Assembly: GCA_002898355.1 (NCBI GenBank)
Contig: BEHD01000005.1
Coordinates: forward strand, 34,411 to 98,410
Source: an archaeon HR01
Lineage (GTDB): Archaea; Thermoproteota; Nitrososphaeria_A; Caldarchaeales; Caldarchaeaceae
Direction of reading: 5' to 3'
Length of the DNA: 64,000 bases
Positions 1 through 64,000 of this stretch are shown here, piece by piece. Every line of letters starts with the position of its first letter. Positions within the stretch are counted from its first letter, which is position 1. The notes under the pieces were generated by a model. It ran no database searches. It saw only the letters and a program-made list of their open reading frames with translations, and was not told the origin of the DNA. The position numbers and the translations under genes are program-made.

Positions 1-1340
1 TCCTCACATCCTTGCAGAGGTGGCAGTCGGAGATTTCGAAGACATAGGTATCCTCATCTTTCTCCACTATTGATATGTCCAGGTCCCAGCCGGTCTTCAG
101 GGTTAGAGCCACTATCTTGGGTAGGTGTTCAGGCTTAAAGACCGTGTAGGGTGTCCCCTCCAGTATCTTCACATACTTGAGGGCCGTCTCCCTGGCCGAG
201 AGCTCGCCGAAAAACCTAGTGGACTGCTGAACTTCAAGCTTGAGGTCAGGCCTATCCCCGAAGACAAAGTCTACCACGTTTTTCATAGCGGTCAGAACCG
301 CTATGTGGGCGTCTAGGGGGACGGTTCTAACCCTGCTACCTATAAAGCCTCTGGACATCCTAATGAGCTTCAGGGATAGGGATGAAGGTATTGAGAGTAG
401 CAGACGGCTTTTCAGCTTCAGAGAGTTCCTCTGCCCAAGCTTAGGCTCAGGCTCCACCTCCACCAGCTTGACCATCCCGGCCAAAACCCATCGGGACAGC
501 TTCTCCACAATCTCATCCCATCTATCGGGGAAGAGCTGCCTAACCTCCGAGACCCTACGGCCGTTCAAAGACGTCAGCAGCAGATAGTCGTTGAAGCTGA
601 TATTCTCGATGCTCACCTCCTTCTTCTCTATTACGTAGCCCTCCGAACGCTCCGTCAGAGCCCTCAAAATCTCCTCAGGGCTGGCCGGGCCTGGAAGCTT
701 GTCGATAAACTGGCCCTCCCACTCGATGAGGAGGCTGCCGCCCACGAGCTTGTACTGGAAGGTTTTGAGGTGGTATTGGGGGTCGCATACCCTTATCGGC
801 GTGAAATAGTAGTTGAAGATGTTCTCCTTCCTCACCACAGATATCTCCAACACACCGTCCAGCACAGCCATCAGCTTCTTCTCCAAATCCTCAAAGGTCC
901 CCTTGGGCAGCAGGTAGAACTCCAGATGGTTGGTCTGGGCCACGTCTTTCTTCCAAATCTCGAGGAGCCGGAGCACCTCGTCGGAGCCCCTCCTTATCAA
1001 AAGCTCAGGCAGATAGCTGTGGACCAAGACCCTGCTCTGGATAGTCCTCCTCAGCTGATTGACCTGTATAGAGACATCCTGAAGCGATTCAAGGGATATG
1101 GCTATCCTGCTCTTCTCAGGGACGGCATAGTGGGATGAGTGTATCTCGGTAAGCATCTCAGGGTCTCTAAACAGTGTTTTAATCAGGTTCCGGCCCTCCG
1201 AGAAGGTCTCGTCAAGCACTAGGACAGACATGCCGGGGTAGAGATGGACTATGTGGTCGAAGAGGGAGTGGCCGGTATATATTCGGGCCTCATGCACAGC
1301 TGTATGGGAGCCTCCTATATCCCCGCCCTGTAGATGCATT
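1..1340 (-). CDS. Hypothetical protein, truncated at the window edge. The N-terminus (MHLQGGDIGGSHTAVHEARIYTGHSLFDHIVHLYPGMSVLVLDE...) lies near 1340. The C-terminal part ends ...EISDCHLCKDVR, possibly a V4R-like Cys pair
   Basis: My own minus-strand translation gives one long open frame across 1..1340. The plus-strand ORFs listed here (125..316, 240..587, 770..1138) are short and look like antisense artefacts. No confident family assignment. Confidence 0.35.
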
Positions 1341-1378
1341 TATTACGTAGAGGATGGGCCTACTCAGTATTTTAGTTT

Positions 1379-2101
1379 TTATGCCTGGGGAGACCGCCCC
1401 TTCAAAGGGTTCAACGCCCTAACGATGACTACGCCGCCCAGCATCCTCTCAGAAACCGCCACTGAGCCAAAATATCGGGATATAAGGGATTTGAGACGGC
1501 TTGTCCTAGGATGCCTCCTGTAGGTGGGGTAGATTTTGGCCACCTCAAGCCCCCTCCTTCCCAGGTATAGGGCGGCGAGGAGGGGGGCGAAGACCCTCCA
1601 GTAGAGGCCGATTATGGTGGAGCGTACCCTGCTGTCGGGCTTCCCCAAATCCACTACAGTAAACCTCCCACCATCCGCCTTGGATACTCTATTCACCTCC
1701 TCCACAGCCTCCTCAAGCCGGAGGGAGTCCCTGAGGGAGAAACCCATAATCACCAAGTCGAAGCATGAGTCCCTGAAGGGAAGATGCTCGAAGACCCCCT
1801 GGACCCTGTGGGTTCTTCCATCATCACCCACCCTCGCAAGCATCTCAGCCAGAAAATCAGCCATCACAACATCACCCAGCCCCGGCCTGAGGGATAGGGC
1901 AACCCTGCCGAACACCCCGGTACCGCATCCTAGGTCTAGGACCCTGTCACCATCCCTCAGGCAGCCGGTCAAAGCCTCAACCCTGAAGAAAATATCGGTA
2001 TTGAAGGAGATAACCCTGTTGACACTGTCGTATATGTCGGCTATGTTTCTGAGGGAGTTGATGACGGCTTGCCAGTCATCCCGGAGGCCTAGACCCTCCA
2101 T
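1379..2101 (-). CDS. Class I SAM-dependent methyltransferase, UbiE/COQ5-like
   Basis: Motif VLDLGCGTGV (SAM-binding motif I) followed by acidic motif II, in a 240-aa protein. Confidence 0.6.
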   Translation of the reverse strand: MEGLGLRDDWQAVINSLRNIADIYDSVNRVISFNTDIFFRVEALTGCLRDGDRVLDLGCGTGVFGRVALSLRPGLGDVVMADFLAEMLARVGDDGRTHRVQGVFEHLPFRDSCFDLVIMGFSLRDSLRLEEAVEEVNRVSKADGGRFTVVDLGKPDSRVRSTIIGLYWRVFAPLLAALYLGRRGLEVAKIYPTYRRHPRTSRLKSLISRYFGSVAVSERMLGGVVIVRALNPLKGRSPQA

Positions 2102-2164
2102 CGGGCCGCTAGAAGCTACAGCACCATTTTAGTCTAAATAGCTCTCAACACCCGCTGATATGGG

Positions 2165-2935
2165 TTGAGCAGGTCCAGCAGCCTAGAGGAGGCGGCCCAG
2201 ATTCTCAGAACCCATTTCGGGATGAATAACTACCAGGCCAAGGCGTATCTAGCCCTTCTGAGGGGCTACACCACAGCCAGGGATATCTCTAGGAAGGCCG
2301 GCATACCCATCTCAAGGGTCTACGATATCTTAGAGAGCCTTGAGAGGGCGGGACTGGTGATAAGGTCTGAGGAAGGCTATCACGCCGCAGAGACGGCGAC
2401 AGCTCTTAGGAATAGGCTGGAGCAGATGCGGCAGATATTTGAGCGGCAGCAGGGTGAGAGGGAGACGGCGCTGGAGCGTTTTCTCTCCATCGTCTCCTCC
2501 CTATCTAGACATGAGACGGTGCAGCCTGAGTCTGCCGTGTTGAGGGGGCTGGAGGCCGTGGTGGTGAAGATGTTGGAGGCCTGTGGAAGGGCTGACGAGC
2601 TGGTCTTCACCGTCAGGAAAGCTGTGAAGCTCAAGGAGGAGTTTAAACGTGTCCTCACACCGCTGCCGAGGAAGAGGGTACTATTCCTCCTCCACCCCAA
2701 CGTCATGCTCGATGATGGAGATGCCGTCTTCCTAGAAAGGATGGGCGCCAGAATAGCTAGGAGCCAGGCTGTCCTAATGGATATGCTGGTGACAGATAGG
2801 GGTGAGGCCCTGATAGGGCTTCCCCTCGACGATGAGGAGCCTGTCGCTGTGTGGGTTAGGCATAAGGGCTTCGCAGACTCCCTCTATAAGGCCATCATGG
2901 AGGCTGCTGGCTGGGCTGCTGGACCGGCATCGTGA
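2165..2935 (+). CDS. TrmB-family transcriptional regulator (N-terminal winged HTH plus C-terminal sensor domain)
   Basis: N-terminus NYQAKAYLALLRGYTTARDISRKAGIPISRVYDILESLERAGLV is typical of a TrmB HTH. Confidence 0.55.
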   Translation: MSRSSSLEEAAQILRTHFGMNNYQAKAYLALLRGYTTARDISRKAGIPISRVYDILESLERAGLVIRSEEGYHAAETATALRNRLEQMRQIFERQQGERETALERFLSIVSSLSRHETVQPESAVLRGLEAVVVKMLEACGRADELVFTVRKAVKLKEEFKRVLTPLPRKRVLFLLHPNVMLDDGDAVFLERMGARIARSQAVLMDMLVTDRGEALIGLPLDDEEPVAVWVRHKGFADSLYKAIMEAAGWAAGPAS

Positions 2936-3488
2936 AAAAGGCTATAGTGAGGATTATAGATGCGACAAATATTATTATGAATCCAACCACCACAACCACT
3001 AGGACCGCGCCTATCAGGTAGAGTAGCCCCGCTGTCTTGAAGTATCCGGCCCCCATCCTCTCGCCGATGGCGTTTAACCCCCTCCTGAAGAAGATGGTGG
3101 ATACGATGAGGAAGACCCAGACAGCCAGCAGACCTATCAGCAGGGTTATGATGAAGAGGGGAATCCGGCCCCTAAAAAGCTCCCAGAACTCCTCAACCCT
3201 TGCCGGAGGCCCGCCAAGCCTGAAGAAGGAGAAGAACCCAGAGAACCCTACGGCCAAGCCCACCGCCAATCCCACAATACCCAGTATCACGGCGATGAGG
3301 ACGTCGTTGAATATCTTCTGCTCCCTCAAGGCGTCGGCTATCTGCTTTACGGCCACAAGAACCAGCACCAGACCGACAATGTAGAGGACGCCACCTGCGC
3401 TGGGCACTATGGAGAGAACCATAAGGAGGGAGCCTATCCCACCGAGAATCCTGGCCTGATCTAACCCATTCATAGTCTTCTCTATCAA
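2895..3488 (-). CDS. Polytopic membrane protein, unknown function
   Basis: Several hydrophobic helices, a Gly-rich segment, and a Q/P-rich C-terminus. Confidence 0.4.
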   Translation of the reverse strand: MIEKTMNGLDQARILGGIGSLLMVLSIVPSAGGVLYIVGLVLVLVAVKQIADALREQKIFNDVLIAVILGIVGLAVGLAVGFSGFFSFFRLGGPPARVEEFWELFRGRIPLFIITLLIGLLAVWVFLIVSTIFFRRGLNAIGERMGAGYFKTAGLLYLIGAVLVVVVVGFIIIFVASIILTIAFFTMPVQQPSQQPP

Positions 3489-3533
3489 TAGGGGAAATAT
3501 AAATTCTGGCTTCTTGGATTTGTTTAGAGGCTT

Positions 3534-5441
3534 ATGCTACCGTATGCTCCATGGCTATCATGGGTTATTCCCATCGTGGGAAGCCTTTTCATCCCGGCCT
3601 TCTTCCGTGCGGGTAAGAGGGCGGGTGAGATATATGCTGTGGCTGTGGCTTTTCTCGCAGCAGCCTTCAGTATCTCCATGCTGCCCGACGTCTATGGTGT
3701 TGGAGCCCACGGCATAACCATCAGCATTGACTGGATACCTTTGGGCCTTGACCGGTGGATAGATGCAAGCCTTCTCGTGGACCCCCTCAGCGTCCTGATG
3801 GCTAGCATAGCCACAGGTATAGGAGCCCTCATAATCCTATACAGCTTGGGCTACATGGCCCATGAGGAGGGGCTGCCACGCTACTACTTCTTCATGCTTT
3901 TCTTCATAGGTGGGATGACACTTCTCGTCATGTCCGAAAACTTCCTCATGCTCTACATCGGCTGGGAGATTGTGGGGCTATGCTCATACGCTCTGATAAG
4001 CTTCTACAACAAAAAGCCTGAAGCCAACCACGCAGGCATCAAAGCATTCGTTACGACAAGGATAGGGGATGCATCGATGCTCATAGGGATAGTTATGCTC
4101 TTCTCCCTCTTCGGCACCTTCAGCTTCACAGGCCTTGAGAAGGCTATGGCGTCCGCGCTGGAGAGCGGAGCAGTCTCAGCCGGGCTTCTAACCGTCGCCT
4201 TCCTCCTAATATTCGGCGGTGCGGTGGGCAAGTCAGCCCAGTTCCCCCTCCACGTCTGGCTGCCCGACGCCATGGAGGGGCCGACACCTGTCAGCGCCCT
4301 CATACACGCAGCCACGATGGTGAAGGCCGGCATATACCTCGTGGCCAGGATGATATTCACGGTGATTCCATTCGAAGCCTTCCCACCAGCCCTCTTCACC
4401 CAGTGGTACACCGTTATAGCGCTGATAGCCGGGTTCACAGCTCTCATGGCAGCCTCGATGGGCCTGGTCTCCTCAGACATTAAACGGGTCATCGCCTACT
4501 CCACCATAAGCCAGCTGGCCCTTATGCTGGCGGCTCTGGGCATGGCTTCTGAGATGGGATGGTTCGGAGGAGTATTCCATCTCCTAAGCCACTCCATCTT
4601 CAAAGCCCTCCTCTTCCTAGCGGCTGGAGCTGTCATACACGCGGTCCACACCAACAGCCTAGACGAGATGGGAGGTCTTAGGAGGCATATGCCCATAACC
4701 TTCTGGACATCTCTAATAGGTGTCCTCGCCCTAGCGGGACTTCCACCCCTCAGCGGGTTCTGGAGCAAGGATGTCGTCATCCAGTCCACGGTCGAGGCAG
4801 GGAACACCCTCGTCTACCTACTAGTTGCGGCCACATCCATACTAACATTCGTCTACGGTCTGAGATGGGTCTACAAGGTCTTCCTCGCACCACCAGCCAC
4901 CCACCACCACGAAGTCCACGAAGCCCCCAAAGTGATGACCATACCCCTAATAATCCTAGCAACACTCTCGCTTGGTATAGGCCTCTCAGGCCCGGTATTC
5001 GAGCCCCTCTTCGGAGAATATCTGGGGCTGGAGCACCATATAGAGGTCAGCCCTGTAACATATTTGACCTCTGGAATCATCCTAGCCCTCGGCGGCGGGT
5101 TGGGATATCTCTTCTATCTAGGCGGGAGAGCAAGTCCGGAGGCAGTTAGGTCTACGGCTCTGGGAGCCGCACTCCACAAACTACTAGTCAACAGATACTA
5201 TATCGACGCATTCTACTACAGGGTCTTCGTGGACGGCCTGGATAGGCTATCCTCCCTCACCCACCGCTTCCTTGAGCTGAAGGTGATAGACGGCTTCAAC
5301 TACGCCCTCACACGGGCCACAGCCTACATAGTCCAAGGCTTCCGAAACATACAGACAGGAGAGAGCAACATCAACATCAGCGGCCTTGTAATAGGGCTGA
5401 TAATACTCCTCCTACTCTTCATAAGACTCCTAACAGGGTAG
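3534..5441 (+). CDS. NuoL/MrpA-like proton-pumping antiporter subunit (complex I subunit L family), not embedded in a nuo operon
   Basis: Signature WLPDAMEGPTPVSALIHAATMVKAGIYL; about 16 TM helices; 635 aa. TATA-like element aaatataaatt lies about 40 nt upstream. Confidence 0.8.
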   Translation: MLPYAPWLSWVIPIVGSLFIPAFFRAGKRAGEIYAVAVAFLAAAFSISMLPDVYGVGAHGITISIDWIPLGLDRWIDASLLVDPLSVLMASIATGIGALIILYSLGYMAHEEGLPRYYFFMLFFIGGMTLLVMSENFLMLYIGWEIVGLCSYALISFYNKKPEANHAGIKAFVTTRIGDASMLIGIVMLFSLFGTFSFTGLEKAMASALESGAVSAGLLTVAFLLIFGGAVGKSAQFPLHVWLPDAMEGPTPVSALIHAATMVKAGIYLVARMIFTVIPFEAFPPALFTQWYTVIALIAGFTALMAASMGLVSSDIKRVIAYSTISQLALMLAALGMASEMGWFGGVFHLLSHSIFKALLFLAAGAVIHAVHTNSLDEMGGLRRHMPITFWTSLIGVLALAGLPPLSGFWSKDVVIQSTVEAGNTLVYLLVAATSILTFVYGLRWVYKVFLAPPATHHHEVHEAPKVMTIPLIILATLSLGIGLSGPVFEPLFGEYLGLEHHIEVSPVTYLTSGIILALGGGLGYLFYLGGRASPEAVRSTALGAALHKLLVNRYYIDAFYYRVFVDGLDRLSSLTHRFLELKVIDGFNYALTRATAYIVQGFRNIQTGESNINISGLVIGLIILLLLFIRLLTG

Positions 5442-5444
5442 GTG

Positions 5445-5849
5445 TTAGTGGCTGCGGGGGTTGATCGGCGATATCACCGCCGTCACCACGTTGTTGACTA
5501 TTTTCATGTTCTTCAATATCCCTGACCAAGGCAGCTTGACAAACTCCCTCTTACCGCCTCCCACTATCTTGACCGTGTTGCCCACAACCTCCACCGACAC
5601 CAGTCCCCTAGCCTGTATGATTAGATGGAGGAGGCCGTTCTCCTCCCTCATCTCATAGTAGATATCTTTCTGCCTGGCCTCCGAAGCCCCTCCGCCTCCC
5701 CTGAGGAGGAGGAAGAGTATAGCTGACAGCCCTCCGACGATGGCCAGATGTAGGGGGTGGAGATATATGGCCATGAAGACAGCCGCCACCGATAGTAGTG
5801 TCAGAAGCGTCAGAAGCCTCAGGACACCCAACCACGCCACCACAGCCAA
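5445..5849 (-). CDS. Hypothetical membrane-anchored protein
   Basis: N-terminal TM helices plus a Gly-rich soluble C-terminal domain; convergent with the NuoL-like gene. Confidence 0.3.
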   Translation of the reverse strand: MAVVAWLGVLRLLTLLTLLSVAAVFMAIYLHPLHLAIVGGLSAILFLLLRGGGGASEARQKDIYYEMREENGLLHLIIQARGLVSVEVVGNTVKIVGGGKREFVKLPWSGILKNMKIVNNVVTAVISPINPRSH

Positions 5850-5976
5850 CCTCTACATAAGGCATGATATATCCTCTAAGCCTTCTAGAGAACTCAATAT
5901 TCCCCGGATATTTTTTGGAAAATCTCTAGAGGTGTAGAGCGGGTTGTTCCAGGGTAGAGCCTATATCGCTGCTGGC

Positions 5977-6543
5977 CTAACCCAATTTAAAAATTTCCTT
6001 CAGGGTTTTATAGGAATATTCGGCGTGCCCGTTAGATAAAAAGACTATCTCATATCTCTTCTTATCTCCACCCAGCTTGAACCGCATATCGAGCCTGTTC
6101 CCTCTGAGCTTCATCTTCAACTCGTCGAGCTCACCGTAACCCGCTTTATACCCCACCATTACACGGGAGACCCTCCAAAACTTTTCCATCAGCTGTTGGA
6201 TGATCTGGGCAGCGTGGGTGTATTTGAGGCCGCTAAGCCTCGCTAACTCCGCATACCACGCCCTATCCTTCTCTTCGGCCCCTCGAATTCTCGCAAATAT
6301 CTGGCCTATAGCACTCCAGAACACATCCTCCTCAACGCTGCCGCTTCTATGGGTGAACCGTCCGGATTCAGGCCCCCTATCCGGCGCAAAACTCCGTACT
6401 TCATCCGTCACCAGCTCCACGAGGCTATTCTGGCAGAAGACGAGTAGACACCTTACTACCCCGCCGCCGAGCGTTCTCAGTGAGAAAGTCCGCCTCCACG
6501 CCTCCAGAACTATTCTCACCACATCATCGCCGGCTCCGCTCAT
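5977..6543 (-). CDS. Hypothetical protein
   Basis: 188-aa ORF with no recognisable motif. Confidence 0.3.
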   Translation of the reverse strand: MSGAGDDVVRIVLEAWRRTFSLRTLGGGVVRCLLVFCQNSLVELVTDEVRSFAPDRGPESGRFTHRSGSVEEDVFWSAIGQIFARIRGAEEKDRAWYAELARLSGLKYTHAAQIIQQLMEKFWRVSRVMVGYKAGYGELDELKMKLRGNRLDMRFKLGGDKKRYEIVFLSNGHAEYSYKTLKEIFKLG

Positions 6544-6688
6544 CAGCCATCCTCCAAAACCGGTTTCGGAAATAAATCTTTGCCATCCCAGTAAAATCTG
6601 GCCCCCGTTAGTGTGGCCGCCTCTTATAACAAGGGCCTACCCACATTATTATCGGTTTATATTCTGGCCGGTGACGGATAGGTGGTAG

Positions 6689-7270
6689 ATGCCGAGAAAA
6701 GGCAGGAACGGTGGAAGGAACGTTTTCAGAGTCCTTATACCCATCATACCCGCCGCATTACTCGTGGCTTTCATAGTCTACCTCATAACGATACCTCCCA
6801 ACCCGCCTCCCACAACAGTTCCCACCACGGCCAGCCAAGGTGATTTGGCGCCGGACTTCACCCTCAGAATCATAGACGGCGAGGGGTTGAAAGACCAGTC
6901 ATTCTCACTATCCGAAGTGAAGGGGAGACCGATCTTCATCGACTTCATCCATGAATGGTGCCCCCACTGCAACAACATGGCCAGCACAATTGACAGGCTT
7001 CACAGCCAATACGGCGATAGAGTGTTCTTCATCACCGTCGCAGGAAGCTCCAACACCACACCCGAGAAGACCGCCGAATATATTAGACGCCATCATATCT
7101 CCTGGACAACGGTCTACGACGACGGATTGAATGTCTTCAGACAGTTCGGCGTCCGTGGAACACCGACCTATATTGTCATCGGCCCTAACGGGATAATAGT
7201 AGGTAAGCTCGAGGGTGAGCAGCCATACACAGTATTGGAGCAGCTAGTCAAGAACGTAATAGGCGGCTGA
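6689..7270 (+). CDS. Membrane-anchored thioredoxin-like thiol-disulfide oxidoreductase (TlpA/ResA/DsbE-like)
   Basis: N-terminal signal anchor (VLIPIIPAALLVAFIVYLITI) and a WCPHC active-site motif in a thioredoxin fold. Confidence 0.65.
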   Translation: MPRKGRNGGRNVFRVLIPIIPAALLVAFIVYLITIPPNPPPTTVPTTASQGDLAPDFTLRIIDGEGLKDQSFSLSEVKGRPIFIDFIHEWCPHCNNMASTIDRLHSQYGDRVFFITVAGSSNTTPEKTAEYIRRHHISWTTVYDDGLNVFRQFGVRGTPTYIVIGPNGIIVGKLEGEQPYTVLEQLVKNVIGG

Positions 7271-7674
7271 GAAGCATCTACCTGACGTCAGCACTTCTAT
7301 CAGCCGCAGGCCTACTACTCTCAATATATCTAACCCTTCTGCCACCGCCAACCTTCTGCGATATCAACAGCTTCTTCTCATGCGACACCGTTCTCTCAAG
7401 CCCCTACGCCAAGATAGGCGGCATACCCACAGCCTTCCTAGGGGTTGCCTGGTTCGCAGCAGCTACAGCACTTTCACCACTATCCATCAGGTCCGCCAGA
7501 GCCTCGAAAACCCTCCTAACGCTGTCAGTGTTCGCAGCCGCAGGCGTGTCGGTGCTGGTCTATGTCGAGCTCGCCCTGATAGGCTCAGTATGTCTGCTAT
7601 GCACAGCAGCCCACCTCCTAGGCGTGGGTGTGCTGGCCACATCCATAGTAGGTCTGAGGTCTAGCCGCGTCTGA
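7267..7674 (+). CDS. VKOR (vitamin K epoxide reductase)-family membrane oxidoreductase. Open frame with no ATG/GTG/TTG at its 5' end. It overlaps the stop of the upstream thioredoxin-like gene in another frame.
   Basis: My translation: LRSIYLTSALLSAAGLLLSIYLTLLPPPTFCDINSFFSCDTVLSSPYAKIGGIPTAFLGVAWF...GSVCLLCTAAHLL. It has the VKOR loop Cys pair (Cx7C), the S.YA..GIP.A.LG motif and the TM4 CxxC (CLLC). It is missing from the ORF track because it lacks a canonical start. Confidence 0.5.
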   Translation: MRSIYLTSALLSAAGLLLSIYLTLLPPPTFCDINSFFSCDTVLSSPYAKIGGIPTAFLGVAWFAAATALSPLSIRSARASKTLLTLSVFAAAGVSVLVYVELALIGSVCLLCTAAHLLGVGVLATSIVGLRSSRV

Positions 7675-8017
7675 CAGCCGATAGGGATAGGGATGCTGCA
7701 CTGGCCGCCACAACGAAGAAGGAGAGGAATAGGTGGATTGCTTTCGCAACCTCAGGCCCTTCGGCGAATATCACCAGCCCGAAGACACCCTGTATGATGT
7801 ATAGGGCTAGGGTGAAGGAGACATCGTTGGCTGACGTGTGCCCCGATTTCCTGGCCGAATAAACAACACCCAGCAGTATCAGGAATGTGAGGAAGCCGAG
7901 GCCGACGTGGCCGAGGGTGTAGAGCTCACCCTCAACAAGCTTCAGATTGAATGCGATACCCTGAGCGAGCTGCAGGATTGTAAGGAGGGTCACTAGGCCC
8001 AAGGCTCTGGTTATCAT
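7661..8017 (-). CDS. Small integral membrane protein (3-4 TM), unknown function
   Basis: Hydrophobic 118-aa ORF. Confidence 0.35.
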   Translation of the reverse strand: MITRALGLVTLLTILQLAQGIAFNLKLVEGELYTLGHVGLGFLTFLILLGVVYSARKSGHTSANDVSFTLALYIIQGVFGLVIFAEGPEVAKAIHLFLSFFVVAASAASLSLSAVRRG

Positions 8018-8129
8018 GGGGACGGCGTCTACATGGCGCTATAAATTTTTGATGTGGCGCCGCTGGATTTGTTTATCCGCCCAAAAGATGGGGAGTGGTG
8101 GTTTTTCATGTTATTCTGCCATGTTCAAG

Positions 8130-8137
8130 TATAAATA
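8130..8137 (+). promoter_or_regulatory. TATA box (tataaata) about 33-45 nt upstream of the glnA start
   Basis: AT-rich octamer in an otherwise GC-rich intergenic region, at the expected archaeal promoter distance. Confidence 0.4.
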
Positions 8138-8170
8138 CTGCGTTTTACGTTAGTTGCAACTTGTTTAGGA

Positions 8171-9649
8171 GTGGTTGAGGACATGTTCCCGGCATACACC
8201 GACGCAGGGTTAAAGCCCTGGAGCTTCACCAAGGAGCAGGTACTGGAGATAATCAAGAAGGAGGGTGTTAGATTCATAGACCTGCAGTTTACGGACCTGC
8301 CCGGTAAGCTCCAGCATATAACAATCTCCTCCGGCTACCTTGACGCTGAGATGTTCTCCGAGGGCGTGCCAAAACTGGACGGCTCTTCGATAAGGGGCTT
8401 CGCAGAGATCTACGAGTCGGATATGCTTCTCAGGCCAGACCCAACCACCTTCGCAGTTCTGCCTTGGAGCCTCGACGGAAAGAAGACCGCCAGGATGATA
8501 TGTGATGTATACCGGGGGTTCGGGGGTGGAAGGTTCTCGAGAGACCCGAGGCTGGCAGCCCAGAGGGCTGAGGAATATCTGCGGGCCCAAGGATATGAGC
8601 CGTCGTACTGGGGTCCCGAGATAGAGTTCTTCGTCTTCGACAGAGTTAGCTGGGATGTCTCCACACCCTACCGGGGGCAGAGCTACGTGATAGAATCCCG
8701 GGAGGCCCCCTGGGAGGTGGACGGCAAATCGTTCCCAATCAGGTTTAAGGAGGGGTACTATCCCACGCCGCCGCAGGATACGTTGATGGAGTATAGGAAC
8801 GAGGTCTGCAGGCTCTTAACAGACTACTTCGGCGTTGAGGTTGATGCCCACCACCACGAGGTCGCCACCGCAGGGCAGTGCGAGATAGACATGAAGTATG
8901 ACACGTTGACGAGGATGGCTGACAAAGCCCAGACATACAAATATGTTACGAAGAATGTGGCCAGCCAGATGGGGATGGTGGCAACCTTCATGCCCAAACC
9001 CATCTTCGGCGATAACGCCTCCGGGATGCATATCCACATAAGCCTCTGGAGCGGTAGCAAAAACCTGTTCTACGACCCTGACGATGACTACGCCGAGCTG
9101 AGCCAGCTGGGCCGCTATTTTGTGGGAGGACTACTAGAGCATAGCAGAGCTCTCACAGCAATCGTCACACCCACCACCAACTCATTTAGGAGGCTGGTGC
9201 CTGGTTATGAGGCCCCTGTCTTTATCGCATGGAGCAGGTCCAACCGCTCAGCCAACATAAGAATACCCGTCTACCAGAGGGGTGCTGGCTCAGCCAAGAG
9301 GAAGAGGGTTGAGTTTAGGACGCCTGACCCATCGTGTAACCCCTACCTATGTTTTGCAGCGTTAGCTGCTGCCGGTGTTGACGGCATCAAGAAGAAGATG
9401 GACCCGGGAGACCCCGTCAACGAGGACATCTACAGGCTCAGCAGCGAGAAGAGGAGGGAGCTAAACATTAGAGAGCTACCCGGCAGCTTGAAGGAGGCGG
9501 TGGAATCTCTGGAGAGCGATAGGGAGTTTCTGAAACCCGTCATGGCCGACGACCTAGTGGATACGCTGATGGAGCTGGAGATGAAAAACTTCGTAGAGGT
9601 GAGCTCTAGGCCCCATCCATACGAGTTCTATCTCTACGCAGACGTTTAA
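8171..9649 (+). CDS. glnA: Glutamine synthetase type I
   Basis: FMPKPIFGDNASGMHIHISLW and other GS signatures; 492 aa. Confidence 0.9.
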   Translation: MVEDMFPAYTDAGLKPWSFTKEQVLEIIKKEGVRFIDLQFTDLPGKLQHITISSGYLDAEMFSEGVPKLDGSSIRGFAEIYESDMLLRPDPTTFAVLPWSLDGKKTARMICDVYRGFGGGRFSRDPRLAAQRAEEYLRAQGYEPSYWGPEIEFFVFDRVSWDVSTPYRGQSYVIESREAPWEVDGKSFPIRFKEGYYPTPPQDTLMEYRNEVCRLLTDYFGVEVDAHHHEVATAGQCEIDMKYDTLTRMADKAQTYKYVTKNVASQMGMVATFMPKPIFGDNASGMHIHISLWSGSKNLFYDPDDDYAELSQLGRYFVGGLLEHSRALTAIVTPTTNSFRRLVPGYEAPVFIAWSRSNRSANIRIPVYQRGAGSAKRKRVEFRTPDPSCNPYLCFAALAAAGVDGIKKKMDPGDPVNEDIYRLSSEKRRELNIRELPGSLKEAVESLESDREFLKPVMADDLVDTLMELEMKNFVEVSSRPHPYEFYLYADV

Positions 9650-9699
9650 AAACCGGATTAAGTCCTTTTATATCAGCTCACACCATCAACAGTCAGGGA

Positions 9700-9933
9700 A
9701 TGCCATTAGCTTTTCTACTCCTCAACGTAAAACCCGGCAAGGAGGAAGACGTCTTAAAGGCGCTCGCCGAGATTAAGGAGGTGAAAGAAGCCCATCGGGT
9801 ATACGGTGTCTATGACACCCTCGTGAAGGTTCAGGCGGATACAATGGAGAATCTCAAGAGTATATTAAATAATAGGGTGAAGAGGATCGAGAACATCACC
9901 TCAGTCGTCTCCCTCATAGTGACCTCGGGTTGA
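9700..9933 (+). CDS. Stand-alone RAM/ACT-like (Lrp/AsnC C-terminal ligand-binding) domain protein, 77 aa
   Basis: The beta-alpha-beta-beta-alpha-beta pattern LLLNVKPGKEEDVLKALAEIKEVKEAHRVYGVYDTLVKV is typical of an AsnC-type RAM domain; no HTH is present. Confidence 0.5.
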   Translation: MPLAFLLLNVKPGKEEDVLKALAEIKEVKEAHRVYGVYDTLVKVQADTMENLKSILNNRVKRIENITSVVSLIVTSG

Positions 9934-11507
9934 GTAGGAGATTCACCATACCGGCCACGGAGTCGGACCATATAGAGTTCAAGGAGAAGCTTCTCTCCTC
10001 CGTACATCTCAGGCCTGAGAAGATGCAGAAGCTGGCCAGCCAGATGAAGCACAGGCTCCAGATGGGGAATGGGAAGGCCGTCTATGTCTTGGGCGTGAGC
10101 GATGATGGCAGGAGTGTTGGCCTCTCCGAGATTGAGCTGGAGGAGAGTCTGAATGTTTTGAAGGCTGTGGCCATCGAATGCGGTGCCGTGATAGACAGGG
10201 TTGAGCGGTTTGAGGAGAACAATTTGTCGATTGCCAAGGTGATAATCTCCAGCGTCGCTGAGCCTAGCAGAAACCATATAACAGTTGCTGTGGCGGGTCA
10301 TGTAAACCACGGCAAGTCAACTCTTCTAGCCTGCCTTATAACAGGTGAGCGGGACGATGGAAAGAAGTGGCTCTACCTAGACACCCTACCCCACGAGGTT
10401 GAACGCAACCTCTCGGCCGACATACATTTCGCCCTTCTCGGCTTCAACGGCTCAAAACCTATACTGCTGTCCAACCCCCTCGACAGGGTGGAGCGCAGCC
10501 GTGTGGCAGGTGAGGCTCAGAAGCTTGTGAGCTTCGTGGATACTGTAGGGCATGAGCCATGGCTCCGGACAACCATCCGCGGGATTCTGGGCCAGGAGAT
10601 AGACTACGGCATACTGGTTGTGGCTGCGGACGACGGCCCAACCCATATTACGAGGGAGCATCTGGGGATAATGCTGGCCACGGGGCTTCCAGTCATAGTC
10701 TGTATCACCAAGTCCGACAAGGTGGCTGCTGAGAGGCTGGAATACGTTGTGGATGTTACGGGAGGCCTTCTCAAACGTGTAGGCCGTATCCCCTATGTCA
10801 TCAGGCGGGAGGAGGATATCAACCTAGTCATGGACAAGCTCTCAGTGGTGGTTCCAATAATCAAAACCTCCTCAGTCACCCGTGAAGGCTTCGACCTTCT
10901 CTACTCCATACTCAGAAGCCTACCAGCCCGTCCTAAGGTCTCTGACAAGCCTCTCCTACTCTACATAGACCGGGTCTACAACGTGGAGGGTGTGGGCAGT
11001 GTTGTCTCTGGCTCTGTCAGGCAGGGCAAGCTGACGGCTGGGAGCGAGGTTCTTGTGGGGCCAGACCCGAAAGGCGTCTTCAGGATGGTGAAGGTGAGAA
11101 GCATAGAGACACACTACGCCCGAATCCCTGAGGCCGAGCCGGGATATATCGTAGGCGCAGCCTTGAGGGGTGTGAAGCATGAGCTCCTCCACAGAGGGAT
11201 GGTCCTATGCGACCCAGCCCTAAAACCTCAGGCAGTCTACAGCTTCGAGGCCGAGGTCACGGTCCTATCCCATCCCACACGGATCGGCAACGGATACGAG
11301 CCGGTTCTCCACTGCCACACGATAGCCTCATCCGTCAAGCTAACACTCTTGGATAGGGATTATCTGAAGGCTGGCGAGACGGGAAGGGTTGTCATGAGGT
11401 TCAAGTATAGGCCTTGGTATGTCGTGGAGGGTGATAAGTTCATCTTCCGGGAAGGCAAGACCAAGGGTATAGGGACGATAACTAGGATTCTAGAAACAGC
11501 GGGCTAG
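9930..11507 (+). CDS. EF-Tu/EF1A-family translational GTPase with a roughly 110-aa N-terminal extension (GTPBP1-like). TTG start overlaps the upstream stop (tTGa).
   Basis: G1 AGHVNHGKSTLLACLITGERDDGK, G3 DTVGHEPW, NKxD-like TKSD, followed by beta-barrel domains 2 and 3. Confidence 0.7.
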   Translation: MSRRFTIPATESDHIEFKEKLLSSVHLRPEKMQKLASQMKHRLQMGNGKAVYVLGVSDDGRSVGLSEIELEESLNVLKAVAIECGAVIDRVERFEENNLSIAKVIISSVAEPSRNHITVAVAGHVNHGKSTLLACLITGERDDGKKWLYLDTLPHEVERNLSADIHFALLGFNGSKPILLSNPLDRVERSRVAGEAQKLVSFVDTVGHEPWLRTTIRGILGQEIDYGILVVAADDGPTHITREHLGIMLATGLPVIVCITKSDKVAAERLEYVVDVTGGLLKRVGRIPYVIRREEDINLVMDKLSVVVPIIKTSSVTREGFDLLYSILRSLPARPKVSDKPLLLYIDRVYNVEGVGSVVSGSVRQGKLTAGSEVLVGPDPKGVFRMVKVRSIETHYARIPEAEPGYIVGAALRGVKHELLHRGMVLCDPALKPQAVYSFEAEVTVLSHPTRIGNGYEPVLHCHTIASSVKLTLLDRDYLKAGETGRVVMRFKYRPWYVVEGDKFIFREGKTKGIGTITRILETAG

Positions 11508-12745
11508 TTCTTCATCCGTGCCAGCGTGAGGAGGGCGGCGGACTGAGTCGCCAGTATGTAGGCTATAACGACCTGAGATGGGGCTCCGAAATCCATTAAC
11601 ATCCCATATATCACGCCGCTGAGGAAGGCTGAAACACCCAACCCGGTGTTGAGAAGCCCGTAGGATGTGGCCGTACCACCCATCTCCGACACAGCCGCCC
11701 TATATACAGACTCTTGCATACCCAGAACAGAGCCGAAGAAGGCCGCCGAAAGAAGTAGCGTGAAGAAGTCTTGGGCGAGGAAGGCGGTAGCCGAGGAAGG
11801 TATAGTCAGTATCAGGGGTATTGCTAGGGTCTTCAAGCCGTATCTGTCGTATAGGAAGCCTACGGCAGGCGCTACAGCCATGTCGACCAGCTGCACCACT
11901 AGATAGATTAGCGGGACGAGATATGTCTGCCCCGACGGCGAAAGTATGGCCGAGGCCCTGTAGAGGATGAGGGGCGCATATACCAGCCCCACCGAGTTGA
12001 GGGAGGCCAGCAGAGTGAGGAGTCCAACACGGCCGGCCGGAGCCCCGCCACACCCAACCTCTGGCTTGACGGCTCCAAGCCTTCCATAGGCTACGGCCAT
12101 GATTGCAAGGAGCGCTGCATAGGCTGGAAGGGTTGAGGCGAAGGCCACACCATATCCTCCGGGGAATAGGGCCAGCAACACCAGCATAAGAGCGGGCCCA
12201 GCTACAGCTCCCAGCTGGTCCACGGCCTCATGCAGGCCGAAGGCTTTCCCAGCACCCATACTCCGGCTGACTGCTGAGAGAACGGCGTCCCGTGGAGCTG
12301 TCCGCAGGGCCTTCCCAAGCCTCTCCACAACTATGAGGGCTGCGGCCAATTCCCAGCTGCTGGCCAGTGAGAGGAGGGGTATGGCCAGTATTGCTCCGTA
12401 TCCTAGAAATATGAGATGCCAGTGTGTTCGGGTTCTGTCGGCCAGAGCCCCCGAGCCAAGCTTCACAACCTGCATCACCATCTCGCCCAGACCAGTCACA
12501 ACACCCACCACAAGGGCTGAAGCGCCCAAAACTCTCAGATAGTCGGGTATGATGCTTCTACCACCCTCGTAGATGAGGTCTCCTAGAAGGCTGACAAGTC
12601 CTAGGAGCAAGACAGCCCTAAAACCTCCCATCATCCAGAAGCCACCCATAACATCCAACAACAAACGTGTTGGGAGCGGCCTGCGACACCACCATAGCGT
12701 ACACAACCAAAAGCATAAATAAATACCCCCCACATCCAAGGCCAA
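11504..12745 (-). CDS. Major facilitator superfamily transporter
   Basis: 12-TM pattern, 413 aa, MFS-like loop motifs. Confidence 0.65.
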   Translation of the reverse strand: MALDVGGIYLCFWLCTLWWCRRPLPTRLLLDVMGGFWMMGGFRAVLLLGLVSLLGDLIYEGGRSIIPDYLRVLGASALVVGVVTGLGEMVMQVVKLGSGALADRTRTHWHLIFLGYGAILAIPLLSLASSWELAAALIVVERLGKALRTAPRDAVLSAVSRSMGAGKAFGLHEAVDQLGAVAGPALMLVLLALFPGGYGVAFASTLPAYAALLAIMAVAYGRLGAVKPEVGCGGAPAGRVGLLTLLASLNSVGLVYAPLILYRASAILSPSGQTYLVPLIYLVVQLVDMAVAPAVGFLYDRYGLKTLAIPLILTIPSSATAFLAQDFFTLLLSAAFFGSVLGMQESVYRAAVSEMGGTATSYGLLNTGLGVSAFLSGVIYGMLMDFGAPSQVVIAYILATQSAALLTLARMKN

Positions 12746-13681
12746 GTGTGGCTGGTGAAAGCTAAGCCTTTTTTTGTTTTAGGTTCACTGGCTGTACTCA
12801 TCCAGGCCGTATCCGGATGGTGGGATGTCTTCTCCCACAGGATAGAATTTGTAGATGAGGACCCTTTGCTAAATCCAGCCCATGTCGGCCTCTTCGCCGG
12901 CGTTCTCCTACTGTCGGTGAGCGTCTCGAGGAAGGCCGGCGGCCCGGTTAGGCCGTCTGGCCTGGGCCTGTTGAGGCTTTTCGTCATAATTCAGTTAATG
13001 TCCGGTGTGGCTAATGAGATTATCCATAGGATACCTCATCTGGAGGCTGTACTCGATTTCTACATACATAGCCTATTTACTTTGGGGATGCTACTCGCAT
13101 CGCTGCTATTATTCGTCGGCGCCAGCCTCAGCTATCTGGTGACAGGGAGGGTGGGGAGGGACCTCGTTATGCTGTGGTCTATCTCTATGTCTGGCGCAGC
13201 CCTATGGCTAATCTCATCAGGCTCCATACTCTATCTTTTCCACCAAAACATGACAGCCACGGCGCTAATGCTGGGGTTTATAGCCTCGATAATCCTGAAC
13301 ACAGCTACAGCAGCATCTATGCGTGTTGGTGTGGCGGCTTTAACATCTGCCACATACTTCACCGCATCATATCTTGTGCTGGTATTGTATGCAGGGGTGA
13401 ACCCATACCCACCCTCTGGCCCCTCCACAGTCCTTCTGGTAGAGTCTATGGTGGCGCTGATAGCTGTGAAGGCTGGGCGGGTGAAGACATCCCTGCTGTC
13501 CGGCGGGGCCTTGTACGGGCTGTTAACGGAGATAATCTACTACCCTATGCTGGGAAGACCGTGGACGGTGATAGAGGCATCTATGTGGGGCCTCATCGGC
13601 GGTATTCTGGGAGCCCTCCCCATACTACTCCTCGGCGGACACATATCCCAACTCTATAGAAGTAAGATACCGGTAGTTTAG
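12746..13681 (+). CDS. Polytopic membrane protein, unknown function (start uncertain)
   Basis: At least eight hydrophobic helices; no motif recognised. Confidence 0.35.
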   Translation: MWLVKAKPFFVLGSLAVLIQAVSGWWDVFSHRIEFVDEDPLLNPAHVGLFAGVLLLSVSVSRKAGGPVRPSGLGLLRLFVIIQLMSGVANEIIHRIPHLEAVLDFYIHSLFTLGMLLASLLLFVGASLSYLVTGRVGRDLVMLWSISMSGAALWLISSGSILYLFHQNMTATALMLGFIASIILNTATAASMRVGVAALTSATYFTASYLVLVLYAGVNPYPPSGPSTVLLVESMVALIAVKAGRVKTSLLSGGALYGLLTEIIYYPMLGRPWTVIEASMWGLIGGILGALPILLLGGHISQLYRSKIPVV

Positions 13682-14111
13682 GACTTGCTGGATGGGGCTC
13701 CGGCAATATACCCTAGGCTACCGGCTGTTGTTCATGTCATATTTAATCCCTACATGTATTTCTTTGAAGGATGTTGAGGAGGTTATGGAATAAGGCCATG
13801 GTCCCGATGATAGAGTCTCCTCAAGAGGTGTAGACAGCCGATGTATCGCCTGAATCTACATCTACCGCTGACCATACATATGATTTATTACCACTATTCT
13901 TGATTACCTTATCGTCTTAGCTATAACCCTCCTAAACTCCCTAGATGGATTGAATAAACTTTAGACCTGGCTCCCCAATGTCTCCCTAGAAGCGCTGACC
14001 AGGAAATACCTTCCGGAAGATATCCCTCAAGCTTAATCCACCCATATTAGAGAATAAACGTGTAGGCCTCCCAAGTAGTTATGAAACCTGACAGGGGTAG
14101 TGAGCCTGGCT

Positions 14112-14804
14112 CTAGACTTCTATTTCCAGTTCTTTGGCTAGCCTGTATGCCTCCTCCTCTATGTAGGGTGTTACTATTAGTAATCTATCAGGTCTCTTGC
14201 CTGTGACTTCCTCGTATAGCTTGGATTTCCTCATGAATGTGGATACGTTAGCCCTCCTAACGTTGGAGGATACCTCTATCAATATGGTTTTCCCGTCGTG
14301 GATGCTTACGTCGACCTCAACGTTGCTTGGGTAGCCATAGACCACACCCTTAGCGTCTAAGTGGCTCCACCTCTCAACCCTAACACCTAGCTCCCTGCCT
14401 AAGAGACCCCTAATCCCCTCCCTGAACGCCTCCTCCGTCATAATCCCCCACCTAGCCCCCAAAGCAGAGAGCCTCCTCTCTATCAAGTCGAAGCCCCTAT
14501 TCATGTCCTCCCTGAGCTTGCCCACCTCCTCCCAAAGCTTGTTCTGACCCTCCCTAAGTGATTTAACCTCTTCCCATAGCTTGTTCTGGTTTTCTTCTAG
14601 CTTTAACATCCTCTCCTCTAGAACCAACATCCTTTCCTCTAAAGCAAGCATCCTCTCCTCCATCTTGTCCATCCTCTTGAGGACCTCGGATAAACCTAGG
14701 TAGCCTGCAACCGTGTACCTAAACTCTACGTCCTTCTCCAGCAGCTCTATGAACTCCTTCCTCAGCTTCCCAGACATCCTCTTGATTGGCCCTGAGAAAA
14801 ACAT
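14112..14804 (-). CDS. Coiled-coil protein with a C-terminal PD-(D/E)XK-like/DUF3782-type domain (crenarchaeal family sometimes annotated as chordopoxvirus-fusion-protein-like)
   Basis: Heptad repeats EERMLALEERMLVLEERMLKLEE and NQNKLWEEVKSLREGQNKLWEEVGKLRE. The C-terminus has D...EVDVSIHDGKTILIEVSSNV, resembling a D-(D/E)xK nuclease core. An isolated gene with AT-richer flanks. Confidence 0.5.
   Translation of the reverse strand: MFFSGPIKRMSGKLRKEFIELLEKDVEFRYTVAGYLGLSEVLKRMDKMEERMLALEERMLVLEERMLKLEENQNKLWEEVKSLREGQNKLWEEVGKLREDMNRGFDLIERRLSALGARWGIMTEEAFREGIRGLLGRELGVRVERWSHLDAKGVVYGYPSNVEVDVSIHDGKTILIEVSSNVRRANVSTFMRKSKLYEEVTGKRPDRLLIVTPYIEEEAYRLAKELEIEV
14529..14682. repeat. In-frame DNA tandem repeats inside the coiled-coil gene: three 21-bp units (aacatcctctcctctagaacc-like) and two roughly 39-bp units
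   Basis: Direct inspection: aacatcctctcctctagaacc / aacatcctttcctctaaagca / agcatcctctcctccatcttg, and cccaaagcttgttctgaccctccctaag / cccatagcttgttctggttttcttctag. Confidence 0.55.
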
Positions 14805-15033
14805 TTTATATAATGCTTATTTAACGTTTCCCATTGTGTTCAGATAAGCTGATATAATTAAACCCTGGGGTTTGATTGTTGTTTGCATGGATATTGTGGC
14901 CTTGGTCTCTAGCCAGAGAATATAGAACGGTTTAAACTGTTACCCTTTACAGCATCCGGCTGCCCATAAGTGTGTAGCGGCTAAAGATTTGGACATGTAT
15001 AAGACTATATAACGGCTAGACCGCTATGAGGCG

Positions 15034-16497
<1,464 letters not shown>

Positions 16498-16509
<12 letters not shown>

Positions 16510-17262
16510 ACCCCTCATCCTCTCCATCAAATCCCTTATCCGGTTCTCCAGCTCCGACTTCAAAACATCCCTCTTCTCCGGCTCTGCAGCTAGAAGGCTG
16601 AGCTCCAGCTCAACCACACGCTGAACTCTATCCTTCACGGTAATCATCGGAGGGAACCGCTGGTCTAGACGGGTTCTATACTTGTTGCATAGCTTTAGTA
16701 TCTCGGCCTCTACGGTCGCTATGTCGGCACCCTCGGGTACTGCTATGGGTATGACGATTCTCTGGGCTGCGTAAGGTGACACGTTGACCGAGGTGTGGCG
16801 GAGGAAGAGGGAGTTGGGGACTGTTATGACTGAGCCGTCCTCACCCCATAATACCGTGGCCACCATATTAATCTCGATAACCTTACCCCGCTGGCCAGCC
16901 ACATGTATGTCGTCGCCAACCTTGACCGGGATGAAGCTCCCCATAAAATATCTAGCGGCCACATTCACTAGAACATCTCTAGCAGCCACTAGGAATGCTA
17001 TTCCGGCTAGGGCTAATATGAGCAGGAGGAGGTCTAGGCTTAGCCCTAGATAGTTCACCACCAGCAGGATGCCGACGAGCCAGATGAAGATGGATGCGCC
17101 CCGGGACACCTGCTCAACTATCAACGGTGGAACCCTGTAGAGAAGCCTCCTGAGGAGGGCTGAAACGAGACGGGATATCAGGGCTGTGGCCAAGAGTATG
17201 GCTGCTATTATGGCCAGGCTGAAAACTATGGCGGTTATCTCGGGGATTTCAACGGCTATCAA
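16498..17262 (-). CDS. Small-conductance mechanosensitive channel (MscS family)
   Basis: Three TM helices plus an MscS beta-domain (GDDIHVAGQRGKVIEINMVATVL); 4-nt overlap with the upstream GT gene. Confidence 0.75.
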
Positions 17263-18608
17263 CCCGACATCGACTCCAGAATCCTAACCTCATCCTTGAA
17301 ACCCCTCTCCATGCTGCAAAGTTTGGAGGTCTCGTATCCGGCCTCTCCCATCACCTGCCTAAGATTTTCATCGGCTAGTAGCGTCATCATCCTCCCAGCC
17401 AGCTCCTCTACATCGTCGGGACTCACCAGAAAGCCGTTGACACCGTCCTCGATTAGCTCCGATATCCCTGCGGCCCTGCTCACGATAGCAGGCTTCCTGT
17501 AGAGCCAGCTCTCCACCACCACCAGCCCGAAACCCTCCATTATGGATGGGAGTATCGTGAAATCCGAGAGTGTGTAGGCTGCCTCCAGCTCTCTCTGGCT
17601 CACATGCCCCGTAAATATTACACGCCCCCTCAGGCCGAGACGCTCCACCATAGATGTCAACCTATCCCTCCATATCTCACCTTTGGAGAGGCCGAGGCCC
17701 TGCCTAGAGCTGGAGAAGCTACCGTTACCCACAATAAGGAGCTTCACATCACCAACCCTGTTGGCTATTCTAGCAAATGCACGTATGGCGCGGTCATGTC
17801 CCTTCATAGGGTCTAGCCTGGCCACCATAGAGATGATACGTTCATCACCCAGCCCAAACTTGTCCCTGAACGCATCTAGCTCAGCCCTAGACGGCACCCC
17901 ATACTCTTTCTCATTAATGTAGGGATAGATGTGGTAAACGCTGCCCCGATAACCTCTCTTCAGAAGGGTCTCCACATAGCGCTTACAGCTTACTATTACG
18001 ATGTCGTATGCGTTAAGATATCTGCTGAGGAAGTCAGTCCATTCGACGGGTATCAACGTCTCATCAAAGGGAATATGCCAACGGAAGATCTTCGGCTTCA
18101 TCGTGCTCAGCATACTCCCTGTTGGCAGCTGTTGGAAGTCATGTATGTAGAAGAGGTCGAAATCCACTTCCCTATCCAGCTCCATTATCTTTTCACTACA
18201 AACCCTGTTATACTGGGTGTAGTAGGCGTAGTCGTCGGCCCACGCGATATCTAACAGCGATAGTGGATACTCGTCCTGTAGGCCGTGGAGGAGGCGCCAT
18301 AGTCGTTCCTTAGAGACGCCATAGCCTTTGAGGACCTCACCGCTAAGCCTGATGTAGTGGAGCCTGAGTCCGTTAAAGATAACCTTCTCAGGCCCTGACG
18401 GGTTTAGGGAGACCCAGTGGGCCTCCTCCACAACACCCCTATCGATCATATGCATAAGTAGCGGGTAAACCATCCTCGTCACACCTCCCGGCGAGAAGAC
18501 GAAATCAACCCCTTCAACCATCTTCGAAGCCTCCACAGCTTCATTAAAGCCCTGAAAAGAATGGGTGAAACGCAGTAAAGGCGTCTGCGAACAGACCAAG
18601 AGCTTCAT
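17259..18608 (-). CDS. GT4-family glycosyltransferase, TreT (trehalose glycosyltransferring synthase)-like
   Basis: C-terminal GT1/GT4 motif EGFGLVVVESWLYRKPAIVSRAAGISELIEDGVNGFLV. Its pairing with MscS resembles the treT-gt-msc operon described in Thermoproteus tenax. Confidence 0.7.
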   Translation of the reverse strand: MKLLVCSQTPLLRFTHSFQGFNEAVEASKMVEGVDFVFSPGGVTRMVYPLLMHMIDRGVVEEAHWVSLNPSGPEKVIFNGLRLHYIRLSGEVLKGYGVSKERLWRLLHGLQDEYPLSLLDIAWADDYAYYTQYNRVCSEKIMELDREVDFDLFYIHDFQQLPTGSMLSTMKPKIFRWHIPFDETLIPVEWTDFLSRYLNAYDIVIVSCKRYVETLLKRGYRGSVYHIYPYINEKEYGVPSRAELDAFRDKFGLGDERIISMVARLDPMKGHDRAIRAFARIANRVGDVKLLIVGNGSFSSSRQGLGLSKGEIWRDRLTSMVERLGLRGRVIFTGHVSQRELEAAYTLSDFTILPSIMEGFGLVVVESWLYRKPAIVSRAAGISELIEDGVNGFLVSPDDVEELAGRMMTLLADENLRQVMGEAGYETSKLCSMERGFKDEVRILESMSG

Positions 18609-18706
18609 TGTGCATATCTCTGATTTGGCGTTTTTAAATCTTTACAATTTAGAGGAAAATAGAGCCCGCGTTTGATGGCTGTTGACCCATAAAAAATAGG
18701 GGTTGT

Positions 18707-19243
18707 TTATTTTGTTAGGAATTTCGTCCCCTCCTTTATGCCCTCCCATGATTCGAGTATTTGGTTGGCCGAGTCTACCTTGCATCCGTAGACTATCAGC
18801 GTGTGGCCTTTCTTTTCTAGGATGTGGCGTATCACTGCGTTGAGGGGGCATGAGAGGAAGGGGTCTGGATATCTCTTCGACAGCTCCTCATACGCCCTCA
18901 GCCCGAGTAGGTTGCGCCAGACAGCCCTGTTACCCCTGTCCTTCGTAGGCTCCACCAGCTCAAGCTCTGCGAAATCGAGCTTCTCGATAAACGTCTTTAC
19001 GATATGCTCTGTTATCTCCTGCGGTGTCTCACCCCGACCCAGCTCTACACCATTCTTCGTCAAGTATTCGTAGATGTATTTGCCGAAGCTTCTGTGTATC
19101 TCCTCGGCTACGACCGCTTTTGAGGGTGTTTTGGCCAGCTCGCCCAGCGTGGCGCCTAAGCCATAGAGGACGGCGTCGTATACTAGCTCTCTTCTGTTGA
19201 AGGGTTCTGCCTCTGCCATGGCTGTTTTTGTGGTTTTGCCCAT
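18707..19243 (-). CDS. Hypothetical protein, possibly a V4R-domain (hydrocarbon-binding-like) protein
   Basis: C-terminal PFLSCPLNAVIRHILEKKGHTLIVYGCKVD resembles the V4R Cys-containing motif; weak. Confidence 0.3.
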   Translation of the reverse strand: MGKTTKTAMAEAEPFNRRELVYDAVLYGLGATLGELAKTPSKAVVAEEIHRSFGKYIYEYLTKNGVELGRGETPQEITEHIVKTFIEKLDFAELELVEPTKDRGNRAVWRNLLGLRAYEELSKRYPDPFLSCPLNAVIRHILEKKGHTLIVYGCKVDSANQILESWEGIKEGTKFLTK

Positions 19244-19312
19244 ATTTATACTATATTATATTACACTAATAATTATATTATTCCACTATAACGTTTATGA
19301 CCCCAAGCCCAC

Positions 19313-20008
19313 TCACTCCTTCTCCCTTCCACCCACCAACGGCGCGGCTAGAATGGATGTATCATCACTACGGCCCAGCTCGGGGTAATTCTCCCTCAAG
19401 TAGAGGCGTATCAGATAGATTGCGGCCAGAACTGCAAGAACCCCTGGAATCACCAAGGCCCATCTCGGGAAGAAGATGGATTCCGTCAGGAAGAGGGAGA
19501 TCCCAACCCAGAGGGTGGGTGAGAGGATGAAGAAGATAGCCACAATGATTTTGACCAGTAGCTCTGTGTCGGCCAATATCCGTGCTATTGAGGCCTGCCA
19601 TCCATCAGCCAACTCCAGCTGGGACTGGAGTGTCGGCGATATATTGTAGAGGGTCCTACCCACCTCCTCGAAGAGACGCGCCGAGGCAGTAGCGAAGGAG
19701 TTGGCCCGCAGCCAGGCCACACGCCTCCCCTCCTTATCCAAGAGGAAGACATCATCGCCGACAACCTCCATGGTCAGCCCACGCCTCTTCCCAAACTTCT
19801 CGATAAGCCTGAGAGTATCCCTGTTGACGGATAGCTGGACATTCTTCCCCGACATGCCTAGTAGGGCTTGATGACCGGGTATGTAGAGGTTGACTGTGAA
19901 GGCCCCATCCCTGAACTCAGGCATCTTGCTCTGTATGACGGCGTCGGCCACACCTTTACTCTTCTGGTCCCGGACATGGTTGAGGGCTTTAATGAAGGCC
20001 TCGGACAT
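19313..20008 (-). CDS. Hypothetical protein with an N-terminal soluble domain and two C-terminal TM helices
   Basis: ORF and hydropathy only. Confidence 0.3.
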   Translation of the reverse strand: MSEAFIKALNHVRDQKSKGVADAVIQSKMPEFRDGAFTVNLYIPGHQALLGMSGKNVQLSVNRDTLRLIEKFGKRRGLTMEVVGDDVFLLDKEGRRVAWLRANSFATASARLFEEVGRTLYNISPTLQSQLELADGWQASIARILADTELLVKIIVAIFFILSPTLWVGISLFLTESIFFPRWALVIPGVLAVLAAIYLIRLYLRENYPELGRSDDTSILAAPLVGGREKE

Positions 20009-20037
20009 GTAAAGCCAGAGTAAATACGAGAATATAG

Positions 20038-21417
20038 CTATAACCTCAGACTGGGTGTTCCCATTTTTCTGGCAGCCTGGTGGGCTATCCTGAGTATCGT
20101 AACTTCGTCGTAGAGCCGGCCGGCTATCTGGACACCTATAGGCAGCCCTCTGGATGATAGGCCCGCAGGTATTGAGATAGATGGAATGCCTATTATGTTG
20201 TGGAGTATTGTCTGGCTGGTGAGGGCTGAGTAGATGTCTATATTCTTACCATCTATCTCCGACTCTGTTACACCTATCTCTACAGCTGTTAACGGTGTTG
20301 TGGGTGATACGATGGCGTGATACTGGTCCAATATTCTGAGGACGCCACCCCTTATCATGTGTCTCAGCCTCACAGCCTTCACATAATCTACAGCCGTGTA
20401 GCGTCCACCCCTCTCCAGCATCGACAACACATCAGGCCCATATTCTCCCCGACGGCTTCTGAGCCACTCGTCATGAAATGCCGCGGCCTCTCCAAGCCTT
20501 ATTGGGGCCCAGCACTCCCTAACCCTTCCTGCATACTCGAACTCTACCTCATCCACCGTCATGCCTAGCCCCTCGAGAACCCTGACAAATCTCTTGAAGG
20601 CCGACAATACTTCAGCATCTACCGGCCCCATACCGCCGAGGAGGCAGACCTTCAGACCCTCCACATCTTTCTCCAACAACGATGGATAGTCTGGAACCTC
20701 CGCATAGACCGAGTACTCGTCTTCCGGGTCGTAGCCTGCCACAGCCTTCAGAGTAACAGCTGCATCGGCAACGGTGCCGGCTAGGATGCCGACATGGTCT
20801 AGGCTCCAGCTGAGGGGGATGACGCCATGCTTGCTGACACGTCCGAAGGAGGGTTTCAGACCTACCACACCGCATAGGGAGGCCGGTATCCTCACCGAGC
20901 CGCTCGTATCTGTCCCTATAGATACCGTTGAGAGACCTGCAGCCACAGCTGCTGCTGAGCCGCCGCTGGACCCGCCCGCGATAAACCTTGTGTTCCACGG
21001 GTTACGGACCGGGCCGTAGTGGGGGTTGATGCTGGTCACACCGGAGGCGAATTCGTGGAGGTTGTTGGTCCCCACAATAACCGCCCCCGCCTCCTTCAGC
21101 CTCCTAGTCACCGTAGCATCATAGGGCGCTACATGCTGGGCCAGTATCTTGGAGCCGGCCGTACATCTCACACCTCCTATGAATACGATGTCTTTGACGG
21201 AGACGGGTATGCCGTGAAGAGGCCCCCTATACCTACCTTCCGCTATCTCCTTCTCGGCCTTGGAGGCCTCGAGGCGTGCATGCTCCTCCAAAACCGTGAT
21301 GAAGGCGTTTACCTCTGGGTTTACCCTGCCTATCCTCTCAAGGGTCTTCTCCACAAGCTCTGTCGGCTTCAGCCCACCCGTCAAAATCTCTTGGGAAAGC
21401 TCCACCAGAGATTCCAC
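20038..21417 (-). CDS. Amidase-signature family enzyme (GatA-like amidase)
   Basis: GGSSGGSAAAVAAGL amidase signature and the Ser-cisSer-Lys catalytic context; 459 aa. No gatB/gatC adjacent. Confidence 0.8.
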   Translation of the reverse strand: MESLVELSQEILTGGLKPTELVEKTLERIGRVNPEVNAFITVLEEHARLEASKAEKEIAEGRYRGPLHGIPVSVKDIVFIGGVRCTAGSKILAQHVAPYDATVTRRLKEAGAVIVGTNNLHEFASGVTSINPHYGPVRNPWNTRFIAGGSSGGSAAAVAAGLSTVSIGTDTSGSVRIPASLCGVVGLKPSFGRVSKHGVIPLSWSLDHVGILAGTVADAAVTLKAVAGYDPEDEYSVYAEVPDYPSLLEKDVEGLKVCLLGGMGPVDAEVLSAFKRFVRVLEGLGMTVDEVEFEYAGRVRECWAPIRLGEAAAFHDEWLRSRRGEYGPDVLSMLERGGRYTAVDYVKAVRLRHMIRGGVLRILDQYHAIVSPTTPLTAVEIGVTESEIDGKNIDIYSALTSQTILHNIIGIPSISIPAGLSSRGLPIGVQIAGRLYDEVTILRIAHQAARKMGTPSLRL

Positions 21418-21490
21418 GGCTATCTAAAGAGTTTGGATGGGATTTAGGTGTTGAGGCAAGGTCAAATAGCGGGGCGAGCTCCATCTGGTT

Positions 21491-22141
21491 ATGAAGCTTC
21501 TGCAGGTCTCGGATATTCATGGAAGTGTTGAGATGGCTAACCGCGTGGCTGAGATGGCTTCCAAAGGTTTTGACGCCGTACTGGCCGCAGGCGATATAAC
21601 ACATTTCGGCAACACGGCACAGGCCGAAGACATCTTAGGGAGGATTGGCAGGGCGGGCGTCCCAGTGTACTTTGTGGCGGGCAACTGCGACCCCGAGATT
21701 CTTCTCAGCTGGCGGCCGAGACTAGAAAACGTCTTCAACATCCATCTAGGCCGTGAAAAGCTGGGCGGGCTGGAGCTCCTCGGGCTTGGAGGCGGGAACA
21801 CCTCACCCTTCAACACCATCATAGAGTTCACTGAGGACCAGTTCAAGGACATGCTGGCCAGCCTAAACCCCTCAGGCCGGGCCATACTGGTAAGCCATAC
21901 ACCACCCTACGGCACCGCAGCAGACTTCGCCCGGGGTAGACATCTGGGCAGCAAGGCCATAAGGGAATATGTAGAGCGGGCCAAACCCCTCGCCGTCTGC
22001 TGCGGCCACATCCACGAGGGGAGGGCTGTGGATAGCATAGGTGCCACCAAGGTGGTTAACGCCGGACCAGCCAAGGACGGCTACTGTGCATCCATATCCT
22101 TCAGCCACGACCGCCTAGAAGTCTCACTTCTCAGGCTTTAA
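21491..22141 (+). CDS. Calcineurin-like metallophosphoesterase
   Basis: MKLLQVSDIHGS... GDITHFG... GNCD... GHIHEG metal-binding motifs. Confidence 0.65.
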   Translation: MKLLQVSDIHGSVEMANRVAEMASKGFDAVLAAGDITHFGNTAQAEDILGRIGRAGVPVYFVAGNCDPEILLSWRPRLENVFNIHLGREKLGGLELLGLGGGNTSPFNTIIEFTEDQFKDMLASLNPSGRAILVSHTPPYGTAADFARGRHLGSKAIREYVERAKPLAVCCGHIHEGRAVDSIGATKVVNAGPAKDGYCASISFSHDRLEVSLLRL

Positions 22142-22681
22142 CCCCATCAGATAGCCTGCAAAGGCCACACCCCACATCAGGGGCGGATAGGCTATCAGCC
22201 TCTCCATCCCTCCGGGGCCAAGCCCTAGGTAGACTCCTGCCGCGAAGAGGGAGAGGGCGGCCAGGGTCAGCACTCCCATGACAGCTGAGAAGATGTTGAG
22301 GGGCATGGATACAAGCCTCGAGGTGTAGAGGGCTGAGACACCTGCAAAGAAAAAAACTATGAAGGACATCAGGGTGTGGAGACCGTAGGGGCTTCCCTCC
22401 GGAAATACGCCGACACCCGCAGCGCCCAGGCCGGCTAGGAAGAGGAGGGGTGGTAGGAGACGGTCCCTGAATATGGGTCGGATGAGATATGATGAGACTG
22501 CCACCGCCAAACCCAGCAATATGATGGATGTATTGAAGACCGGTGCCGCAGGCCCTACTCCCAAGTCACTGATATAGTTGCCTGAGATGCTGTATCCCGG
22601 GTATATGGATTCTGCGACCCTGAGGAAGATCACGAACTGGGTGATAGCTGTGAAGAGGAGGCCGCCCACAAGCCTGGCCAT
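22124..22681 (-). CDS. Integral membrane protein, unknown
   Basis: Hydropathy. Confidence 0.3.
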   Translation of the reverse strand: MARLVGGLLFTAITQFVIFLRVAESIYPGYSISGNYISDLGVGPAAPVFNTSIILLGLAVAVSSYLIRPIFRDRLLPPLLFLAGLGAAGVGVFPEGSPYGLHTLMSFIVFFFAGVSALYTSRLVSMPLNIFSAVMGVLTLAALSLFAAGVYLGLGPGGMERLIAYPPLMWGVAFAGYLMGLKPEK

Positions 22682-22717
22682 GTTATGATGTTCTGCATGG
22701 TGGTTTATAGCCGTATT

Positions 22718-23140
22718 CTAGATGAGGATGATGACTGCTGGGAGGGCTAGGGCTGGCGGTATCTCAGACATAGCCAGAATGTTGGCCTTCTTTCTGGCAT
22801 GTATGTCTCCTCTGGCGGCCCTAGGCCCGTAGATGAAGGAGTGGATGAAGTCGGCGGCGAAAAGCCCGGAGACTATGAACATACCCGGCAGGGCCAACAC
22901 GTTTTCACCCGTCAAAGCCTTGGGCAGGCCAAGGTAGAAGATCGATATCGTTAAGATGGTTAGGGCGGCCCATGAGTATGGGTTGTAACGTTTCATCATA
23001 CCGGCTGTGAGGAGAATCCGCGTCTGCCTATCCTCCAGTATACGTATCTGCGGTATCGCCGCCAGGGCCAGGTGCAGGATGCCTCCCAACCAGACGACTA
23101 GGGAGTAGGTGGCTACGATGCGGGCTGCCAGCTCAAGCAT
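22718..23140 (-). CDS. Integral membrane protein, unknown
   Basis: Hydropathy. Confidence 0.3.
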   Translation of the reverse strand: MLELAARIVATYSLVVWLGGILHLALAAIPQIRILEDRQTRILLTAGMMKRYNPYSWAALTILTISIFYLGLPKALTGENVLALPGMFIVSGLFAADFIHSFIYGPRAARGDIHARKKANILAMSEIPPALALPAVIILI

Positions 23141-23672
23141 ATCTCCTTAGGATGAGGATTGTGACTGATGACCCCGCCACGCTGAGGACTAGGTTGGCTG
23201 CGATGGCTCCAGCCCATATTATGGCCAGGACCGGGGCCGGGACTTGGAAGAAGCCTAGATAGGTGAGGATGGCCAGAGCCACCACAGATTCGGCGAGGCC
23301 GCTCAGCGTAGCCGCCGACAGAATACGGCCCCTCCTCCTAGCCGATGCTGCATAGGAGCCTCCTACAGCCACCACAGCATCGTATACCAAGCCTGCGGCC
23401 AGCGTTGAGGCGAGGAGATAGGGTGCGGGCGCTGGGACGAGTACGAGAAAGACAAGTCCCGAGATGACGCCCATCAGGGCTGTGCTCCACATCCATCTCG
23501 AATAGGCTGCCGCCATGCTCATCAGAAGTCCCCGGAAAAAGTGGGCTGGATAGCCCCTTAACGCAGGTCCCACCAGAAGGCCTGAGGCTGTTCCGAGGAC
23601 GGAGTATGATGCTGAGATTAGAGCGATAACCGCTATGTTTTTTGCGGTTTTCACCTTTGTAGCCTGATGCAT
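23133..23672 (-). CDS. Integral membrane protein, unknown
   Basis: Hydropathy. Confidence 0.3.
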   Translation of the reverse strand: MHQATKVKTAKNIAVIALISASYSVLGTASGLLVGPALRGYPAHFFRGLLMSMAAAYSRWMWSTALMGVISGLVFLVLVPAPAPYLLASTLAAGLVYDAVVAVGGSYAASARRRGRILSAATLSGLAESVVALAILTYLGFFQVPAPVLAIIWAGAIAANLVLSVAGSSVTILILRRYA

Positions 23673-23771
23673 GTTGTGGATTCCACAGGCTTATATATAA
23701 ACTTATTTCGTTTTCTAATATCCATCAACCTAGCCAAGACGCTTAATACCCACACATAAGACAAAGTATCC

Positions 23772-24749
23772 GTGAGAATCCCAACTCTAGCAGACATCCT
23801 CAACGCCAGGAGAAACGTGGATAGATATCTTAAACGGACGCCCCTCATCTATTCCCGCAGGCTTTCGAGAGTCCTCGGCTTCGACACCTACCTAAAGCTG
23901 GAGAACCTCCAACCCGTGAGGTCCTTCAAGGTCCGTGGCGGCGTCCACTTCATGGTCTCTATGCTGGATGAGGCCTTGAGAAGGGGTGTGATAACAGCGT
24001 CAACGGGGAACCACGCCCAATCCATCGCCTACGCAGGCTCGATTCTAGGCGTCCAAGTGAAGATCGTGATGCCCAGCAACGCCCCCCAGAACAAGGTTGA
24101 GGCGGTGAAGGAGCTGGGCGCCGAGGTGATACACTACGGGGCATACTACGAGGAGGCCCGCGAATATTCTGAGATGCTCGCCGAGAGGCATGGACACCTA
24201 TACGTGCACGGGATAAATGAGCCGCTCCTCTACGAGGGTGTCGGCACCATGCATCTGGAAATCCTTGAGGAGATGCCCTACATCGACGCAGTCATCAACC
24301 CCATCGGCGGAGGCTCAGGGGCGGGCAGCGCAGTCATAGTCTACAAAAGCGTCAACCCAAGGATAAGAATTTACGGGGTTCAGGCTGAGGGCGCCCCTGC
24401 ATTCTACCACTCGTGGAAGACCGGCAGCATCGTGAGGGCTGAGGCGAGAACCAAGGCGGAGGGGCTCGCCACATCCATGGGCTACGAGCTACCCCTCAGA
24501 ATAATGTCAAACAGGATAGACGACGTGGTGTTGGTGAGCGACAGGGAGATGATGGCGGCCGTCAAAACCCTGCTGGAGGCTACGGGACAGCTGGCCGAGC
24601 TGGCGGGCGCAGCCTCTACAGCAGCTGCCTTCAAAATCAGGGACCGGCTACAGGGGTTGAAGATAGCCCTTAACCTGACTGGGGGAAACCTCCCCATGGA
24701 GATGCTGGATAACATACTACACAGCGAATATAGCGGTGTAGGTGATTAG
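23772..24749 (+). CDS. PLP-dependent threonine/serine dehydratase (threonine ammonia-lyase family, short catabolic type)
   Basis: PLP-lysine motif SFKVRGG and Gly-rich GGGSGAG loop; 325 aa. Confidence 0.75.
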   Translation: MRIPTLADILNARRNVDRYLKRTPLIYSRRLSRVLGFDTYLKLENLQPVRSFKVRGGVHFMVSMLDEALRRGVITASTGNHAQSIAYAGSILGVQVKIVMPSNAPQNKVEAVKELGAEVIHYGAYYEEAREYSEMLAERHGHLYVHGINEPLLYEGVGTMHLEILEEMPYIDAVINPIGGGSGAGSAVIVYKSVNPRIRIYGVQAEGAPAFYHSWKTGSIVRAEARTKAEGLATSMGYELPLRIMSNRIDDVVLVSDREMMAAVKTLLEATGQLAELAGAASTAAAFKIRDRLQGLKIALNLTGGNLPMEMLDNILHSEYSGVGD

Positions 24750-25262
24750 GCCTTTCCTGTAGAGGCTTAGCCTGTAGCCCAGCCTTTCAAAGAGCTTTAG
24801 CATCTCTGCAGGGTCTGTCCCATGCCCTAGCATGCGGCCACGTATGGGGTCGACCACCAGAAGGGATGAGTCTTTCCGCATCTTATCCCTCAGAGTCAAC
24901 AGGGCCTTCTCCCTCTCATCTATGTGGTGTAGGCTCAACATCATACACGCCCTATCGACGCCCTGGTCCGGAACCCCATCCAGCTCGGAGGCATCGGTTT
25001 TTAGGAGCTTAACGTTGCCGAGGCCGAGGGACCGTATCCTAGCATCAAGCTCATCAAGATATTTCTCCGACTTGTCCACGGCGTATATCCTTCCCTCAGG
25101 GCCCACCAGATAAGCCGCCGGTATCGTGAGAAAGCCCCGTCCACATCCTATGTCTAGAAAGGTCGCACCCCTACCCAGCCCAATCCACGAGAGTATCTTA
25201 TACGGGTTCTGAAGCCAACGCCTCAGCCGCGAACCTATAACAGGCCCCTCCAACCTCTCCAC
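24717..25262 (-). CDS. Class I SAM-dependent methyltransferase
   Basis: LDIGCGRGFLT motif I. Confidence 0.55.
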   Translation of the reverse strand: MERLEGPVIGSRLRRWLQNPYKILSWIGLGRGATFLDIGCGRGFLTIPAAYLVGPEGRIYAVDKSEKYLDELDARIRSLGLGNVKLLKTDASELDGVPDQGVDRACMMLSLHHIDEREKALLTLRDKMRKDSSLLVVDPIRGRMLGHGTDPAEMLKLFERLGYRLSLYRKGLITYTAIFAV

Positions 25263-25342
25263 GTCTATCCCGGAACATGTTTCAAGATTAAGTTTTGTGG
25301 ATACACTTATATCCGACCGTCGGGGTTTGTGGTTGAGCAGGC

Positions 25343-25459
25343 ATGTGTCACTGTATGAGCGATGAAGAGTATGAGATGTGGCTTGCGAGGCTGAGAGAGG
25401 CTCAGAAGAAGGCTGTGGAAACCCCTAAGAAGGAGATACCGGTGGCCGTCAAGGCCTGA
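25343..25459 (+). CDS. Possible unlisted small ORF (38 aa, or 34 aa from the second ATG): MCHCMSDEEYEMWLARLREAQKKAVETPKKEIPVAVKA
   Basis: Open frame in a 245-bp gap. Charged helical composition; no homology asserted. Confidence 0.15.
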   Translation: MCHCMSDEEYEMWLARLREAQKKAVETPKKEIPVAVKA

Positions 25460-25508
25460 AAAGGTCTAGCCACCCAGTCCACGAGCCCGACAAGCACCGG
25501 AGTGTGAT

Positions 25509-25910
25509 CTATCTACCATTTTTGGCCAAGGCTGTGTTGGCCAGCCTGTCAGCCTCACTATTCTCCTCCCGCCCTACATGGACTATCTTGAAGGTGGAGA
25601 ATTTCGGGATGAGGGCGGCCGCCTTCTCGTAAAGCCTTCTAAGCCGAGGGCTTCTAACACGGTACTCACCCGCCAGCTGTCTGACCAGTAGCTGGCTGTC
25701 CGAGTATACAGTAACCTCCGAGACCCCCATCTCCAAAGCCATCTCCAAACCCCTAATCAACGCGATATACTCGGCCTCGTTGTTCGTCCTCACACCGACA
25801 TACTCCCCAACCTTTCTCACAGCCCCCCCATACTCTAGGACAACACCTATACCAGCCTGCCCAGGGTTACCCCTCGAGGCCCCATCTACGTATAGTCTAG
25901 CTAAGGCCAA
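25509..25910 (-). CDS. rnhA: Ribonuclease HI (type 1 RNase H, archaeal short form)
   Basis: DGASRGNPGQAGIGVV ... EAEYIALIRGLE ... SDSQLLVRQL ... ENSEADRLAN catalytic DEDD layout. Confidence 0.7.
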   Translation of the reverse strand: MALARLYVDGASRGNPGQAGIGVVLEYGGAVRKVGEYVGVRTNNEAEYIALIRGLEMALEMGVSEVTVYSDSQLLVRQLAGEYRVRSPRLRRLYEKAAALIPKFSTFKIVHVGREENSEADRLANTALAKNGR

Positions 25911-25917
25911 AATCTTT

Positions 25918-26424
25918 TCAGCCGAGGGCTTCTACCAGCTTCCTCTCAACGATGTAGTATTTCTTGGGAAGCTTCTTACCTGCCAGCTCCAAGGCCTCCC
26001 TAGCAGCCCTCACACCGTCCGAGTATACCAAAACCCTGAAGACAGGCTCGCCCATCTCAACCCTAGCAGCCCTGCCTATAGGCTTACCGAAAGCCCTCCT
26101 CATCCCCTCCTGCAGCCTGTCGGCGTGGGCGCCGAAGATCATCTTATTCTCCCTAAGCACATGGTGTGGGTGGGCCTTCACCTCAGCGTAGAATCTGTCG
26201 GTGAGCTTCTCGCTCAAAACTTTGTTGAGGGCTATCCTCGCAGATTCCAAGGCCACATCCCTGATCTGGAGAGTGGTCTCGGGCACTAGGAGGAGTTCAT
26301 GGGTATAGTCTGGCCTATAGACGCCGGCAGTGTATTTGGTAATTCTCGAGTCGGGTGGTCCGTGGATATACTCCTTCCTAGCGTAGGTCATACCATCCAC
26401 ACGTCTGTAGTTCTTCGCCTTCAT
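25918..26424 (-). CDS. rpl10e: 50S ribosomal protein L10e (uL16)
   Basis: MKAKNYRRVDGMTYARKEYIHGPPDSRITKY... conserved L10e N-terminus. Confidence 0.85.
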   Translation of the reverse strand: MKAKNYRRVDGMTYARKEYIHGPPDSRITKYTAGVYRPDYTHELLLVPETTLQIRDVALESARIALNKVLSEKLTDRFYAEVKAHPHHVLRENKMIFGAHADRLQEGMRRAFGKPIGRAARVEMGEPVFRVLVYSDGVRAAREALELAGKKLPKKYYIVERKLVEALG

Positions 26425-26459
26425 ACCCCTCTCCTGTGGGTGGGAGGCGGTAAATAAGG

Positions 26460-27050
26460 CTATGCTGCCGACGGCTCCCTGACGAATATCCTGTATTTCT
26501 CCTCCTTGTTGGTTAGCTCATCGAGAATTCTCCTAGTTATCGACTCGGCAGGGTCAATAAGGCCTGTCCTCTTCTTGATATCTTCAAAGCTTTGTAGGGG
26601 CGCCGTCTCCCTCTCCTCCAGAAACTTCTGAAGCATCTTCTTACCTATGCCGGGTATGAGCTCTAATGCGTGAAGACGTGGGGTGATGGGGTTGCTCTTG
26701 TTGAAGAACTCCACAAACCGCATCTCGTTCTGCTCCACAATCTTCTGTATGACGGGTTCTAGGTTGGCCCTCCCATTCTCTGTCAACTCATCCACATTAA
26801 TCCTCCGTATGATTCTAAGGATTTCACGTGGAACATCCCTGCCTATGTATATTCTGGCCCCTATACTTGGTTTGAAACGCTCCGAGACAGCGGCCTCCAG
26901 CAGTGTGAAATATTCCTCACCCAGCAGATGAACTATAACCTCGTTTTTATCGATGGCCTGCCTCATCTGGGCTGGTCTCCTATGGGATGGCGGCAAAACA
27001 TCTAGAACATAGCCGTAGTCCTCATAACGTTTAGCCTTAACCTTCTGCAT
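26460..27050 (-). CDS. DUF655-family protein (OB-fold plus helix-hairpin-helix), conserved partner of Rpo4 and L21e in archaea
   Basis: HhH motif LELIPGIGKKMLQKFLEERE; position in the L21e-Rpo4-DUF655 cluster. Confidence 0.55.
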   Translation of the reverse strand: MQKVKAKRYEDYGYVLDVLPPSHRRPAQMRQAIDKNEVIVHLLGEEYFTLLEAAVSERFKPSIGARIYIGRDVPREILRIIRRINVDELTENGRANLEPVIQKIVEQNEMRFVEFFNKSNPITPRLHALELIPGIGKKMLQKFLEERETAPLQSFEDIKKRTGLIDPAESITRRILDELTNKEEKYRIFVREPSAA

Positions 27051-27075
27051 ATAACATCCATCTACCGGTCTTTCT

Positions 27076-27435
27076 CTAAGACAGCTCTCCGCTGAGGGCT
27101 GCCTTCACCATATCCACGATACGCTGCATCTTATCCTCTGAGAAGAGCAGAGAGGCCACAAGTCTCTTATACCCCCCAAGGACGGCCCGCAGCTCATCCA
27201 CCGTAGTCGGACATATATCCACCACCTGGACAGCCTCCTTCCTCGAAAGCTCAAACTCTTTCATCAGCTTCTCCACCAAAAGCTCGGCCTGCTCAGGAGA
27301 CAGCCGTGAATATTTCCGGGCGTAGCTCAGCACACGCATCTGGAGGGGTGAAAGCCCGACTTCATGCTCGCTCAGCAGCTTGGCGGCCTTGGCCATGGGT
27401 ATCTCCTGTTTACCCAGTATCCTCCTAGGCATCAC
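27076..27435 (-). CDS. rpo4: DNA-directed RNA polymerase subunit Rpo4 (F)
   Basis: Roughly 115-aa helical protein, overlapping start/stop with L21e upstream; conserved synteny. Confidence 0.55.
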   Translation of the reverse strand: MMPRRILGKQEIPMAKAAKLLSEHEVGLSPLQMRVLSYARKYSRLSPEQAELLVEKLMKEFELSRKEAVQVVDICPTTVDELRAVLGGYKRLVASLLFSEDKMQRIVDMVKAALSGELS

Positions 27436-27728
27436 CCAACCACCAGAGGCCTGATATGGTCAGGCATAACAGAGATTTCCTTCTGCTTATCACCTTGGAA
27501 AACCCTGAGAATGTAGCCGCTACCACGCTTCTCAACTATCTCTCCTACAAGGCCGTTGTATCTCCTGTGAGGCATCCCCTTATGGACGCTGGGCTCTATT
27601 ATGACTTGGACCTTCTCACCCACTTTATATTCTCTGAGGTATATGTCGGGAGATGGGCCGCTCCTAGAGCCCCTAGGCTTGGTCATGAGACTTCTAGTCT
27701 TCCTTCTGAATCCACGTGATTTTGCCAA
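27432..27728 (-). CDS. rpl21e: 50S ribosomal protein L21e
   Basis: MAKSRGFRRKTRSLMTKPRGSRSGPSP...RRYNGLVGEIV typical of L21e. Confidence 0.85.
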   Translation of the reverse strand: MAKSRGFRRKTRSLMTKPRGSRSGPSPDIYLREYKVGEKVQVIIEPSVHKGMPHRRYNGLVGEIVEKRGSGYILRVFQGDKQKEISVMPDHIRPLVVG

Positions 27729-27966
27729 TTCCCTAGTCCCCTTCTAAGCACTTAAACAATATATAAATACTTTGTGGCCTAATTCATGGCGTTCTCTTCG
27801 GTCTCTGAGACAGCCATATCAATATTCTGAGAGGAGATTCTAGGAGGCCAAAGTGTAGATGGTGGCAGAGCCAACCACAAAAGCATAGGGGCCACCAATA
27901 CCCAATAATTAAGCCACATGGCAACTCATCTGAAAACTTTAAATCATATTTAGATAATAGTAAGAT

Positions 27967-28401
27967 ATGCCCAAACCTACGGCTGCATTCGTTCTCTCGC
28001 TTATTGGGGGAATATTTGTCATTATAGGCGGGTTGATAGGAGCCCTGATAGGCGCTACGCTCACATTTTTTATCGGTGGAGTCGGAGGAATTTTCGGTGT
28101 TTTAGGCATCATATGGGGTATTTTGATCATCATATTCGCCATTCTACTCTACAACAACCCCAGCCAACGCGTCGCATACAGTGTGCTTATCATAATCTTT
28201 TCAGTGCTAAGCTGGATAGGTGCGATTGGTGGTTTTCTGATTGGATTCGTGCTTGGACTTGTGGGCGGTATTCTGGGCCTCGTTCACGGTCCTGGCGAGA
28301 GCGAACAGATAAGGATATGTCTTAATTGTGGAAGCCAGATACAGGACCGTAATACTTCCTTCTGCCCCCACTGCGGGAATGACCTAAGGATGCAGAAATA
28401 A
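27967..28401 (+). CDS. Membrane protein (3 TM, Gly-rich) with a C-terminal zinc ribbon
   Basis: CLNCGSQIQDRNTSFCPHCGNDL at the C-terminus; GxxxG-rich helices. Confidence 0.45.
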   Translation: MPKPTAAFVLSLIGGIFVIIGGLIGALIGATLTFFIGGVGGIFGVLGIIWGILIIIFAILLYNNPSQRVAYSVLIIIFSVLSWIGAIGGFLIGFVLGLVGGILGLVHGPGESEQIRICLNCGSQIQDRNTSFCPHCGNDLRMQK

Positions 28402-28417
28402 GTAGGCGGAGCATTCT

Positions 28418-29743
28418 TTATAGCTGTTGAGGGGCCTCCACCCCCACTACGGTGAGCTCAATCTTTACAGGCGTGTTTTCAAGAATCTCGGATATGCTGG
28501 GCTTTGTTCTGCCCCCGTCGCCTGTCACCAGCTCTTTAACATATAGGCCGCCCTGGCATCTGACCCTGAAGTTGACCCTCCTAGGACCTGTGACGGTGGC
28601 CTGAACCTCGTAAACCGTCTTCCTCCTAATCCTGTCTGCCCTCCTCCTCAAAACCCTCATAGGAGTCCTCTGCTCGATCACGGCATTTCTCAAAGCCTCA
28701 ACAACCTTAGAGAGGCTCTCGGCATCCACATCCTTCTCAAACTCTACATCGACAGAGTAGGTTTTCACGGTTGAGGGTGATGTGAGTTTCAGCGCCCTCA
28801 TCTCCCTCCTAGACGCATAGCGTAGCCCTCTAACGGTCACCAAGCCTCCGGATTTCTCGTTGATAGTTTCCGTAAGCCTCTCCAAGTCTATAGTTCTTCT
28901 CCTAGGTCTTCTCAGCTCGAGGACGAAGGGCCTACCCTCCCCCACCACTAGGGCGTCCACATCCTCTCTCCCCGCCGCGTGGAACTTGAACCCCTCCGCC
29001 TGAAAGGCTGTGACAGCAGGTAGGCCGATTATCTCGCTTACGCTGGTGGGGTACTCCCTCCCCGTGTGGCCGCATGACTCGCATCCCCTACCCCAGCACC
29101 GCCTACAATGCCAGACTGTCTGGGGGAGGCTCCTACTATGTTTTAGATAGCGGCCGGCTATGAAGACGGGGGCGGGAACAATCTTGAAAGACTCTCTAAA
29201 GATATCCACAACAACCGTTATATCGGGTGTGAGATGGTTTACAGCCGAGCCGGTGGCGGAGGATATTAGCTTCCCTATTTCACGGGTTACATCGTTTTTG
29301 AAGTCCTCGCCGTAAACGAGGCCGAAGGCAGACCTTATGCTATCCTCCCTCTCCCTAACCGATGAGTCAACAGATGCACCCACTAGGAAAGTGTGAAACT
29401 CGTATTCGGAGAGAGCTTTGATTATCTTCTCCCCCAGCATGTGGAATAGATTCTCGTGCAGTTTGTCACCGCATACGGTGCATGGGGCCTTCTCCGGCCT
29501 GGCTCCGTAGAGTTTCTCAGCTTCTTGGGCTGCGGCCTCCCACCCACCGTTGACCGCTAGAATTTTCAGCCTCTCACCGTCCCCGGCTGCTAGGGCGTCC
29601 ATCAGCATGGCCAGCTTCAGGGCCTTACCCCTCTCCCTATTACTGTAGCCTGCCGCGAGACGTGCGAACTGACGGCCTAGACAGTAGTCGCATAGCGGGT
29701 ATCTGGCCAGCACAGCGTAGGCCGTCTCCATTAAACCCCTCAT
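28418..29743 (-). CDS. pus10: tRNA pseudouridine synthase Pus10 (archaeal psi54/psi55 synthase)
   Basis: N-terminal CDYC...C Zn module, second Cys cluster CRRCWGRGCESCGH, THUMP-like middle, catalytic AAGREDVDALVVGEGRPFVLE. Confidence 0.65.
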   Translation of the reverse strand: MRGLMETAYAVLARYPLCDYCLGRQFARLAAGYSNRERGKALKLAMLMDALAAGDGERLKILAVNGGWEAAAQEAEKLYGARPEKAPCTVCGDKLHENLFHMLGEKIIKALSEYEFHTFLVGASVDSSVREREDSIRSAFGLVYGEDFKNDVTREIGKLISSATGSAVNHLTPDITVVVDIFRESFKIVPAPVFIAGRYLKHSRSLPQTVWHCRRCWGRGCESCGHTGREYPTSVSEIIGLPAVTAFQAEGFKFHAAGREDVDALVVGEGRPFVLELRRPRRRTIDLERLTETINEKSGGLVTVRGLRYASRREMRALKLTSPSTVKTYSVDVEFEKDVDAESLSKVVEALRNAVIEQRTPMRVLRRRADRIRRKTVYEVQATVTGPRRVNFRVRCQGGLYVKELVTGDGGRTKPSISEILENTPVKIELTVVGVEAPQQL

Positions 29744-31077
29744 ATCCCCTTCGTCTGGCGAAGCACATGCCTGAGACGTCTATCCTTCATCATCTTACGG
29801 GATAGCTGATAGTTACGTATCAGCTCCTTGACATCCCTCTCCGACACGCCGGCGCCTCTGGCTATCCTCCTAGCCCTCGAGTCATCCACTATCTGGGGGT
29901 TGCTCTTCTCCTCAGCAGTCATCGATTGAATTATCGCCGACCACTTCTTTATCCTCTCCTCAGCCTTCTCCAGCTCCTCCTCCGGCAGATCGGCCATGCC
30001 TGGCAGAGGTAGCTTGGAGAGTATCTTCCTGAGAGGGCCGAGCTTCTTCATCTCTCTGAGCTGGTTCACCATATCCTCGAGGGTGAAGCGGCCTGATAGG
30101 AGGGCTTTAGCCTTCTCCTCACTCACCTCCAGCTCAGCCAGCTTAACCCTCTCCACCAAGCTCTCGATATCTGGAACGCCTAGAAGGGAGGCTATATAGC
30201 CGCTGGGGTTGAAGGCCTCGAAATCCTCCAGGGCCTCTCCCACACCTATAAATTTTATCTGGGCCCCGGTGGCGGAGACAGCCGACAAAGCCCCACCACC
30301 CTTCGCAGAAGTATCCAGCTTCGTCACAATAATGGAGCCAACTCTAGTATTCTCGTGGAAGGATTTGGCGTGGACACCTGCCTGCTGGCCTATGGTTCCA
30401 TCAATCACTAGGAGGTTCTCATCAGGCTTTATAGCCTTCTCCAGCATCTTCATCTCCTCCATCAGGGTGCTCTGCTCCTTATGCCTGCCCGCAGTATCGA
30501 TAATCACCACATCCAGGTCATGGGCCGCCAGCTCTCTGATGCCTTTTACAGCGATGGCAACACTGTCTTTGGAGTCCGGCTCACCATAGACGGGTATATC
30601 CCTAGGTGCTAGGAGCTGCTGTAGCTGCTGGAAGGCGCCCGGCCTATACGTGTCTGCGCAGACCACACCCACCTTGAAGCCGTTCTTTTTAAGATAGTTG
30701 GCCAGCTTGGCCGCTGTAGTGGTCTTCCCTGCCCCCTGAATCCCTAGGAGCATGATTATGTAGGGCTTCTTACCACCTGTGGAGAATTTAGGCGGCCTGC
30801 TTCCAAGAAGGGAGGCGAGCTCCTCATAGACTATCTTGAGGACCGCGTCCTTCCTGCTGACACCTGGCGGAAGCTTCTCGGAGAGGCTGCGCTCCCTAAT
30901 CCTGTCGGAAAGCCGGCTCACAAGCTCCACATTCACATCGCTTACAAGAAGCGCCCTCTGAATCCCCCTCACCAGCTCCTCAACCGCCTGACGGTCGGCG
31001 GAGGGGGATGCCAGAAACCTGCTCAGAACATCCTTGAAGGTCTTAGCCAGCTGAGAGGCCACCATTCCACCCGGCAT
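29740..31077 (-). CDS. srp54: Signal recognition particle protein SRP54
   Basis: GIQGAGKTTTAAKLANYL P-loop, NG domain plus Met-rich M domain. Confidence 0.9.
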   Translation of the reverse strand: MPGGMVASQLAKTFKDVLSRFLASPSADRQAVEELVRGIQRALLVSDVNVELVSRLSDRIRERSLSEKLPPGVSRKDAVLKIVYEELASLLGSRPPKFSTGGKKPYIIMLLGIQGAGKTTTAAKLANYLKKNGFKVGVVCADTYRPGAFQQLQQLLAPRDIPVYGEPDSKDSVAIAVKGIRELAAHDLDVVIIDTAGRHKEQSTLMEEMKMLEKAIKPDENLLVIDGTIGQQAGVHAKSFHENTRVGSIIVTKLDTSAKGGGALSAVSATGAQIKFIGVGEALEDFEAFNPSGYIASLLGVPDIESLVERVKLAELEVSEEKAKALLSGRFTLEDMVNQLREMKKLGPLRKILSKLPLPGMADLPEEELEKAEERIKKWSAIIQSMTAEEKSNPQIVDDSRARRIARGAGVSERDVKELIRNYQLSRKMMKDRRLRHVLRQTKGI

Positions 31078-31090
31078 AGATGTATTCCGG

Positions 31091-32731
31091 CTACTTATAG
31101 GTCACCCATCCCGTCGGCTGGCGCTGTGTCTGCCCCCTCCTCTCTAGGGCGGCCCTCACAAAACCCAGATAGGCCGGCTCAGGCCTGTTGGGTCTTGAGA
31201 GATACTCTGGATGATACTGGGTGGCTAGGAAGAAATAGTTGGCGGGGTTCTCGATGACCTCAATCCTCTCGCCGTCGGGTGAAAACCCGGAGAATACCAG
31301 GCCCTTCTCCTGGAGTAGCTGCCAGAAGCTGCGGTTAACCTCATACCTGTGCCTATGCCTCTGCCTTATCTCGGTCCTCCGGTACAGCCTATGCGCCAGA
31401 GTTCCCTCCCTAATCACTATCGGTAGGGAGCCCAGCCTCATCGTCCCACCCAGCCTCCCCACACCCCTCTGCTCGGGTAGGAGGTCTATCACGGGATAGG
31501 GTGTGGAGGGGTTGAGTTCGGTGGAGTTGGCGTCCCGGAGACCGCATACATTTCGGGCGAACTCCACCACAGAGAGCTGGAGGCCGAAACATATCCCAAG
31601 GAACGGTATATCGTTCACCCTGCTGTATCTGATACATTCTATCATGCCCTCCGTCCCCCGTTTTCCGAATCCTCCTGGGACTAGGACCCCGTCATATTGG
31701 GAGAGCGTATCGATGCTTCCCGGGTCCTCCTCGAACTTCTCAGTCCCTATCCAGTCTATCTCAGCCCTAACACCCAGGTTCACACCCGCATGCTGTAGCG
31801 CCTCCTTGACGCTAACATAAGAGTCCACAAGCTGGGTGTATTTGCCGCATACAGCAATTCTGACAAAGCCCTCAGCACCCATATACAATCCGACGGTCCT
31901 ACGCCATTCAGACCAGTCAGGCTCTCCCACAGCTAACTTTAGACGCCTCACAATATAATCACCCATACCCTGCCCCTCCAGTACAAGTGGGACGGAGTAG
32001 ACGCACTCAACATCGTATGATGAGAAGACGGCCTCCTCGGGCAGGGTGCCGAAGAGGGCTATCTTCCTCCTCGTGGGTTCGTCTATAGGCTTATCGCTCC
32101 GGGCTACGATGAGGTCGGGTTGGATGCCTATGCTCCTCATAGCGTTGACGCTGTGCTGGAGGGCTTTAGTCTTAAACTCGCCGGTGGCCTTAAGGGTTAG
32201 GACCAGAGCCACGTGGACGAATACAGTATTCTCATAACCTTCCTCAAGCCGCATCTGACGGACCGCTTCCAGGAACGGCTGGCTTTCGATGTCTCCCACG
32301 GTCCCACCCACCTCAACAACCACCACGTCAACACCTGAGGCACCAACCTTCCTAATCCGCCGCTTAATCTCATCAGTTACGTGGGGAACAATCTGGACAC
32401 ACTGGCCCAGATAATCGCCACGCCTCTCCTTAGCTATAACCTCCGAATATATCTGGCCGGTAGTTATGTTACACTCCTTGGTGGTGGTGATGTCTAGGAA
32501 ACGTTCATACCATCCAAGGTCTAGGTCGGTCTCCCCACCGTCATCGGTGACGAAGACCTCTCCATGGGAGAATGGGTTAAGCGTCCCAGCGTCCACGTTG
32601 ACGTAGGGGTCTATCTTGATAAACCCCACCCCAAGCCCGCGGACTGAGAGAATCTTACCGATAGAAGCTGCAACAGTCCCCTTGCCTACACTACTCACAA
32701 CGCCGCCCGTCACAAAGATGTACTTGGGCAT
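31091..32731 (-). CDS. pyrG: CTP synthase
   Basis: MPKYIFVTGGVVSSVGKG N-terminus; glutamine amidotransferase GICFGLQ. The ORF-track start 32776 is probably too far upstream. Confidence 0.9.
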   Translation of the reverse strand: MPKYIFVTGGVVSSVGKGTVAASIGKILSVRGLGVGFIKIDPYVNVDAGTLNPFSHGEVFVTDDGGETDLDLGWYERFLDITTTKECNITTGQIYSEVIAKERRGDYLGQCVQIVPHVTDEIKRRIRKVGASGVDVVVVEVGGTVGDIESQPFLEAVRQMRLEEGYENTVFVHVALVLTLKATGEFKTKALQHSVNAMRSIGIQPDLIVARSDKPIDEPTRRKIALFGTLPEEAVFSSYDVECVYSVPLVLEGQGMGDYIVRRLKLAVGEPDWSEWRRTVGLYMGAEGFVRIAVCGKYTQLVDSYVSVKEALQHAGVNLGVRAEIDWIGTEKFEEDPGSIDTLSQYDGVLVPGGFGKRGTEGMIECIRYSRVNDIPFLGICFGLQLSVVEFARNVCGLRDANSTELNPSTPYPVIDLLPEQRGVGRLGGTMRLGSLPIVIREGTLAHRLYRRTEIRQRHRHRYEVNRSFWQLLQEKGLVFSGFSPDGERIEVIENPANYFFLATQYHPEYLSRPNRPEPAYLGFVRAALERRGQTQRQPTGWVTYK

Positions 32732-32747
32732 ATACAACAAATATGCA

Positions 32748-32760
32748 GCTTTTATAAAAA
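32748..32760 (-). promoter_or_regulatory. TATA box (tttttataaaag on the minus strand) 17-29 nt upstream of the pyrG ATG; leaderless-type promoter
   Basis: AT-rich dodecamer at the canonical archaeal distance. Confidence 0.4.
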
Positions 32761-32853
32761 TCCTTCCCATCCACAATTACGGACAGCCGGCCCTAGTTCG
32801 CAGCCCACCCTGCGTCAACGGAGAAAGTTTCCACCCAACCACTAAATAGGGGC

Positions 32854-32927
32854 TGGACCGGGAGGGATTTGAACCCTCGACCTCCGGTGTGCAAAACCGG
32901 CGTTCTCCCAGACTGAACTACCGGCCC
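32854..32927 (-). tRNA. tRNA-Ala (anticodon TGC), 74 nt, CCA not encoded
   Basis: Hand-folded cloverleaf: acceptor GGGCCGG/CCGGTCC with the G3:U70 Ala identity pair; D stem GTTC/GAAC; anticodon stem CCGGT/ACCGG with loop TTTGCAC; T arm GAGGG-TTCAAAT-CCCTC; discriminator A. Confidence 0.85.
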
Positions 32928-32983
32928 CATGTCTGGGGGTGCCAGTATTTATATAAGTTTTCCTGCAGCTGTTCACGGGCCCC

Positions 32984-33784
32984 TCAGTCTGTGAGGTATC
33001 CACCGTCTACGATGAGTACTGCGCCGTTCACGTAGCTTGCTAGGTCTGAGGCGAGGAAGAGGATGGCCCTCGCCACTTCGTCTGGCTCTCCCAGCCTTTT
33101 CAGTGGTATGCGGGAGATGAAGCTCATACCCGTGAGGAAGAATCCGAGCTGGAGTTTTTTGATGGCTTCGTTTCTGACTTTATCTGTTCCGGGTGTGTGA
33201 ATGCCTCCAGGCATTACGGCGTTGACCCTGAAGCCTTTCTCCCCGTACTCCCGTGCTAGGGCTCTACTCAGTGCGACGAGGCCTATTTTGCTCACTCCGT
33301 AGTGGGTTAGGCCTTTGACGAGATGTAGGACAGCCTCGATGGAGCTGACGTTAACTATCACACCACCCCTATTGCCACGCACCCCCACCATGTGCTGACA
33401 CATGTAGAAAGCCGACTTCAAATTCACCTCAAGTGTCCTCTCAAGGAAATCCTCATCAACATCTAGGAAGTCCCGGAACTCGTAGACGCCTGCGTTATTC
33501 ACCAAAATATCCGGGGCCGACACTTTCAACCCAGACCACAGCCCATCTATCTCCCTCTTCTTGGACAGATCAACTTTTTTCACCTCTACTTGAGCCCCAT
33601 ATCTTTCTCTAATGGACGAGGCAACGCTTTCGAGACCGACCTCATTGATGTCCACAAGTATCAGGCTTGCGCCAGCCTCTGCAAACCTCTCCGAGACCGA
33701 CCTCCCTATACCTGAAGCGGCGCCAGTTACCAACGCTTTTCTACCCTTCAGAGAAATCAACTCACTCAAAGGGGTTGAAGCCAT
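32984..33784 (-). CDS. Short-chain dehydrogenase/reductase (SDR)
   Basis: TGAASGIGRSV Rossmann motif, NNAG, and a YxxxK active site. Confidence 0.8.
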   Translation of the reverse strand: MASTPLSELISLKGRKALVTGAASGIGRSVSERFAEAGASLILVDINEVGLESVASSIRERYGAQVEVKKVDLSKKREIDGLWSGLKVSAPDILVNNAGVYEFRDFLDVDEDFLERTLEVNLKSAFYMCQHMVGVRGNRGGVIVNVSSIEAVLHLVKGLTHYGVSKIGLVALSRALAREYGEKGFRVNAVMPGGIHTPGTDKVRNEAIKKLQLGFFLTGMSFISRIPLKRLGEPDEVARAILFLASDLASYVNGAVLIVDGGYLTD

Positions 33785-33906
33785 GTGTTATTCTAAGAGC
33801 TCGTAGGGTGTTTAAAAAGCTTCAACCGTCGCATCTACAGCATTTCTATAACAGCGCGAAACCCTCTCACCGTATATTTTATATGCAAGCTCTCCCCCGT
33901 CTCGTC

Positions 33907-34353
33907 ATGGGACCCAGTATTTTGGTGGCAGTGGATGGCTCCAGCCACTCCCACAAAGTTTTGGACTCTGCCATAAAACTGGCTAAACGTTTTAATGCGA
34001 AAATTTTTCTGATGCATGTGGTGCAGAAGATAGAGGCTCCTGAGGAGTTCGCCCAATATGTCAAGACAGAAAGGATTGATACAGACCCAGATTTCTACTA
34101 TAGGAGGCTGGTGGGTGAGATGATCCTCGAAAAACTGGGCGGTAAAGTCTTTTCCGAGGGGTTGGAGATGGAGAAGCTACTGGAGTTCGGCGATCCGGCG
34201 GAGAGGATTTTGGAGGTGTCAGAAAATCTAAAGCCTGAGTTTATAGTTTTGGGCATAATCGGCCTGAGGGGGGTCAGGAGAGTTGCGGCTCTTGGCAGTG
34301 TTGCCCGCCGTGTGATTGAAAACTCTAGATTTCCTGTGGTGGCGGTGCCTTAG
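33907..34353 (+). CDS. Universal stress protein (UspA family)
   Basis: MGPSILVAVDGSSHS... and C-terminal GSVARRVIENSRFPVVAV; start moved to the first ATG outside the SDR gene. Confidence 0.65.
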   Translation: MGPSILVAVDGSSHSHKVLDSAIKLAKRFNAKIFLMHVVQKIEAPEEFAQYVKTERIDTDPDFYYRRLVGEMILEKLGGKVFSEGLEMEKLLEFGDPAERILEVSENLKPEFIVLGIIGLRGVRRVAALGSVARRVIENSRFPVVAVP

Positions 34354-34360
34354 CCAGTCT

Positions 34361-34879
34361 ATGACTGAGAGAGCTGGCTACTACATAGATAGGTCACCGT
34401 TGGGGTTGCTGGCCGTCGCCGCCTCCGAGAGAGGAATCGTGATGGTTAGACTCCAGACCAGGGGAGATGTTTTCCTCCGAGAATTGGTGGAAAAAGGCTT
34501 CACTCCGTCGAAAGTCGGTTCAGGCCCCGCATTCGAGGCGTTCAACCAAATCGTAGAATATCTGCAAGGTGTTAGGAAACATTTCACCGTTGAACTTGAT
34601 CTAAGGGGCACTGCTTTCCAGAAGAAGATATGGAGGGAGGTGATAAAAATCCCCTACGGCAAGCTGAAGACCTATAGTGAAGTCGCAGCGGCCGCAGGGT
34701 ATCCAAAGGCATACCGTGCGGCGGGAAACGCTGTTGGAGCCAACCCAGCACCCCTCATAGTTCCCTGCCACCGTGTTGTGAGAAGCGGCTGGATAATGGG
34801 TGGATACGGTGGACGGGAAGATATTAAGGAGAAACTTCTGAGGCTGGAGGGGTCTTATTCACAGCTTAAGAAAAAATAA
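34361..34879 (+). CDS. ogt: Methylated-DNA-protein-cysteine methyltransferase
   Basis: IPYGKLKTYSEVAAAAG...NPAPLIVPCHRVV active-site PCHRV. Confidence 0.8.
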   Translation: MTERAGYYIDRSPLGLLAVAASERGIVMVRLQTRGDVFLRELVEKGFTPSKVGSGPAFEAFNQIVEYLQGVRKHFTVELDLRGTAFQKKIWREVIKIPYGKLKTYSEVAAAAGYPKAYRAAGNAVGANPAPLIVPCHRVVRSGWIMGGYGGREDIKEKLLRLEGSYSQLKKK

Positions 34880-34884
34880 TGGGT

Positions 34885-36510
34885 TTAGAACTCCGGTGTT
34901 TCTCCTTCGCCGGGCTTCTTTTCTTCCTTCTTCTTGGAAGCCGCAACTACGTCGTCTATCCGCAGTATCATCGATGCTGCTTCAAAGGCGGACTTGATGG
35001 CGTGGGCCTTGACCTTAGCCGGCTCCAGCACCCCATGCTCCAGCATATCCGCCACCCCGCCACCGTAGATATTGACTCCGTAGGAGCTCTTGCCAGTCTC
35101 GTGGGCGTGTCTAAGCTGGGCCATAACCTCGACCGGCTCCAATCCAGCATTCTCGCTTAAGGTTCTCGGAATCACTTCAAGGGCGTCCGCAAAAGCAAGG
35201 AAAGCCATCTGCTCCTTACCTGAGAGTTTGCCGGCATTCTGTCTAAGATATCTGCTGGCCTCAGACTCGAAAGCCCCTCCACCAGTCACGTATCGTGGGT
35301 CGTCCACTATATCTATCATGTTCATGATGGCGTCGTTTATGGCCCTCTCGGCTTCATCCAGCTGTCTCTCGAGACCGGCCCGTATCAATATGGCCACTGA
35401 TTTGGGGTTCTCACATTTCTCGATAAACACCATCCTATCCTCGCCTATCTTACGCTCCTCAACCAGCCCAGCCTTCCCGAGGTCCTTCGGCGATAGGTCT
35501 TCGAAGTTTGTGACAATCCGGCCGCCGGTAGCCTTGGCCAGCTTCTCCATGTCGCTCTTCTTCACACGCCTAACCGCGAGGATGCCCTCCTTCGCTAGGA
35601 AGAACTGTGCGGCGTCGTCGATTCCCTTCTGGCAGAAGACCACGTTGGCTCCAGCCGCCTTAACTCTGTCAACCATACCCTTAAGGATGTTGGTCTCCTC
35701 ATCGAGAAACTCTTTGATCTTTAACGGGTCTCTGATTCTTATCTCTGCGCTAAACTCGGTCTTCTCAATCTCGAAGGGTGCGTCCACCAGGGCTATACGG
35801 GCGTTTTCAATCCTCTTCGGCATCGCTGCATGGACAACCTCCTTATCCACCACAACACCTTTAACAAGCTCCGACTCCAGCAGGCTCTTACCTATCTTCT
35901 TCACAATCTGGATGTCGTCTTTGTCAGCTTTGAGCTGGCCATTCACCTCCTTAACCACATTCAAGACAGCATCTATGGCTATGTCTGTTATGTGGTCCAA
36001 GGCAAAGCCTAGTGACTTGCTTCCCAGAGAGGTCTTCACAATTTTCCTCAGAGTCTCTCTGTCCTTGAGGTCTATCTTCTTTGACATCTTGTCGAGGACT
36101 TCCAGCGACATATCTACGGCCTTCTTATAGCCTGAGATTATAGTGCTGGCGTGTATCTTCTGCTCTATCAGCTCCTCAGCTTTCTTGAGGAGCTCGCCCG
36201 CTATAACCACGGCGGATGTCGTCCCGTCACCTACCACATGGTCCTGGGTCTTGGCCACCTCAATAATCATCTTGGCAGCCGGATGCTCGACATCCATCTT
36301 CTCGAGAATTGTTGCACCATCGTTAGTCACTATTACGTCGCCTATATTGTCGACCAGCAGCTTATCCATCCCCTTAGGTCCAAGGGTTGTCTTCACGATT
36401 TCAGCGATTATCTTTGCGGCAGCTATGTTATTCCTCTGGGCGATTCTTCCCTGGGTTCTACTAGTGCCCTCTTTCAAAACTATTACAGGTTGACCTGCAG
36501 CTAGAGCCAT
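34885..36510 (-). CDS. ths: Thermosome subunit (group II chaperonin)
   Basis: GDGTTS ATP motif, KEGTSRTQG, apical domain, C-terminal GGM-like tail; 541 aa. Confidence 0.9.
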
Positions 36511-36566
36511 ATTCCATCTCCAAGATTATGGGATTCTAACGAGCTGGATATAAGGTTAAACTAGTA

Positions 36567-36815
36567 TTATGATGGGTATATTCCCCTTAAAACGGTTTTC
36601 GCCGCCCTATCGATGTCTTCACGTTTTACGGTGCGTCTCCCAGCATACTGGGCCAATCCAATGGCCTCCTTCGCTATTATCTGGCCTACAGTCTCTAAAA
36701 CCCTCCTCAACTCCTCTGCAGCATCCTCACTAACACGGGTTGCCCCCGCCTTCTTTATCAAGCGGTGAATGGGGGCTGATGAGAGTTCGTTCTCCCGAAT
36801 ACTCATACATGACAC
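36567..36815 (-). CDS. Archaeal histone (HMf-type histone fold)
   Basis: PIHRLIKKAGATRVSEDAAEELRRVLETVGQIIAKEAIGLAQYAGRRTVKREDIDRA aligns with HMfB L1/L2 and the RT/RKT DNA-binding residues. Confidence 0.8.
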   Translation of the reverse strand: MSCMSIRENELSSAPIHRLIKKAGATRVSEDAAEELRRVLETVGQIIAKEAIGLAQYAGRRTVKREDIDRAAKTVLRGIYPS

Positions 36816-37065
36816 CCTATAAAATGGCCTAGATAGTTGCTTAAAGGCTTTTAACAGGTTTTGGAGTCCAACAGCCCGAGAATATGACGTGGGTAATGGC
36901 TTAGTTCTGGGAGGCCCGGTCCAAATGGCTTGGAGAAGGATTTTATGGGCCTATTTCCCGGGAAATACGTTAATAGGTCTCCTGTATATCTTCTGGTAAA
37001 TAAATTTTTCTGCAAAAACAAATTTTTAATATTTGCCGGATAGAGAATACCCAGCAGTGAAATAG

Positions 37066-37926
37066 ATGTCGTCCACCCGTATAACGTGTCCCAACTGCGG
37101 CCGGTCAACTATTAAGGGTAAATTCTGCATATACTGTGGATACACCCTAGAGCCTGCTCCTACCCCTGTGGAGCCTCCAGAGGTTTCTGAGGAGCTTCTG
37201 ACCAAGGCTGAGCAACAGGCCGCTGATATAGTGGCTACTCCATCCCCAGAGGCCAAGCCATCCGAGCCTATTGCTACGGCCGAGGAGACACCTGTTGAAG
37301 AGAAGCGCCTCACAGACCAGATAGCCAGCATATATAATTGGTGGTTAAGGTTGGTGGATATCTTCCTCAACAAGGAGGCTGATGCGGAGATTTTCACCGA
37401 ACTCCATAAAGAATACAAGTCGAGGCTAGACGCACTAAATCAGAAGCGGGAGGCTGAGATTAGGAAGACTGAGGAGAGGATAAACGAGCTGACGAGTAAT
37501 CTGGAGAAGCTCAAGGTAAAACATGAGATTGGCGAGGTCCCTGACAGGGTTTACATCACGCAGAAGCTGGAGATCGATAGGGAGATAGGCAGGCTAAGGC
37601 CCAAGCTTGGAATTTTACAGAACCCATTCAACATAAGACTGGGAGACCTCCCCTCGTTCAAAGAACAGCTGGAGGAGAGGCTGGAAAAGTTTAACGCCAA
37701 CATTAAGAACTTAGGACTGTCTGATGGTATAGCTGCCGAGGTTGCGGGGGAGCTTCAAAAGGCGCTGAAGATATTAGAGGTTTTGATGTCCCAGCACAGG
37801 AAGATCAGCAAGGAGCTGGAGAAGCTGGAGATAAGATTTAAGATAGGTGAGCTGAAGCAGAGCGAATATCTTTCACAGAAGCAGAAGCTGGAGAGACAGC
37901 TGGAGCTAACGGCGGGAAGCGTTTAA
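37066..37926 (+). CDS. Zinc-ribbon plus long coiled-coil protein, unknown function
   Basis: N-terminal CPNCGRSTIKGKFCIYCGY, an acidic P/E/T-rich linker, then about 190 aa of heptad repeats. Confidence 0.4.
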   Translation: MSSTRITCPNCGRSTIKGKFCIYCGYTLEPAPTPVEPPEVSEELLTKAEQQAADIVATPSPEAKPSEPIATAEETPVEEKRLTDQIASIYNWWLRLVDIFLNKEADAEIFTELHKEYKSRLDALNQKREAEIRKTEERINELTSNLEKLKVKHEIGEVPDRVYITQKLEIDREIGRLRPKLGILQNPFNIRLGDLPSFKEQLEERLEKFNANIKNLGLSDGIAAEVAGELQKALKILEVLMSQHRKISKELEKLEIRFKIGELKQSEYLSQKQKLERQLELTAGSV

Positions 37927-37952
37927 AGCTGGGCCTGAGGACTTGGAGCCGA

Positions 37953-38573
37953 GTGCAATTGTCTAGGCTAGTGGTGGTTGTTGTAGCTCTCCCCGGCTCC
38001 GGGAAGAGCACAGTACTTGCAAGGCTTTCGGAGAGTTTGCCAGATGTAAAGGTGGTGAACTTCGGCGACCTGATGCTCTCCGAGGCGTCCAGAATCTACG
38101 GCGTCAGACATAGAGATGATATGAGGCGGCTCCTAGTATTAGACGACTACCGACGGCTTCAGGTGGAGGCTGCGAAACGGATTTCAGAGATTGACGGCGT
38201 GGTCGTAGTCGATACCCACGCTGTTATCAAGACAGAGCACGGGCTTTACCCCGGTCTGCCCACAGAGGTTGTGAAGCTGATAAATCCCACGATAATTTTC
38301 TTCATTGAGCCAAGGCCTGAGGATGTCCTAGAGCGGAGGATGAAGGATGAAACCAGCCGGAAGAGGGAGATAACAAGCGCTGACGAGATTGCCCGAGACC
38401 TAGATATCAGTAAGCAGTTTACAGTTGCAGCAGCTAATGAGGCCATGTGCTATCTCAAGATAATCCGCCAGACATATCCCCAGGAGTATCCCTTCCAACA
38501 CGCCGTAGAAGCCGCCAGAGAAATAGCTGGGACGATTAAGACCCTTGCTCAGCTTGTCCGCCAGCAAACATGA
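37953..38573 (+). CDS. adkA: Archaeal-type adenylate kinase (AdkA family)
   Basis: VVVALPGSGKST P-loop, KVVNFGDLM, VVVDTHAVIKTEHGLYPGLP, NPTIIFFIE resembling methanococcal AdkA. Confidence 0.65.
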   Translation: MQLSRLVVVVVALPGSGKSTVLARLSESLPDVKVVNFGDLMLSEASRIYGVRHRDDMRRLLVLDDYRRLQVEAAKRISEIDGVVVVDTHAVIKTEHGLYPGLPTEVVKLINPTIIFFIEPRPEDVLERRMKDETSRKREITSADEIARDLDISKQFTVAAANEAMCYLKIIRQTYPQEYPFQHAVEAAREIAGTIKTLAQLVRQQT

Positions 38574-38693
38574 TATAGATTATCGCTGCAAGGAGAATTA
38601 TAATTCCTATGAATGCGGATGCGGGTTGCCCACTTCCCGCACGCCATGCTAGATAACTGGCGATGGGCGATACTAGCAGTATTACTGCAAAGA

Positions 38694-39524
38694 CTATGTA
38701 GGTGAGATGTTTTCGTTCCATGTGTCGTCAGTGATATGGCGTGAATTTATCTCTGACTTTCTCGCCGAGACTATGTAGGCTGTATGTCCTCTCATCAGGA
38801 ATTCGGGCCTAGTCATACCCCTCTTCACCCTGATGTCACGTACCAGTATCTCCACACATGATATATCGTCAAAACCACCTACCCGCAGATTCTCCACGGT
38901 CTCCACCACCTGCTCTATGGTTGGGCTGAGGGAGAGGAGCCTACCGCTGGGTTTGAGGGCTTTCCAGGCGTTGCCAACCGCTTTCCACGGCTCGGGGACG
39001 TCAAGGAAGACTGCGTCCACATCCTTCTCGGACACCTCACTGTAGACATCTCCATGTTTGAGCTCGACATATTCCCGTAGCCCAAGCCTTTCCAAGGTGT
39101 AGTGGGCGGCCTCGAGATATTCCTGGTTTATGTCATAGCTGAAAACCCTTCCTGTCGGTCTGACGTAGTAGGCTAAGGTGGCTGTTAAAACACCTGTCCC
39201 AGTCCCAGCCTCCAGGACCACGCTCCCCGGACCTATACCGGAGATAAGAACCATGTATCCCAGGTCCTTCGGATACACTATCTGTGTTATTCGCCTGACC
39301 TTGCTGAGGAGGTCTTGGAGGAGTGGTTTATGGGCTGTCATACGGACGCCGGTGTTGCTTCTGACTACGCATCCATACTCTCTCCCCACCAGCTCGCCTA
39401 GATCTATATACCCCTCGCTACTGTGAAATTTCTTGCCCCTACGCACGGCCACGAGATATTTTTTCCCCGACTCAGTCAAGATAAGCACCGTGCACCCTTC
39501 CTCAATCCTTGACATGGCTAGCAT
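38694..39524 (-). CDS. trmI: tRNA (adenine-N1)-methyltransferase TrmI (Gcd14 family)
   Basis: VLEAGTGTGVLTATLA SAM motif and overall TrmI layout. Confidence 0.7.
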   Translation of the reverse strand: MLAMSRIEEGCTVLILTESGKKYLVAVRRGKKFHSSEGYIDLGELVGREYGCVVRSNTGVRMTAHKPLLQDLLSKVRRITQIVYPKDLGYMVLISGIGPGSVVLEAGTGTGVLTATLAYYVRPTGRVFSYDINQEYLEAAHYTLERLGLREYVELKHGDVYSEVSEKDVDAVFLDVPEPWKAVGNAWKALKPSGRLLSLSPTIEQVVETVENLRVGGFDDISCVEILVRDIRVKRGMTRPEFLMRGHTAYIVSARKSEINSRHITDDTWNENISPT

Positions 39525-39702
39525 TGATACGGCTGGGCGGGTATAAACATGACTGGGGAAAACCTAATGAGAACGGATGTAATGGGAGGTATATGCGGCG
39601 GTGATGTCTCAGAGTTACTAGGATATGGTGAATGGAAGGCATTTGACTGAGCCGCAAAAAGGGATCTGGGCTCATATTTTTAAGTCATACTGTGAGGAGA
39701 GA

Positions 39703-42291
39703 ATGCAGATGAAAACGGCGAGGGCCATATGCGCCATATCACTCCTACTGCTGGTCGTATGGCCCTCTATACTAGCCCAGCCCACAGTAGAATATACAGT
39801 ATACCTAAGTCCCTCTGAGGCAGTTGCAGAGCAGGATTCTTCGATTGAACTCCTAGGATCATGGAGTAAGAAACAGCTCCAAATCTATGTCTATCCGTCA
39901 GGTGATGAAAGGTTTGATGAGGCTGCTGAAAAAGGTGTGGAGATCTGGTATGCGGTTATGAGAGAGTTCACATCGAAATACGGCTACGACTATCTAACCC
40001 AGCTCTCCTATGTTATAAGCTCGTCATCAAGCGGTGCAGACGTAACCTTGAGATATGTGGCCAGCCTGGAGGAAGATGCGTGCGGTGTTACACGGTATGG
40101 TTTGAGATGGGGTAGCATGATTACCTATGCTAGGATTGAGGTCTCCAGGGCTTGTGTGGGTTCTGACGCCGTATTGGCCTTCAAGGTGATGGCTCATGAA
40201 TATGGCCATGCTCTCGGCTTGGGGCACAGCACCTATTCAAGGGATTTAATGTATCCCTACATCAACTCTGCAGACAAGCCCTCCACCCTCAACGTATATG
40301 CTTTGGCGATTGCCTATCGGTGGATTCCCTCGGGCTCATTCGCTCCACCTTTACAGGATACCGTTAGGCTTCCCAGCATTATCCCCTTCGAATATCTGTC
40401 AGGCATAGCCATGCGCCACCTGGTTAGAGTTTTGATGGATACAGGTCTGGGCCAGTCTGTTCTGGCTGAGGATGTGGTTGAGCACGGCAGCCGCTTCAAC
40501 TATTTTGCCGAGGAGGTTATCCGCCTCGAGAATGATACCGAGTTTAGGTTTACGGGCTGGTTTAAGGATGGGCTGCTGATAAACCCCAATCCGGAGCTGG
40601 ATTTAAGCGTCAACAACGACCTCACCCTAGTCGCCAGATACAGTCCATTCTACCGGGCTGTCATACGTATCTCGGAGGACAATATCTTAGAAGAGTGGGT
40701 CAGACGCGGGGACCTACTGACATTTTCCGCACCCCAGACGGAGTCAATCGGTAGCGGTGTGAGAAGAGTCTTCAAGGGATGGAGTGACGGCGTCAACGAA
40801 TCCTACAGGGCTGTGGAGATGCTGGCACCCCTATATCTTGAGGCTGTCTGGCAAACCCAATACTTCCTCGAGCTAGTGGATGGTTATAATGTCTTGAAAG
40901 GGCAGGGCTGGTATGACACGGACACTTGGGGATACGTATACTCTGAAACGAACATAGTTAACCTAAGTTACGGAGAGAGAGTAAGACTGGTAGGGCTTTC
41001 TGGCGGCAACGCCACAATTGAATATTTGGGGGATAACGGGTTCCGTGTTCTAGTGTCCTCCCCGATGCGGTTGGAGGCTTTATGGGTTAGAGAGTATCTT
41101 GTAAGGGTTTCCGCCACACACGGAGAATCCATACTCCTTGAGGAGTGGGTGGCGGAGGGGGAGAGCATCCTAGTAAGTGCTCCGCCAAGGCATGTCTGGC
41201 AAAATGATACGATGGCGGTTTTCTCCAAGTGGGTTGAATCGGCGGAGCTAGGCAACCCCACCCTAATCTCTGTGAATTCGCCGGTATCCCTCACAGCATC
41301 CTACAAGGTCTACTATCTGGTGCGGGTGATATCCGATATCCCAATAAATTCGGCGAGCGGCTGGGTTGAGAGAGGTGGAGACTACATTCTAGACGCTGGA
41401 GAGCCTATCAGAGCTGAGCAAGATGGCGGGAGACATAGATTTATCGGCTGGGATGACGGAACCCTACCCGCCAGCCCATACATCATAGTTAGGGATGTGG
41501 AATCGCCGAAAACGGTTATGGCATTATGGGTTCATGAGTACCCTGTAGTTATAGAAATGCCTGACCAGGTTGTCACTGAGTGGGTTGGGGTGGGCCAGAT
41601 CTTCCAATATACCGTCCCCCAAGTTATGGAGCTAGGTGCGGGGAGGAGGCTGGTCTTCACAGGCTGGGGCCCCGAAACATCCTGGGCTGACTATCCAACG
41701 GTGGATGTACGGGTTGAAGGCCCCATATATCTCAAGCCAAGATATGTGGAGGAGGTCCTTATACGTCCCGTCTTCAGAGACTCCAACGGAGTTGAAGTAA
41801 CTGCTCAGGCGACGCTTTCTCTCCAAGGCCGTCATTGGATTCTAGAGTCCGGAGGTGAATACTGGATGCCGACAGGTTTCTACAATGTTGATGAAGTCGT
41901 CTTCAGGGGGGTGGATGTGAAATCTGAGGAGCATCTCATACTCTCTATGCCCGGTGTTCAGGATGTGGTGGTTGAGGTGCATAATGTTGAGGTGGGCGTG
42001 ACTGATTTCCTAGGCATACCCTTCTCATGGGCCACGCTGACGCTGTCAAACCCTTACACCGTTGAGGCTGAGATGACTTTGGATGGCTTGGGTAGGGCTG
42101 AGATAGGACAGTTGACAAGCTATGCCGACAAAGGGGTTGTCAGGGTAGGGCCGCTAACCTACGAGTTTAGGCTCGACCCACGGCAGGCAAGAATCAACAT
42201 AGTTCTTCCCATATCTCTGATGAGTATACAGCTTCTGGGCCTGGTCAGCGTCCTAGGCTTCCTCGCATATAGAAGCCGCTTCAATAGGTGA
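39703..42291 (+). CDS. Large secreted, C-terminally membrane-anchored metzincin (matrixin-like zinc metalloprotease) followed by six or more Listeria/Bacteroides-type (Flg_new-like) repeat domains
   Basis: Signal peptide MQMKTARAICAISLLLLVVWPSILAQ. Zinc site VMAHEYGHALGLGHS (HExxHxxGxxH) with a downstream Met-turn (LMYP). Roughly 75-aa repeats with F.GW ... L.A.W pattern (FTGW..LVARY, FKGW..LEAVW, ..LEALW, FSKW..LTASY, FIGW..VMALW, FTGW..LKPRY). C-terminal TM plus basic tail (LLGLVSVLGFLAYRSRFNR). Confidence 0.6.
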   Translation: MQMKTARAICAISLLLLVVWPSILAQPTVEYTVYLSPSEAVAEQDSSIELLGSWSKKQLQIYVYPSGDERFDEAAEKGVEIWYAVMREFTSKYGYDYLTQLSYVISSSSSGADVTLRYVASLEEDACGVTRYGLRWGSMITYARIEVSRACVGSDAVLAFKVMAHEYGHALGLGHSTYSRDLMYPYINSADKPSTLNVYALAIAYRWIPSGSFAPPLQDTVRLPSIIPFEYLSGIAMRHLVRVLMDTGLGQSVLAEDVVEHGSRFNYFAEEVIRLENDTEFRFTGWFKDGLLINPNPELDLSVNNDLTLVARYSPFYRAVIRISEDNILEEWVRRGDLLTFSAPQTESIGSGVRRVFKGWSDGVNESYRAVEMLAPLYLEAVWQTQYFLELVDGYNVLKGQGWYDTDTWGYVYSETNIVNLSYGERVRLVGLSGGNATIEYLGDNGFRVLVSSPMRLEALWVREYLVRVSATHGESILLEEWVAEGESILVSAPPRHVWQNDTMAVFSKWVESAELGNPTLISVNSPVSLTASYKVYYLVRVISDIPINSASGWVERGGDYILDAGEPIRAEQDGGRHRFIGWDDGTLPASPYIIVRDVESPKTVMALWVHEYPVVIEMPDQVVTEWVGVGQIFQYTVPQVMELGAGRRLVFTGWGPETSWADYPTVDVRVEGPIYLKPRYVEEVLIRPVFRDSNGVEVTAQATLSLQGRHWILESGGEYWMPTGFYNVDEVVFRGVDVKSEEHLILSMPGVQDVVVEVHNVEVGVTDFLGIPFSWATLTLSNPYTVEAEMTLDGLGRAEIGQLTSYADKGVVRVGPLTYEFRLDPRQARINIVLPISLMSIQLLGLVSVLGFLAYRSRFNR

Positions 42292-43369
42292 TGAACCCCG
42301 CTCTCAGGGCATGGTCCGCCAACACTATAGCCACTACAGACTCGACAACCGGAACGGCTCTCGGAACCACGGTGGGGTCATGTCTCCCAGGCACCCTCAG
42401 CTCGGTCTCGGTCATCGTTGACAGGTCCACGGTCTTCTGGCTCTTACCTATAGAGGATGCAGGCTTGAAAGCCACCCTAATAATCAAAGGCTCGCCTGTG
42501 GAAATGCCTCCTATTATCCCCCCAGACCTGTTTGTCGCCTGTCTTACCTTACCCTCGGAGACTACGTAGGGGTCATTATGCTCTGAACCCCTCATGGTTA
42601 CACATCTGAAACCTTCACCAAATTCTACGGCTTTCACAGCAGGTATTGAAAAGAGAGCCCGGCTTAGATCCGAGTCTAGGCTGCTGAAAACAGGCTCGCC
42701 CAGGCCAATTGGCATGTTGAGAGCTATACATTCAACCACTCCTCCAACGCTGTCGCCCTTCCCTCTCTCCTCCAATATGACTCTACGCATCTCATCAGCG
42801 GCCACCGGGTCAGGGCATCTCACCTCGTTGCTGTATCGTAGCTCTCTAATCTGGTCTATTGTGAGGGGGCCAGCCTTCACACCCCCAATCTCCTTAGAGT
42901 AGGCCAGTATCTCAATCCCAAGTCTATCCATCAACAGTTTCTTGGCTACAGCCCCAGCCATCACAAAGCCGGCGGTTATTCTCCCCGAAAACCTCCCTCC
43001 ACCCCTGTAGTCGTTGAATCCCCTATACTTCACTCTGGCCACGTAGTCGGCGTGCCCTGGCCTTGGTGTGTTAATAATCTTCATGTATGGGGTGGAGTCC
43101 ACATCCTTGTTCCATATCAGCATGAGGATGGGGGCGCCTGTGGTGTACCCCTCGAAAACACCCGTCAGTATCTGCACCCTATCCTCCTCTCTTCTGGTGG
43201 TCGTGACTAGCGACTGCCCAGGCTTCCTACGGTCCAGCTCAACCTGTATGTGGTCCTCTGATATCTCCAAGCCTGGAGGACAGCCATCCACCAAAGCACC
43301 CACACACTTGCCGTGGCTTTCTCCAAAACTTACCACGACAAACCTTTCACCCAGAATATTTCCCGTCAA
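42281..43369 (-). CDS. aroC: Chorismate synthase
   Basis: MTGNILGERFVVVSFGESHGKCVGALVDGCPPGLEI N-terminal signature. Confidence 0.9.
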   Translation of the reverse strand: MTGNILGERFVVVSFGESHGKCVGALVDGCPPGLEISEDHIQVELDRRKPGQSLVTTTRREEDRVQILTGVFEGYTTGAPILMLIWNKDVDSTPYMKIINTPRPGHADYVARVKYRGFNDYRGGGRFSGRITAGFVMAGAVAKKLLMDRLGIEILAYSKEIGGVKAGPLTIDQIRELRYSNEVRCPDPVAADEMRRVILEERGKGDSVGGVVECIALNMPIGLGEPVFSSLDSDLSRALFSIPAVKAVEFGEGFRCVTMRGSEHNDPYVVSEGKVRQATNRSGGIIGGISTGEPLIIRVAFKPASSIGKSQKTVDLSTMTETELRVPGRHDPTVVPRAVPVVESVVAIVLADHALRAGFITY

Positions 43370-43592
43370 ACCCCTGACACATCCATAACATGCCTTGCTT
43401 TAACAGTTACTCTCATAGTGCGGCTTTTTCAGCCCGCATCCTATGTCAGCACGTCGGACACCACGTCCCAACTGTTGTGCCGAGAGCCGTCCCCATCGTC
43501 GAAGCGGTGGCCGCATCCGTTCTCTCAGACCTCATACAATAACATGTTGTAGCAAACCAAAGCATATATCATCTCAACCCATATAAGGCATC

Positions 43593-43892
43593 ATGTCGAT
43601 GGACGAATACAGACTACTCGGCGAAGAGGAGCTCGAAAAAGCCCTAGAAAAGCTTGAGGGGTGGAGCCTACGCAAGGGAAAACTCTACAGGGTTATCGAG
43701 TTCAGAGATTTTGTGGAATGTTTCGGGTTCATGTCCAAGGTGGCGATGGAGGCTGAGAAGATGCAGCACCACCCCGAATGGTTCAACGTATACAACCGTC
43801 TGGAGATTTGGCTTGTCACACACGACCTCGGCGGCATAAGCACCTACGACCTGAAGCTGGCGCAGAAAATAAACGAGCTACTTGCTAAATGA
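43593..43892 (+). CDS. Pterin-4a-carbinolamine dehydratase (PCD/DCoH)
   Basis: EGWSL...HHPEW...YNRLEIWLVTHDLGGIS motif. Confidence 0.8.
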   Translation: MSMDEYRLLGEEELEKALEKLEGWSLRKGKLYRVIEFRDFVECFGFMSKVAMEAEKMQHHPEWFNVYNRLEIWLVTHDLGGISTYDLKLAQKINELLAK

Positions 43893-44960
43893 ATCCTTCG
43901 TCGCGAGGTTGATAGCCGCCTCCGAGATGTCTGCAGCATACTCAGCAACCCTCCGCACACTGTTTATCACGACAAGCTCCGTCAGCCTCCGCTCCAAATC
44001 CAAATACTTCTTCTGTGAATTGAGGTAGGCGTTCATCTCCGACGATATCGCTGCAATCTGAGAGAGCGTCTTGTTCGCAAGCTCGGTGCTCGGATAGAGG
44101 AAGGAGGCCAAGGAAGTATCGAAGAGCTCCGCCACCTTTGCGTTTATCTTAATGATGCGCTGGTCTGGTTTGGAGTTGTTAGTTGTGGAGAGGGTTATGT
44201 TGCTGATTGTGACGGCGTGGTCTGCCGCCCTCTCTATGCTCTTGGCTACAAGCACGTAGCTTATGCAGTCGCTTGGGTCGGAGAGGTTAATGTTCCTCAG
44301 CTTCGCATAATCCCGCACAGCTATGTTGAGCTGTCTCGTGATAAAGTGGTAAAACCTGTCAACCTCATCATCCCGTCTCACAACATCTTCTGCGAGTGCT
44401 TTGTCATTTCTGGAGAACGCTGTCATGGCCTCCACCAGCATGTGAGACGTGATTTCCCCCATTCTCTCCAGCGATGTATGTAGGGGCAGCTTGTCACTCA
44501 CGGGCAGAACCTGAGCCGTGAGCTCCGTGGCTGTTTCGCCGATTATCTCCACGCCCACAAGCCATCGCCTTATCCTATCCTTTAACACCGATATTGCCTG
44601 CGGTAAGTAAGAGGAGAGCTCGACTCGTATCCTGTCGCTTCCGTCGAGATATTTTGAGAAGAAGAGGCGCACAACCTCGTCAGGTGTCTCGTTTCCACTA
44701 AGGCGTATAACCGATTCACGACCCTGCTCATGACCATCTGTCGTGACGAGCAGCCCAAACGGCAGCGTAACAATCTTCACTGTGTCAAGCTTCTTGAGAC
44801 TAGTCTTCTCCACCCATTCTTTGGGAAGGGATATTATGAAGGTGGAGCGGCCTGTTTTCTGTACGCGTCTGGTGTATGTTTCTTGCACACCGTTATTGTT
44901 TTTTACCGGTATATAGATATGTTGCAGGAAAATATTCAACCGTACCAATCTATATATCAT
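43878..44960 (-). CDS. PhoU-domain phosphate-uptake regulator with an N-terminal AbrB/SpoVT-like DNA-binding domain (start uncertain, possibly downstream of the ORF-track start at 45014)
   Basis: RRVQKTGRSTFIISLPKEWV swapped-hairpin motif followed by two PhoU repeats; divergent from pstS. Confidence 0.6.
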   Translation of the reverse strand: MIYRLVRLNIFLQHIYIPVKNNNGVQETYTRRVQKTGRSTFIISLPKEWVEKTSLKKLDTVKIVTLPFGLLVTTDGHEQGRESVIRLSGNETPDEVVRLFFSKYLDGSDRIRVELSSYLPQAISVLKDRIRRWLVGVEIIGETATELTAQVLPVSDKLPLHTSLERMGEITSHMLVEAMTAFSRNDKALAEDVVRRDDEVDRFYHFITRQLNIAVRDYAKLRNINLSDPSDCISYVLVAKSIERAADHAVTISNITLSTTNNSKPDQRIIKINAKVAELFDTSLASFLYPSTELANKTLSQIAAISSEMNAYLNSQKKYLDLERRLTELVVINSVRRVAEYAADISEAAINLATKDSFSK

Positions 44961-44983
44961 CGTATCCCAGAGGTTCAGCCGCC

Positions 44984-46075
44984 ATGAGAAACCGAACAAA
45001 AGCTGTATCAACATCCGTTGTAGGGGGTGTCGTAGCGGCTTTGGTCGTAGGTCTCGTCATGGGCCTCATAGCTGGGCCAGCTTTGCTGGGGACAGGACAA
45101 CTACAGGTATCCACGGTTACGTCAACAGTAACTTCAACGGTTACGGTAGGTGGAACACAGACAGCTGTTGAGCTTGTTGGAGACATCGAAGTCGACGGCT
45201 CTAGCACGGTGTATCCGATAACGGAGGCCGCCGCCGAGGAGTTCATGAACCTACACAAAAAGGTAACAATCAGCGTCGGCATATCGGGGACTGGGGGAGG
45301 GTTCAAACGCTTCGTGATAGGTGAAACCGACATTAACGACGCTTCAAGGCCAATACTCAAGGCCGAGGCGGATACGGCGGCCAGCAACGGTGTCGAATGG
45401 ATAGAGGTTCCAGTGGCCATCGACGCGCTCGTCGTAGTTGTGCATCCTTCGAACAACTGGGTTGACTGCATAACCATCTCGGAGCTGAGAGAGATATGGA
45501 AGCCTGACAGCACTGTGAAAATGTGGAGCGACATCAGACCCGAATGGCCAAGAGAGCCGATAAAGCTTTACGGGCCCGGCCCAGACAGCGGAACATTCGA
45601 CTACTTCACGGAGAAAGTTGTAGGCAAGACAAAGGACAGCCGAACAGACTACGTAGCTTCAGAGGATGACAACGTCCTCGTAGCGGGAGTGGAGTCCGAC
45701 AGGCTTTCTCTGGGGTACTTTGGATTCGCATACTATTCCGAGGCCAAAGACAGAATCAAAGTTCTGAAAGTTCGAGACGACGCCGTTGGAGGAGAATGCA
45801 TTCAGCCAAGCGACGATACAGCCAGCACCTTCGTCTATCCTCTCTCGAGGCCGCTCTTCATCTACGTCAACAAAAAATCGTGGGACACCAAACCCCATCT
45901 AAGAGAGTTCGTGATGTACTATGTCGAAAACGGAGCCAAGCTGGCCAAAAAGGTAGCCTACACACCATTCCCAGACCACTACTACCAGAAAGCAGCCGCC
46001 CTCCTCAAAGCAGGAATAACCACGGGCCTCTACGAGCTGACAACCTTAAAGAACAGGAACGCAGGACCACATTAG
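44984..46075 (+). CDS. pstS: Phosphate ABC transporter substrate-binding protein
   Basis: N-terminal TM/signal anchor, IEVDGSSTVYPITEAAAEEF, NDASRP. Confidence 0.8.
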   Translation: MRNRTKAVSTSVVGGVVAALVVGLVMGLIAGPALLGTGQLQVSTVTSTVTSTVTVGGTQTAVELVGDIEVDGSSTVYPITEAAAEEFMNLHKKVTISVGISGTGGGFKRFVIGETDINDASRPILKAEADTAASNGVEWIEVPVAIDALVVVVHPSNNWVDCITISELREIWKPDSTVKMWSDIRPEWPREPIKLYGPGPDSGTFDYFTEKVVGKTKDSRTDYVASEDDNVLVAGVESDRLSLGYFGFAYYSEAKDRIKVLKVRDDAVGGECIQPSDDTASTFVYPLSRPLFIYVNKKSWDTKPHLREFVMYYVENGAKLAKKVAYTPFPDHYYQKAAALLKAGITTGLYELTTLKNRNAGPH

Positions 46076-46085
46076 TGAGGAAAAA

Positions 46086-47012
46086 ATGTCCAAAAACCTT
46101 TTCCTTAACCAAAATTTTTTAGAGAATCTTAGAAGGAGACAGCGCGCTACAAAGTTTGTAAACATACTCGTGTTATCGGCTTCCTCGGTGGCTTTTATAG
46201 CTATCATGGTGATAGTTAGCTCGCTCATCATCGAGTCATCTCTTTTCTTTAGAGAGGTATCCATAACAGAATTTTTGACCGGAACAGAGTGGACGGTTCT
46301 ATTCAGTGTGAAAAAGTTCGGTGTACTGCCGCTATTGACTGCAACCGCGCTCACATCAGCGATAGCCCTCGTGATAGCCATCCCAGCTGGCCTCGCTACA
46401 GCCATCTACCTAAGCGAGTATGCGAGACCCGCAATCAGAGGCCCTGTAAAAAACATCGTCGAACTGTTGGCGGGGATACCGACAGTCGTCTACGGATATT
46501 TCGCCCTCTACTTCATATCACCAAAAATCTTGATGCCGCTCATACAGGGAACAGGTGTCTTCAGCGCCTTGGCAGTGGGGCTGATGATAGGAGTGCTTAT
46601 CATCCCCATAGTAGCTTCTCTCAGCGAGGATGCACTGTATTCCGTGCCCGAGGATTTCAGGCTCGCGGCCTACAGCCTAGGCGCGAGAAAAATAGATGTC
46701 GTATTCCGGGTTGTGGTTCCGGCGGCGCTGTCCGGAATACTTGCTTCAATTATCCTCGCCTTCACAAGAGCCATGGGAGAGACAATGATCGCCGCGATAG
46801 CGGGGGGATTCAGACCCTTCTACAGCTTCGACCCACGTGAATCCATGCAAACCATGACCAGTTTCATCGCACAGGTTGCGACAGGCGACGCCCCTCATGG
46901 AACCATCGAATACCAATCAATATTTGCTGTCGGAATCCTTCTCTTCATCATAACCATGGTCTTCAACCTTGTTGCCTTAGCTATTGTGAGGAGGTGGCAG
47001 ATACGTTACTAA
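46086..47012 (+). CDS. pstC: Phosphate ABC transporter permease
   Basis: EAA-loop permease; follows pstS. Confidence 0.85.
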   Translation: MSKNLFLNQNFLENLRRRQRATKFVNILVLSASSVAFIAIMVIVSSLIIESSLFFREVSITEFLTGTEWTVLFSVKKFGVLPLLTATALTSAIALVIAIPAGLATAIYLSEYARPAIRGPVKNIVELLAGIPTVVYGYFALYFISPKILMPLIQGTGVFSALAVGLMIGVLIIPIVASLSEDALYSVPEDFRLAAYSLGARKIDVVFRVVVPAALSGILASIILAFTRAMGETMIAAIAGGFRPFYSFDPRESMQTMTSFIAQVATGDAPHGTIEYQSIFAVGILLFIITMVFNLVALAIVRRWQIRY

Positions 47013-47884
47013 ACACGGCCCTTCGCGGGAGACGGGACAGGGCTAGACAGTTTCTCGACCGTTTCACACCTGTTCTCCTGTCTCTGGGGGTTTTCGTCGG
47101 AGTAGCAGCTGTAACCTCTCTTCTCTTCACAGTCATCTCAACCGGCTGGCATAGATTGTCGTGGAACCTGCTATTCGGGTATCCCTCAGCGAATCCGCAG
47201 ATAGCTGGGATGCGGTCAGCGTTTCTTGGCAGCTTCTGGACAGTCGGGCTCTCGGCTCTCGTCAGCATACCTCTCGGGGTTGCATCAGCCCTCTATCTCG
47301 CAGAGTGGTCGCAGCACCGGAGACTAAGAAGATTCATCGAGTTCAACATAGCCAACCTCGCCGGCGTGCCTTCGATAATCTTCGGACTGGTGGGGCTAAG
47401 CCTGCTCACATACGGACTGGGGCTCGGCCGCTCCATAATCGCAGGAGCGTTCACCCTCGGTATCATGACTCTGCCGCTTGTCACAGTCTCCGCCGTCGAG
47501 GCCATTAAATCTATACCCGAGGCCCTCAAGCAAGGCGCCTACGCCCTTGGCGCCACAAAACTGCAGGTAACACGCTACATAATTCTTCCGAGAGCAGTTC
47601 CCATGATGATGACAGGCGCCATACTGGCGATATCGAGAGCGATAGGCGAGGCGGCGCCCATACTCGTCATCAGCGGCCTGCTGTTCATACGCACCGACCC
47701 AACATCTATCTTCGACAGGTTCACCGTCATGCCGCTCCAGATCTTCAACTGGGTGAGCAGGCCGCAGCAGGCTTTTCAGGAACTATCCTCCGCAGCCATC
47801 ATAGTCCTGCTAGCCATGTTGATGATGTTGAACGCCGCTGCAATAGTTATAAGGTATCGCTACCAGAGGAGGGTGATGCTATAA
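46994..47884 (+). CDS. pstA: Phosphate ABC transporter permease
   Basis: Second permease of the operon. Confidence 0.85.
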   Translation: MADTLLNTALRGRRDRARQFLDRFTPVLLSLGVFVGVAAVTSLLFTVISTGWHRLSWNLLFGYPSANPQIAGMRSAFLGSFWTVGLSALVSIPLGVASALYLAEWSQHRRLRRFIEFNIANLAGVPSIIFGLVGLSLLTYGLGLGRSIIAGAFTLGIMTLPLVTVSAVEAIKSIPEALKQGAYALGATKLQVTRYIILPRAVPMMMTGAILAISRAIGEAAPILVISGLLFIRTDPTSIFDRFTVMPLQIFNWVSRPQQAFQELSSAAIIVLLAMLMMLNAAAIVIRYRYQRRVML

Positions 47885-48715
47885 ATGACGATGCTGAAGA
47901 ACCTCTTTACAGAGGAGAGGGATGTGGCCATCTCCGACAGGGGGAAGATTGTAGTAGAGACGGTTGGACTCTCGGTGATGTATGGAAGAAAGTACGCTAT
48001 CAAGGACATCAGCCTGAAGTTTGAGCGTTCACGCATCACGGCGATCATAGGGCCCTCGGGATGCGGCAAGTCGACGCTGCTTCGATGCATCAACAGGATG
48101 AACGACCTCATACCCGATGCAAAGGTGGAGGGAAAAGTCTTCTACAGAGGTGTGGACATCTACGCCAAGGGCATAGACCCGGTGGCCGTGAGAACAGCCA
48201 TCGGAATGGTTTTCCAAAGGCCCAACCCGTTTCCGATGTCTATCTTCGACAACGTGGCTTTCGGGCTCAGGGTTAACGGCATAAAGCTCTCGAAACAGGC
48301 CCTGCATGAGAAGGTTAAGGACGCTCTTGAGAAGGCGGTTCTCTGGGACGAGGTGAAGGACAGGCTCGAAGCCCAGGCGTTTTCGCTTTCAGGTGGACAG
48401 CAGCAGCGTCTCTGCATCGCACGGGCCCTCGCAGTAGACCCCGACGTCATCCTACTCGACGAGCCAACAGTCTCCCTCGACCCCATATCGACGGCGAAAA
48501 TCGAGCAGCTTCTCCGCAACATCTCACAGGACTACACTATCATCATAGTAACCCACAACATGCAGCAGGCCGCACGCGTATCAGACTACACCGCCGTCTT
48601 GATGCCCGACGAGAACATGATCGGCAGGCTTATCGAATTCGGGCCCACCAAAGAGATATTCACCAACCCGAAAGACAAGAAGACGGAAGACTATATCTCG
48701 GGCAGGATAGGCTGA
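47885..48715 (+). CDS. pstB: Phosphate ABC transporter ATP-binding protein
   Basis: GPSGCGKST Walker [23 protein letters not shown]. Confidence 0.9.
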
Positions 48716-48722
48716 GGATGGT

Positions 48723-49355
48723 ATGCCGCGTCTGATGGACATAGGGCTTGAAAGGCTCGTCAACATGCTCAACGACATGTCTCACCTCAGCAGAACCGCT
48801 GTCGAGGCCGCTGTCGAAGGTTTTCTAAAAGGCACACCCACCGAGGACGAGGTTTTCCAGCTCTCGGAGAAGCTACGCTGGCTACAGGACGAGGTGGCAG
48901 ACCTCGCCGTCGAGCTTATCGCACGCTACCAGCCTGTCGCTACAGACCTCAGGTTTCTCCGTTCATGCATGGAGGTTGCATATGGGTTTTCACGGTTCGG
49001 AAGATATGCCTACGACATCTCACAAGTAATAACCACCTTCGGGGACCTGCACGAATGCGAGAAAAAAGAGGTGGTGGAAGTGGCTGAGGTGGTCAAGACA
49101 ATGATAGAGAAAAGCGTCAGGAGCTTTGTTGATAGAAACGTAGAGCTCGCCGGAGAGCTTGAAAAGCTCGACTCACTGGTTGACAGAGCCTACAAAAACC
49201 ATCTTGTGAGAAGCTTGGGTACACAGGGGTCTAAGAAATGTGATATGGCGACTATGCTGATTCTCCGGTATCTAGAGAGGATAGCGGACCACGCTACCTA
49301 CATCGGAGAAGCAGTACAATATGTAGTGATTGGTGAGAGAGCGCCTAGGAAATAG
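48723..49355 (+). CDS. phoU: Phosphate transport system regulator PhoU
   Basis: Two PhoU repeats (ExxxDxxxD-like), 210 aa, terminal gene of the pst operon. Confidence 0.8.
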   Translation: MPRLMDIGLERLVNMLNDMSHLSRTAVEAAVEGFLKGTPTEDEVFQLSEKLRWLQDEVADLAVELIARYQPVATDLRFLRSCMEVAYGFSRFGRYAYDISQVITTFGDLHECEKKEVVEVAEVVKTMIEKSVRSFVDRNVELAGELEKLDSLVDRAYKNHLVRSLGTQGSKKCDMATMLILRYLERIADHATYIGEAVQYVVIGERAPRK

Positions 49356-49396
49356 TTTGTTGTAGAGGTGCGCGTGATTCTCTGAAATCCAATATA

Positions 49397-49487
49397 TGGG
49401 GTCGCCCGGATTTGAACCGGGGATCTCCCGCGCTCCCGAAACATGTTCCCGAGGCGGGTGTCATAGACCATGCTAGACCACGACCCC
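49397..49487 (-). tRNA. tRNA-Pro (anticodon CGG) with a 15-nt intron at the canonical 37/38 position; D-arm unusually long
   Basis: Hand fold: acceptor GGGGTCG/CGACCCC, discriminator A. T arm CCCGG-TTCAAAT-CCGGG. Anticodon stem CCCGC/GCGGG with 22 nt between. Exon C32-U33-C34-G35 can pair with intron CGGG to form the 4-bp helix of a bulge-helix-bulge. The 3-nt bulges are G36-G37-a and a-g-C38. A direct TCGGGA duplication flanks the palindromic intron core AACATGTT. Confidence 0.6.
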
Positions 49488-49543
49488 CTACATACCTCAA
49501 ATACTTACCCTATTTAGGATTTTTCGTCAGACTTGAGTGGTGG

Positions 49544-50434
49544 CTAGGTGGGTATGCCGAGGGCTGCTCTTACCATGGCGGCTGTGGCCCTGTAGTCACC
49601 CATTTTGAAGACGAAGGCTGAGAGCTGGTTTAAAACTAGGAAGGTCACGAGAAGAACTATTAGTATCCAATCTGTTCTTGTGAGCTTCAACTCCTTCAGC
49701 GATGTCCGCTTGGATGGATTGTAGCCATAACCTCTAGACGCCATGGCGGCAGCGATAAATTCAGACCTGCTGATTGAGCGGCTAATGATAGGTAGTACGG
49801 TGGGGACAAACCTTTTGAGAGCTTTTAGTGGATTTCTGCTACTGACGCTCCAACCCCTCGAACGCTGGGCCTCAAAAATTGATGTTACCTGCTGAATCAT
49901 GGCTGGAACCATGCCGAAAGCCACACTCACGGCAACCGCCATCTCCACAGGGGCCCTCAGCTTTGTAAGTGTCGCAGGAATCTCCGAGGGAGAGGTAGTG
50001 CTCAGCAGGACCCTGCCCGCAAGCGTGATTATGAAGAACCTCATCATAGCTCCCGATGCAAAGATTAGAGACTCGAGGCTTACATAGCCGTATGGTCCGA
50101 AGCTTTCTATCTTGGGTATTACATAGCCTAGGTAGAAGAGCGGCCACGGCGGGCGACTAGCTGTAACAGTCTGCTCGAAAAAGAAGATGTTGAACAGCAG
50201 TATGACAAACATCGCCGGTGTGAGGAGTATCAGTATCTTGAGAGCTCCTCTGAAAGGCATCTTCGCCACACCATTAAATACAAGGACAACCGCCAGCACA
50301 CCAAGAAGCCAGAGAGGGTCGTTCCAAGCCACAGCAGGGAGAGAAAGCGCGAGAAACCAGAGTATCTTAACCCTTGGGTCGCGTCTATGCATGAAGGTGT
50401 TGAGAGGTCTATAGCCTATTATGTCATAGGCCAA
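49544..50434 (-). CDS. ECF-transporter transmembrane component (EcfT/CbiQ family)
   Basis: 296-aa polytopic protein immediately downstream of a duplicated ABC ATPase; conserved Arg-rich C-terminal coupling helices. Confidence 0.65.
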   Translation of the reverse strand: MAYDIIGYRPLNTFMHRRDPRVKILWFLALSLPAVAWNDPLWLLGVLAVVLVFNGVAKMPFRGALKILILLTPAMFVILLFNIFFFEQTVTASRPPWPLFYLGYVIPKIESFGPYGYVSLESLIFASGAMMRFFIITLAGRVLLSTTSPSEIPATLTKLRAPVEMAVAVSVAFGMVPAMIQQVTSIFEAQRSRGWSVSSRNPLKALKRFVPTVLPIISRSISRSEFIAAAMASRGYGYNPSKRTSLKELKLTRTDWILIVLLVTFLVLNQLSAFVFKMGDYRATAAMVRAALGIPT

Positions 50435-50436
50435 TC

Positions 50437-52188
50437 CTATCCCACCACCCTGCTTAGATATTCAAACATCTCCGGGATTGTGATTATATCGCCGGGAAAG
50501 CCGATGTCTCTAAGTTGACGGCATATCGAGGTGACTTGTGGGGGTTTGAGAGATGTTTTGGCCAGCACATCCTCTCTCTGGAAGACTTCACGGGGTGGCC
50601 CACTATCTATCACCTGTCCATCATAGAAGACGAACACTCTGTGGCAGTAGGCCGCTATAAGGTCCATATTATGGCTTATGACTATTACTGTGGTCCCTTT
50701 CTCGTTGAGCTTTTTAGCCAGCATCATCATCGCAGAGGCCCTTGCGAAATCTTGGCCTGTAGTAGGTTCATCAACCACCAGAATCTTAGGATTCATCGTA
50801 ACAGCAGACGCTACCACAACCCTCTGCTTGAGACCCTGACTCAGCTTGAAAGGCGATACATCAAGATAAGGCTTCAACTCCAGTTCCTCGGCAACGGCTT
50901 CCACACGTCTCATCACCTCATCCTCTGGCACACCCAAATTCCTAGGCCCGAAGGCCAGCTCCTCCCTCACCGTCTTGGCAAAAAGCTGGTCGTCAGGCAT
51001 CTGAGCAACGTAAGCCACCTGCGATGCCAACTCCTGTACACTTAGTGTCCTCGTATCACGGCCGAAGACAGTAACACGCCCTTTAGTTGGCTTGTAGAGC
51101 CCGTTAAACAGCTTTGCGGTCGTGGTCTTCCCCGACCCGTTCTTACCTATAAAGCCCACAAACTCGCCATGGTATATGGCATCTATATTGACACCCTTCA
51201 AAGCCATACTACCATCCTTGTATTGGTACCACACATCCTCGCACTTGACCGCAACCTCTGAGAATACAGGATTATCCCCGGTATTTCTCTGAAATGTGGG
51301 ATTATTTGGGATATGCTTGGAATTGAAGAGATTCCTCAGAGACCTGACCCCCTCATCGACGGTTATAGGTATCTCTTTAAATCTATAGCCTCTCTTCCTC
51401 AGCCAATAGCTTATCTCAGTAGCGTGAGGTATTTGCAGGTCCAGCTCCTCCATCAACTCAACCTTATCCAACACATCCAACGGCCTGCCATAGGCAACTA
51501 TCTCACCGTTATTCATCACAGCAAGATAGTCCGCTAAGGGTAGTGCATAATCCAGCTTGTGCTCTATTATCACCATCGTCTTATGCTGGGTTTCAGCTAT
51601 CTCCCTAATTCTGTTGAAAACAAGCTCAGTCCCCTCAGGGTCTAGGTTTGCTGTTGGCTCGTCCAACACAAAAATATCGGGCATCATCGCCACGATAGCG
51701 GCTATGGCACATGCCTGCTGTTGACCTCCTGAGAGAAGGTACGGGCTTTTATTCTCAAGTCCGTTAAGCCTGCTGAACTGGAGCGCATAGTTCACCCTAC
51801 GCATAATCTCATCTCTTGGTAAGCAGTAATTCTCAGGCCCGAAGGCCAGCTCCTCTAGAACAGTGGATGTGAAGAGTTGGTTGGCGGGATTGTCGAAGAC
51901 TAGGCCAACCTTAGAGGCCAGAACCGACACATCAAAGTCACGCACACGTAAGCCCTTGATATAGGCTTCACCACTCATTTCACCCCTGTAAAAATGTGGT
52001 ATGAGACCGTTTAGGATGCGGGATAACGTTGTCTTACCCGCACCGCTGGGTCCTGTGACGACTAGTATCTCACCACTTTTAACATGCAAACTGATGTTCT
52101 TGATAGCAGGTTCTGAGGAGCCGCTATACGTCCAAGTAACATTTTCCAGTACAATATCAAACTGCTCTTGCTTTTGCTCTAAGGTCAT
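50437..52188 (-). CDS. Fused duplicated ABC ATPase (EcfA1-EcfA2-like, two nucleotide-binding domains)
   Basis: Two Walker A sites (GPSGAGKTT, GKNGSGKTT), two LSGGQ signatures (LSGGQQQACAIA, LSQGLKQRVVVA), two Walker B sites. Confidence 0.85.
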   Translation of the reverse strand: MTLEQKQEQFDIVLENVTWTYSGSSEPAIKNISLHVKSGEILVVTGPSGAGKTTLSRILNGLIPHFYRGEMSGEAYIKGLRVRDFDVSVLASKVGLVFDNPANQLFTSTVLEELAFGPENYCLPRDEIMRRVNYALQFSRLNGLENKSPYLLSGGQQQACAIAAIVAMMPDIFVLDEPTANLDPEGTELVFNRIREIAETQHKTMVIIEHKLDYALPLADYLAVMNNGEIVAYGRPLDVLDKVELMEELDLQIPHATEISYWLRKRGYRFKEIPITVDEGVRSLRNLFNSKHIPNNPTFQRNTGDNPVFSEVAVKCEDVWYQYKDGSMALKGVNIDAIYHGEFVGFIGKNGSGKTTTAKLFNGLYKPTKGRVTVFGRDTRTLSVQELASQVAYVAQMPDDQLFAKTVREELAFGPRNLGVPEDEVMRRVEAVAEELELKPYLDVSPFKLSQGLKQRVVVASAVTMNPKILVVDEPTTGQDFARASAMMMLAKKLNEKGTTVIVISHNMDLIAAYCHRVFVFYDGQVIDSGPPREVFQREDVLAKTSLKPPQVTSICRQLRDIGFPGDIITIPEMFEYLSRVVG

Positions 52189-52260
52189 ACTCTGGCTCTA
52201 GACCTTTTCATGCTAGGTAATAGCCGTTTAGAGGGATAAAATAAAAAGAAAATAGGGTTA

Positions 52261-52404
52261 TTAACTCTGCTGCTTCCTACGTCGTGTGAAGACATAGGCT
52301 ATCACGAACGTCAGTATTATTAGGATGATGGCGCCTATCTGCTGGGTTGTTGTAGGACCTGCCTGCGCAAGGGCGAGGATTCCGGAAAGAAGACCCATCT
52401 GCAT
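52261..52404 (-). CDS. Possible unlisted 47-aa single-TM protein (MQMGLLSGILALAQAGPTTTQQIGAIILIILTFVIAYVFTRRRKQQS) wedged between the ECF S-component and the ATPase genes
   Basis: Open frame whose start lies 4 nt after the upstream stop; one hydrophobic helix plus a basic tail. Below the ORF-track length cutoff. Confidence 0.25.
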   Translation of the reverse strand: MQMGLLSGILALAQAGPTTTQQIGAIILIILTFVIAYVFTRRRKQQS

Positions 52405-52407
52405 CAC

Positions 52408-53049
52408 CTACGCTGGCGCACCGGGGAAGAGGATTATCGCTATCACGATTATCACCGCTGCGGCAACGGTTATGTGGGGAAGGTATGGGAACCTCCACTC
52501 AGGCTTGACGAAGTCGGGGAATGTGGCTAAAACTATCGAGGGGATTAGCGCGTAGATGAGGAGGAAGACCCAGTAGGCTCCGCCAAGGAAGTTGAAGGCA
52601 GCCAACACCCATATGTTGGGGAAGAACCTGAAGACGTAGACGTAGAGGAAGAACCACGCCCAGTACTGGAAGAACAGAGCGACAGCCGTCAAGGCCCAGT
52701 ATGCTGCTATCCTCACACCCCTATTGGATACATTATAGAGTCTCTTGTAGCCCAAGGCGAGTAGGAATATGTGGGGCCAGTAAAGGGGCCATCCGTAAAA
52801 GCCTACGGGTGAGACGAAAGACTCTAGGAAGGTCACTATTATTCCTCCTAGAGGACCTGCTGCCATGGTGGCTATGGATAAGAAAGTGCCTACCAGATTG
52901 AAGTTCACGCCTGGGAGATAGCCTGGAAGCTGGAGACCAAGACCTGTAGCAGCCATAGCCAAAGCTCCGAATATTGCAGCAACAGATATTTGGCGTGTTG
53001 TCAGAAGTGGTTTTCTTACTTCAGGCTTGGTTTCGCCTGCCATACGCAA
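52408..53049 (-). CDS. Putative ECF-transporter substrate-specific (S) component
   Basis: 213-aa, 6-TM small membrane protein at the head of the A-A'-T genes. Confidence 0.45.
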   Translation of the reverse strand: MRMAGETKPEVRKPLLTTRQISVAAIFGALAMAATGLGLQLPGYLPGVNFNLVGTFLSIATMAAGPLGGIIVTFLESFVSPVGFYGWPLYWPHIFLLALGYKRLYNVSNRGVRIAAYWALTAVALFFQYWAWFFLYVYVFRFFPNIWVLAAFNFLGGAYWVFLLIYALIPSIVLATFPDFVKPEWRFPYLPHITVAAAVIIVIAIILFPGAPA

Positions 53050-53090
53050 CTATTTAGATGTTAGCGGGCATATAAGCATTTTTAACCGTA

Positions 53091-54824
53091 TCACGGGGAT
53101 GGCTGACTCCTCTCCCACCCAGTGGCTTCCCAGTCGATTTCAAGGTTCTCCCTTAGCACGACGCGGTATATCCTCTTGGCATCATCCACGGTGATGTAAC
53201 CTTCCATAACATCCTCACGCACCTTCTCTGGATCTCTCTTCCTCGGGTCACCCCATCCACCGCCGCCTGCGGTTCTTATACTTACCAAGTCACCTGCTTT
53301 AAGCCGCTCACCAGAAACTTTTCTCACACGTGTCTCGCTTCCGTCAGACTTTATTATCAGCATGTAATTGTAGGTGCCAGGCAGTCCGCCGTTAACACCC
53401 CATGGTGGGAACTTAGAACGGTTGACCGCTGTCGTGAACTCTGCGTCTGCTAGAAGCCTGTAGTCTTTGACTATTCCGAATCCTCCCCTAAACTCGCCAT
53501 GTCCTACTCCGTCTTCCGTGTTGAGCTGATATCTCTCCACTATGATGGGGTACCTCTGTTCTATCACCTCGATAGAGGTAATGAATGTCTCCCCGTCAGC
53601 AAACGAGACTAGGGCGCTCTCCCCATCCTTGTCATAGCCTGCACCCCATCCACCAGGGTTTGGCTCCACTAATGCAAAAGCCTCGCCGTTTCTAGGGTTG
53701 ATTCCAGCAATTGTCTCAGCCACAACGCTGAGGAAGTGACCGGCCGTTAAACGGTCGGGTATGTATGGTGCCAGCGCTTTCCACACCAAGTCGGCTGCAT
53801 AAGTCATCGTCTCCCAGTAAATACCAACAGGATATGGCTTCTTCGCATTGAATACCGTGTTCTCCGGTATGGTTATCCTTAGCGGCTTGACAAATCCCTG
53901 GCAATATCTAACATGGGGATCTAGCACAGCCGCATACACTATTCTCACGGCGGCGACGGTGGCTGGATATGTTGTGTTAATTGCGGCACGTACTGCGGGC
54001 GGATTTCCTGAAAGATCGACATCAAACTTGTCATCGTCAATCTCTACCTTAACGGTCAGCTTCATCGGATCTTCACTCACTCCGCTGTCATCGTAATAAT
54101 CCTCTGCCCTAAAAACTCCCTTGGGCAGCATCTTTATACGATTCCATGCCACAGTCTCACCATCACGCTGTATCTTATCCATATTGGCCTTCACTGTATC
54201 CAGGCCATATTTTGATACTAGCGCCTTGAGCCTTCTCTCCGCCAGCTTCATCGAGGCGGTCTGAGCCTCGATATCCCCCAATACGTATGAGGGCAGCCTG
54301 CTATTTTCCAGTAGGAGGTCTAGAACATCCTTGTTCAACCTATTCTCTTCATATAGCTTCACAGGTGGAATAAGTATCCCCTCATGATAGACCTCCGAAC
54401 CCTTAGGCCCCCAGCTTCCGAAGACCATACCGCCTATGTCATAATAATGTCCTTTGTTTACACCGATGGCCAAGAGCTCGTCTTTATGGAAGAACGGCGC
54501 CACGATTGCTACATCGTTGAGATGTGTTCCAGAGATGTATGGGTCGTTGACGATTATTACATCGCCTGGCTGCAGTCCATCTTTCCCGAACTTGTCGAGT
54601 GGTGCTTTAGCGTTGAAGTCAAGCATTCCTATGAATAGCGGTATGCCAGTAGCCTGTGAGACAACATCCCCTTCTGCGTCTGTAAGTCCGGTGGAGAAAT
54701 CCAAAACATCATATATTATTGGACTCTTAGATGTTTTAGCAGTTACTGTGAACATTTCCTCCGCTATAGCTATCAGAGAGTTTTTAACAATCTCCATCTC
54801 TATAAGGTCTGGCATCTCATTCAC
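53091..54824 (-). CDS. hyuB: Hydantoinase B/oxoprolinase family protein (HyuB; N-methylhydantoinase B or acetone-carboxylase-alpha-like), copy 1
   Basis: VKNSLIAIAEEM..., DPYISGTHLNDVAIVAPFF, GGWGAGYDKDGESALV, GGGGWGDP typical of the HyuB family. Confidence 0.85.
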   Translation of the reverse strand: MNEMPDLIEMEIVKNSLIAIAEEMFTVTAKTSKSPIIYDVLDFSTGLTDAEGDVVSQATGIPLFIGMLDFNAKAPLDKFGKDGLQPGDVIIVNDPYISGTHLNDVAIVAPFFHKDELLAIGVNKGHYYDIGGMVFGSWGPKGSEVYHEGILIPPVKLYEENRLNKDVLDLLLENSRLPSYVLGDIEAQTASMKLAERRLKALVSKYGLDTVKANMDKIQRDGETVAWNRIKMLPKGVFRAEDYYDDSGVSEDPMKLTVKVEIDDDKFDVDLSGNPPAVRAAINTTYPATVAAVRIVYAAVLDPHVRYCQGFVKPLRITIPENTVFNAKKPYPVGIYWETMTYAADLVWKALAPYIPDRLTAGHFLSVVAETIAGINPRNGEAFALVEPNPGGWGAGYDKDGESALVSFADGETFITSIEVIEQRYPIIVERYQLNTEDGVGHGEFRGGFGIVKDYRLLADAEFTTAVNRSKFPPWGVNGGLPGTYNYMLIIKSDGSETRVRKVSGERLKAGDLVSIRTAGGGGWGDPRKRDPEKVREDVMEGYITVDDAKRIYRVVLRENLEIDWEATGWERSQPSP

Positions 54825-56892
54825 CTCCTTTCCTCACGTGTAGATTACCATACTGGTCTACGGATATCTTCTGACCGGGTAATACAATTGCCGTGGATGT
54901 GGGATCCTCTACTATCATTGGTCCTTTGAGGGTTGCACCCGGTGGAAGCCTACCTCTTTCGTAAACTTCAACTCTAACCCAGCCCCTCTTAGCGTCCAAG
55001 TAAGCTTCCCTCTCCCCCTTAAAGGCTTTGGAGACAGATGTGTCTTCGCGGGGAAGAAGCTTTAGAATCGGCTTCCTAACTTTGAGGAGCGCCACTACAT
55101 GGTAGTTCACTATCTCGATTGGACTGTCAAGCTTGAATGAATAGTATTTGTAGTGATTTTCATGGAACCTCCGCTCCAGCTCTTCAATAAGCTGTCTATC
55201 GACTTCGCCGTTAGGCACTCCCACCTTCAGCACATGCTCCTGCCCATAGTACCTCATATCTGCGTATCTAGCCAGAACGATATCGCCTTTCTTCCCGCCG
55301 TTATGCTGTATACCCCTCGCCCTAACCTCTAACTCGCTGTATGTGTTGGCGACCCTCTCTATGGCCTGTGGGTGGTCCAGCCTCGTCACGGAGGTTTTAA
55401 CGAAGTCGTGACGTAAGTCTGTCATCAGAAGCCCCCATGCTGAGAAAACACCCGGCGGTATTGAGGGGATGATAACATTTCCCACCTCCAACTCCTCAGC
55501 TATGAATGATGCGAACATAGGTCCAGAGCCTCCGAAAGCCACGATCGTGAAATCCCTTGGGTCATAGCCTCTCTCTATCGATATACGCCTAATCACTTGT
55601 GAGGCATTATCGTTACCTAGTCTTACAACTCCGAAGGCCGTCTCATCGACAGTCATATCCAGCCGCTCAGCCAATTCTCCCATTGCCTTCTTAGCGAGAT
55701 GTATATCTAGTCGGAGCGCTCCACCGAGAAAATAGTTGGGGTTTATGATTCCTGTTATTAGATAGGCATCCGTGAGGGTGGGCTTCTGCCCGCCTCTTCC
55801 ATAGCATGCCGGTCCAGGGTCAGCACCTGCGCTGGCCGGCCCAACCCTCATACTTCCTGTCTCATCAATCCAGGCTATGCTTCCCCCACCATTTCCAACC
55901 TCAACAATATCGATCACAGGGACCTTCACAGGGTATCCGGCGTTGAACTGGTCCCTCTCCACATAATAATCTGTCAGAACCCTCGGCATTAGTTCTTCAA
56001 CGAGGCTTGCTTTAGTGGTTGTACTTCCACCATCCAAAGCTATGATATTTTTAATTCCTAGGAGCTCACCTATTGTGATCGCTCCCACAACGCCCGCAGC
56101 TGGCCCTGACTCGATGGAGAGGATGGGGTAGTCCGCCGCATATCGGAAGGTTGAGACCCCTCCGCTAGAGAGCATCATGAACAGCTCACCTCTAACACCT
56201 TTCCTTCTCAATATCTCCTCCAAATTTCTCAGATAGTTGTCCATCTGAGGGTGGACATAGGCATTCAACACCGTGGTGCTTGTTCTCTCATACTCGCGCC
56301 ACTCACCGGTTATCTCGCTTGATACGCTGACATAAGGCCTGACACCCATATTCTCGAGGACTCTGACTATAAGCTCCTTAGACCTAGCCTCGTTAGATTG
56401 ATTGGCGTAGCTGTTGATGTAACATACTGCTATAGATTGGACACCAAGCGAGACTAGACTCTTTGTTGCAGCCTCCACATCTCCCTCATTAAGAGGTTTA
56501 AGAACGGTGCCATCATATCCAACCCTCTCGTCCACCTCCCTGATCAGATGCCGTGGTACGAAACTGGCTGGCTTCCTATATCTGAGGTTGTATATATCAC
56601 GTCTATTCGATCTTGTTATCAGGATTACATCTCTAAAGCCCTTGGTGGTTATCAAGCCGACTTTGCTGCCGCGCCTAGTGATAATGGTGTTGATTACAAG
56701 GGTCTGCCCGTGGAGCAGGCTGGACACAGTAGATGGATCTACACCTGACTTGGAAAAAACCCTCATCACACCCTCTGAATAGTTGGCAGGGGTTGTCTCA
56801 TCCTTGGACCATGCGATCTCGCCTGTTTCCTCATCTATTGCAAAAAGGTCTGTGAACCCTCCTCCTATGTCAATCGCAACCCTTTTAGACAT
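54817..56892 (-). CDS. hyuA: Hydantoinase A/oxoprolinase family protein (HyuA, ATP-binding ASKHA fold), copy 1. Start trimmed to MSKRVAIDIGGGFTD.
   Basis: AIDIGGGFTDLFA, ITTKGFRDVILITR, ALDGGSTTTKASLV motifs. Confidence 0.85.
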   Translation of the reverse strand: MSKRVAIDIGGGFTDLFAIDEETGEIAWSKDETTPANYSEGVMRVFSKSGVDPSTVSSLLHGQTLVINTIITRRGSKVGLITTKGFRDVILITRSNRRDIYNLRYRKPASFVPRHLIREVDERVGYDGTVLKPLNEGDVEAATKSLVSLGVQSIAVCYINSYANQSNEARSKELIVRVLENMGVRPYVSVSSEITGEWREYERTSTTVLNAYVHPQMDNYLRNLEEILRRKGVRGELFMMLSSGGVSTFRYAADYPILSIESGPAAGVVGAITIGELLGIKNIIALDGGSTTTKASLVEELMPRVLTDYYVERDQFNAGYPVKVPVIDIVEVGNGGGSIAWIDETGSMRVGPASAGADPGPACYGRGGQKPTLTDAYLITGIINPNYFLGGALRLDIHLAKKAMGELAERLDMTVDETAFGVVRLGNDNASQVIRRISIERGYDPRDFTIVAFGGSGPMFASFIAEELEVGNVIIPSIPPGVFSAWGLLMTDLRHDFVKTSVTRLDHPQAIERVANTYSELEVRARGIQHNGGKKGDIVLARYADMRYYGQEHVLKVGVPNGEVDRQLIEELERRFHENHYKYYSFKLDSPIEIVNYHVVALLKVRKPILKLLPREDTSVSKAFKGEREAYLDAKRGWVRVEVYERGRLPPGATLKGPMIVEDPTSTAIVLPGQKISVDQYGNLHVRKGGE

Positions 56893-56946
56893 TGTCTGAT
56901 ATATATTGGCGAGACTTAAAAAGTTGGTGCTCGAATTCTTCATATC

Positions 56947-57288
56947 ATGGTGGAAGTATTTCATATAGATGAGAAAACCTGGGATAGTTCAAGTGGTAAA
57001 GTTTCTGTCCTAGTGGATGAAAGTCTGAGCGGAAGGTTAATAGCTGGTGTGGTGGTTTTAGAGCCTGGCCAGAGACTTCCTGCAAAGGGGTTCAGCCAAC
57101 ACCTCGAAAGCGATGAGCTAGCCTATGTAGTTGAAGGATCAGCCATCTTCGGGAAAGAAGACGGCGAGTTTTTAATAAAAGAGTCTGACCTAGTTTTTAA
57201 TCCGAGAGGAACCAAGCATTACGTCATAAACCCCGGCGACAAACCCTGCAAAATCATTTGGGCTCTTGCACCACCTATCAAGCTTTAG
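56947..57288 (+). CDS. Cupin-domain protein (cupin_2)
   Basis: 113 aa, two-motif beta-barrel pattern (G..H.H...E..YVVEG, NPRGTKHYVINPGD); lies between the two hyuAB pairs on the opposite strand. Confidence 0.5.
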   Translation: MVEVFHIDEKTWDSSSGKVSVLVDESLSGRLIAGVVVLEPGQRLPAKGFSQHLESDELAYVVEGSAIFGKEDGEFLIKESDLVFNPRGTKHYVINPGDKPCKIIWALAPPIKL

Positions 57289-58976
57289 CTTCTACTCCTA
57301 CGCCTAACCTTAACACCATATTTGGCACGGGCCTCAGCTGCTGTAATGTAGCCGTTCCTAACGTCGTCTAACACACGCTCTTGATCACGTTCCTTCGGGT
57401 TCCCATATCCTCCACCTCCGCCTGTCACTAGGCGTATGAGATCTCCACGCTGCAGTTGCACGGCTGCGGCTTTCCTAGTCTTTAAAGGCGGCTTTCCCTT
57501 TCTGTAGATGATGAAGTAGTTGGGTGTGCCATCACCTCCTCCAGCCATACCCCACGGCGGGAATTTAGATCTCCCGAACGAGGCTGTAAATATCGCATGG
57601 GAGTTGAGGACCCTGTAGTCCTTTATTATCCCATGGCCGCCCCGGAACTTCCCGGCTCCAGGTTTATCCCTGAGGTTTAGGCTATACTGCTCCACCCTAA
57701 TCGGATACCGCACCTCAATCACCTCGTTGGACATAATGTAGGTCTCGCCGTCTAGGCTGCAGACCATTCCACTCTCTCCATCCTTGTTATATCCGGCACC
57801 CCAACCACCAGGCTGCGGCTCCACGATAGCGAAGGGCTCTCCAGTGCGGTCATCCACACCACCCACTATTGTGGCGCACACACTGAGAAAATGGCCTGCT
57901 GTCAGCTTGTCCGGCACATGTGGCGCTAGGGCTTTCCATATTAGCTCCGCTGCAAATGAGCCTGCCTCCCAGAAAGTGGCGACGGGTGCTGGGGGCTTTG
58001 GGTGGAAGACTGTTCCTTCGGGTGCAATAACCTGCACGGGTCTGAAGGCCCCCTCGTTGGCTGGGGACTGAGGGTCTGTAACTGCTTTAAACATAACCTT
58101 AGCAGCGGCTATGGTCATTGAGTAGGGCGAGTTAATAGGCCCTCTCGCCTGGGGTGATGAGCCGCTATAGTCAACTATGAAGCTCTCATCCGATATAGTC
58201 ACGCGAGCCCTCACATAAACCGGATTATCGGAGATACCGTCATCATCGATATAATCCTCAGCCTCGAATGAACCATGGGGTAGCTTACGTAGCTCGTTAT
58301 AGGCTTTCTCCTCACCATCCCTTATGATAGCCTCCATAGCCCTCGCTATTGTGGATGGTCCGTATTTAGCGCAAAGCTGTGCTATCCTCCTACCTCCTAA
58401 CCTCAGGGCTGCCGCCTGTGCCTCCATATCTCCCAGCGTCATATCAGGCGTCCTTACGTTGGTAAGTATGAGGTCGAAGAGGTCCCTGTTTGGTTCCCCC
58501 GCTATGTATAGCTTGAGAAGTGGGAACTGAACGCCCTCTTGGTAGATCTCTGTCGAGTCCGTGGTCCAGCTTCCGAATCTCATTCCTCCCACCTCGCTCC
58601 AGTGGCCCTTGTTGACTGAGAAGGCTATGAGCTGGCCGTCGAAGAATACTGGGCTAATCAGTGTTACATCGTTGAGATGTGTGCCGTGTGTGTATGGTAT
58701 GTTGGTTATTATGATGTCGCCGTCAGAGAACCCGTCAACACCATATTTTTTGATGCAGTCTTTTACAGCTAGGTCCAGCACGCCTAGAAATCCCGGAACC
58801 CCGTTTGCCTGCGCCACCAGCTCACCCTTACTGTTGGTTATGGCCACGGCGTAGTCGAGGACCTCATATATGACAGGGCTCTTGCTGGTCCTGCCAAAAG
58901 CTATGAATTCCTCCTCGGCTATGGCTATGAGACTGTTTTTAACCACTTCCAGTGTAAACGGGTCTAGATCAGACAT
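57285..58976 (-). CDS. hyuB: Hydantoinase B/oxoprolinase family protein (HyuB), copy 2
   Basis: Paralogous to 53091..54824 with the same motif set (VKNSLIAIAEEEF, GGWGAGYNKDGESGMV, GGGGGYGNP). Confidence 0.85.
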   Translation of the reverse strand: MSDLDPFTLEVVKNSLIAIAEEEFIAFGRTSKSPVIYEVLDYAVAITNSKGELVAQANGVPGFLGVLDLAVKDCIKKYGVDGFSDGDIIITNIPYTHGTHLNDVTLISPVFFDGQLIAFSVNKGHWSEVGGMRFGSWTTDSTEIYQEGVQFPLLKLYIAGEPNRDLFDLILTNVRTPDMTLGDMEAQAAALRLGGRRIAQLCAKYGPSTIARAMEAIIRDGEEKAYNELRKLPHGSFEAEDYIDDDGISDNPVYVRARVTISDESFIVDYSGSSPQARGPINSPYSMTIAAAKVMFKAVTDPQSPANEGAFRPVQVIAPEGTVFHPKPPAPVATFWEAGSFAAELIWKALAPHVPDKLTAGHFLSVCATIVGGVDDRTGEPFAIVEPQPGGWGAGYNKDGESGMVCSLDGETYIMSNEVIEVRYPIRVEQYSLNLRDKPGAGKFRGGHGIIKDYRVLNSHAIFTASFGRSKFPPWGMAGGGDGTPNYFIIYRKGKPPLKTRKAAAVQLQRGDLIRLVTGGGGGYGNPKERDQERVLDDVRNGYITAAEARAKYGVKVRRRSRS

Positions 58977-61030
58977 TAGTCCACCCCTCCATATCTAATA
59001 ACTATATTACCAAAATTGTCTATCTTGAATGTATCGCCTGGCATTACAAGGGTTGTTGATGTTTTCTCCTCTATTATTGCTGGTCCTTGTTTTGTATTGC
59101 CGATGGGAAGCTTCTCCCTTTCGTAAACTGGTACCTCTGTAAAGCCTACTCCAGGCAGATAAGCCCTCCTATATCCCTTACTGGCCTCCTCAAAATCTTG
59201 GGTATCCCCTTGAAGAACAGCGATTCGGGGTTTGCTAACTTTTGCGAAGGCGGCGAGATGGAGGTTGACAACCTCCACAGGACTGTCAAGCCTGAAGGTA
59301 TATTCTTTCTCATGTGCTTTATGGAATCTTTCTGTAATCTCCTGAATTAATCCTCTGTTAAACATTCCTGAAGGAACTTCAATGCTGACGGTATGCTCCT
59401 GCCCATAGTATCTAAGGTCAAGTGTCCTGACGAAGTACATGTCCACTTCATTTATGCCTTGAGCGGTCAGTACCTGGCGCCCCTCTTCCTCTAAAGTGTT
59501 GAACAGATTGTTCAAGATGTCTATATGCGCGTCATCCAATTTCATAACTCTTGTCATCTTAAAATCATGCCTCAGATCCGTCATCAACATTCCCCACGCT
59601 GAGAAGACGCCTGGAATCCTAGGTATTACGGTCTTGGATACCTGTAGCTCTCTTGCAAGAAGCGTAGCGAACATGGGGCCTGCTCCTCCGAAGGCCACAA
59701 GTGTGAAATCCCTTGGGTCATGCCCCCTTGCTACCGATACCAGCCTGAGGAGGTTGACCATGTTTCCAGCAGCCACCTTGATTATACCTGCCGCAGCCTC
59801 CTCCACGCTAGTCCCAAAATGTTCGGATATCTTGGCCACAGCTTTCTCCGCTGCATGTTTGTCAAGCCTTATTTCGCCTCCCAGAAAATATTCGGGGTTA
59901 AGTATTCCTGAGACCACGAATGCGTCTGTGACGGTGGGCTGCTCACCACCTTTTCCATAACACGCCGGACCTGGATATGCTCCTGCACTTCTTGGCCCGA
60001 CCTTTAAACTCCCCACATCATCTATCCAAGCTATGCTTCCGCCTCCGGCCCCTATTTCAACGATATCTACAACAGGTGTTTTCACAGGATATCCTGCGTA
60101 TGTAGGTGTTCTCTCCACCCTGTAATCTGGGTTTAGCCTGATTCTGCCATTCTCCACCAGCGACGCCTTGGCCGTTGTCCCGCCCACATCCAAGCTTATC
60201 ACATTCGATTCACCCACCGCAACACCCAGCTCCCTCGCACCAATAACACCGCCTGCTGGGCCCGACTCGACCTGGAGTATGGGTGTCTCCCTAGCTTTCT
60301 CCAATACAGCAACACCGCCGTTGGACTGTATAACGTGGATAGGGATTCTAATGCCAAGCTCCCGCATCTTCATCTCCAAGTCTTTCAAATAAGTCTCAAG
60401 CAAAGGCTTCACATAGGCATCCAAGACTGTGGTATTCATCCTCTCATACTCCCGCCACTCACGTGTAATCTCATGTGAGGATGAAACATACTTGAAGTGG
60501 CCCCTAGCAATCTTCGCAACCTCTTTTTCATGGTCCGGGTTAGCGTATGAGTTGTAAAGACATATGGCTATTGATTCGGCGCCGTAGCTACGGGCTTTTC
60601 TTAGGGCCTCCAGCACACTTTTCTTCGCCAGCTTTAATACCACGGAGCCGTCTGAGGCGATGCGCTCCAACACCTCAAACCTTAGATACCGGGGGACAAA
60701 GGGCACCGGCTTCCTATAAGAGTAGTTGTACATGTCAGGCCTATTAGAGCGTTGAATCTCTAGAACATCTCTAAAGCCTTTGGTGGTTATCAGGGCCGTT
60801 TTAACACCTTTTCTTTCTATTATTGCATTGATGACGAGGGTGGAGCCTGTACCCACGAAACGTGTTACATCTTCCCCTCTTATACCGCTGGATTTAAAAG
60901 TGTTCACAACCCCTTCAGAGAAGTCATGGGCTGTCGTGAGACCCTTACCGAGAACAATTTCACCAGTCACCTCATTCAGAGCGCATAGATCGGTGAAGGT
61001 TCCACCCACGTCAATTGCTACCCTAAACAT
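58976..61030 (-). CDS. hyuA: Hydantoinase A/oxoprolinase family protein (HyuA), copy 2
   Basis: MFRVAIDVGGTFTDLCAL, ITTKGFRDVLEIQR, paralogous to copy 1. Confidence 0.85.
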   Translation of the reverse strand: MFRVAIDVGGTFTDLCALNEVTGEIVLGKGLTTAHDFSEGVVNTFKSSGIRGEDVTRFVGTGSTLVINAIIERKGVKTALITTKGFRDVLEIQRSNRPDMYNYSYRKPVPFVPRYLRFEVLERIASDGSVVLKLAKKSVLEALRKARSYGAESIAICLYNSYANPDHEKEVAKIARGHFKYVSSSHEITREWREYERMNTTVLDAYVKPLLETYLKDLEMKMRELGIRIPIHVIQSNGGVAVLEKARETPILQVESGPAGGVIGARELGVAVGESNVISLDVGGTTAKASLVENGRIRLNPDYRVERTPTYAGYPVKTPVVDIVEIGAGGGSIAWIDDVGSLKVGPRSAGAYPGPACYGKGGEQPTVTDAFVVSGILNPEYFLGGEIRLDKHAAEKAVAKISEHFGTSVEEAAAGIIKVAAGNMVNLLRLVSVARGHDPRDFTLVAFGGAGPMFATLLARELQVSKTVIPRIPGVFSAWGMLMTDLRHDFKMTRVMKLDDAHIDILNNLFNTLEEEGRQVLTAQGINEVDMYFVRTLDLRYYGQEHTVSIEVPSGMFNRGLIQEITERFHKAHEKEYTFRLDSPVEVVNLHLAAFAKVSKPRIAVLQGDTQDFEEASKGYRRAYLPGVGFTEVPVYEREKLPIGNTKQGPAIIEEKTSTTLVMPGDTFKIDNFGNIVIRYGGVD

Positions 61031-61104
61031 ATCGCAGATACTGGAAAGTTAACTTTTATTCTTTACCCTCAAACCTTTATATCCGCTACTCATCGAGTTC
61101 ATCC

Positions 61105-62205
61105 ATGAACAATCGCCCCAAGCTCGTCAAGCTATTGGATAGATGTAGAGAATCAGGCATAGATGGTGTAATCATAATTCCAGGCCCAAATATGAGATAT
61201 CTTATTGACTTTACATTGGAGGTGTTCGAGAGACCTGCCTTCCTATTGGCTGGCTTCGGGCTGAAGCCTACACTATTAGTCCCACAGCTTGACGAGGAGA
61301 GGGCCAGAGAAGCTCTAGACTTATCATGTGAAGTAGTCTCATACACTGATGATATGGGGCCATGGCATTGGATGGGCCGGCTGTTATCTGACTTGACCGG
61401 CAATGTGGGTGTGGAAGATAGGATGCCCCTTGGACTGTATAGAATGCTGGAAAATCGTGGTAAGCGGCTGAGATTTGTAGAGGTTGACGCTATCTTACGC
61501 CTCCTCAGAGTCTCTAAGGATTCTGAAGAGATAGATAGGCATAGAGAAGCCGCTAGGATACTGCAGGAAGCCATGCTGAGAACTTTTGCGGATTTGAGTG
61601 GGGGAGAGAGTGAGAGGGAGCTCATGTTCACATTCCACCGACACGCATACGAACTCGGAGCCGATACATCCTACTGCCTAATCCAGTCAGGTCCTAACAG
61701 CGCAAAACCCCATATGGAACCCACTACTAGGCAGATAAGATCGGACGATGTGATAGTCTTCGACGCAGCGGTAACATACCGTGGATACTACGCCGACATA
61801 ACCCGGACAATCACTATAAAAAAACCAGCCGAGTCACAGATGAAAATATTCAACATAGTATTGGAGGCCCAGCAGGCTGCAATACAAGCATCTAGGACTG
61901 GCATACCTGCGGAGGAGGTAGACCGTGCGGCGAGAAAACATATTGCCGATGCAGGATTTGCAGAATATTTCATACATAGGACAGGGCATGGCTTAGGTGT
62001 TGAGGTCCATGAAGAACCATACATCCGCGAAGGTAACAAATCCCCTCTAGCCAACGGAATGATTTTCACTGTTGAGCCAGGCATCTACCTGCCAGGCAGA
62101 TTCGGCGTAAGGCTTGAAGACAACATCATAATCACACCGTCAGGAATAGAGAATACAACCAGGCTTCCCAAAACCTTAGCTCTACATGAAACACTACGCT
62201 CTTAG
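61105..62205 (+). CDS. M24-family metallopeptidase (Xaa-Pro dipeptidase/aminopeptidase or creatinase-type) with an N-terminal creatinase/prolidase domain
   Basis: Pita-bread metal ligands: D (VIVFDAAV.YRGYYADITRT), HRTGHGLGVEVHEEP, and E..FTVEPGIY. Confidence 0.8.
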   Translation: MNNRPKLVKLLDRCRESGIDGVIIIPGPNMRYLIDFTLEVFERPAFLLAGFGLKPTLLVPQLDEERAREALDLSCEVVSYTDDMGPWHWMGRLLSDLTGNVGVEDRMPLGLYRMLENRGKRLRFVEVDAILRLLRVSKDSEEIDRHREAARILQEAMLRTFADLSGGESERELMFTFHRHAYELGADTSYCLIQSGPNSAKPHMEPTTRQIRSDDVIVFDAAVTYRGYYADITRTITIKKPAESQMKIFNIVLEAQQAAIQASRTGIPAEEVDRAARKHIADAGFAEYFIHRTGHGLGVEVHEEPYIREGNKSPLANGMIFTVEPGIYLPGRFGVRLEDNIIITPSGIENTTRLPKTLALHETLRS

Positions 62206-62517
62206 TCCAAGAAGTTCATATGCAGGGACATTCCTAAAGCTTTAGCCTAGAAAACTAGGTGTAGGACGTAAAGTTACAAATCTGTGAAGACCACGGACTT
62301 CGGAGGAGGTAGAGTGAGCTGTGGTGGAGCGCATAGTGATTGGGCCAAGCCATACTAGATCCTACCATCCCCCAGATATTTGCAGGAAAGACGCTCATCA
62401 AGTAAACAGACATCAAATCCGAAAATACCACAAGAAACCCCTCATAACAGACACCGTTCTCACGGAAAACACAGCAGTAAAAACCTAAAAGAAAGCATAA
62501 AAAACCCAGCCCAGAAA

Positions 62518-62618
62518 GGGGGCGTAGCCGAGCAAGGCCAAGGCGTCGGGCTCCAGATCACACGGCCAAGGTCAGAGGCGCAACCCGAAGACCGTGGGTT
62601 CAAGTCCCACCGCCCCCA
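62518..62618 (+). tRNA. Intron-containing tRNA, most likely tRNA-Trp (anticodon CCA) with a 26-nt intron in or next to the anticodon loop
   Basis: Hand fold: acceptor GGGGGCG/CGCCCCC, discriminator A. D arm GCCG-AGCAAGGCCA-AGGC. Anticodon stem TCGGG/CCCGA separated by 33 nt beginning CTCCAGA (the Trp-type loop). Variable loop AGACC. T arm GTGGG-TTCAAGT-CCCAC. A canonical BHB could not be drawn by eye. Confidence 0.6.
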
Positions 62619-63380
62619 GCTAAAAAATATAAGTGGAGAAAAGGAGGGAGTGGTGGGCTGGTTGTGTCTTCTGAGGTTGTCCTCAAGATGGTGAAGCCGA
62701 CTTTGGAGCTAATGCGTAAATGCAAGTGGTAGCAGTCTTTTCTTTTCTGCCGGTTCTCCTTTCGACGTTGTTGTTCTTGAAGTTCTTTAAGATGGTGTCG
62801 GCTGTGTTGGGGGTGTTCTTGAATTGGTTGAGGCATAGGCGGAGTATCCCATCCTGGCCATCCGGAAGTGCTTCCCGGCTATCGTCGTCAAGTTGCCTGG
62901 GCTGCTGATGACGGGCTTTCCGTATCGGGTGCTGTATGGCGGATGTGTGATTATCACCCTCAGCCTGAAGCCCGAAACAACCCCCGGGCCTTAGGCGCTC
63001 GTATAGTGTTGCTGCATTCAGGGTGTTGTAGTTGATAAGGCGTCTCCGTAGGCAGTTCCTCGGAGAATTTGGCAAGCGGCAGAAGTAGAGCGTCTTCGGC
63101 CTTCTCCGCCTCGAAAGACAGAAGGCTTTGTTCGGGAAGCTCTTAAGCATCGCCCTGTCAACCAGCATGTATGGTCACCCCCCTTTGGACGCCCGGCGAA
63201 GCCTCGGCCTGAAGGTGCGTCCACCCCAGACCACGCCTACATCCTTAACCCAGAAACTGGTAGCGAATATGTGCGGGGGATGGGATTATTGCTCAAACCT
63301 ATGGATGGGGAAAACCAGTGTCGTGGGTGTTCGTGTATTATCTGTGTAAGCTTATTTTGAGGATCATCAACATTTAACAC

Positions 63381-63614
63381 ATGCCTAGTGAGGGGTTGAA
63401 ACCCAAACCATGGGGCATGCTTGACGTGAAAGTCTTTACGTCGGAGGATAGGAAGCAGAAATTCATCGTCTTCAAGACCCCAAACGGTGCCTATCATGTC
63501 TTTACGGAGGTGGAGGCAAAGGATGCCGCCATAAAATGCGGAATGAAAATGGAACCAACCAGGGCAAACACACGACAATTCTGGGACAAGCTCTGGAAAG
63601 AAGGCAAGAACTGA
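63381..63614 (+). CDS. Hypothetical small protein (77 aa) in the AT-rich region downstream of tRNA-Trp
   Basis: ORF with balanced composition. TATA-like cttatttt lies about 30 nt upstream of the ATG, suggesting a leaderless transcript. Confidence 0.25.
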   Translation: MPSEGLKPKPWGMLDVKVFTSEDRKQKFIVFKTPNGAYHVFTEVEAKDAAIKCGMKMEPTRANTRQFWDKLWKEGKN

Positions 63615-64000
63615 AATGTGTCATTTCGAAAAAGGGAATGGGTTTCATTTCTCTTTCATATAATGGTTTAGATTCGCTTAATCTGTATGTTGTGTTTTTA
63701 ACATCGTGTTTAATACAATTGTTGTGTGTTGGGACTGGTTTAGATCCTTAAAAAAGAGTTGATATTATGCTGTTCGGAGTTCTAATTTCACCTCCTACTG
63801 GGGTTGAGACAATGCTAAGAGAAATGCTTAAAAACCCCACAGAAAAAAATAAAAGCAGATATGAATGGCCAAGAGTTATTTGAGATTATTGTTAATAGAT
63901 TGGCACAAACAGAGAGCCTACCTAGTCATATTCAGACTGTAGGTCTGGCCGTTCTAGGAATTCTTATTCCATTAGCGATAGCCATTCTGACCGAATTGTA

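What the first reader, a model, noticed from the sequence alone, without database searches (positions are those of the whole stretch)
6689..7674. Thioredoxin-like oxidoreductase followed by a VKOR-family gene that lacks any canonical start codon and overlaps in another frame
What the sequence shows:
- A membrane-anchored thioredoxin-like protein (WCPHC active site) ends at 7270.
- An open frame begins immediately in a different reading frame. It opens after a TGA at 7216-7218 and runs to 7674.
- That frame encodes a clear VKOR domain: TM1, a Cx7C loop (CDINSFFSC), the S.YA..GIP motif and a CLLC redox motif in TM4.
- It has no ATG, GTG or TTG before the first TM helix, so the ORF track missed it.

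Known background:
- VKOR with a thioredoxin-like partner forms the DsbB-independent disulfide-generating system of some bacteria and of disulfide-rich hyperthermophilic crenarchaea.
- In known natural fusions the order is VKOR then Trx.

Here the order is Trx then VKOR, with a frame change exactly at the junction. Possible explanations:
- a sequencing indel
- a non-canonical initiation codon
- programmed frameshifting that makes a Trx-VKOR fusion. This would invert VKOR topology, which I consider unlikely.
Basis: partly seen in the sequence, partly recalled or inferred. Interest (0 to 1): 0.55.

Follow-up and report, generated by a model that had tools for sequence, protein, structure and literature searches.

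The report
VKOR gene starting at CTG
A membrane enzyme gene (VKOR) that makes protein disulfide bonds is intact and conserved in a group of hot-spring archaea. It appears to begin at the rare start codon CTG, overlapping the stop codon of its partner gene, so gene finders miss or truncate it.

Summary
A membrane-anchored thioredoxin-like gene (6689-7270, WCPHC) is followed by a complete VKOR gene in the -1 frame, ending at 7674. The VKOR frame has no ATG, GTG or TTG before its first helix.

- **Not an error or pseudogene.** The junction ggCTGAg recurs in an independent assembly of the same strain and in four other diverged lineages. VKOR is under purifying selection there (dN/dS 0.09-0.24).
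- **Position of the CTG.** The CTG at 7267-7269 overlaps the upstream TGA stop. Relatives carry TTGA (one lineage) or ATGA (five outgroup lineages) at the homologous position. No other near-cognate codon is conserved.
- **No frameshift signal.** There is no slippery site, Shine-Dalgarno motif, internal promoter or unusual RNA structure. A fusion would also invert VKOR in the membrane.

Best reading: two separate proteins from one short-leader mRNA. VKOR would be translated from CUG by ribosomes that have just terminated on the thioredoxin gene, probably at a low level. This mechanism is inferred, not shown.

The enzyme pair is ordinary. The long-retained CUG start in an archaeal clade is the unusual part and explains a systematic annotation gap. 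Conservation of the C itself is not statistically exceptional. Interest is moderate.

The parts
6656..6663 (+). TATA-like box (TTTATATT) about 26-33 nt upstream of the Trx ATG. It implies a leaderless or very short-leader trx-vkor mRNA.
   Evidence: Read from the sequence. An A/T-rich TATA-like box sits at about the same distance upstream of the Trx ATG in the other clade lineages and several outgroups. Promoter function is inferred, not tested.
6689..7270 (+). Gene for a membrane-anchored thioredoxin-like (TlpA/ResA-type) oxidoreductase, 193 aa, ATG start, TGA stop.
   Evidence: ORF. Pfam AhpC-TSA/Redoxin/Thioredoxin hits. PDB sequence hits to ResA, TlpA, DsbE and DsbF. Orthologues at 46-99% identity.
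6716..6808 (+). N-terminal signal-anchor helix of the Trx-like protein. It follows five K/R in residues 1-14 and precedes a Pro/Thr-rich linker.
   Evidence: Hydropathy and charge count. Orientation (N-terminus inside, Trx domain outside) is inferred from the positive-inside rule.
6956..6970 (+). WCPHC active site of the Trx-like protein.
   Evidence: Sister lineages have WCVHC or WCIHC.
7219..7266 (+). Stretch of the VKOR reading frame that is open but most likely not translated in that frame. It is the 3' end of the Trx gene.
   Evidence: In this stretch the Trx-frame residues are the conserved ones (LEGEQPY..LEQL), while the VKOR-frame residues are poorly conserved.
7267..7270 (+). CTGA junction. 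The proposed CTG start of VKOR (7267-7269) overlaps the TGA stop of Trx (7268-7270).
   Evidence: The homologous position is CTGA in 5 lineages, TTGA in 1 and ATGA in 5 outgroup lineages.
7267..7674 (+). VKOR gene, 135 aa if started at CTG. Four transmembrane helices.
   Evidence: Pfam VKOR E = 4e-20. NCBIfam 'VKOR family protein' models match at E = 5.9e-21 (75.3 bits), below their curated cut-offs of 120 bits or more. PDB profile hit to Synechococcus VKOR, E = 2e-11. AlphaFold model pLDDT 85; top 14 Foldseek hits are all VKORs, TM-score (query-normalised) 0.62-0.78. dN/dS 0.09-0.24.
7357..7383 (+). Loop cysteine pair, Cx7C (CDINSFFSC).
   Evidence: Both cysteines are invariant in alignment A1.
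7396..7428 (+). SSPYAKIGGIP loop motif containing the conserved VKOR serine.
7591..7602 (+). CLLC redox motif at the start of TM4.
   Evidence: It aligns with the CxxC of Synechococcus VKOR.

Best explanation
The locus encodes two separate proteins from one operon. The first is a membrane-anchored, outward-facing thioredoxin-like oxidoreductase. The second is a four-helix VKOR that re-oxidises it using membrane quinone. Together they would form an extracytoplasmic disulfide-generating pair.

VKOR translation most likely begins at the CTG at 7267-7269, which shares three bases with the Trx stop codon (CTGA). Ribosomes finishing the Trx gene would re-initiate on the spot (termination-reinitiation coupling). 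This would explain why a weak near-cognate codon, with no Shine-Dalgarno motif and no promoter of its own, is sufficient. The likely consequence is that VKOR is made in strict dependence on Trx translation and in smaller amounts.

**Shown here**
- The identity and integrity of both genes.
- The absence of any canonical start codon.
- Positional homology of the CTG with TTG and ATG starts in relatives.
- Retention of CTG across a diverged clade, with VKOR under purifying selection.

**Inferred**
- That CUG is the codon actually used.
- The reinitiation mechanism.
- Low VKOR output.
- The redox direction of the pair.
For: 1. **VKOR and Trx identity.** Supported.
2. **No canonical start.** There is no ATG/GTG/TTG between 7219 and 7527.
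3. **Independent confirmation of the junction.**
   - The junction ggCTGAg is identical in an independent ENA assembly of a 99%-identical strain, L017.
   - CTGA is also present in four other lineages: L002/3/4/13; L014/18/19; L026; and L020-25, which comprises four NCBI MAGs and two Logan runs.
4. **Canonical starts at the same position in relatives.** The sister lineage L001 has TTGA. Five outgroup lineages have ATGA in the VKOR frame. Three others have ATG 10-12 nt after the TGA.
5. **N-terminus length matches.** It agrees residue for residue with ATG-started relatives: LRSIY versus MKFLY and MKIFY.
6. **Phylogeny.** The neighbour-joining tree makes the CTGA/TTGA group monophyletic, with CTG the most parsimonious ancestral state.
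7. **Purifying selection.** VKOR dN/dS is 0.09-0.24 between CTG lineages, with dS from 0.6 to above 2. This is the same range as Trx.
8. **No alternative start.** No other near-cognate codon is conserved. The ATA at 7225 is GTA in L020/L024.
9. **No independent initiation signals.** There is no SD-like motif, no TATA box upstream of the CTG, and no unusual RNA structure (z = -0.24).
10. **Overlaps are used elsewhere in this window.** Other -4 overlaps with ATG, GTG and TTG starts occur.
11. **Literature on coupling.** Coupling at -4 overlaps by termination-reinitiation has been shown experimentally in an archaeon and in E. coli (PMC6728339, PMC10666635).
12. **Topology.** K/R residues cluster at the N-terminus, the TM2-TM3 loop and the C-terminus of VKOR, and at the N-terminus of Trx. 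This puts both active sites outside only if the proteins are separate.
Against: - There is no direct evidence of translation: no proteome, ribosome-profiling or transcript data.
- Conservation of the C itself is not statistically exceptional. About 25% of four-fold degenerate third positions are also identical in at least 5 of 6 lineages. Selection for CTG, as opposed to tolerance of it, is therefore not shown.
- Reviews list only AUG, GUG and UUG as archaeal start codons (PMC7531240). I found no experimental demonstration of CUG initiation in archaea. Near-cognate initiation sites were seen by ribosome profiling in Haloferax volcanii but were set aside as possible false positives (PMC7261190).
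- In lineage L002 an upstream in-frame GTG exists and could be used instead.
- One Sulfolobus gene pair with adjacent stop and start codons was reported as not coupled in vitro (cited in PMC6728339).
Confidence: 0.7

Rival explanations
1. Initiation occurs at a different non-canonical codon near the junction. Candidates are ATC 7276, CTG 7282, ATA 7225 and ATT 7234. In lineage L002 the upstream GTG could serve instead.
For: These codons are in frame and lie before or at the start of TM1. ATA 7225 is present in most lineages. Reinitiating ribosomes are reported to pick the nearest usable start codon (Adhin and Van Duin, cited in PMC10666635).
Against: None is conserved across all lineages. ATA is GTA in L020/L024. 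ATT, ATC and the second CTG vary. ATA conservation is explained by the Pro-Tyr codons of the Trx frame. Only the CTG/TTG position is shared by all lineages and matches the ATG of the outgroups.
Confidence: 0.1
2. The VKOR frame is no longer translated in this clade. It would be a silenced gene or pseudogene that lost its start codon.
For: There is no canonical start. Gene callers skip or truncate the frame.
Against: The frame is intact, at 134-135 codons, in all five CTG lineages, with all four cysteines kept. dN/dS is 0.09-0.24 at saturated dS, the same as the neighbouring Trx gene.
Confidence: 0.05
3. A programmed -1 ribosomal frameshift at the end of the Trx gene produces a Trx-VKOR fusion protein.
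For: The VKOR frame is -1 relative to Trx and is open across the Trx stop codon.
Against: - No X XXY YYZ slippery heptamer exists. The last Trx codons differ between lineages (GGC GGC, AAA AGC, AAA GGC, GCA AGC) and cannot re-pair in the -1 frame.
- Downstream RNA structure is not exceptional, z = -0.24.
- Outgroups have plainly separate genes with spacers and their own ATG.
- A fusion would start VKOR TM1 from the outside. That inverts the enzyme against its own charge distribution and separates its active site from the Trx domain.
Confidence: 0.03
4. A sequencing or assembly error (indel or base miscall) removed an ordinary start codon or split a single gene.
For: A single metagenome-derived sequence could carry such an error.
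Against: The same CTGA junction and frame relationship occur in an independent ENA assembly (L017). They also occur in three JGI samples (L002-4), in JGI plus ENA assemblies (L014/L018), and in four NCBI MAGs plus two Logan runs (L020-25).
Confidence: 0.01

Closest known systems
Bacterial VKOR with a fused thioredoxin-like domain (Synechococcus sp., PDB 3KP9, 4NV2, 4NV5, 4NV6)
   Same: It has the same four-helix VKOR core, loop cysteine pair, conserved loop serine and CxxC at TM4. Sequence profile E = 2e-11; Foldseek TM-score about 0.75; 29-32% identity. Electrons would flow from an outward-facing Trx-like CxxC to VKOR and then to quinone. That pathway is established for this family; here it is inferred.
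   Different: - Here the Trx-like partner is a separate protein with its own N-terminal anchor, encoded upstream of VKOR. In Synechococcus it is fused after a fifth helix.
- The Trx anchor helix occupies the topological place of that fifth helix (inference).
- The partner is of the TlpA/ResA type by sequence.
VKOR plus separate DsbA-like or Trx-like partner operons of Actinobacteria and Crenarchaeota (VKOR phylogeny, PMC4555120)
   Same: A single-domain prokaryotic VKOR without a C-terminal Trx domain, used in place of DsbB. Archaeal VKORs lacking fused Trx domains are described in PMC4555120.
   Different: This clade, relatives of Candidatus Caldarchaeum within Nitrososphaerota, is not mentioned in that survey. 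The partner here has a ResA/TlpA-like fold with a C-[PVI]-H-C motif. The start codon is non-canonical.
Translational coupling by termination-reinitiation at ATGA-type -4 overlaps (Huber et al. 2019 and 2023; PMC6728339, PMC10666635)
   Same: Co-directional genes with a 4-nt stop/start overlap and a functionally interacting pair of products. In some tested pairs the SD motif contributed little to reinitiation efficiency.
   Different: The overlapping start here is CTG, not ATG, GTG or TTG. CTGA does not occur anywhere in the text of PMC6728339. Coupling has not been tested for this locus.
Rare CUG start codons in prokaryotes
   Same: It is a near-cognate codon differing from AUG at the first base, like GUG and UUG. 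CTG is among the initiators listed for translation table 11 (my own knowledge).
   Different: Such starts are extremely rare. Recorded switches to CUG were 2 of 61,358 ancestral AUG starts and 1 of 2,468 UUG starts (PMC5622118). Here the CTG is retained across a whole diverged archaeal clade.

Membership tests
VKOR family (Pfam PF07884) | Significant match to the family profile over its full length | tested here: met
   E = 4.2e-20, 72.7 bits against a cut-off of 27.5, profile positions 4-133 of 134.
VKOR family (Pfam PF07884) | Four-helix transmembrane bundle with the VKOR fold | tested here: met
   AlphaFold2 model pLDDT 85, pTM 0.77, four long helices. The top 14 PDB matches are all VKORs, TM-score (query-normalised) 0.62-0.78.
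VKOR family (Pfam PF07884) | Four conserved cysteines (loop pair plus CxxC at TM4) and a conserved loop Ser/Thr | tested here: met
   C31, C39, C109 and C112 are invariant in alignment A1, as is S45 of the S44-S45 doublet. They align with Synechococcus VKOR.
VKOR family (Pfam PF07884) | Quinone-dependent re-oxidation of a Trx-like or DsbA-like partner | not testable with these tools
   This needs biochemistry or complementation of an E. coli dsbB mutant.
TlpA/ResA-type membrane-anchored thioredoxin-like oxidoreductases | Thioredoxin fold with a CxxC motif, N-terminal membrane anchor, extracytoplasmic domain | tested here: met
   Pfam Redoxin/AhpC-TSA/Thioredoxin hits. PDB hits to ResA, TlpA, DsbE and DsbF. 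Anchor helix and N-terminal K/R cluster. Orientation is inferred.
TlpA/ResA-type membrane-anchored thioredoxin-like oxidoreductases | Equivalog-level identity with ResA, CcmG or TlpA (reductant role in cytochrome c maturation) | tested here: not met
   All NCBIfam scores lie far below the curated cut-offs; ResA scores 58.6 bits against 170. The CPHC motif and conserved pairing with VKOR suggest an oxidant role instead (inference).
Termination-reinitiation coupled gene pair | Co-directional genes with a -4 or -1 stop/start overlap | tested here: met
   CTGA at 7267-7270. The overlap position is conserved as NTGA in 11 of 14 lineages.
Termination-reinitiation coupled gene pair | Downstream translation depends on upstream translation | not testable with these tools
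   This needs a reporter assay with a premature stop codon in the upstream gene.
Programmed -1 ribosomal frameshift site | Slippery heptamer X XXY YYZ at the shift site | tested here: not met
   None is present, and the site sequence is not conserved between lineages.
Programmed -1 ribosomal frameshift site | Stable stimulatory RNA structure just downstream | tested here: not met
   MFE -20.2 kcal/mol against a shuffle mean of -19.5, z = -0.24.
Non-canonical (CUG) initiation codon | No canonical start that could give a functional product, and positional homology with canonical starts in orthologues | tested here: met
Non-canonical (CUG) initiation codon | Protein N-terminus or initiating ribosome mapped to the codon | not testable with these tools
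   No proteomic or ribosome-profiling data are available.

The most novel reading that the evidence does not exclude
In this clade of Caldarchaeum-related archaea, post-termination ribosomes routinely re-initiate on CUG at a CUGA overlap. The weak codon has been kept since the clade's origin as a built-in device that holds the catalytic VKOR at a low, Trx-dependent level. To my knowledge this would be the first evolutionarily conserved CUG-initiated gene described in Archaea. It would suggest that termination-reinitiation relaxes start-codon selection in archaea.
Probability: 0.45. Interest if true: 0.55.

Novelty: new variant of a known kind. Interest (0 to 1): 0.4.

Why it matters
- **Annotation gap.** Standard gene finders drop or truncate this VKOR in a whole archaeal clade. 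No gene was called in L017 or L020-25, and only 63-76 aa fragments in L018/19 and L026. In several NCBI MAGs a spurious antisense ORF was called instead. Genome-based inferences would therefore wrongly score these organisms as lacking a disulfide-generating enzyme.
- **A natural test case.** The locus can show whether archaeal ribosomes initiate on CUG, and whether termination-reinitiation relaxes start-codon choice. Sister lineages already provide TTG and ATG versions of the same junction as controls.
- **What is not new.** The enzyme system itself is conventional.

Tried and rejected
- **Sequencing indel:** rejected by independent assemblies.
- **Pseudogene:** rejected by dN/dS.
- **Frameshift fusion:** rejected. 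There is no slippery site and no stimulatory structure, and topology argues against it.
- **Alternative near-cognate starts upstream** (ATA 7225, ATT 7234): not conserved.
- **Internal promoter for VKOR:** no TATA-like box lies 25-35 nt upstream of 7267.
- **SD motif:** none at the proper spacing in any CTG lineage.
- **Test for selection on the C of CTG:** not significant. About 25% of four-fold sites are equally conserved, so I do not claim positive maintenance of CTG.
- **Scan of the window for other genes lacking canonical starts**: the long open frames with late first starts mostly lie within longer ORFs, but I verified only one candidate. Frame 401-1138 lies opposite a minus-strand gene that runs off the window edge.
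- **Literature searches for experimentally shown CUG starts in archaea**: found none.
- **Extra lineages P0015 and P0035**:
  - L031 has a canonical ATG 19 nt after the Trx stop.
  - L030 shows an ATGA overlap at the Trx stop, but the contig ends before its VKOR could be read.

Full report
**1. What is in the sequence**

The window carries an ATG-started ORF at 6689-7270 (193 aa).
- It has a basic N-terminus (five K/R in 14 residues), one hydrophobic anchor helix and a Pro/Thr-rich linker.
- These are followed by a thioredoxin-fold domain with WCPHC at 6956-6970.
- Pfam matches AhpC-TSA, Redoxin and Thioredoxin, E = 1e-16 to 5e-10.
- The closest solved proteins by sequence are ResA, TlpA, DsbE and DsbF-type extracytoplasmic oxidoreductases.
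- No NCBIfam equivalog cut-off is reached.

In the -1 frame, an open frame runs from 7219 (after TGA at 7216-7218) to the TGA at 7672-7674.
- It matches Pfam VKOR over nearly the whole profile, E = 4.2e-20.
- It also matches the Synechococcus VKOR structures, E = 2e-11.
- An AlphaFold2 model (pLDDT 85) has four long helices. Its 14 best PDB matches are all VKORs.
- The loop pair C31/C39 (Cx7C, 7357-7383), the serine doublet S44-S45 within the SSPYAKIGGIP motif (7396-7428) and CLLC (7591-7602) are all present.
- The first ATG/GTG/TTG in this frame is GTG at 7528. It would give a useless 48-aa fragment.

**2. The junction**

The sequence is ...GGC GGC TGA in the Trx frame and ...CGG CTG AGA in the VKOR frame. 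CTG (7267-7269) overlaps the TGA stop (7268-7270) by three bases. This is the familiar NTGA '-4 overlap' of co-translated prokaryotic genes, with C in the first position.

**3. Relatives**

A protein search with the VKOR frame found only five hits. A search with the Trx protein found many more.

Fetching the DNA showed why. In the closest lineages the VKOR gene is simply not called (L017, L020-25), or is truncated to 63-76 aa (L018/19, L026). In several NCBI MAGs a spurious antisense ORF is annotated in its place.

Synteny is conserved in every locus long enough to show it: Trx(+), VKOR(+), a 117-120 aa membrane protein(-), then glnA(+).

The base before the Trx TGA, in the VKOR frame, is as follows:

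| Junction | Lineages |
|---|---|
| CTGA | window and L017 (an independent ENA assembly, 99% identical Trx); L002/3/4/13 (three JGI samples); L014/18/19; L026; L020-25 (four NCBI MAGs and two Logan runs) |
| TTGA | L001 |
| ATGA | L005/6/16, L007, L008, L015, L011 |
| TGA followed 10-12 nt later by ATG | L009, L012, L027-29 |

The N-terminus implied by the CTG has the same length as those of ATG-started relatives: L-R-S-I-Y versus M-K-F-L-Y in L007 and M-K-I-F-Y in L009.

A neighbour-joining tree of the concatenated proteins makes the CTGA/TTGA lineages one clade, with L001 (TTG) sister to the window lineage. CTG at the base of the clade, with one C-to-T change in L001, is the most parsimonious history.

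**4. Is the gene alive?**

Between CTG lineages the VKOR has 63-86% amino-acid identity and dN/dS of 0.09-0.24. Synonymous divergence runs from 0.6 to beyond saturation. These values are indistinguishable from the neighbouring Trx gene, at 0.08-0.23.

Length (134-135 codons) and all catalytic residues are kept. The gene is therefore translated and functional in these organisms.

**5. Which codon?**

Upstream of the CTG, the VKOR-frame residues are poorly conserved, whereas the Trx-frame residues are conserved (LEGEQPY..LEQL).

The only other widely shared near-cognate codon is ATA at 7225. It is forced by the Pro-Tyr codons of Trx, and it is GTA in L020/L024. Downstream near-cognates (ATC 7276, CTG 7282) are not conserved either.

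Lineage L002 has gained an in-frame GTG 48 nt upstream, through a Gln-to-Trp change in Trx. That is why Prodigal called a 151-aa product there.

**6. Signals**

- No SD-like motif lies at the proper distance in any CTG lineage.
- No TATA-like box lies 25-35 nt upstream of 7267, whereas a conserved one lies 26-33 nt upstream of the Trx ATG. The two genes therefore probably share one leaderless or short-leader mRNA.
- The RNA around the junction folds no better than shuffled controls, z = -0.24.
- There is no slippery heptamer, and the last Trx codons differ between lineages.

**7. Topology**

In VKOR the K/R residues sit at the N-terminus (R2), in the TM2-TM3 loop (three) and at the C-terminus (two). 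The long cysteine loop carries one. By the positive-inside rule both ends are cytoplasmic, and the cysteine loop and CLLC face outward.

The Trx protein has its N-terminus inside and its domain outside. As separate proteins the two active sites meet outside the cell. A fusion would invert VKOR. I infer that the Trx anchor helix occupies the topological place of the fifth helix that links VKOR to its fused Trx domain in Synechococcus.

**8. Mechanism proposed**

Ribosomes terminating at the Trx UGA would re-initiate at the overlapping CUG.
- Termination-reinitiation at -4 overlaps has been shown experimentally in Haloferax volcanii and E. coli. It requires overlaps or very short distances, and it is enriched among interacting proteins (PMC6728339, PMC10666635).
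- Other -4 overlaps with ATG, GTG and TTG starts occur in this window.
- A weak start would make VKOR, the catalytic recycling enzyme, less abundant than its partner. This is inference.

**9. Caveats**

- There are no expression data.
- The C is a synonymous third position of the last Trx codon (GGC or AGC). A change to T would create TTG at no cost to Trx, yet C is kept in five of six lineages. However, about 25% of four-fold sites are equally conserved in these six lineages. This shows long-term tolerance of CTG, not selection for it.
- Reviews list only AUG, GUG and UUG as archaeal starts (PMC7531240).
- Near-cognate initiation sites were seen by ribosome profiling in H. volcanii but were set aside (PMC7261190).
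- Switches to CUG are extremely rare in prokaryotes: 2 of 61,358 ancestral AUG starts and 1 of 2,468 UUG starts (PMC5622118).

**10. Verdict**

The enzyme pair is a conventional DsbB-independent disulfide system. It belongs to an uncultured clade related to Candidatus Caldarchaeum within Nitrososphaerota, going by the names of the MAGs that carry the nearest relatives.

The unusual feature is a start codon that is CTG in a whole clade, placed in a stop/start overlap. I rate it a new variant of a known kind, of moderate interest. It has a practical consequence for annotation and offers a clean experimental handle on archaeal start-codon selection during reinitiation.

Noticed in passing
window 7661-8017 (-): A 118-aa, cysteine-free membrane protein converges on VKOR and overlaps its 3' end by 14 nt. 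A 117-120 aa gene sits in the same position in every orthologous locus long enough to show it. It has no Pfam hit above threshold, only a weak COX15-CtaA (heme A synthase) match (E = 0.0027, 17.3 bits against a cut-off of 29.9), and no NCBIfam hit. It might be a compact heme A synthase-like protein.
   Followed up: partly
L017 1880-2271; L020 3082-3467 (also L021-L025); L018/L019 3259-3489; L026 919-1110: Public gene calls omit or truncate the VKOR in the CTG lineages. In NCBI MAGs GCA_038869585.1, GCA_038849805.1, GCA_038832055.1 and GCA_038890235.1 an antisense ORF of 92-101 aa is called across the VKOR gene instead.
   Followed up: yes
L002 3001-3003 (also L003, L004, L013): In this lineage a Gln-to-Trp change in the Trx frame (CAG to TGG) creates an in-frame GTG 48 nt upstream of the CTG. 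Gene callers therefore report a 151-aa VKOR with a 16-residue non-conserved extension.
   Followed up: yes
window 6956-6970 and the equivalent positions in L001-L029: The Trx active-site dipeptide varies between lineages. It is CPHC in the window and L001, CIHC in L002, CVHC in most others, and CGFC or CRFC in L009 and L012. This suggests differences in redox potential.
   Followed up: no
window 62518-62618 (+): Rfam finds a tRNA spanning 101 nt that ARAGORN does not report. It is probably an intron-containing archaeal tRNA. A normal tRNA-Ala(TGC) lies at 32854-32927 (-).
   Followed up: no
window 9930-9933 (+), about 17261 (-), about 27434 (-), about 29742 (-): Other co-directional junctions with 4-nt stop/start overlaps occur in this window: TTGA twice, GTGA once and ATGA once. 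Coupled weak starts therefore seem common in this genome. The gene models used were crude.
   Followed up: partly
window 1-1230 (-): A long minus-strand reading frame (over 409 codons) runs off the left edge of the window. It explains the plus-strand shadow frame at 401-1138, which lacks an early start codon.
   Followed up: partly
window 8171-9649 (+): A glutamine synthetase gene (GTG start, 492 aa) lies just downstream. The position is conserved in the loci long enough to show it and, in several relatives, is followed by an AsnC-type regulator.
   Followed up: no

What the first reader, a model, noticed from the sequence alone, without database searches (positions are those of the whole stretch)
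8171..11507. glnA followed by a stand-alone RAM/ACT-like domain gene translationally coupled (tTGa) to a GTPBP1-like EF-Tu-family GTPase
The three co-directional genes have short gaps:
- glutamine synthetase
- a 77-aa protein that is essentially an isolated Lrp/AsnC C-terminal amino-acid-binding (RAM) domain with no HTH
- a 525-aa translational-GTPase paralog (G1 AGHVNHGKST, GERDDGK insertion reminiscent of GTPBP1, beta-barrel domains 2 and 3)

The GTPase TTG start overlaps the RAM gene stop. Known background:
- Stand-alone RAM domains bind amino acids and can act as sensors.
- Archaeal GS is regulated by small proteins (GlnK, sP26) in other lineages.

A small amino-acid sensor placed between GS and a non-canonical translation-factor-like GTPase is an unexplored arrangement. 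It could link nitrogen status to a ribosome-associated GTPase.
Basis: partly seen in the sequence, partly recalled or inferred. Interest (0 to 1): 0.5.

Follow-up and report, generated by a model that had tools for sequence, protein, structure and literature searches.

The report
RAM sensor gene paired with aGTPBP
Three ordinary archaeal genes sit in a row (glutamine synthetase, a small amino-acid-sensor protein, and the archaeal relative of the ribosome factor GTPBP1); only the sensor–GTPase pairing is conserved, and only in one small hot-spring family, so it is a modest lead and not a new nitrogen-to-ribosome system.

Summary
glnA (8171/8183–9649), a 77-aa stand-alone RAM protein (9700–9933) and a 525-aa GTPBP1-type GTPase (9930–11507) lie on the + strand, and the GTPase TTG start overlaps the RAM stop (TTGA). 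The organism is archaeon HR01 (Aigarchaeota/Caldarchaeales), not Thermoproteales.

All three genes belong to known families:
- GS type I.
- A DM1/STS042-type stand-alone RAM domain (model pLDDT 93, TM 0.87).
- The aGTPBP subfamily. Its best solved relative is GTPBP1, including the N-terminal domain. The deposited "SelB" name is wrong.

Gene-order surveys from both sides:
- RAM→GTPase is invariant in one family (HR01-like, Caldarchaeum, Pelearchaeum) and absent elsewhere. It is missing from 75/80 GTPase loci and from 65/65 more distant RAM loci.
- glnA–RAM adjacency has been broken in three ways (1.25-, 2.7- and about 5.5-kb inserts). A pair of different RAM paralogues also lies between them in most Caldarchaeum loci.
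- A conserved TTTATA box about 33 nt upstream of RAM points to a separate RAM–GTPase transcript.
- The RAM type linked to glnA in two lineages is another subfamily, absent from this window.

Verdict: a clade-restricted bicistronic pair next to glnA. A GS link is not supported, and a RAM–GTPase functional link is possible but unproven.

The parts
8171..9649 (+). glnA, type I glutamine synthetase. The ORF starts at GTG 8171. The deposited protein is 488 aa, which implies the ATG at 8183.
   Evidence: TIGR00653 572 bits (cutoff 429); Pfam Gln-synt_N and Gln-synt_C. 100% identical to 'Glutamine synthetase [archaeon HR01]', 488 aa.
9666..9673 (+). TTTTATAT, a TATA-box-like element. Its TTTATA core (9667-9672) starts 33 nt upstream of the RAM ATG. 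Inferred promoter of a RAM-GTPase transcript with little or no leader.
   Evidence: TTTATA occurs only 31 times in 128,000 positions of the window, yet lies at -23 to -35 of five genes, including this one. An equivalent box is present upstream of every RAM orthologue examined, including loci where glnA is not the upstream gene. Function is inferred and not shown.
9700..9933 (+). Stand-alone RAM-domain protein, 77 aa, DM1/STS042 type ('type A'), no DNA-binding domain.
   Evidence: PF01037 2.6e-16. PDB sequence hits 2zbc (STS042) 2.8e-15 and 2e1a (DM1) 2.2e-12. AlphaFold2 pLDDT 93.3 with beta-alpha-beta-beta-alpha-beta topology. Foldseek TM 0.87 to 2zbc and 2e1a. G36/Y38/D39 are invariant across RAM orthologues and paralogues.
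9930..9933 (+). TTGA: the GTPase start codon TTG overlaps the RAM stop codon TGA. Inferred translational coupling.
   Evidence: Sequence read directly. An ATGA overlap at the same junction in L099. Gaps of 9-13 nt in L092, L093 and L160, and 18-63 nt in Caldarchaeum and Pelearchaeum.
9930..11507 (+). aGTPBP, the archaeal GTPBP1/2-type EF1-family translational GTPase, 525 aa. N-terminal domain about residues 1-112, G domain 115-329, domain 2 356-427, domain 3 434-520.
   Evidence: Pfam GTP_EFTU, D2 and D3. phmmer against PDB: GTPBP1 4.2e-86 (292 bits) over residues 26-524; aEF1A 1.1e-30. AlphaFold2 pLDDT 86.7. Foldseek: GTPBP1 9ypo E 6.8e-56 over 507 columns; EF-Tu 1.8e-36. The SelB model TIGR00475 scores 137 bits, below its cutoff of 242.

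Best explanation
The window holds two neighbouring expression units made of ordinary genes.

Unit 1 is glnA, a type I glutamine synthetase.

Unit 2 is a two-gene operon found only in the Caldarchaeaceae-like clade (HR01-like genus, Caldarchaeum, Pelearchaeum). It consists of a DM1/STS042-type stand-alone RAM protein followed by aGTPBP, the archaeal orthologue of eukaryotic GTPBP1/2.

Inferred mechanism:
- Transcription starts from a TATA box about 33 nt upstream of the RAM ATG and gives an mRNA with little or no leader.
- Ribosomes finishing RAM re-initiate at the overlapping weak TTG start. The GTPase is therefore made from the same message without a promoter of its own.
- By homology, the RAM protein binds an amino acid at dimer-dimer interfaces and shifts between dimers and octamers, as DM1 and STS042 do. 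It acts through protein-protein association.

Shown: gene identities and folds, the junction anatomy, and the phylogenetic distribution of the gene order.
Inferred: the promoter, co-transcription, translational coupling, the ligand, and any functional tie between the two proteins.

The adjacency to glnA is most likely inherited synteny without a specific GS-RAM-GTPase mechanism.
For: Identities.

The pair is invariant within the clade.
- RAM lies directly upstream of the GTPase in the window, L001-L005, L081-L088, L092-L094 and 15 of 15 metagenome loci with RAM identity of 64% or more. Gaps run from -4 to 63 nt.
- This holds across several different flank arrangements:
  - glnA-RAM-GTPase.
  - glnA-RAM84-RAM120-RAM-GTPase.
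  - The same with a 2.7-kb insert before RAM (L081).
  - A 1.25-kb stretch without an ORF over 105 aa before RAM (L099).
  - Pelearchaeum, where an opposite-strand methyltransferase gene precedes RAM and glnA is about 5.5 kb away or not in view.
- The gene downstream of the GTPase also varies: MFS, eIF-1A, ZnuA/IS, or HFX_2341_N.

Own promoter: a conserved TTTATA-type box 27-36 nt upstream of every RAM ATG. The hexamer is rare in the window but sits at that distance from five genes.

Coupling: TTGA overlap here and ATGA overlap in L099.

Restriction to the clade:
- 75 of 80 aGTPBP loci from other archaea lack RAM and GS. 71 of them have at least 400 nt of upstream sequence.
- 0 of 65 more distant type-A RAM loci have the GTPase. 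52 of them have at least 1 kb of downstream sequence.

RAM subfamily: the window's RAM is 39-40% identical to STS042 and DM1 and 60% to P0143. It is only 34% identical to the glnA-adjacent RAM84 and RAM120.

Family biology from the literature:
- aGTPBP is a recognised but uncharacterised archaeal subfamily (PMC4342817).
- GTPBP1 mechanism (PMC12775451, PMC6120710).
- Stand-alone RAM proteins bind amino acids, change oligomeric state and form hetero-octamers with full-length Lrp (PMC2995911).
Against: - No transcript data. The promoter, co-transcription and coupling are inferred from sequence only.
- In Pelearchaeum the 46-nt RAM-GTPase spacer contains CCTATATATC, which could be a separate GTPase promoter.
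- The clade is shallow (GTPase identity 68-85%). Persistence of the pair could be inertia. Three separations falling upstream of RAM and none between RAM and the GTPase is only p of about 0.125 if the two junctions were equally likely targets.
- Lrp/RAM genes do recur near glnA in other archaea (L096 and L098; haloarchaea, PMC8229911). A nitrogen-related role for this RAM protein therefore cannot be excluded.
- The RAM ligand is unknown.
Confidence: 0.6

Rival explanations
1. The RAM protein senses Gln, Glu or 2-oxoglutarate and functionally connects glutamine synthetase to the GTPase, so the three genes form one nitrogen-to-ribosome module.
For: - The three genes are co-directional with short gaps in the window, L092, L093 and L160.
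- In most Caldarchaeum loci glnA remains about 670 nt upstream of RAM.
- Lrp-family genes recur next to glnA in archaea (PMC8229911).
- DM1 was reported to respond to 2-oxoglutarate, and DM2, Grp and Sa-Lrp respond to Gln (PMC2995911, PMC3584215).
Against: - glnA-RAM adjacency is broken in three ways (L081, L099, Pelearchaeum). Different RAM paralogues are also interposed in most Caldarchaeum loci.
- RAM keeps its own TATA-like box in every arrangement.
- The RAM type found with glnA in two lineages (RAM84/RAM120 and the Bathyarchaeota pair, 49-57% identical to each other) is a different subfamily and is absent from this window.
- The closest characterised relative, STS042, is listed with Ile as its effector and not Gln (PMC2995911).
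- aGTPBP neighbours elsewhere are tRNA and translation genes, never nitrogen genes.
- Two of four sampled GS loci outside the clade have no RAM or Lrp gene nearby.
Confidence: 0.1
2. The RAM protein is a dedicated amino-acid-responsive regulator of aGTPBP. It binds the GTPase directly, and this tunes tRNA delivery or ribosome rescue to amino-acid supply.
For: - The pair is invariant through several flank rearrangements, with stop/start overlap in two genomes.
- Mammalian GTPBP1 acts when tRNA is limiting (PMC7665888).
- Its N-terminal domain is proposed to be a regulatory brake (PMC12775451).
- Elsewhere, type-A RAM genes follow a tRNA-modification-like ThiI/NFACT-R gene in 15 loci.
Against: - aGTPBP works without any adjacent RAM gene in 75 of 80 sampled genomes from other lineages.
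- Type-A RAM genes have different partners in different lineages, such as Iso_dh, ThiI-like or none.
- There is no interaction evidence of any kind.
- Operon membership in a shallow clade is weak evidence for physical contact.
Confidence: 0.12
3. Adjacency by descent only. RAM and the GTPase are independently transcribed neighbours that have simply not yet been separated in a young clade, and the overlap is incidental.
For: - The clade is shallow, with GTPase identity of 68% or more.
- The gap reaches 46-63 nt in Pelearchaeum and some Caldarchaeum loci. The Pelearchaeum spacer has a TATATAT-like stretch.
- Neither family shows this pairing anywhere else.
Against: - Both flanks of the pair have been rearranged repeatedly while the junction never has.
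- Overlaps of 4 nt, or gaps of 6-13 nt, in the HR01-like genus leave no room for an archaeal promoter.
- The GTPase uses a weak TTG start in two genomes.
Confidence: 0.2

Closest known systems
aGTPBP / eukaryotic GTPBP1-GTPBP2 (EF1-family translational GTPases; Atkinson 2015, PMC4342817; cryo-EM of human GTPBP1, PMC12775451)
   Same: - Four-part architecture: N-terminal alpha/beta domain, G domain and two beta-barrels.
- 33% identity over 507 aligned columns to GTPBP1 on the ribosome.
- Scores far above aEF1A, EF-Tu, SelB and aIF2-gamma.
- TKxD in place of NKxD at G4, and a GE(R/L)D(D/N)G insertion after G1, both aligned with GTPBP1.
   Different: - Lacks the long disordered N- and C-terminal tails of the human protein: 525 aa against the 703-residue deposited GTPBP1 chain (9ypg).
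- No archaeal member has been characterised experimentally, as far as the searched literature shows.
- In this clade it is preceded by a RAM gene, which was not seen in 75 of 80 other archaeal loci.
Stand-alone RAM-domain proteins (demi-FFRPs): P. horikoshii DM1 (2e1a), S. tokodaii STS042 (2zbc), T. thermophilus TTHA0845 (2djw)
   Same: - 75-83 aa and a single RAM domain with no HTH.
- Beta-alpha-beta-beta-alpha-beta fold, TM 0.87.
- 36-38% identity in the structural alignment.
- The VYGVYD motif is identical to that of STS042.
   Different: - Ligand and oligomeric behaviour are untested here.
- The physiological role of the family is itself unclear (PMC2995911).
- The genomic partner is a translational GTPase. 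None of the 65 more distant type-A RAM loci has one nearby.
Lrp/AsnC regulators adjacent to glnA in haloarchaea (Hfx. mediterranei, Hbt. salinarum; PMC8229911) and the Gln-responsive Sa-Lrp (PMC3584215)
   Same: A RAM-domain gene lies next to glnA.
   Different: - Those are full-length HTH+RAM transcription factors, oriented opposite to glnA, with experimental links to glnA expression.
- The window's protein has no DNA-binding domain and is co-directional with glnA.
- It follows the GTPase and not glnA when the locus rearranges.

Membership tests
Stand-alone RAM-domain protein (demi-FFRP, DM1/STS042 type) | Lrp/AsnC ligand-binding (RAM) domain detected above the curated threshold | tested here: met
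   PF01037 59.7 bits against a cutoff of 25, covering residues 8-76.
Stand-alone RAM-domain protein (demi-FFRP, DM1/STS042 type) | No DNA-binding HTH domain; the protein is about 75-85 aa | tested here: met
   77-aa ORF from an ATG. Only RAM-type Pfam hits reach threshold. Orthologues are 76-77 aa, apart from one 80-aa entry (P0138) with a 4-residue N-terminal extension.
Stand-alone RAM-domain protein (demi-FFRP, DM1/STS042 type) | Beta-alpha-beta-beta-alpha-beta fold superposable on solved stand-alone RAM proteins | tested here: met
   pLDDT 93.3; elements E3-10, H15-23, E28-34, E39-45, H49-60, E66-74. TM 0.87 and rmsd 1.5-1.6 A to 2zbc and 2e1a.
Stand-alone RAM-domain protein (demi-FFRP, DM1/STS042 type) | Amino-acid binding at dimer-dimer interfaces with a ligand-dependent change of oligomeric state | not testable with these tools
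   Indirect only. G36, Y38 and D39 are invariant in all RAM orthologues and paralogues. The review states that backbone-contacting residues are conserved in amino-acid-binding members (PMC2995911). Assigning this motif to the ligand site rests on my own knowledge of the family.
aGTPBP / GTPBP1 subfamily of EF1-family trGTPases | EF-Tu-type G domain followed by beta-barrel domains 2 and 3 | tested here: met
   PF00009 105 bits, PF03144 40.7 bits and PF03143 35.1 bits, all above their cutoffs.
aGTPBP / GTPBP1 subfamily of EF1-family trGTPases | Extra N-terminal domain homologous to that of GTPBP1 | tested here: met
   The phmmer alignment to GTPBP1 starts at query residue 26, chain residue 103. 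The Foldseek alignment covers 507 columns of a 513-residue chain. The model has alpha/beta elements at residues 9-108 with pLDDT of about 77-91.
aGTPBP / GTPBP1 subfamily of EF1-family trGTPases | Closer to GTPBP1 than to any other EF1-family member | tested here: met
   292.6 bits to GTPBP1 against 109.8 bits to the best aEF1A. Foldseek E 6.8e-56 against 1.8e-36. No tree was built.
aGTPBP / GTPBP1 subfamily of EF1-family trGTPases | GTP-dependent delivery of aa-tRNA to the A site with slow release; ribosome rescue | not testable with these tools
   Known only for mammalian GTPBP1 (PMC6120710, PMC12775451).
SelB (the name in the deposited annotation of the HR01 protein) | Scores above the SelB equivalog cutoff and has the C-terminal SECIS-binding extension | tested here: not met
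   TIGR00475 137.4 bits against a cutoff of 242.25. The match covers only model positions 50-329 of 581, so there is no C-terminal extension.
Type I glutamine synthetase (GlnA) | Scores above the GlnA equivalog cutoff with both GS domains | tested here: met
   TIGR00653 572 bits against a cutoff of 429.15. Gln-synt_N and Gln-synt_C.
   - Absent from 75 of 80 aGTPBP loci and from 65 of 65 distant type-A RAM loci.
- glnA-RAM is interrupted within the clade.
- Three of four sampled GS loci outside the clade have no stand-alone RAM gene nearby. None of the four has one directly adjacent to glnA.

The most novel reading that the evidence does not exclude
In Caldarchaeaceae, a DM1/STS042-type amino-acid sensor has been recruited as a dedicated partner of the archaeal GTPBP1 orthologue. 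Its amino-acid-dependent oligomeric state would modulate the GTPase, for example through the brake-like N-terminal domain. Rescue or slow decoding at hungry codons would then be coupled directly to free amino-acid levels. That would be a small-protein, non-transcriptional amino-acid input into translation surveillance in archaea.
Probability: 0.12. Interest if true: 0.7.

Novelty: new member of a known kind. Interest (0 to 1): 0.3.

Why it matters
aGTPBP is among the least understood widespread translational GTPases, and the papers I found report no experiments on any archaeal member. Stand-alone RAM proteins have solved structures but no agreed physiological role.

A conserved bicistronic pairing of the two, even in one family, gives a cheap and specific hypothesis to test: does an amino-acid sensor talk to a ribosome-rescue-type GTPase?

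The work also removes a tempting but unsupported story, GS to sensor to ribosome. It corrects a SelB misannotation. It points to a different RAM subfamily as the better candidate for a glnA-linked sensor.

Tried and rejected
- Single-sequence tblastn for RAM might miss divergent copies. I repeated the scan with an iterated RAM HMM over all stop-to-stop ORFs. The result was the same, plus one unrelated full-length Lrp 4 kb downstream in L071.
- L081-L083 at first looked like a GTPase without RAM, with a 67-aa gene lacking any Pfam hit. The HMM and a direct read showed it is a RAM orthologue with a mis-called start.
- I first concluded that the stop/start overlap was unique to HR01, because the 84% relative L093 has a 12-nt gap. 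L099 then showed an ATGA overlap, so I withdrew that conclusion.
- I looked for a universal neighbour of aGTPBP. Only lineage-specific synteny appeared. The widest recurrence was Trm5/TYW2, in 13 of 80 loci.
- I looked for a universal neighbour of type-A RAM genes and found none. ThiI-like and Iso_dh partners are lineage-specific.
- The literature search for 'aGTPBP' was swamped by the unrelated gene AGTPBP1.
- An Rfam scan found no riboswitch or other RNA element in or near the cluster.
- The sigma-70 promoter and terminator scanner was not used, because it does not model archaeal promoters.
- One search failed on bad coordinates and on an over-long search term. Both were repeated correctly.


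Full report
**1. What is there**

Three co-directional + strand ORFs occupy 8171-11507.

- glnA runs from 8171 to 9649 and is 492 aa from a GTG. The deposited HR01 protein is 488 aa, which implies the ATG at 8183.
- A 77-aa ORF runs from 9700 to 9933.
- A 525-aa ORF runs from 9930 to 11507. Its TTG start overlaps the TGA stop of the small ORF, read as gGTTGAg.

The cluster is bracketed by opposite-strand genes: a 118-aa membrane protein at 7661-8017 and an MFS transporter at 11504-12745. A redoxin gene lies further upstream.

The GTPase is 100% identical to a protein of 'archaeon HR01'. Its nearest relatives are Caldarchaeum, Pelearchaeum and other Caldarchaeales. The organism is therefore an aigarchaeote, not a member of the Thermoproteales.

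**2. Identities**

*GS.* It passes the GlnA equivalog model at 572 bits against a cutoff of 429.

*The small protein.* It is a full-length RAM domain with no HTH.
- PF01037 gives 2.6e-16.
- Its best solved relatives are the stand-alone RAM proteins STS042 (2zbc, 2.8e-15) and DM1 (2e1a).
- The AlphaFold2 model is confident (pLDDT 93.3) and has beta-alpha-beta-beta-alpha-beta topology.
- It superposes on 2zbc and 2e1a with TM 0.87.

*The GTPase.* It has GTP_EFTU, D2 and D3 domains.
- It matches human GTPBP1 far better than aEF1A: 292 against 110 bits, with the alignment starting at residue 26, inside the N-terminal domain.
- Its model (pLDDT 86.7) hits GTPBP1 on the ribosome at E 6.8e-56 over 507 columns. 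EF-Tu scores 1.8e-36.
- It belongs to the aGTPBP subfamily defined by Atkinson (PMC4342817), whose archaeal function has not been tested.
- The deposited name 'selenocysteine-specific elongation factor' fails the SelB model, at 137 bits against a cutoff of 242.

**3. Gene order seen from the GTPase side**

A pattern scan of 185,579 species genomes found 570 aGTPBP loci, and the best 80 were fetched. tblastn and an iterated RAM profile find a RAM gene next to the GTPase only in L001-L005 (Pelearchaeum and Caldarchaeum, GTPase identity of 70% or more).

The other 75 loci have neither RAM nor GS within 6 kb. They include other Caldarchaeales, Aenigmatarchaeota, Archaeoglobi, Methanocellales and Methanobacteria. 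71 of them have at least 400 nt upstream and 57 have at least 3 kb.

Their recurrent neighbours are translation and tRNA housekeeping genes:
- Trm5/TYW2 methyltransferase in 13 loci from several phyla.
- An AAA_18 kinase-like protein in 8 loci.
- eIF-1A in Caldarchaeum.

**4. Gene order seen from the RAM side**

The 24 close RAM homologues are all 76-77 aa, apart from one 80-aa entry. A metagenome scan returned 80 loci.
- All 15 loci with RAM identity of 64% or more carry the GTPase 6-63 nt downstream.
- None of the 65 loci at 60% or below has any GTPase hit. 52 of them have at least 1 kb downstream.
- Only one of those 65 has a GS-like gene, on the opposite strand 2 kb away.

The next-closest RAM (P0143, 60% identical) sits alone beside Cdc6 and an acetyl-CoA synthetase. 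More distant type-A RAM genes follow a ThiI-like PP-loop/NFACT-R gene in 15 loci, or an Iso_dh dehydrogenase in 9 loci.

**5. Inside the clade, what stays together**

The arrangements seen are:
- (A) glnA-RAM-GTPase: the window, L092, L093/L094 and L160.
- (B) glnA-RAM84-RAM120-RAM-GTPase: most Caldarchaeum.
- (C) The same as B, with 2.7 kb and three genes inserted before RAM: L081-L083. There the '67-aa' gene is a RAM orthologue with a mis-called start.
- (D) glnA, then 1.25 kb with no ORF over 105 aa, then RAM-GTPase: L099.
- (E) Pelearchaeum: an opposite-strand methyltransferase precedes RAM-GTPase, and glnA is about 5.5 kb away or out of view.

The gene downstream of the GTPase also differs between sub-lineages. 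The RAM-GTPase junction is therefore the one constant, and the glnA-RAM junction is the one that breaks.

The statistical weight is modest. Three separations all falling upstream of RAM has p of about 0.125 if the two junctions were equal targets. The clade is also shallow.

**6. Signals**

Every RAM orthologue has a TTTATA-type box 27-36 nt upstream of its ATG, whatever lies further upstream.

In the window the box is at 9666-9673. TTTATA occurs only 31 times in 128,000 positions, yet it sits at -23 to -35 of five genes. That is the usual archaeal geometry for transcripts with little or no leader. I infer that RAM heads its own transcription unit.

The RAM-GTPase junction is:
- A 4-nt overlap in HR01 (TTGA) and in L099 (ATGA).
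- 9-13 nt in L092, L093 and L160.
- 18-63 nt in Caldarchaeum and Pelearchaeum.

In the HR01-like genus there is no room for a separate promoter. Together with the weak TTG start, this makes co-transcription with translational coupling the simplest reading. The Pelearchaeum spacer does contain a TATATAT-like stretch, so independent initiation there cannot be excluded.

**7. Which RAM goes with glnA**

Pairwise comparison splits the stand-alone RAM proteins into two subfamilies.

*Type A.* It contains the window's protein, its orthologues, P0143, STS042 and DM1. The members share the RVYGVYD motif. The window's protein is 39-40% identical to STS042 and DM1.

*Type B.* It contains RAM84 and RAM120, which sit tightly behind glnA in Caldarchaeum with a 6-nt gap and then a 4-nt overlap. 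They are 49-57% identical to a pair of stand-alone RAM genes 1.9 kb from glnA in a Bathyarchaeota genome. They are only 29-36% identical to type A.

The window has no type-B gene. The profile scan of all 64 kb found a single RAM domain.

Of four GS loci sampled outside the clade:
- One has a full-length Lrp divergent from glnA.
- One has the type-B pair.
- Two have nothing.

Lrp next to glnA is also typical of haloarchaea (PMC8229911). A RAM/Lrp-glnA association does therefore exist in archaea, but the window's RAM is not the type that shows it.

**8. Mechanism and verdict**

The best-supported picture is two units.

glnA stands alone. RAM and aGTPBP form a clade-specific bicistron driven from the box at about -33, with the GTPase translated by coupling.

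By homology, the RAM protein is an amino-acid-binding oligomer (PMC2995911). STS042 is listed with Ile, and DM1 with Ile, Val and other amino acids. The GTPase is a slow-release aa-tRNA delivery or surveillance factor (PMC6120710, PMC12775451, PMC7665888).

Whether the two proteins interact is unknown. I put a dedicated regulatory link at about 0.12.

All three genes are ordinary members of known families. The pairing is a small, lineage-restricted lead and not a new system.

Noticed in passing
L086:5348-5961 (also L081:4647-5260 and L003-L005); L098:6852-7426: A second stand-alone RAM subfamily ('type B') occurs as a tandem pair directly behind glnA in Caldarchaeum. RAM84 follows glnA after a 6-nt gap, and RAM120 overlaps RAM84 by 4 nt. 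RAM120 carries a C-terminal CPSC...CYFC zinc-ribbon-like tail. A pair 49-57% identical to them lies 1.9 kb from glnA in a Bathyarchaeota genome. This pair is a better candidate for a glnA-linked sensor than the window's RAM protein.
   Followed up: partly
window 9930-11507: The deposited annotation of this HR01 protein is 'Selenocysteine-specific elongation factor'. It fails the SelB model (137 bits against a cutoff of 242) and lacks the SECIS-binding C-terminus. It is an aGTPBP. Other sources call its homologues 'elongation factor 1-alpha' or 'GTP-binding protein'.
   Followed up: yes
L006, L007, L013-L015, L034, L038, L040, L048, L056, L062, L070 (e.g. L040:4832-5929): A Trm5/TYW2-type tRNA methyltransferase gene lies beside the aGTPBP gene in 13 of 80 loci from several phyla, sometimes upstream and sometimes downstream. 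It is the widest recurrent neighbour of this uncharacterised GTPase. An AAA_18 kinase-like gene precedes the GTPase in 8 loci.
   Followed up: partly
L131-L149 (e.g. L139:2807-3916); L119-L129 (e.g. L124:2844-3923): Outside the Caldarchaeaceae-like clade, type-A stand-alone RAM genes lie about 70-80 nt downstream of two kinds of gene. One is a ThiI-like PP-loop ATPase with an NFACT-R_2 RNA-binding domain (15 loci). The other is an isocitrate/isopropylmalate-type dehydrogenase (9 loci).
   Followed up: partly
L099:2755-4000: In an HR01-like metagenome contig, 1.25 kb with no ORF over 105 aa separates glnA from RAM. The nature of the insert (mobile-element remnant or RNA gene) was not examined.
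   Followed up: no
window 62518-62618 (+): Rfam finds a 101-nt tRNA (57 bits) that ARAGORN does not report. It is probably an intron-containing archaeal tRNA. The only other RNA feature is tRNA-Ala(TGC) at 32854-32927 (-).
   Followed up: no
window 8171-8183: The glnA ORF opens at GTG 8171. The deposited protein is 488 aa, which implies the ATG at 8183, and the GlnA model match starts at residue 22. A GTATAAATA stretch lies about 40 nt upstream of 8171.
   Followed up: partly
window 14112-14804 (-): A 230-aa protein with DUF3782 and a PD-(D/E)XK nuclease domain (PDDEXK_10), preceded by a short repeated MLxLEER coiled-coil-like motif.
   Followed up: no
L096:2875-3402 (-): In a Nitrososphaerota MAG, a full-length Lrp/AsnC regulator (HTH+RAM, 175 aa) is divergently transcribed from glnA. 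The layout is like the haloarchaeal lrp-glnA arrangement.
   Followed up: no
general (against PMC4342817): Atkinson (2015) did not identify aGTPBP in Thaumarchaeota. Here it is common in Caldarchaeales/Aigarchaeota MAGs, some of which NCBI labels Nitrososphaerota or Thaumarchaeota, and in Aenigmatarchaeota (DPANN). Whether ammonia-oxidising Nitrososphaerales have it was not checked.
   Followed up: no

What the first reader, a model, noticed from the sequence alone, without database searches (positions are those of the whole stretch)
14112..14804. Isolated coiled-coil protein with a putative PD-(D/E)XK nuclease-like C-terminus and in-frame DNA tandem repeats
The gene sits alone between AT-richer, non-coding flanks (13682..14111 and 14805..15033). 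Features of the protein and DNA:
- The N-terminal half is built from perfect heptad repeats (three copies of LEERML, two copies of NKLWEEVxxLRE).
- The DNA encodes these as 21-bp and roughly 39-bp direct repeats (14529..14682). Such repeats are slippage-prone and could vary in copy number between strains.
- The C-terminus (D...EVDVSIHDGKTILIEVSSNV) resembles the D-(D/E)xK restriction-endonuclease-like core. This fold is seen in the DUF3782/paREP-like crenarchaeal families, which are often multi-copy and associated with mobile DNA.

Function is unknown. Candidate roles are a nuclease-type defence or mobile-element protein, or a structural coiled-coil protein.
Basis: partly seen in the sequence, partly recalled or inferred. 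Interest (0 to 1): 0.55.

Follow-up and report, generated by a model that had tools for sequence, protein, structure and literature searches.

The report
Stalked PD-(D/E)XK nuclease, strain-variable accessory gene
This is an ordinary member of a known but uncharacterised archaeal family: a long coiled-coil stalk carrying a restriction-enzyme-like nuclease head, here on a small cassette that a close relative lacks and with changes at three conserved sites.

Summary

Corrections:
- The true start is Met10, giving 221 aa at 14112..14777, as GenBank annotates it.
- The longer repeat period is 42 bp, not about 39.
- The DNA repeats are degenerate (62-81% identical) and are identical in a 98%-identical strain.

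New observations:
- Across the family, stalk length is hypervariable. Of 271 pairs with heads at least 90% identical, 177 differ in length, and 155 of those differ by multiples of 7 residues.
- The gene is a 744-bp cassette that is replaced by 109 unrelated bp in a relative with about 93% identical DNA.
- This allele differs from the intact strain allele by H181N, D186N and a 12-bp deletion of the conserved C-terminal YTKV, with no synonymous changes.
- The N-terminal module is shared with several other diverged nuclease heads.

I found no CRISPR, virus, plasmid or transposon link. Function remains untested. The most likely role is an accessory, conflict-type DNA endonuclease. Interest is low to moderate.

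The parts
14112..14777 (-). Most likely true coding sequence: 221 aa plus the stop codon (14112-14114), starting at Met10 of the 230-codon ORF
   Evidence: Homologues and P0001 start at MSGKLRKEF. GenBank GBC68965.1 is 221 aa. A TATA-like box lies 27 nt upstream, and the same box sits 24 nt upstream in L082/L083.
14778..14804 (-). In-frame 9-codon extension to the first ATG, probably untranslated and lying between the TATA box and the real start
   Evidence: ATG1 directly abuts the TATA-like box, so a transcript starting about 25 nt downstream of the box would not contain it (inference).
14805..14814 (-). TATA-like promoter box ATTATATAAA
   Evidence: Read directly. It is identical in L081, and the same decamer lies upstream of the homologue P0026.
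14670..14777 (-). Conserved N-terminal module (about 36 aa, ...EFIELLEKDxEFRYxVAGYLGLSEVLKR.D)
   Evidence: It holds the invariant residues L12, L13, D16, F19, R20, A24, G25 and G28 in alignment A1. It is shared by head classes A to D. It sits at the N-terminus in 199 cluster representatives.
14499..14666 (-). Eight consecutive heptads of the coiled-coil stalk (d = Leu/Met; a = M, M, M, Q, V, Q, V, M), encoded by degenerate 21-bp and 42-bp repeats
   Evidence: The AlphaFold model has a single helix over residues 17-130 of P0001.
14115..14468 (-). PD-(D/E)XK nuclease head (ORF residues 113-230): alpha1, beta1-3, alpha2, beta4, alpha3, truncated beta5
14433..14435 (-). Glu124, candidate motif I
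   Evidence: 100% conserved in 120 homologues.
14310..14312 (-). Asp165, motif II
   Evidence: 100% conserved. It aligns to the motif II Asp of Cas4 SSO0001.
14268..14276 (-). Glu177-Val-Ser179, motif III (E-x-K with Lys replaced by Ser)
   Evidence: Glu is 100% conserved. Position 179 is S in 51% of homologues, K in 24%, A in 10% and T in 7%.
14262..14264 (-). Asn181, derived. It is His in the sister strain and in 93% of homologues.
   Evidence: AAC in the window against CAC in L081. Conservation.
14247..14249 (-). Asn186, derived. It is Asp in the sister strain and in 96% of homologues.
   Evidence: AAC in the window against GAC in L081. Conservation.
14214..14228 (-). Lys193...Tyr197, candidate motif IV on helix alpha2 (the counterpart of the RecB/Cas4 Q...Y motif)
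   Evidence: K is 97% and Y 99% conserved. They align to Q...Y of 4ic1. Knizewski 2007 proposed that the Lys migrated to this helix.
14113..14119 (-). Junction of a 12-bp in-frame deletion between two AAGTCTA direct repeats. It removes the C-terminal Y-T-K-V.
   Evidence: Alignment with L081. Y is 97% and T 99% conserved. The deletion shortens strand beta5.
14092..14835 (.). 744-bp single-gene cassette (20 bp past the stop, the ORF, and 31 bp upstream including the TATA box). It is present here and in L081, and is replaced by 109 unrelated bp in L096.
13682..14091 (.). AT-richer non-coding spacer on the 3' side, with strain-specific indels (13891-14044 absent in L081; 13673-13943 absent in L096)

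Best explanation
This is a genuine gene with its own promoter. It encodes a 221-aa 'stalked nuclease' of the COG5493 family (Pfam DUF3782 + PDDEXK_10).

Its anatomy has three parts:
- a 36-residue conserved N-terminal module;
- a continuous heptad coiled coil of about 90 residues;
- a C-terminal head fused without a break to the stalk helix, with a NucS-like PD-(D/E)XK fold.

Proposed mechanism (inferred): the stalk has Leu at d positions and V/M/Q at a positions, which suggests it pairs two chains in parallel. The two heads would then sit side by side at one end. Each head would use Glu124, Asp165 and Glu177, with Lys193/Tyr197 from helix alpha2 standing in for the missing motif III Lys, to bind Mg2+ and cut DNA. 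The conserved N-module at the other end would be a capping or docking element. Stalk length sets the distance between the two ends, and it changes in whole heptads during evolution.

The gene is not core repair machinery. It is a strain-variable, single-gene accessory cassette from a multi-paralogue superfamily that tends to sit among toxin-antitoxin and ATPase genes. Its most likely role is therefore in genetic conflict (defence-like or toxin-like DNA cleavage).

The allele in this genome carries three derived changes at near-invariant head positions (H181N, D186N, loss of YTKV). It is probably weakened or decaying.
For: SHOWN
- Family and fold: both Pfam domains score far above threshold. 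There are 2586 homologues, and the best 120 all share the same two-domain architecture.
- Conservation: E124, D165 and E177 are 100% conserved, K193 97% and Y197 99%.
- Stalk: the distance from EFRY to ALGARWG spans 52-213 residues, and 60 of 124 values equal 3 mod 7. Of 271 pairs with heads at least 90% identical, 177 differ in stalk length, and 155 of those differ by multiples of 7.
- Accessory status: L096 (about 93% identical DNA, same flanking genes) lacks exactly 14092-14835. Several paralogues occur per MAG. A paralogue lies within 4 kb in 14 of 82 loci, and no other partner is conserved. HEPN/MNT, PIN/VapB, PaREP1, AAA_14 and SNF2 genes lie next to homologues.
- Allele: against L081 the gene has 0 synonymous and 2 nonsynonymous differences plus the 12-bp deletion, all at conserved positions. 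The neighbouring MrpD-like gene shows 4 synonymous and 1 nonsynonymous. The same allele appears in an independent Logan assembly.
- Promoter and start.

LITERATURE
- Knizewski 2007 assigned DUF1626 to the PD-(D/E)XK superfamily and noted the N-terminal coiled coil and the migrated Lys.
Against: - No member of the family has been tested biochemically in any paper I could find. Nuclease activity, substrate and oligomeric state are all inferred.
- Hartmann 2016 studied trimeric coiled coils in this family, so a trimer is possible.
- The canonical motif III Lys is absent here and in most of the family.
- The conflict role rests on distribution and neighbourhood only. In this window the neighbours are housekeeping genes. 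No relatives were found on viral contigs, plasmids or phages.
- Some natural family members carry Y, S or N in place of His181. The 'weakened allele' reading is therefore only suggestive: the chance that two random substitutions both fall on positions at least 90% conserved is about 0.07, from the 59 such positions out of 225 listed.
Confidence: 0.55

Rival explanations
1. It is a housekeeping DNA repair or recombination nuclease, working like NucS/EndoMS or the Hjc Holliday-junction resolvase. The coiled coil would simply be its dimerisation device.
Against: The gene is absent from a relative with about 93% identical DNA at the same locus. The family is multi-copy with interchangeable heads. 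It has no conserved synteny with replication or repair genes. The allele here has lost conserved residues. The protein lacks the NucS N-terminal domain, and there is no NucS_C Pfam hit.
Confidence: 0.12
2. It is a type III CRISPR-Cas accessory protein (the C3a181 family of Shah et al. 2018, PADLOC model PDLC01085).
For: PADLOC model C3a181 matches P0001 nearly end to end (E 2e-24) and also matches classes B, C and D. The cluster was reported next to three type III modules, with Tpen_1359 as the example.
Against: The original cluster has only 3 members and a score of 25.55 against a cut-off of 24. No CRISPR-like array lies within the fetched flanks of any of 85 family loci or anywhere in the 64-kb window. 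The ten nearest large genes are housekeeping. In multi-copy families, chance adjacency to cas genes is expected. The 'diadenylate cyclase' label does not fit the fold.
Confidence: 0.04
3. It is a mobile selfish element, either a free-standing homing-endonuclease-like gene or a cargo gene of a transposon or virus, that inserted between the two membrane-protein genes.
For: There is a clean 744-bp presence/absence cassette carrying its own promoter. The flanks are AT-richer and rich in indels. The family is multi-copy with a patchy distribution.
Against: The boundaries carry no direct or inverted repeat of 6 bp or more, and L096 holds unrelated filler rather than an empty site. No relatives were found in IMG/VR, PLSDB or INPHARED. 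No integrase or transposase lies nearby. The direction of the change, gain or loss, is unknown.
Confidence: 0.12
4. It is a non-catalytic structural or DNA-binding coiled-coil protein. Either the nuclease head is dead, or this copy is a decaying pseudogene whose ORF is still open.
For: The motif III Lys is Ser. This allele has H181N, D186N and a truncated last strand, with 0 synonymous changes against the sister strain. The gene is dispensable in L096.
Against: Across the family E124, D165 and E177 are invariant and K193/Y197 are nearly so, which argues that catalysis is retained in general. The reading frame, promoter and all of these residues are intact here. The same allele is found in two assemblies.
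Confidence: 0.17

Closest known systems
COG5493 proteins: Pfam DUF3782 (PF12644) + PDDEXK_10 (PF07788, formerly DUF1626), for example Thermofilum pendens P0073 and Infirmifilum P0052/P0081
   Same: They share the two-domain architecture, the N-terminal EFRY-AGYLGL module, the heptad stalk, the ALGARWG...D...E-x-[SK]-S-H...SD...RK...Y...YTKV head motifs, and 49-63% identity.
   Different: The stalk is shorter than in many members (87 residues between anchors, against a range of 52-213). This allele has Asn for the conserved His and Asp and lacks the C-terminal YTKV.
NucS/EndoMS mismatch endonuclease (PDB 2vld, 5gke)
   Different: Identity is only 16-17%. NucS has an N-terminal DNA-binding domain in place of the coiled coil, and it keeps the motif III Lys (from my own knowledge of the family). 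There is no NucS_C Pfam hit here. The gene here is dispensable and multi-copy as a family.
AF1548 (PDB 1y88), an uncharacterised archaeal restriction-endonuclease-like protein
   Different: It has no coiled-coil stalk, identity is 17%, and its function is also unknown.
Alpha/beta coiled coils of the DUF3782 stalks (Tcar0761, PDB 5APZ; Hartmann et al. 2016, PMC4786415)
   Same: The stalk belongs to the same Pfam entry. That paper took its starting point from the coiled coils of crenarchaeal PD-(D/E)XK endonucleases.
   Different: The window protein has eight uninterrupted heptads and no [aliphatic]-A-T-K-[polar]-[DE] beta-layer motif. Tcar0761 lacks the nuclease head.
Cas4/RecB-type nucleases (SSO0001, PDB 4ic1)
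   Different: The sequence match is not significant. The window protein has no Fe-S cluster cysteines and no cas gene context.
RmuC-type proteins (N-terminal coiled coil plus C-terminal PD-(D/E)XK nuclease)
   Same: The overall design is similar: a coiled coil followed by a restriction-endonuclease-like domain. This is recalled from my own knowledge of the family and was not tested here.
   Different: No Pfam RmuC hit appeared at E of 1 or better. RmuC is bacterial and the head family is different.

Membership tests
COG5493 / Pfam DUF3782 + PDDEXK_10 | Both profile HMMs matched above Pfam's gathering scores, in the order DUF3782 then PDDEXK_10 | tested here: met
   83.6 bits (cut-off 24.4) over residues 78-159, and 71.6 bits (cut-off 21.2) over residues 160-229.
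COG5493 / Pfam DUF3782 + PDDEXK_10 | [quoted passage not shown] | tested here: met
COG5493 / Pfam DUF3782 + PDDEXK_10 | Conserved acidic residues of motif II (Asp) and motif III (Glu) | tested here: met
   D165 and E177 are present and are invariant in 120 homologues.
COG5493 / Pfam DUF3782 + PDDEXK_10 | Lys of the (D/E)xK motif at its canonical position | tested here: not met
   The position is Ser179. In the family it is S in 51% and K in 24%. A conserved Arg-Lys pair (192/193) on helix alpha2 is the likely substitute, as Knizewski 2007 proposed. This is typical of the family and does not exclude membership.
COG5493 / Pfam DUF3782 + PDDEXK_10 | N-terminal alpha-helical coiled-coil region | tested here: met
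   Eight heptads and a single helix over residues 17-130 in the model.
COG5493 / Pfam DUF3782 + PDDEXK_10 | Nuclease activity | not testable with these tools
   No biochemical data for any member was found in the literature library.
NucS/EndoMS | NucS N-terminal DNA-binding domain plus a NucS_C profile match | tested here: not met
   There is no NucS_N or NucS_C Pfam hit at E of 1 or better. The N-terminal half is a helix. Only the head fold resembles NucS.
Type III CRISPR accessory family C3a181 | Match to the family model | tested here: met
   PADLOC PDLC01085, E 2e-24, model positions 3-225 of 226.
Type III CRISPR accessory family C3a181 | Location next to a type III cas module or a CRISPR array | tested here: not met
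   There is no array in the 64-kb window, the neighbours are housekeeping, and no CRISPR-like array lies in the fetched flanks of any of 85 family loci. I did not scan for cas genes across the whole window.
Alpha/beta coiled coil (beta-layer) stalks | Hexad or nonad insertions with the [aliphatic]-A-T-K-[polar]-[DE] motif | tested here: not met
   The sequence contains no A-T-K motif, and the heptads run uninterrupted from residue 47 to 103.
PaREP families | Match to a PaREP profile | tested here: not met
   No PaREP family appears in the Pfam scan at E of 1 or better. A PaREP1 gene is merely a neighbour of one homologue.
Transposon or insertion-sequence cargo | Terminal inverted repeats, a target-site duplication, or an adjacent transposase or integrase | tested here: not met
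   No repeats of 6 bp or more at the cassette boundaries, no inverted repeats in the gene region, and no such neighbours.

The most novel reading that the evidence does not exclude
The gene belongs to a much larger, undescribed superfamily of archaeal 'stalked nucleases'. One conserved 36-residue N-terminal module and a heptad coiled coil of rapidly changing length carry interchangeable, deeply diverged PD-(D/E)XK heads (classes A to D and more). On this reading the stalk is a molecular ruler or an arms-race target in an uncharacterised defence or conflict system. The inactivating-looking changes in this allele, together with the gene's absence from a sister strain, would be the gain-and-loss turnover typical of such systems.
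Probability: 0.2. Interest if true: 0.6.

Novelty: new member of a known kind. Interest (0 to 1): 0.3.

Why it matters
On its own this gene is an ordinary, correctly guessed member of a family that Pfam, COG and two papers already describe, so it changes little.

What could matter is the family. It is large: 2586 homologues of the class A type alone. It is widespread in thermophilic archaea and has never been tested experimentally. Three patterns seen here are cheap to test and point to a conflict function rather than a housekeeping one:
- stalk length is hypervariable and quantised in heptads;
- one N-terminal module is shared by several nuclease heads;
- strains differ in presence or absence of the gene and in alleles that look knocked out.

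The strain pair (the HR01 allele against P0001) is also a ready-made natural mutant set for testing which conserved head residues are needed.

Tried and rejected
- Sequence searches of the PDB, with the protein and with two profiles, gave only coiled-coil noise and one non-significant Cas4 match.
- NCBIfam gave nothing meaningful.
- PHROGs gave only weak coiled-coil hits.
- An Rfam scan of the flanks at permissive E-values found nothing credible. The flanks have no copies elsewhere in the window.
- tblastn found no paralogue in the window.
- I looked for syntenic loci through the adjacent 311-aa membrane protein in JGI metagenomes. Only 28-35% identical relatives without synteny turned up. The MrpD-like neighbour worked instead.
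- I tested L082/L083 for a breakpoint next to a homologue. They are collinear.
- I considered a CRISPR type III accessory role because of the PADLOC label. I rejected it for lack of arrays near any of 85 loci and because the original evidence is marginal.
- I considered virus or plasmid carriage. No relatives were found in IMG/VR, PLSDB or INPHARED.
- I considered transposon-like insertion. The cassette has no boundary repeats.
- A small palindrome upstream of the cassette folds no better than shuffled sequence (z = -0.99).
- I could not measure distances in the model, because coordinates are not exposed. The placement of H181 and D186 rests on secondary structure and motif order only.
Full report
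OBSERVATION

The window contains a 230-codon ORF at 14112..14804 on the minus strand. GC content is 0.451 and 0.402 for its two flanks (13682..14111 and 14805..15033), 0.495 for the gene and 0.523 for the window. The flanks hold no sizeable ORF, no Rfam match and no sequence repeated elsewhere in the window.

Tandem Repeats Finder reports a 21-bp period with 2.7 copies at 14605-14660 (86% matches). This is the only tandem repeat scoring 60 or more in the whole 64 kb. A weaker 21-bp array lies at 14528-14588, and a pair spaced 42 bp apart lies at 14524-14546 and 14566-14588. The description is therefore correct.

Some details need adjusting:
- The protein has MEERML once and LEERML twice.
- The longer unit is 42 bp (14 residues).
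- At the DNA level the units are old and diverged. The 21-mers share 13-17 of 21 bases and the 42-mers share 29 of 42, and repeated residues often use different codons.

START CODON AND PROMOTER

The first ATG directly abuts an ATTATATAAA box (14805-14814). Homologues, the gene call on the sister contig and the GenBank record (GBC68965.1, 'hypothetical protein HRbin01_00655', 221 aa) all begin at Met10 (MSGKLRKEF, at 14777). The same decamer lies 24 nt upstream of the same start in an unrelated homologue's locus. I infer a TATA box that drives a leaderless or nearly leaderless transcript, so the real product is 221 aa (14112..14777).

WHAT IT IS

Pfam gives DUF3782 (83.6 bits against a cut-off of 24.4) followed by PDDEXK_10 (71.6 bits against 21.2). 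A search of 5.8 billion proteins finds 2586 relatives. The best 120 all have the same two domains and are 189-352 aa long. They come from Thermofilum, Infirmifilum, Bathyarchaeia, Caldarchaeum, Jordarchaeales and Marsarchaeota.

The family is already in the literature:
- Knizewski et al. 2007 assigned DUF1626 (COG5493) to the PD-(D/E)XK superfamily. They noted the N-terminal coiled coil, and they noted that the motif III Lys is often replaced, with a basic patch on the following helix.
- Hartmann et al. 2016 used the coiled-coil stalks of these crenarchaeal endonucleases as a starting point for their work on alpha/beta coiled coils.
- Steczkiewicz et al. 2012 list the function as unknown.

I found no paper with experimental data on the family.

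FOLD AND ACTIVE SITE

I built an AlphaFold model of the intact sister allele from a 52-sequence alignment. It has mean pLDDT 86.1. It consists of a short helix (residues 2-15), one continuous helix (17-130), and then strands 134-141, 151-160 and 163-169, helix 175-192, strand 198-202, helix 208-216 and strand 220-222.

- Foldseek gives NucS/EndoMS at E about 3e-4.

Conservation among the 120 homologues, in ORF numbering:

| Position | Conservation |
|---|---|
| E124, D150, D165, E177 | 100% |
| 179 (canonical Lys) | S 51%, K 24% |
| S180 | 99% |
| H181 | 93% |
| D186 | 96% |
| R192 / K193 | 91% / 97% |
| Y197 | 99% |
| C-terminal Y / T | 97% / 99% |

A weak profile match to Cas4 (4ic1) aligns D165, E177-x-179 and K193...Y197 with the Cas4 Asp, E-x-K and Q...Y motifs. 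The canonical Lys is missing, as in most of the family.

STRAIN COMPARISON

The window is 'archaeon HR01'. Its MrpD-like neighbour is 100% identical to the NCBI protein, and the relatives are Caldarchaeum-type Nitrososphaerota. NCBI leaves the organism unclassified.

Contig L081 (ENA) is 98% identical across the locus. Within the gene it differs in only three ways, and in each case L081 carries the family consensus:
- AAC in the window against CAC in L081 (Asn181 against His);
- AAC against GAC (Asn186 against Asp);
- a 12-bp in-frame deletion between two AAGTCTA direct repeats, which removes the C-terminal YTKV and shortens the last strand.

There are no synonymous differences. The MrpD-like neighbour shows 4 synonymous and 1 nonsynonymous. 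The same allele occurs in an independent Logan assembly. The coiled-coil repeats are identical in the two strains.

I read this as suggestive evidence for a weakened or decaying allele, not proof. By chance, two substitutions would both fall on positions at least 90% conserved about 7% of the time (59 of 225 positions). A few natural family members also lack the His.

PRESENCE OR ABSENCE OF THE GENE

Contig L096 (GCA_038890035.1) has about 93% identical DNA and the same flanking genes: the 311-aa membrane protein, the MrpD-like gene, MscS and a TreT-type glycosyltransferase. It lacks window 14092-14835 and holds 109 unrelated bp there instead. That segment runs from 20 bp past the stop codon, through the ORF, to 31 bp upstream including the TATA box.

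The boundaries carry no direct or inverted repeat of 6 bp or more, and L096 has no remnant of the gene. The gene is therefore a dispensable single-gene cassette. The direction of the change (gain or loss) and its mechanism are unknown. The spacer next to it also carries strain-specific indels.

STALK VARIATION IN THE FAMILY

The distance between the N-terminal EFRY anchor and the head's ALGARWG anchor ranges from 52 to 213 residues in 124 proteins. Sixty of the 124 values equal 3 mod 7, as does the window's value of 87.

Among 271 pairs whose heads are at least 90% identical, 177 differ in stalk length. Of these, 155 differ by an exact multiple of 7, and most of the rest by 11, 18, 25 or 43. 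The pairs are not independent. Some pairs with 100% identical heads differ by 14, 21 or 43 residues. In at least one relative (L056) the repeat units are exact 20-mers present four times.

CONTEXT

In the window the neighbours are glutamine synthetase, an EF-1-alpha-like GTPase, an MFS transporter, a membrane protein, two Mrp/Nuo-type antiporter subunits, MscS, a glycosyltransferase and an amidase. There is no CRISPR array.

Around homologues elsewhere I saw HEPN/MNT pairs, PIN/VapB, PaREP1, AAA_14/DUF4143 ATPases, PadR and SNF2/DUF499 genes. Clustering the neighbour ORFs of 82 loci shows no conserved partner. The commonest neighbour is another member of the same superfamily, in 14 loci.

PADLOC model C3a181 matches the protein (E 2e-24). 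That model comes from a 3-member cluster that barely passed the cut-off in Shah et al. 2018 (25.55 against 24), and its 'diadenylate cyclase' label does not fit the fold. No CRISPR-like array lies in the fetched flanks of any of 85 family loci. No relatives occur in IMG/VR viral contigs, PLSDB plasmids or INPHARED phages.

WIDER SUPERFAMILY (OUTSIDE THE FINDING)

The 36-residue N-terminal module plus the coiled coil is joined to at least four head types in the fetched loci. Classes B, C and D have no Pfam hit in their heads.

Profile-profile comparison nevertheless links them to the class A head, with probability about 88% and E about 3e-6. The Glu, Asp/Asn and E-x-T motifs all align. Classes C and D are one family, at 99.8%.

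An exhaustive search with the 39-residue module alone finds 199 cluster representatives, and the module is almost always at the extreme N-terminus. Among the 61 full-length proteins in the 149 listed hits I examined, only 5 have class A heads.

MECHANISM: SHOWN AND INFERRED

Shown:
- the family, the fold and the conserved acidic residues;
- a stalk helix that is continuous with the head;
- stalk variation in whole heptads;
- dispensability of the gene;
- the allele differences.

Inferred:
- Metal-dependent DNA cleavage by E124/D165/E177, with K193/Y197 taking the place of the missing Lys.
- A parallel dimer. The heptads have Leu at d positions and V/M/Q at a positions, which by the classical GCN4 rules favours dimers. 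A trimer is not excluded, given Hartmann 2016.
- The N-module as a docking or capping element.
- A conflict-type rather than housekeeping role.
- A weakened HR01 allele.

VERDICT

The gene is a new but ordinary member of a known, uncharacterised family. I rate interest as low to moderate. The potential value lies in the family-level patterns and in the natural mutant allele, not in this locus itself.

Noticed in passing
Loci L012-L080 (for example L047:7998-8834, L027:7992-8753, L039:7998-8840, L060:8001-8576); proteins P0241-P0389: The conserved N-terminal module (EFRY-AGYLGL) plus the variable coiled coil is attached to at least four different C-terminal heads. Classes B, C and D have no Pfam hit but are remote PD-(D/E)XK homologues by hhalign (probability about 88%; C against D 99.8%). 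One MAG can hold several classes. Class A, the window's type, is a minority.
   Followed up: partly
window 5760-15004, compared with L094 4760-4971 and L095: In relatives whose MrpD-like protein is 89% identical, the 635-aa antiporter gene and a 129-aa gene lie directly upstream of the 491-aa antiporter gene. In the window a 9.2-kb block separates them. The block holds glutamine synthetase, an EF-like GTPase, an MFS transporter, the 311-aa membrane protein and the nuclease. This is a rearrangement or insertion of a largely housekeeping block.
   Followed up: no
window 14835-14883: Seven substitutions and one gap against L081 cluster in 49 bp immediately outside the 5' boundary of the cassette. 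Inside the cluster the window reads AAACCCTGGGGTTT (a palindrome), where L081 and L096 read AAGGCCGGGCTTT-type palindromes. The fold energy is no better than that of shuffled sequence (z = -0.99).
   Followed up: partly
window 13673-14044: The non-coding spacer 3' of the gene is a mosaic of strain-specific indels. Positions 13891-14044 are absent in L081 (flanked by TAATA on each side), and 13673-13943 are absent in L096.
   Followed up: partly
window 12746-13681: The 311-aa membrane protein has no Pfam family. It evolves fast between strains (9 synonymous and 9 nonsynonymous differences plus 45 gap columns against L081). Its only metagenomic relatives are 28-35% identical.
   Followed up: no
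window 62518-62618 (+): Rfam finds a 101-nt tRNA (57.3 bits) that ARAGORN does not report. This is probably an intron-containing archaeal tRNA.
   Followed up: no
PADLOC model PDLC01085 (C3a181): The model's description, 'Diadenylate cyclase', is inherited from Table 2 of Shah et al. 2018. It does not fit a coiled coil plus PD-(D/E)XK protein. It looks like a mislabel that could propagate into defence-system annotations.
   Followed up: partly
Protein P0002 (324 aa, JGI): This family member has an internal duplication. A first head is truncated after 'IEISSSVDERHD' and is followed by a second stalk segment and a complete head.
   Followed up: no
L056:8143-8365: In this relative the coiled-coil gene contains exact 20-mers repeated four times. 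Its repeats are therefore young and truly prone to slippage, unlike the diverged repeats in the window gene.
   Followed up: no
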